Assembly: GCF_006345805.1 (NCBI RefSeq)
Contig: NW_021826951.1
Span: 1-11,549, forward strand
Origin: Octopus sinensis
Taxonomy: Eukaryota
DNA: 11,549 nt
Reading direction: 5' to 3'
The position numbers and the translations under genes are program-made. Shown one piece after another: positions 1 through 11,549 of the stretch; within the stretch, counting starts at the first letter, position 1, and the number at the start of each line of letters is the position of its first letter. Below the pieces are notes generated by a model. That model saw nothing but the letters and a program-made list of their open reading frames with translations, was not told the origin of the DNA and ran no database searches.

Positions 1-64
1 TGCATTTGTTTTAATCTTCCCTACAAAATAACCAAATGCTTTTTCTGTTTAAATTGTCATTTTG

Positions 65-66
<2 letters not shown>

Positions 67-100
<34 letters not shown>

Positions 101-245
101 TGTGTTTGAATATATGTATGTATGCACGTGCATATGTATGTACACAGGTATGTATAAAGTGGACTTTCCCGTGATTATTTTTAAAAGCATATGATGTTAT
201 TTTATCAATTATAATGAATGTGTGTGTGGTGTGTGTGTGTGTGCG
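67..245. repeat. (TG)n microsatellites and RY-alternating tract
   Basis: (TG)n at about 67-104 and 218-245. Confidence 0.9.
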
Positions 246-981
246 TGCTCTATAGAATGATAATCTAAATGATTTCAATATTCATTTTAAAATAATTATG
301 GAAAAAAAACCCTCTTCTCAATGTTCATTCTATTTCCATGTTAAATATGTCTTGAAAAATAGGCAAAAATATGAATGAAAGGTCATGTTTGGCTTCACTG
401 TGAAATGAATGTAGATGATTTGAATGTATCACAAATGTTTAATTACATATGGATGATGGGTGTTGTAGAAATACGAGAGAAAGTAAGAGCCACTTTTAAT
501 GCATTAGAATATTTAGTTTTCTCCTTCTTGTGCTCAATTCTTTTTGTGGCGGTTTATTTTCTATTTTTCTGATGATTAAAAATAAGTACCAGCAACATAC
601 TGTAAACAGTTGAATTTGTAAGTAATTTTTCCCCCCTGTAAATAAAAATTGGGTTTACAGTTTTTCTTTCATCAAGGAAAGTCAATATCTGTAGTAAAAT
701 GACAAAATCCACTCAAAAATGTAAATTCCCTTTTAGTCATTTACCTTAAAGAAAATTTTCTTTAAAACAAGTCATTTTTAAGGAAGATTTTTTTTTTTTT
801 AGATTTCTTTGTTGTCAGAACATCATTGCTTTCAGTACGGTCCTCATTTAATCAATATTTATGATTCAAACAATTAATCTTTATATTTCATATTCATTAA
901 ATGATTTATGTTGATTCGTGTTCCTAGAAATAGGCTGGAAAATGTCTCTATGAAGAAAATATTCTGTTTCACTTCTGAGCA

Positions 982-1146
982 TCAGTCATTGACAGGAAGG
1001 TTTTTGTCCAAATTATAATCTGTAGATAAACCAGATAAACTTGTGTTTATGGTTGCAACTGCCAAATACTTGTCAGAGTGCCTTAATTGAGGTTCTAAGT
1101 TTTTCATCTCAAAAGTGTGAGACTTATTGTGCAGGATGCTGCCGAA
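982..1146 (-). CDS. Possible terminal coding exon of an unidentified host gene (FGSILHNKSHTFEMKNLEPQLRHSDKYLAVATINTSLSGLSTDYNLDKNLPVND*)
   Basis: On the minus strand a pyrimidine tract and acceptor (ttttggtttctatattttttcag, ending at 1147) is followed in phase 0 by 54 open codons and TGA. The sequence is non-repetitive, with AT-rich UTR-like DNA downstream. No protein family recognised. Confidence 0.4.
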   Translation of the reverse strand, partial: FGSILHNKSHTFEMKNLEPQLRHSDKYLAVATINTSLSGLSTDYNLDKNLPVND

Positions 1147-1592
1147 CTGAAAAAATATAGAAACCAAAATGACAAACATTTTCTGAAGTAATGAGTAGTT
1201 TCAAATGAAAAATGACATTGAAATACATTAATTTTATTATTCCACCTTCATTTTTAATGTTAAACTTTCTCTTGTGATATTAAAGATTCTCTTATCTCAA
1301 TTTAGCAATCACCTCCTATAATAAGCTCAAAACTGTTAAATCTAAAAATCAGATAGCTATTTTCTAAATTTAGTTTGCTTATTGAAAATATTAACAAATT
1401 TTATTCAGTGTTTTAGAATCCACTTTAATCTTTTCATTCTAAAGAGATTGAAAGACTAAGTATATTGTATTGGCTAAAAGAAGGAAAACTAAATTTCCCA
1501 AAATATATTTTGAGCTGGTGAATTTTTCTAAACAAAGAATGTGATTCAAATAAGATACAATTCTCAAAATTGCAATTCATCATCAATATAAA

Positions 1593-1800
1593 GTGTGTGT
1601 GCGTGTGTATGTGTGTGTGTGTGCATGTGTCTGTGTGTGTGTGTGTTTGTGCGTGTGTGTGAGTGTGCATGCATGCATGTGTGCGTTGTGTGCGTGTACA
1701 TATATATGTATGTATATGCATGTATATATACATGTGTATGGATATATGTGTGTGTGTACATATAAGAGAGAGACAGACAGACAGAGAGAAAGAGAAAGAT
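1593..1800. repeat. Compound (TG)n/(TA)n/(GA)n microsatellite
   Basis: Direct observation. Confidence 0.95.
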
Positions 1801-1859
1801 ATAAACCATTGGACACTTGATCAGATACAAATGTGTAAATTTAATATGCTTTCACTTTC

Positions 1860-2680
1860 TTATGAAAAACCTAAAGTCCAAAAACTGATGACTAAAATAA
1901 TATTCGATGTCCTTGATGTGTGACCATCTAAATATTTTGTTGGAGGATGAAAGAATGTGCTTAACTGCTTCCTATACAGCAAGTTTCATTGAAAATCTTG
2001 TAGATTTGCAACTCACAAAAGGCATTTCAAATGGAGCAGAAGGTAAAAGGTAAAGACAAAGATCGAATTGATGCTCCATCCTTCTTGAGCATACGGTTGA
2101 GCTCAAAGATGATACAGGATTCAAAAGAGAAGCTAATAAAAAGACTGGCCGTGTTCATCTTAGATTTTTCCAGTGCAGAAGATCATATATGCTTGGCTAT
2201 GCCTATTTCTTTACTACCCACAAGGGGCTAAACACAGAGAGGACAAACAAGGACAGACAAACGGATTAAGTCGATTATATTGACCTCAGTGCGTAACTGG
2301 TACTTATTTAAGTGACCCCGAAAGGATGAAAGGCAAAGTCGACCTCGGTGGAATTTGAACTCAGAACGTAACGGCAAACGAAATACTGCTAAGCATTTCG
2401 CCCAGCATGTTAACATTTCTGCCAGCTCGCCACCTTAATATGCTTGGCTATACCTGTTAGTGATAAGGCAAGTGGTGTTATATAGATAAAACGCAGCTGG
2501 CAAAAGAACCCAAGAAGTTACTGAAAAAGTATTAGGGATTTCTTTCAACACAAACTCAAGTCCTAGATGGCATTGTGGTGCTTATAAGCTTCTTGAGGAG
2601 CAGCTTAAATGCAAAGTTCCTTGGTTTACTTCTAGCTATCACCTTTAGGAGAAAACCTTCATGCGTGTACGTTGAATTAT
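1860..2680 (+). pseudogene. Decayed DNA-transposon transposase relic (hAT-superfamily/hATm-like DDE), interrupted by a SINE
   Basis: Removing the SINE gives LSIRLSSKMIQDSKEKLIKRLAVFILDFSSAEDHICLAIPVSDKASGV. In another frame, 2523-2645 reads EKVLGISFNTNSSPRWHCGAYKLLEEQLKCKVPWFTSSYHL*. These are collinear with the remembered motif series HWDGK..RLAV..LL(G/A)IP..GTG..FDTTxSNTG..GAC..LE..LLWLACRHH. Stops and frameshifts are present and the boundaries are approximate. Confidence 0.65.
2201..2437 (-). mobile_element. SINE family B, copy 1
   Basis: Near-identical to 3891-4120 and to the inverted copy at 4888-5121. 14-bp TSD atatgcttggctat at 2187-2200 and 2438-2451. Confidence 0.92.
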
Positions 2681-3353
2681 TTAGTAAGAAAACATTTCTA
2701 AGTAATAAGTTAGTCAAGATTCTTTTGATTAAATGAGAAAACTTAAATAAAATTAAAATGTACCAAGTGTTGCCTATAATGATTAGTAAATGTGCTAATT
2801 AGATATTTCATAGTTTAGAGATTGTTACTGCTGATTAAAGACAGAATATATTATTCTGGTTTATAAACTACCTTTTGAAAAGCAAATCTAAGTTGATTCA
2901 AGTTGAAGTAGTAGAAACACAGTTTGTTCTCGTGAAAACTTACATGATTATGTTCTGGTTATATTTTATAATCATTCTCTAACACATAAAAGGTAACTGC
3001 TACACAACAATAAAACTATCTTTCTTTTTTTTTAACGACACAAAATGCAGCAAACAGGACAGAGATTAAATATAGATAAAAGAATCAAAGTACTCAATTC
3101 TTAAAAAACAGATCAAGTTTGGAATCCAAGGGGACGGAGTCAAAACTTTAAACTTATCCCTTTACTCATAAGGCACTACAGTAATGATGAATGAATCTGA
3201 TATGATTTTTTGGTTATTTGTTACCAGATGAAATATAAAATAATTCAAATGGTATGCCCAAACATATATGTGCATGTATGTACTATACTTAAGTACTTCC
3301 ATTCATACATTTATATATACATATATAAATATACATATATATATATAAACTTA

Positions 3354-3512
3354 GGTGCAGGAGTGGCTGTGTGGTAAGTAGCTTGCTTACCAACCACATG
3401 GTTCTGAGTTCAGTCCCACTGCATGGCACTTTGGGCAAGTGTCTTCTACTATAGACTCGGGCCGACCAAAGCCTTGTGAGTGGATTTGGTAGACGGAAAC
3501 TGAAAAAAGCCC

Positions 3513-3547
<35 letters not shown>

Positions 3548-3744
3548 TGTGTCTGTGTTTGTCCCCGCCACCATCACTTGACAACCAATGTCGGTGTGTT
3601 TACGTTCCCATAGCTTAGCAGTTTGGTAAAAGAGACCAATAAAATAAGTACTAGGCTTAAGTCCTAGGGTTGATTTGCTCGACTAAAGGCGATGCTCCAG
3701 CATGGCCGTAGTCAAATGACTGAAACAAACAAAAGGATAAAAGA
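3354..3744 (+). mobile_element. tRNA-derived SINE family A, copy 1
   Basis: A-box-like TGGCTGTGTGG, B-box-like GTTCAGTCCC, CORE-like ggcac(c/t)ttgggcaagtgtctt, internal (TG)n and a taaaag-repeat tail. Multi-copy in the window. Confidence 0.92.
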
Positions 3745-3797
3745 ATAACTGAACTGATGATCAAAAATTAAAAAAATTGTAGGGGAAAGTGAATGGA

Positions 3798-3890
3798 TAC
3801 ATACACACACACACACACACACACATAAACACATGTATACATATTCACACATATACGTATATATGTGTATGCACATTCACATGTGTATAT
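3798..3890. repeat. (CA)n/(TA)n microsatellite
   Basis: Direct observation. It continues after the SINE B insertion to about 4162. Confidence 0.9.
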
Positions 3891-4120
3891 ATTTCTTTAC
3901 TGCCCACAAGGGGCTAAACACAGAGGGGACAAACAAGGACAGACAATCGGCTTAAGTCGATTACATCAACCCCAGTGCGTAACTGGTACTTAATTTATCG
4001 ACCCCGAAAGGATGAAAGGCAAAGTCGACCTCGGAGGAATTTGAACCCAGAACATAACGGCAGACGAAATACGGCTACGCATTTCGCCCGGTGTGCTAAC
4101 GTTTCTGCCAGCTCGCCGCC
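3891..4120 (-). mobile_element. SINE family B, copy 2
   Basis: Homologous to the other B copies. 15-bp TSD ttca(c/t)atgtgtatat at 3876-3890 and 4121-4135 (1 mismatch). Confidence 0.92.
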
Positions 4121-4394
4121 TTCATATGTGTATATGTATGCTCACATGTATTCACATACACATTTATACTGCATCATTTTAGTTTAAGATAATAGACAAT
4201 ATTAAAATTTCAATTATTTTATATGTAAACTGTCAAACCGCCATCAGGTTATTTGAAATTTTACTTGTAATATATGAGAGTTTATTCATAGGAGAAAATA
4301 AAGAATAAAAAAAATTACGTTTCATCCAGTTAATATCTATTTCCCGTTTCATTCTAATTTTTCATAACTTCGTCATTAAAGCATAAAATTGTTT

Positions 4395-4811
4395 AGAGTA
4401 GGAGTGGCTGTGTGGTAAGTAGCTTGCTAACCAACCACATGGTTCCGGGTTCAGTCCCACTGCATGGCACCTTGGGCAAGTGTCTTCTGCTATAGCCTCG
4501 GGCCGACCAATGCCTTGTGAGTGGATTTGGTAGACGGAAACTGAAAGAAGCCTGTCGTATATGTGTATATATATATATGTGTGTGTATATGTTTGTGTGC
4601 CTGTGTTTGTCCCCCTAGCATTGCTTGACAACTGATGCTGGTGTGTGGGTAAGTCCCCGTCACTTAGCGGTTCGGCAAAAGAGACCGATAGAATAAGTAC
4701 TGGGCTTACAAAGAATAAGTCCCGGGGTCGATTTGCTGAACTAAAGGTGGTGCTCCAGCATGGCCGCAATCAAATGACTGAAACAAGTAAAAGAGTAAAA
4801 GTGTAAAAGAG
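4395..4811 (+). mobile_element. SINE family A, copy 2 (essentially full length)
   Basis: Full alignment to the other A copies, with a (gtaaaaga)n-type tail. Confidence 0.93.
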
Positions 4812-4887
4812 TATTTCTACACCCTTTTGTCATATATATTGCTCATAGGTGCAGGCATAGCTGTGTGGTAAGAAGCTTGCTTCCCAA

Positions 4888-5121
4888 GGCCGTGAGTTGG
4901 CAGAAACGTTAGCACGCCAGGCAAAATGCTTAGCGTATTTCGTCTGCCACTACATTCTAAGTTCAAATTCCACCGAGGTTAACTTTGCCATTTATCCTTT
5001 TGGGGTCGATTAAATAAGTACCAGTTATGCACTGGGATCGATATAAGCAACTTAATCTATTTGTCAGTCCTTGTTTTTCCCTCTGTGTGTGGGCCCCTTG
5101 TGGACAGTAAAGAAATAAGGG
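4888..5121 (+). mobile_element. SINE family B, copy 3, inserted into the head of SINE A copy 3
   Basis: 13-bp TSD gcttgcttcccaa at 4875-4887 and 5122-5134. Confidence 0.92.
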
Positions 5122-5456
5122 GCTTGCTTCCCAACCACATGATTCCAGGTTCAGTCCCACTGTGTGACACCTTGGGAAGGTGTCTTCTACTATAATACTG
5201 GGTCGATCAAAGCCTTGTGGGTGAATTTGGTAAACAGAAACTGAAAGAAGCTCATTGTATATGCATGTGTGTGTATGTGTGTGCATGCACGTGTGTCTGT
5301 GTGTATGTGAGAGATATTTTCTGTGTTTGTCCCTCAACACTGCTTGACAACCGTTGTTGGTGTATTTACTTCTCTGTAAGTCAGCTGTTTAGCCAAAGAG
5401 ACATGTAGAATAAGAGAGTATTGTAGTTCGCTTGAAGCGTTGTGTATTGTTTGTAA

Positions 5457-5839
5457 GTGGAGGCGCAATGGCCCAGTGGTTAGGGCAGCGGACTCGCTGT
5501 CGTAGGATCGCGGTTTCGCTTCCCAGACCGGGCGTTGTGAGTGTTTATTGAGCGAACACCTAAAGCTCCAGGAGGCTCGGCAGGGGATGGTGGTGATCCC
5601 TGCTGTACTCTTTCACACCACTTTTTTTCTTACTCTTACTTCCTGTTTCTGTTGTACCTGTATTTCAAAGGTCCCGGCTTGTCACTCTCTGTGTCATGCT
5701 GAATATCCCCGAGAACTACGTTAAGGGTACACGTGTCTGTGGAGTGCTCAGCCACTTACACGTTAATTTCACGAGCAGGCTGTTCCGTTGATTCGGATCA
5801 ACCAGAACCCTTGTCGTCGTAACCGACGGAGTGCTTCCA
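5457..5839 (+). mobile_element. tRNA-derived SINE family C, full length
   Basis: tRNA-like head with A box TGGCCCAGTGG (5469-5479) and B-box-like GGTTTCGCTTCC (about 5512-5523). CpG-rich body. Perfect 11-bp TSD attgtttgtaa at 5446-5456 and 5840-5850. Confidence 0.9.
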
Positions 5840-5927
5840 ATTGTTTGTAAAAAATATAAAGTTTTGAATGGTACAACAACGGACTATAATACAAACAACG
5901 GGCTATATACCTGTTGTAATTTAACCA

Positions 5928-5984
5928 TCCATAGTCCGATGATATTTCGGAATAAAATTCCTTCTTTAGATATTTTTAGATGGA
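5928..5984 (-). ncRNA. Minimal type I hammerhead ribozyme motif, core-mutated copy
   Basis: Minus strand reads CTAAAGA-a-GGAAT-ttt-ATTCC-GAAA-TA-TC. Helix II is perfect but the core has G5A. Confidence 0.55.
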
Positions 5985-6068
5985 GTCACGGCTATAATCA
6001 GTTTTCCAACGGGTTTTTTTTTTTCCGGAAAAAAGAAAAGCCGTTGGAAAACCAATTATAGCAACAAC

Positions 6069-6125
6069 TCCATCTAAAAATATCTGAAGAAGGTATTTTA
6101 TTCCGAAATATCATCGGACTATGGA
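6069..6125 (+). ncRNA. Minimal type I hammerhead ribozyme motif with intact core
   Basis: CTGAAGA (6084-6090), A, helix II GGTAT-ttt-ATTCC (6092-6104), GAAA (6105-6108), palindromic ATAT in place of helix III, predicted AUC cleavage after 6112. Helix I is weak: 2 bp plus tccat/atgga across an internal loop. Confidence 0.65.
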
Positions 6126-6148
6126 TGACCCAATTACAACAGGTATAT

Positions 6149-6945
6149 TCTTTTTCTTTTTTTTCCTTTTTACTTGTTTCAGTCATTTGACTGAGCCATG
6201 CTGGAGCACCACCTTTAGTCGAGCAAATCGACCCCCAGGATTTATTCTTTGTAAGCCCAGTACTTATTCTATCGGTCTCTTTTGGCGAACCACTAAGTGA
6301 CGGGGACGTAAACACACCAGCATCGGTTGTCAAGAAATGCTAGAGGGACAAACACAGACACACAAACAACACACACACACACACACACAATATATATATA
6401 TACTAGCAGTATCGCCCGGCGTTGCTCGGTTTGTAAGGGAAATAACTATAAAGCATTTTTAGAGAGTTAAGCCAAAAAATAGCAAAAAAATGGAAAAAAA
6501 ATGATGGTAAATTTTTTTGAGAGTTAAAAGGGTCGAGTTGCGTCCCCTAGACAGTCTGTGGTTGTTGTTTCTGATTCTCGACCCCATGTCGAATTTATCG
6601 ATTTTTTCAGAACTGGGGGGAACTTTTCACAATTTTCGCTTGCGTTAGTTTTGAATTATGACATTGGGCTATGTGTGGTCAAGTTTCATCAGAATCGGTT
6701 GAAAGCCGTGGTCAGGGAGAGGGTACAAGCAACAGACACACAGAAACACGCACAGACAAACTGCCGTTTATATATAGAGAGATATACATATATACGACAG
6801 GCTTCTTTCAGTTTCCGTCTACCAAATCCACTCACAAGGCTTTGGTCGGCCCGGGGCTATAGTAGAAGACACTCGCCCAAGATGCCACGCAGTGGGACTG
6901 AACCCGGAACCATGTGGCTACTTACCACACAGCCACTCCTGTGCC
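6149..6945 (-). mobile_element. SINE family A, copy 4, inserted in the right arm of foldback 1 and itself interrupted by a Helitron
   Basis: Reverse complement of family A at 6149-6402 and 6783-6945. Short atat duplication at 6145-6148 and 6947-6950. Confidence 0.9.
6403..6782 (-). mobile_element. Non-autonomous Helitron (380 bp)
   Basis: On the minus strand it begins TC (6782) and ends CTAG (6406-6403), with a subterminal GC hairpin ccgagcaacgccgg. Inserted between A and T with no TSD. A short tgtc/tgtg repeat lies near the 5' end, as in Lep1-type elements. Confidence 0.85.
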
Positions 6946-6975
6946 CATATAGTCCATTTTTTTGCATTATAGTGC

Positions 6976-7005
6976 ATTGTTGTACCATTCATTGTTGTAC
7001 CATTC
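6976..7005 (+). repeat. 15-bp tandem duplication attgttgtaccattc x2
   Basis: Direct observation. The opposite arm of the foldback has a single copy. Confidence 0.95.
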
Positions 7006-7629
7006 AAAACTTTTTATTCTTTATATAGAATAAGCACCAGATTCAAAACAAAAAAACAAGTTCTAGGGTTGATTCCTTTGACAAAGAATTCTTCATGATG
7101 GTTCCTTAGCATCATCGCAGCCTGAAACAGGTGAAAAAGTATCATCAGAATATTCTTCATTATGTCATATCTACTCGGTTGCTTCAATTTTAGTCGAAAA
7201 TATTTGATGTGGTCTAGTTCTTAACTTCACTCCAGTTTCTTCTTTATTTTTCGTAATAGTGTAGGTTGGATAGATCTACACAACTACCTTTGATATACTA
7301 TCTCTTTTACTTTTTTATTTATTTATTTATTTATTTCAGTCATTTGACTGCAGCCATGCTGGGGCACCACCTTTAGTCGAGCAAATCGACTCCAGGACTT
7401 AATGTTTGTAAACTTAGTACATATTCTTCTATCAGTCTCTTTTACCGACGCGCTAAGTTATGGAGAAGTAAACACACCAGCATCGGTTGTCAAGCGATGT
7501 TGGAGGGGGGGCAAACACAGACACACAAACATATACACACACATACATATATTTAAAATGTGACCGCGTGTGTACCGTTGGTGATTTTATTCCTCCGTCT
7601 TCCCTTCCTTGAATCTTTCCTTTTTCTAT

Positions 7630-7664
7630 GTTTCTGACAAAGAGCTCCGCTCGAAACGTTAAAC
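7630..7664 (+). ncRNA. Degenerate minimal type I hammerhead ribozyme motif
   Basis: GTTT-CTGACAA-a-GAGC-tcc-GCTC-GAAA-CG-TT-AAAC. Helix I gttt/aaac, helix II gagc/gctc, palindromic ACGT at helix III. One core change (G8A, at a CpG). Confidence 0.65.
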
Positions 7665-7918
7665 CCTCCTTCTTTCCTTCCTTTCCTGAGTGTCCACTAA
7701 CACTATACTTGTTCCACGTCCTCACGCTGTTGTGTTTTCTCTTTATGTTTTCATGTTTGTATAAACTATATATACATATATATATATGTATGTGTATATA
7801 TATATATATATATATATAAAGTTAATCCAAACAAGAAAACACAAAAAAACACAACAACGCGAGGACGTGGAACGAATATAGTATTATTGGACACTCAGGA
7901 AAGAAGGGAAGAAGGAGG

Positions 7919-7953
7919 GTTTAACGTTTTGAGCGGAGCTCTTTGTCGGAAAC
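7919..7953 (-). ncRNA. Degenerate minimal hammerhead motif (second arm)
   Basis: Minus strand reads GTTT-CCGACAA-a-GAGC-tcc-GCTC-AAAA-CG-TT-AAAC. Helices are preserved but there are three core changes. Confidence 0.5.
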
Positions 7954-8471
7954 ATAAGAGAAGGAAAGATCCAGAGAAGGGAAGACAGAGGAAAAAAATC
8001 GCCAACAGTACACACGAGGTCACATATACATATATGCAACGGGCTTCTTTCAGTTTCTGTCTACCAAATCCACTCACAAGGCTTTGGTCAGCCCAAAGCT
8101 ATAGTAGAAGACACTTGCCCAAGGTGCCATGCAGTGGGACTGATCCCGGAACCATGTGGTTGGTAAACAAGCTACTTACCACACAGCCATTTCTACCCCT
8201 CGAAACTTTTTCTATATTTATTGTTTTCGGTAAGATGGTACATAACTGTCTAAATTCATGCATGTCTAGGCTTCTACAATATTAGTTACTGATTAATATT
8301 TAGAATGCTGACATTTAACTTATGTCACAATTTGCAAAGACTAGCAGAGCTAGTTATGCGTTCCCATGGGGCTAATAACTGATTAACTGTATTTGTAATG
8401 GCAAGAGTGACAATGAAATATGTTTGCAGCTCAGTGGACCTAGTGTATTAGGGAAGAGTGGGGGGGTGTAA

Positions 8472-8873
8472 TGTGTGTGTGTGTGTGTGTGTGTATCTCA
8501 AAATGTATAATAAATATATGTATGCCTGCATGTTCATGTGTATCTGTGTAAAAATGTATGCATACATATATTTATATATACAGACATACACATATATACA
8601 TTTGTATGTGTGTATATATATATGTGTGTGTACATACATATATATATATAATACATATATATATGAATGTGCATATGTATATGTATATATGAATGTATGC
8701 ATATATATATATATAGAGAGAGAGAGAGAGGAGATATACATACATATATACACACATATATATATATACAAATATACATACGTACATATGTACATACATA
8801 AATATATATAGATATATATATATATATATATTCTATATATATAATATATATATATATAATATATATATCACCC

Positions 8874-8906
<33 letters not shown>
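8472..8906. repeat. Long compound (TG)n/(TA)n/(GA)n microsatellite
   Basis: Direct observation. Confidence 0.95.
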
Positions 8907-9252
8907 CAGGACATGGTGAGAGTCGCGTTTCGTCGCAATACAGAAGTTTGAGGTAATCATCTAGATGAAATGAACACTACAAAGGAGCTGATTATATATG
9001 GAAATTAAAAAAAAAAAGGAACGACTTTGGGGTCAGAATATTAAATGGTGAATACTGAAAAACCCTGTCCTAATTAAATTGAGAATAAAGGCTGTGAACT
9101 ACATACCGCAGAGAAAATGAAAAACCATAAAATCCTTCATAAACAAAGCCATTATTCTGACTCCAGATTAGGAATGCTCGACAATGTAAGTAGTATGAAA
9201 AGCACCTAACCAACACCTGTGAAATTTTACCTTCACCCAACCAGAATCATAT

Positions 9253-9375
9253 GAGTGGCTGTGTGGTAAGTAGCTTGCTTACCAACCACATTGTTCTGGG
9301 TTCAATCCCCCTGCATGGCACCTTGGACAAGTGTCTTCCACTACAGCCTCGTGAAAGAAGCCCATCATATATATG

Positions 9376-9418
<43 letters not shown>

Positions 9419-9631
9419 GGGTCTGTGTTTGTTCCCCCCCCCAACATCTCTTGACAACCGATGCTGGTGTGTTTATGTCCCCTGTAACTTAGCGGTTTGG
9501 CAAAAGAGACTGATAGAATAAGTACTAGGCTTACTACAAAGAATACGTCCTGGGGTCGATTTGCTCAACTAAAGGCAGTGCTCCAGCATGGCCGCACTCA
9601 AATGACTGAAACAAGTAAAAGAGTAAAAGAG
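9253..9631 (+). mobile_element. SINE family A, copy 6, with an internal deletion of about 40 bp
   Basis: Aligns to family A but lacks ggccgacc...ggaaac between cagcctcg and tgaaagaag (about 9351). Confidence 0.92.
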
Positions 9632-9894
9632 TATGCACAAATAGCTAATATTGTCTTCACTTCAGACTTCCTTTGTTTTTTTCGTCTTCCAATTTTCTCT
9701 CTTTTATCATTCACCTACTTTAAATTTACATTTACTTTTCCTTTATACAGCCATCATTCCCTTCTTTCAGCCATATAATTCCTTATTTAGCTGGTCCCTC
9801 CATCATGTCTACTTGGAATAGTTCTTCTCCCTCCCCCTCTCTCTCCCTCTTGCTGCTGTCTTCTCAGCCCTGTTATCATTTTAGGAACCACACC

Positions 9895-10020
9895 TGTGTG
9901 AGTGTGAGTGTGTATCCACACACAAACAAACAAACACACACATACACACACACACACACACACATGCACGCACACACACATACACACACACACACACACA
10001 CACATGCACGCACACACACA
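9895..10020. repeat. (TG)/(CA)n microsatellite
   Basis: Direct observation. Confidence 0.93.
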
Positions 10021-10039
10021 GAGGAGCGTGGTTGTGTTG

Positions 10040-10134
10040 TGATATCTACATATCAAATTTGAGTGCAATCAGATGGAGGATGCCCAAGGTCCTAGAAGAC
10101 ACACACACAGATAGAATGGATTTTATATAATAGA
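10040..10134 (-). mobile_element. 5' terminal fragment of a second Helitron-like family (may extend further left)
   Basis: Same terminal layout as 6670-6782 (caa(a/g)ttt...aatc(a/g)g...acacacaga...tttatata..agat), with a|TC start on the minus strand. No 3' CTAG or hairpin found. Confidence 0.5.
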
Positions 10135-10137
10135 TAA

Positions 10138-10343
10138 TATGTATATGTGTGTGTGTATATATGTTTGTGAGTTTGTGTTCCCCCTCCCCCAACATTGACA
10201 ATCACTGCTGGTGTGTTTATGTCCCCATAACTTAGTGGTTTAGCAAAAGAGACCAATAGAATAAGTACTGGGCTTACAAAGAATAAGTCCTAGGGTTGAT
10301 TTGCTCAACTAAATGTGGTGCCCCAGCTAGGCCATCATCAGAC
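10138..10343 (+). mobile_element. SINE family A, copy 7 (3' half only)
   Basis: Aligns to the post-microsatellite half of family A. Confidence 0.88.
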
Positions 10344-10788
10344 AATTGAGTTCAAGTTTATGTAGTACCTGCTAAGTTAAAATTGTCTTGGAAAAGCTGA
10401 GTTCTGTTAAATGGTAGTTAGTTTGTTTCGGAGGCTGTGATGGTACGATGTTATGGAGGATTTTTATTGAGTAAATTTGGAGTTGTGTTATAATTCGGAA
10501 TTTATTCAGGCATGTAGAACTTTGTAATCAGAGGTATCTATTTAGGTATGTCATCTTCAGGTCATAGGGCTTCACAAAAGAACGTTTTTAGGTGTAATGT
10601 GCTTGTTAGTTAGCAGATGTATCACTAAGTTTACTGGTTGTTGGTATTATTTGGATATTAATGGGATATTAACTTTTGTTTTGAGGATGTGAAGGTTAAA
10701 TCTTTAACCATCACATTCTCAAGACCAGCATCTTCTGTTACAGCCTCAGATCAAATTAATCCTTATGATAGATATAGCAGATGGAAAC

Positions 10789-10841
10789 TACACACATATA
10801 GCCATACATATATACAAACTTACATGCATGCATGCATACAT

Positions 10842-10874
<33 letters not shown>

Positions 10875-10888
10875 AACACACATACATA
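10789..10888. repeat. (CATA)n/(CA)n microsatellite
   Basis: Direct observation. Confidence 0.92.
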
Positions 10889-11172
10889 AAAGCTGATTCG
10901 AAGACTACAAATCCATGCCATCACTGGCACTTTAAAATATCTGTAAAACTTTCCTGAAATTTATCATAAAATCATTTCTGAACATGTCTAGACATGCAAC
11001 TATATGCATGGGAATACATACAGAAATCTAAGCACACAAATCGGCACATATGTATACATACAAAAATACCCTGATGATGTTGTTGAAATTCCAGTGAAGA
11101 AGTTTTGGATCAAAGGTTAGAAACCAGCTCTTTCTCTATTGAGAAGAAATTTTGAAATAAAACTGAATAATG

Positions 11173-11472
11173 ATATACATACATACATGGAAACATATAT
11201 ACATAATGCATACATGCATACATACATAATGCATACATGCATACATATATAGATGCATACATACTTACATACATACATAATGCATACATATATAGATGCA
11301 TAGATACATACATACATACATACATACATACAAAAATACATACATACATACATACATACATACATACATTCATACATACATACATACATACATACATACA
11401 TACATACATACATACATACAAAAATACATACATACATACATACATACATACACTCATATATACATACATGCA
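11173..11472. repeat. (CATA)n tetranucleotide microsatellite
   Basis: Direct observation. Confidence 0.95.
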
Positions 11473-11549
11473 TGGTGGCTGCCCCTTCATTATCGAGTAT
11501 GGCCATTGCACAAAGCTTAATCAATGTTGTTATCGTGCAATGCCTGTGC

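Follow-up and report, generated by a model that had tools for sequence, protein, structure and literature searches.

The window, the whole stretch of 11,549 nucleotides from Octopus sinensis contig NW_021826951.1 that was analysed, contains an older SINE interrupted by a palindromic insertion. The insertion is flanked by a direct repeat, TAGAATAAG, with its left copy at 5406-5414 (+) and its right copy at 7026-7034 (+). When the flanks are rejoined they form one diverged SINE, which aligns across the join with a SINE copy at ~4612-4796, and the repeats are read as the target site duplication (TSD). The repeat is present as the earlier note had described it; the length of 9 bp assigned to it there is not sharp, because alternative matches exist at the end of the element. 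The final 4 nt of the left copy also fit a common form of that end, and the match extends to 11 bp if one mismatch is allowed.

The insertion begins on the left with a tail of ~39 nt at 5415-5453 (-), delimited by comparison with the family (37 nt had been estimated before), that follows the pseudo-LTR (pLTR) in full-length copies and likely contains the ORF start codon; as had been noted, the tail is found on the left end only. A later SINE-like insertion at 5457-5850 (+), the SINE C of the earlier note, bounded by an 11-bp duplication (5446-5456 and 5840-5850), is followed by the left, tailed arm at 5851-6026 (-), a 5'-truncated pLTR with 91% identity to the family majority. The repeat inserted here also sits in another copy of the element (L021). 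The two arms meet head to head at the short palindrome TTCCGGAA at 6023-6030 (no strand assigned), which adjoins the A-tract of the element and was located from the sequence and the table of junctions. The right arm, also a 5'-truncated pLTR, is in two pieces: the first lies at 6027-6148 (+), and the second, which includes a 15-bp tandem duplication (6975-7006), lies at 6947-7023 (+) and runs up to the short, tail-less end of the family. Between them is a later SINE insertion at 6149-6946 (-), itself split by a further insert at ~6400-6780. This nested insert lies within a TA-rich tract and is a candidate Helitron, the label first given to it.

The palindrome has no spacer, with 5905-6026 and 6027-6148 being 89% complementary and pairing resuming beyond the inserts. 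Once both inserts and the 15-bp internal duplication are excised in silico, a unit of 400 bp is left, the arms of which are 87% identical (158/181 columns). The architecture proposed in the earlier note, including insertion as a single unit, is upheld. Both arms also carry the same two-site haplotype, which was found in only 3 arms, against 138 with the majority form.

A CUGANGA hammerhead core had been claimed for each arm, which holds for the right arm (CUGAAGA at 6084) and fails for the left (CUAAAGA at 5969). The right-arm motif, recognized by motif matching at 6084-6112 (+), has a bulged A, GAAA-UA-UC and a helix I of 2 bp, and its helix II carries a single U-U mismatch. The left-arm motif at 5941-5969 (-) is a decayed minimal hammerhead that has lost G5, a residue with an established role in the hammerhead core, and is predicted from this to be inactive. 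Both are of a variant form in the family whose helix I is limited to 2 bp, whereas 4 bp are permitted by the commonest family form. A scan of the window against Rfam (E ≤ 5) returned no hammerhead family and only chance miRNA-type matches on simple repeats; this result is not evidence against a minimal hammerhead, for which motif matching was used instead. With the left core mutated, the right helix II mismatched, and minimum-energy folds in which neither arm forms a hammerhead, both motifs, passengers of the pLTR, are predicted to be inactive.

A second, unrelated repeat of ~210 bp can also be seen in the window, at 7558-7760 (+) and ~7828-8025 (-), arranged tail to tail about a (TA)n tract. 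Its family, with 4446 first-look candidates in the genome, carries a minimal hammerhead of textbook form, made up of CUGACGA, a bulged A, a helix II of 4 bp, GAAA-CG-UU and a helix I of 4 bp. In both window copies the core is mutated. By eye, ~23 of 30 loci picked by pattern start sharply at an initiator-like TCATT, and weak matches to proteins of Penelope-like elements (PLEs) lie alongside in two loci. This repeat is probably the pLTR of another PLE, copied by run-off from a site where transcription starts, and as a candidate SINE-like derivative of a PLE it is to be preferred to the 400-bp palindrome.

The element to which the arms belong

A search with the arm against the 2.72-Gb genome gave 1245 first-look candidates, of which 40 were scored and 30 loci were fetched. 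In most of these 30 loci, the arm lies at the 3' terminus of a longer repeat whose 5' truncation point varies, and upstream of it other copies contain an ORF with the reverse transcriptase (RT) motif YVDDIL and a GIY-YIG domain at its C terminus. Pfam searches with a 394-aa fragment matched RVT_1 (E = 6e-4) and GIY-YIG (E = 5e-3), neither match reaching the curated cut-off. Homologues of full length, 781-1050 aa with 32-37% identity, bear RVT_1, and several also bear GIY-YIG; the closest protein relative is a UniRef entry from Octopus bimaculoides (79% identity). The endonuclease CCHH motif, as defined for EN+ PLEs in PMC8557442, is present in family copies as a C-x2-C in the GIY-YIG core and two histidines. 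The linker before GIY-YIG is short, C-x4-C-x7-C, and resembles the Nematis rows of Fig. S2 in PMC8557442 with one cysteine fewer. One Octopus bimaculoides gene model (P0002) has the 3' half of this ORF fused to a MAP7-family protein and is probably an annotation chimera.

Two near-full-length copies, L061 and L062, show a partial tandem of pLTR, tail, ORF and pLTR with a unit of ~3.0 kb. When sequencing runs were searched for a pLTR-ORF junction, no RNA run was listed as containing one. The tail, the sequence directly after the pLTR, contains an ATG whose reading resembles the N termini of homologues; in L061, this ATG lies 13 nt past the short end and opens an N terminus like those of homologues P0003 and P0005. 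From the arrangement in these two copies, the tail is taken to be the start of the ORF. The family has two fixed 3' ends, ~40 nt apart. No intact ORF was found, every family copy examined being decayed (~80-98% identical to the reference). The family thus shows the features of EN+ PLEs, namely an ORF with RT and GIY-YIG, direct and inverted partial tandems, a tail of 30-40 nt, and a minimal hammerhead motif, and the palindrome arm is almost certainly the pLTR of an autonomous PLE. The Penelope origin suggested in the earlier note is borne out by the linkage of the arm to this ORF in other copies. No description of the family was found in the literature searched, which lay outside Repbase, Dfam and most subscription papers.

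The minimal type I hammerhead motif attributed to these elements is carried by the family, with the tail 3' of it, as predicted. CTGAAGA was found in 142/196 arms, the bulged A that precedes helix II in 196/201 and GAAA in 165/212, and the complete descriptor was matched in 74 of 174 decayed arms. Helix II has 5 bp, the first of which is G-C, with variation mostly confined to the loop. UH comes directly after a palindromic UA. CTGAAGA, the bulged A, helix II and UA-UH are among the marks listed for minimal hammerheads of metazoan PLEs in PMC4209133, where a CUGANGA core, an unpaired base before helix II, G10.1-C11.1, a palindromic 15.2-16.2 and a short helix I are described. Helix II is shorter than the 7-8 bp of the Schistosoma mansoni families in the same source, and the window copy differs further in that helix I has 2 bp and one of the two cores is dead. 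The hammerhead core is more conserved than positions elsewhere (0.95 versus 0.90); this difference was not read as a sign of selection, since the comparison set includes CpG and subfamily sites.

Inverted pairs and their targets

Inverted pairs of arms were collected from 210 loci, chosen as best BLAST matches or near-exact pattern matches, a choice that favours young copies, and gave 85 distinct inverted junctions. Automatic end-calling scored 63 of these as having one tail, 3 no tail and 1 two tails, leaving 18 unscorable where an arm was interrupted, cut, or running off the locus. By-eye revision showed that L201, L208 and L064 have tails with an internal deletion and that L192 is unscorable, after which exactly one tail was present in 66 of 67 scorable pairs. 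The sole exception, the two-tail pair L171, is a complex rearrangement. The three unlinked copies without mid-tail (L064, L201 and L208) are deleted at a short internal repeat of the tail.

Among single copies, the tail is present in 22/51 (43%, with some loci occurring in two samples). In loci picked by their tail, the partner arm was short in 32, tailed in 1 and unscorable in 11, giving P = 2e-7 on the assumption of independent ends at the single-copy rate. Neither arm is consistently the longer: in the 63 pairs, the tailed arm was longer in 19, the short arm in 26, and the two were similar in 18. The arms of L017 have no sequence in common, nor do those of L163, and in both pairs the tailed arm ends at the position of the short end. 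Across five non-CpG diagnostic sites, paired arms were concordant in 165/207 comparisons (80%) versus 58% when shuffled, and concordance persisted in the 11 pairs with arm starts more than 400 nt apart (35/43).

Many targets are simple repeats, with 38 of 63 pairs located in microsatellites. For the remaining pairs, an exact repeat of at least 7 nt spans both ends in 17/25, compared with 4% of shuffled controls, and 15 of these 17 repeats are 9-13 nt; TSDs were measured as the longest exact repeat, so that mutated TSDs are undercounted. Family TSDs are ~9-13 bp in TA-rich targets, and TA adjoins both core ends in most copies.

In the tail-picked sample, 46 of 90 loci are in an inverted pair and about half are single arms (a few loci are duplicates). 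Insertions consisting of the tail and little else (~45-55 nt) were also noticed, some standing by themselves and others paired with a second arm (L180:4493-4540, L150:297-353 and L176:296-343). Such tail-only arms are scarce (3-4 of 86), not above an even spread of 5' ends.

Origin of the inverted pairs

Taken as a whole, the window insertion is probably a heavily 5'-truncated, head-to-head pLTR insertion, likely made through priming by both nicked target strands. For the mechanism itself, we lean, with less assurance, towards two priming events that use one start site per target strand. The endonuclease would nick the two strands ~12 nt apart. One strand would then prime at the tail end and its partner at the short end, a step in which the TA just outside both ends probably assists. 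Both cDNAs would halt at the A-tract, ~180-220 nt along, and be linked via the short central palindrome, and repair of the staggered nicks would yield the TSD. The cDNAs probably came from one RNA or one source locus; the 80% allele agreement does not establish a single RNA, as two RNAs of the same active source also fit. The two SINE-type insertions came later.

A stricter form, which can be put forward only tentatively, would be obligatory asymmetric twin priming, in which one RT dimer uses both start sites of one RNA, one per target strand. PLE RTs are not known to have an RNase H, and without it the same stretch could be copied twice. The anole PLE studied in vitro cuts AT-rich DNA on both strands and extends both, with two internal start sites bounding the tail; hammerhead cleavage is not required, and the protein is predicted to be a dimer (PMC11167929).

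The same element could instead produce the inversion by self-priming, or fold-back, of one strand, which has been proposed for PLEs of rotifers with an antisense template (PMC3846280); the endonuclease would then trim one arm to the short end. Fold-back accounts for the alleles common to both arms, for palindromic centres like that of the window, and for the 18 of 63 pairs in which the arm starts lie within 15 nt of each other. However, fold-back of a tail-primed cDNA requires the tailed arm to be the longer, contrary to the 26 pairs with a longer short arm, and priming at the short end yields a cDNA that lacks a tail from which to copy. Nor does it explain the arms of L017 and L163 or the many junctions with filler or unrelated starts, and we regard it as unlikely. 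Two primings are favoured over it because there is one tail per pair, either arm may be longer and some arms do not overlap.

The proposal of the earlier note that the palindrome is a non-autonomous, retrozyme-like element, transcribed and mobilized as one 400-nt unit, fares considerably worse and is very improbable. In a search with the palindrome, nine other sites among 40 scored match across the centre, junctions cluster near the same A-tract, and most tailed copies lack ORF sequence, with 73 of 86 arms chosen by the tail alone beginning within the final ~230 nt, all of which speak for such a unit. But each of these nine best look-alikes has its own junction and its own arm starts, often with filler, and none has the junction of the window; identical junctions were found only between two near-identical contigs or in local duplications. 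Arm lengths in the family vary continuously, the tail may be on either arm, and an autonomous ORF is linked. The wide variation of the junctions indicates that each palindrome was made at insertion rather than inherited within a non-autonomous family. Single arms accumulate at the same A-tract (21 of the 86 tailed arms start in 24 nt there), which marks it as a truncation hotspot and accounts for the clustering of junctions. The idea that 5' ends accumulate where the hammerhead cuts, or at a start site close to the core, was considered and rejected, as the ends are spread along the pLTR and pile up at the A-tract. Given this hotspot and the proportion of loci in inverted pairs, the palindrome is a frequent by-product of insertion.

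An ordinary MULE/Foldback MITE, to which the long inverted arms and 9-bp flanking repeat of the window copy would be suited, can be dismissed, in line with the earlier note, as the arms form the 3' terminus of an element with a linked RT and GIY-YIG ORF, the ends lack symmetry, single arms make up about half of the loci, and TSD length is variable rather than fixed at 9 bp.

The octopus insertions have counterparts among known systems. As described in PMC3846280 and PMC8557442, Pen2/Pen2a of Adineta vaga are alike in their partial-tandem pLTR-ORF-pLTR arrangement, a 5'-truncated copy in inverted orientation at the 5' end, a tail of 30-40 nt on one inverted pLTR that encodes the ORF start, and TSDs of 9-10 bp; unlike them, the window copy has no ORF on either arm and is a bare palindrome. 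Poseidon of Anolis carolinensis (PAc, PMC11167929) is alike in the two RT start sites that bound a tail downstream of the hammerhead at the pLTR-ORF junction and in AT-rich targets of which both strands are cut and extended, but its ORF begins inside the hammerhead, whereas the likely ATG of the octopus family is in the tail; the main text on PAc does not address which of the start sites serves which arm of an inverted insertion. Non-LTR retrozymes (10.64898/2026.07.22.740005; PMC7229834) are likewise non-coding, hammerhead-bearing, PLE-derived sequences. They are described in 10.64898/2026.07.22.740005 as head-to-tail tandems of hammerhead monomers; the window shows no head-to-tail tandem of the arm, which is present as two truncated pLTRs placed head to head that have no unit family of their own. 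Hammerhead pairs on opposite strands, 100-700 bp apart, have been reported for metazoan PLEs (PMC4209133), and inverted pLTRs, the one-sided tail and the TSDs are also published. What is new here is the count of one-tail pairs (66/67): the EN+ PLE papers word the pattern as "optionally" or "often" in the text of PMC3846280 and PMC8557442, and no counted rule was found in the literature searched, which lay outside Repbase, Dfam and subscription papers and left most supplements uncovered.

The one-sided tail is likely a consequence of the way in which the element begins to be copied. The integration of PLEs is still poorly understood, and this near-strict rule links the two ends of inverted insertions with the two RT start sites demonstrated in vitro. 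Were the twin-priming reading true, every two-ended insertion should have exactly one tail, and fold-back would be unnecessary for inverted pLTRs; with the count, the existing anole system allows a direct test between two primings and fold-back. The element itself is ordinary, and it serves as a warning that in cephalopod genomes a short palindrome flanked by TSDs can be a PLE stub resembling a MITE.

Follow-up and report, generated by a model that had tools for sequence, protein, structure and literature searches.

The window analysed here, 11,549 nt of Octopus sinensis DNA (contig NW_021826951.1), probably carries at 6084–6112 of the plus strand a mutated minimal hammerhead of a high-copy repeat, likely the 3′ pseudo-LTR of a PLE, in a copy that is likely not to cleave. 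The kind is already published: minimal hammerheads of PLE pseudo-LTRs have been described in metazoans (Cervera and de la Pena 2014, PMC4209133), where one animal genome can hold thousands of them. The family represented in the window, by a decayed copy, is a new one of this known kind, and no paper on it was found. The window as a whole is A/T-rich, repeat-rich eukaryotic DNA without a convincing gene, and its SINE-like repeats, we take it, resemble octopus SINEs.

Core and helices of the right-arm motif

The motif is a minimal type I hammerhead core in the right arm of an inverted repeat, with a predicted cut after C6112. Its first core box, CUGAAGA, occupies 6084–6090 (letters read directly on the right arm) and is followed by an extra A at 6091, between core positions 9 and 10.1. 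Helix II (6092–6104) has five positions per side (6092–6096 with 6100–6104) around a 3-nt loop that varies in the family; it begins with the G10.1–C11.1 pair (G6092–C6104) and contains a U-U mismatch at 6094/6102, in which the letter at 6094 is private to the right arm. The second core box, GAAA (6105–6108), is followed by UA and then by UC (6111–6112), and a palindromic AUAU, with U6109 and A6110 at 15.2 and 16.2, stands in place of helix III. Both boxes of the consensus, CUGANGA and GAAANNUH, are matched, at 11 of 11 core letters plus C17. In the helix I region (6069–6125) there are two proximal pairs (6082–6083 with 6113–6114) and five distal ones (6069–6073 with 6121–6125). A preliminary description of this DNA had reported intact core letters, a helix III reduced to AUAU as in minimal Penelope-type hammerheads and a proximal helix I of 2 bp, and all of these were borne out.

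With the minimal hammerheads described in PMC4209133 the locus shares the type I build, both core boxes, the extra base between positions 9 and 10.1, G10.1–C11.1, the palindromic 15.2/16.2, the absence of helix III, dispersed truncated copies and opposite-strand pairs, the last of which that paper already reports for hammerhead motifs. The junction GAAA-U-A-U-C is also found in the Nematostella and Latimeria entries of its Fig. S3. The right arm differs in its mismatched helix II and its 2-bp A-U helix I, and it fails the descriptor given there. The Penelope hammerhead of D. virilis, as shown in the same source, likewise has a 2-bp helix I and an extra base before helix II, but its helix I consists of two G-C pairs, its helix II is longer and it has a 2-nt palindromic helix III insertion.

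The bare core pattern is at chance level, with two matches in the window and at least two also in 32 of 200 shuffles. An Rfam scan of the whole window gave no hammerhead match among the best 150 of 151 rows, and a scan of 6045–6150 gave three rows, none of them a hammerhead; the rows are hairpin look-alikes with scores below gathering. These results would suit a chance match in A/T-rich repeat DNA, a reading that we nevertheless regard as having next to no likelihood. Once structure is considered, the core together with its helices exceeds chance, at 2 of 1,000 shuffles, a figure obtained with a descriptor (core, helix II of at least 4 with one mismatch allowed, helix I of at least 2) that was relaxed only after the motif had been seen. 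The family majority described below, moreover, restores exactly the core and stem letters. We conclude that the motif of the family is, very probably, a genuine minimal hammerhead of the PLE type.

The strict descriptor of PMC4209133 (Fig. S7), in which helix II has 3–7 contiguous pairs and helix I has 3–7 pairs adjoining the core, had no match in the native window. The right arm fails it on helix II, through the U-U mismatch at 6094, where the left arm and the family majority pass, and both arms fail it on helix I (2 bp).

Elsewhere in the window, a second, unrelated head-to-head pair (7546–7759 and 7828–8036) contains a minimal hammerhead-like motif with C3 at 7634, H17 at 7660, 4-bp helices I and II and a palindromic ACGU. 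It carries G8A in both arms, its minus-strand arm is also changed at U4 and G12, and its one-change motif occurred in 2 of 1,000 shuffles; from its sequence, the pair is likely another decayed PLE family. The bare core-pattern match at 11071–11091 fails the structure descriptor and may be what is left of a third family, one whose helix II is long.

Layout of the inverted unit

The whole unit spans 5415–7025 and is built of head-to-head arms, a one-sided tail, a target duplication and two later SINE-like insertions. The left arm (5846–6026, minus strand, from the arm alignment) is about 180 nt long and 5′-truncated at the centre, and the right arm runs on the plus strand through 6027–6148 (repeat finder) and, past a nested insert, through 6947–7025, where it ends at the place at which most family copies end. 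The continuation contains a 15-nt tandem duplication at 6975–7006. The repeat finder alone gave arms of 5905–6026 and 6027–6148, and the 122-nt arm length read earlier gives way to arms of about 180 nt in the unit as now delimited. With the inserts skipped, the arms are identical at 158 of 181 aligned letters, and both stop 57 nt 5′ of the motif. At 6140–6148 and at 5905–5913 (minus strand), 28 nt past the cut site, the arms resemble a splice donor. Introns close to this place are commonly kept by PLEs.

Only the left arm has a tail, an A/C-rich 37 nt at 5415–5451 (minus strand) with a weak 4-bp hairpin, which a later SINE separates from the arm. The unit is bounded by a 9-bp target duplication (5406–5414 and 7026–7034, plus strand), the left copy of which lies inside an older SINE that resumes at the right copy; the two halves of this SINE join, aligning with consecutive parts of one intact copy. 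The first later insertion (5457–5839, plus strand), which we assume to be SINE-like, has an 11-bp target duplication at 5446–5456 and 5840–5850. The second (6149–6946, minus strand, about 800 nt) is a copy of the common SINE-like repeat of the window, has a 4-letter duplication (6145–6148/6947–6950) and is itself split by a further, presumably Helitron-like insert at about 6396–6774. Across 5325–7140, insertions are thus nested four levels deep, comprising the older SINE, the inverted unit, the two SINE-like inserts and the insert at about 6396–6774.

The left arm holds its own hammerhead copy at 5941–5969 on the minus strand (C3 at 5969), with a perfect helix II and a private G5A at 5967. G5 is needed for hammerhead activity. 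The preliminary description had the two arms carrying complementary defects, and each arm does have one, but G5A and the helix II mismatch, each private to its arm, are just two of the 14 differences counted between them. Selection for mutual complementation was considered and rejected on this ground, and because neither defect has the majority letter of the family. One letter common to both arms, at 6078/5975, is missing from 94–99% of the family depth, as expected if one template gave both.

A comparable layout is known from PLEs, for which Craig et al. 2021 (PMC8557442) describe an inverted 5′-truncated copy with a 30–40 bp tail at one end, and the locus shares with it the head-to-head truncated arms and the 37-nt A/C-rich tail at one end. 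Relative to the insertions described there and in PMC11167929, no ORF part is kept here and a clean 9-bp target duplication is visible. In Anolis Poseidon, according to the latter paper, an AC-rich stem loop 85–92 nt beyond the hammerhead cut is where reverse transcription begins, and the tail is the stretch between two start sites; here the distance from the cut site to the common end of the family is 93 nt. A single retrotransposition event may have laid the two 5′-truncated copies head to head, with reverse transcription starting at two nearby sites so as to leave one arm with a tail and the other without. A check against Naiad, using five 13–14 letter terms, gave 0 matches in the supplement text of PMC8557442 with long runs cut. 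EN+ PLEs encode a telomerase-like RT and a GIY-YIG endonuclease; no gene for either was found in the window, which contains truncated arms only, and we infer the PLE membership of the family from layout and motif.

The repeat family in public sequencing runs

Part of the stretch is contained in 17 of 19 listed public runs, none of them recorded as RNA. Contigs of four runs (X1, X2, X3 and X9, representing three organisms) were aligned at 80% likeness to the left arm (5841–6050), right-arm places being 12053 minus left-arm places. Each of the four gave 609–1,029 aligned contigs, and the motif-bearing repeat is a high-copy dispersed family, summed contig depth not being equal to copy number. All four show low-agreement loose ends before 5848, the sign of a common 3′ end, which coincides with the end of the tail-less right arm. 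Depth at the centre (6037–6050) is 0–121, as one or two contigs would give, whereas the arm reaches tens of thousands, and runs X1 and X2 have another fold-back joint elsewhere (5923/6010); the centre is therefore specific to this insertion.

These depths bear on whether the unit could be a miniature inverted-repeat DNA transposon (MITE) in which the hammerhead letters are incidental. A target duplication beside long inverted arms is what a MITE would have, but the ends of the unit are asymmetric, with the 37-nt tail on one side, its centre stands at single-contig depth with a different fold-back joint in X1 and X2, core plus helices are reached by only 2 of 1,000 shuffles and the motif shows the five traits diagnostic of minimal hammerheads in PLEs, which makes the MITE reading highly improbable.

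Depth falls steeply 5′ of the motif in the four runs, which might partly reflect subfamily divergence and not truncation. Such a fall, with most copies short and no ORF seen, would fit a SINE- or retrozyme-like hammerhead repeat, non-autonomous and lacking an ORF, that makes use of PLE proteins without being the end of a coding element itself; animal retrozymes have been proposed (bioRxiv 10.64898/2026.07.22.740005) to be pseudo-LTR derivatives. Animal non-LTR retrozymes, as far as the sources used describe them, share with the family a type I hammerhead, the lack of an ORF and dependence on dimers, but they form tandem arrays with a motif per unit on one strand, whereas the motifs here are inverted and the window has no tandem array with a hammerhead per unit. 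The inverted pair with its one-sided tail is, in addition, the ordinary layout of a truncated PLE insertion (PMC8557442). We consider an ORF-less repeat of this sort unlikely and prefer the pseudo-LTR of a PLE.

Variant rows were counted at 2% or more, and the 29-nt motif has five such places in left-arm numbering. At 5967 the family letter is G5, in 97–99% of the depth of the four runs, and at 5948, a CpG position, G12A occurs at 1–10%, the family G12 making up 90–99%. Variants at 5955 and 5956, in loop II, reach 81% in X9 and 18–24% in X1–X3. C17U at 5941 accounts for 5–57% of the depth; it adjoins the insertion site described below, where an alignment effect is possible, and is not used as evidence. 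No variant row of at least 2% was seen at any of the 10 stem positions of helix II (left-arm places 5949–5961) in the four runs, and two of the three loop places have one. A check for conservation or covariation across copies, which the preliminary description had put forward, came out in part: the helix II stem and G5 are conserved, but with the stem invariant no compensatory pair change in helix II was seen in the four runs. Since 5841–5879, outside the motif, is likewise without variant rows, this invariance is not special to the ribozyme. Two subfamily differences fall in the motif, both in the loop, an enrichment with P of 0.007–0.05 for positions chosen afterwards. Evidence for selection on the motif, as far as these variants suggest, is thin.

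The ancestral form that the preliminary description had reconstructed stands in that both repaired letters are the family majority, but its helix I stays at 2 bp and the strict descriptor gave no match to it either. A share of family copies has a two-letter insertion after the cut site that takes helix I from 2 to 4 pairs, and this insertion form passes the strict descriptor in silico, where the native sequence and the reconstruction do not. It was seen as a gapped form in 4, 7, 0 and 7 contigs of the four runs, and as loose ends at 5939/5940, numbering 13 and 13 in X1, 9 and 16 in X2 and 7 in X3; depth dips at the insertion site in X1–X3. Insertion-free, window-like copies are not rare, as 29 of 32 listed pieces include some that are gap-free across the site. 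The short helix I of 2 bp could mark a subfamily or have arisen by slippage more than once. A variant at 5972 in X9 (3%, 10 contigs, phase not given) would add a third helix I pair to the short form, and a compensatory length change in helix I is a lead only. Run X9 is dominated by a subfamily other than that of X1–X3 (for example at 5896, 5902, 5926, 5930 and 5955); it has no depth dip at the insertion site, and its fall 5′ of the core is steeper than in X1–X3.

A scan of metagenome contigs for an exact 22-letter string gave 0 matches, and a degenerate motif scan gave 8 loci in metagenome contigs and 0 in viral contigs. Two of the eight lie inside long ORFs and were set aside as apparent chance matches. 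The other six (L002–L006 and L008, three of them identical) are hammerhead-like; they share the junction, have a longer helix II and by sequence appear to be similarly built but unrelated hammerheads in apparent animal host DNA. The ORF lists of two of the eight loci contained nothing recognised as RT by inspection.

In the extracted text of PMC4209133 Fig. S3, with its 56 motifs, the family was not found. The literature found on hammerheads in octopus or cephalopods was limited to general PLE and genome papers. The repeat annotation of Octopus vulgaris (PMC13282606) lists Penelope families and does not use the word ribozyme in its main-text passages, and its supplements may hold the family.

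Predicted folding and the prospects of cleavage

The best predicted fold of 6069–6125 is not a hammerhead. Two competing hairpins form instead, one of 9 bp (6077–6085/6091–6099) that is partly created by the 6094 change and covers the first core box, and one (6102–6106/6114–6118) that covers GAAA. The hammerhead-like ensemble of the native right arm lies 14.9 kcal/mol above the free ensemble; the gap narrows to 6.5 kcal/mol with the family letter at 6094 and to 3.4 kcal/mol with three family letters and the two-letter insertion, all these energies, like those that follow, ignoring core and tertiary contacts so that their ranking alone is informative. For a tandem double-hammerhead, the distance above the best fold is 39 kcal/mol for the native sequence, 21 for the reconstruction and 11.5 for the insertion form.

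Read-through RNA from either strand is predicted to fold into a hairpin of about 120 bp (about −157 kcal/mol), and in plus-strand read-through the left arm pairs with 27 of the 29 motif positions, each with P of at least 0.99, which agrees, as a prediction, with the earlier suggestion that a read-through transcript would hide the ribozyme in the long hairpin. Because the motifs occupy opposite strands, a tandem pair cannot occur in any transcript of the unit. No second same-strand motif was found within the window, where the best other local match scores 25–26, and a dimer in cis cannot therefore form there. The proposal that the motif cleaves as a dimer is not borne out at this locus: the descriptor fails, the core is predicted to be buried and the partner is on the other strand.

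The right-arm motif in its native form could still be active, cleaving as a dimer formed in trans with another transcript of the family or with that of the left arm. Its 11 core letters and C17 are those of the consensus, AUAU is palindromic, the family offers many potential partners and, according to PMC11167929, protein can assist PLE hammerheads. The same paper reports of the anole motif that it needed the element's protein, that insertion in vitro did not depend on the motif and that RNA-seq showed no ends from it. We hold activity of the native copy to be very unlikely, because its private helix II mismatch makes the 9-bp hairpin over the first core box, its tandem double-hammerhead is the least favourable of those compared (39 against 11.5 kcal/mol for the insertion form), the window lacks a second same-strand copy and even intact minimal motifs cleave only weakly as dimers, the Schistosoma motif having no activity as a monomer and low activity as a dimer (PMC4209133). 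Being mutated, predicted to misfold and without a same-strand partner in the window, the right-arm copy is likely a dead relic.

By contrast, tandem pseudo-LTRs in one RNA of the intact parent element would pair through AUAU into a double hammerhead, and the paired motifs would cut after C17, probably aided by the element's protein. This picture follows the literature, in which the relevant passages of one review state the tandem pseudo-LTR model (PMC6765202) and those of another have dimer cleavage use two tandem copies within one RNA (PMC6155905). At the present locus, the opposite-strand motifs, the damaging change in each and the 120-bp hairpin of read-through RNA would leave no such arrangement.

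A further reading, to which we give only a slight chance, holds that the family has split into subfamilies in which helix I changed in length on both strands together, by a 2-bp compensatory indel, and that head-to-head pairs like the present one are natural two-part ribozymes that cleave in trans. Divergent transcripts from the centre would then meet, and the intact right core would cut the left transcript. If true, the change in helix I length would show selection for cleavage, in a lineage for which no published PLE hammerhead was found.

On the preferred reading, a mutated pseudo-LTR hammerhead of a PLE, the locus is a clean example of an inverted, one-tailed insertion, with a right-arm copy that is unlikely to act. 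PLE minimal hammerheads number thousands per animal genome; with its natural short and long forms of helix I, this octopus family would offer a testable case.
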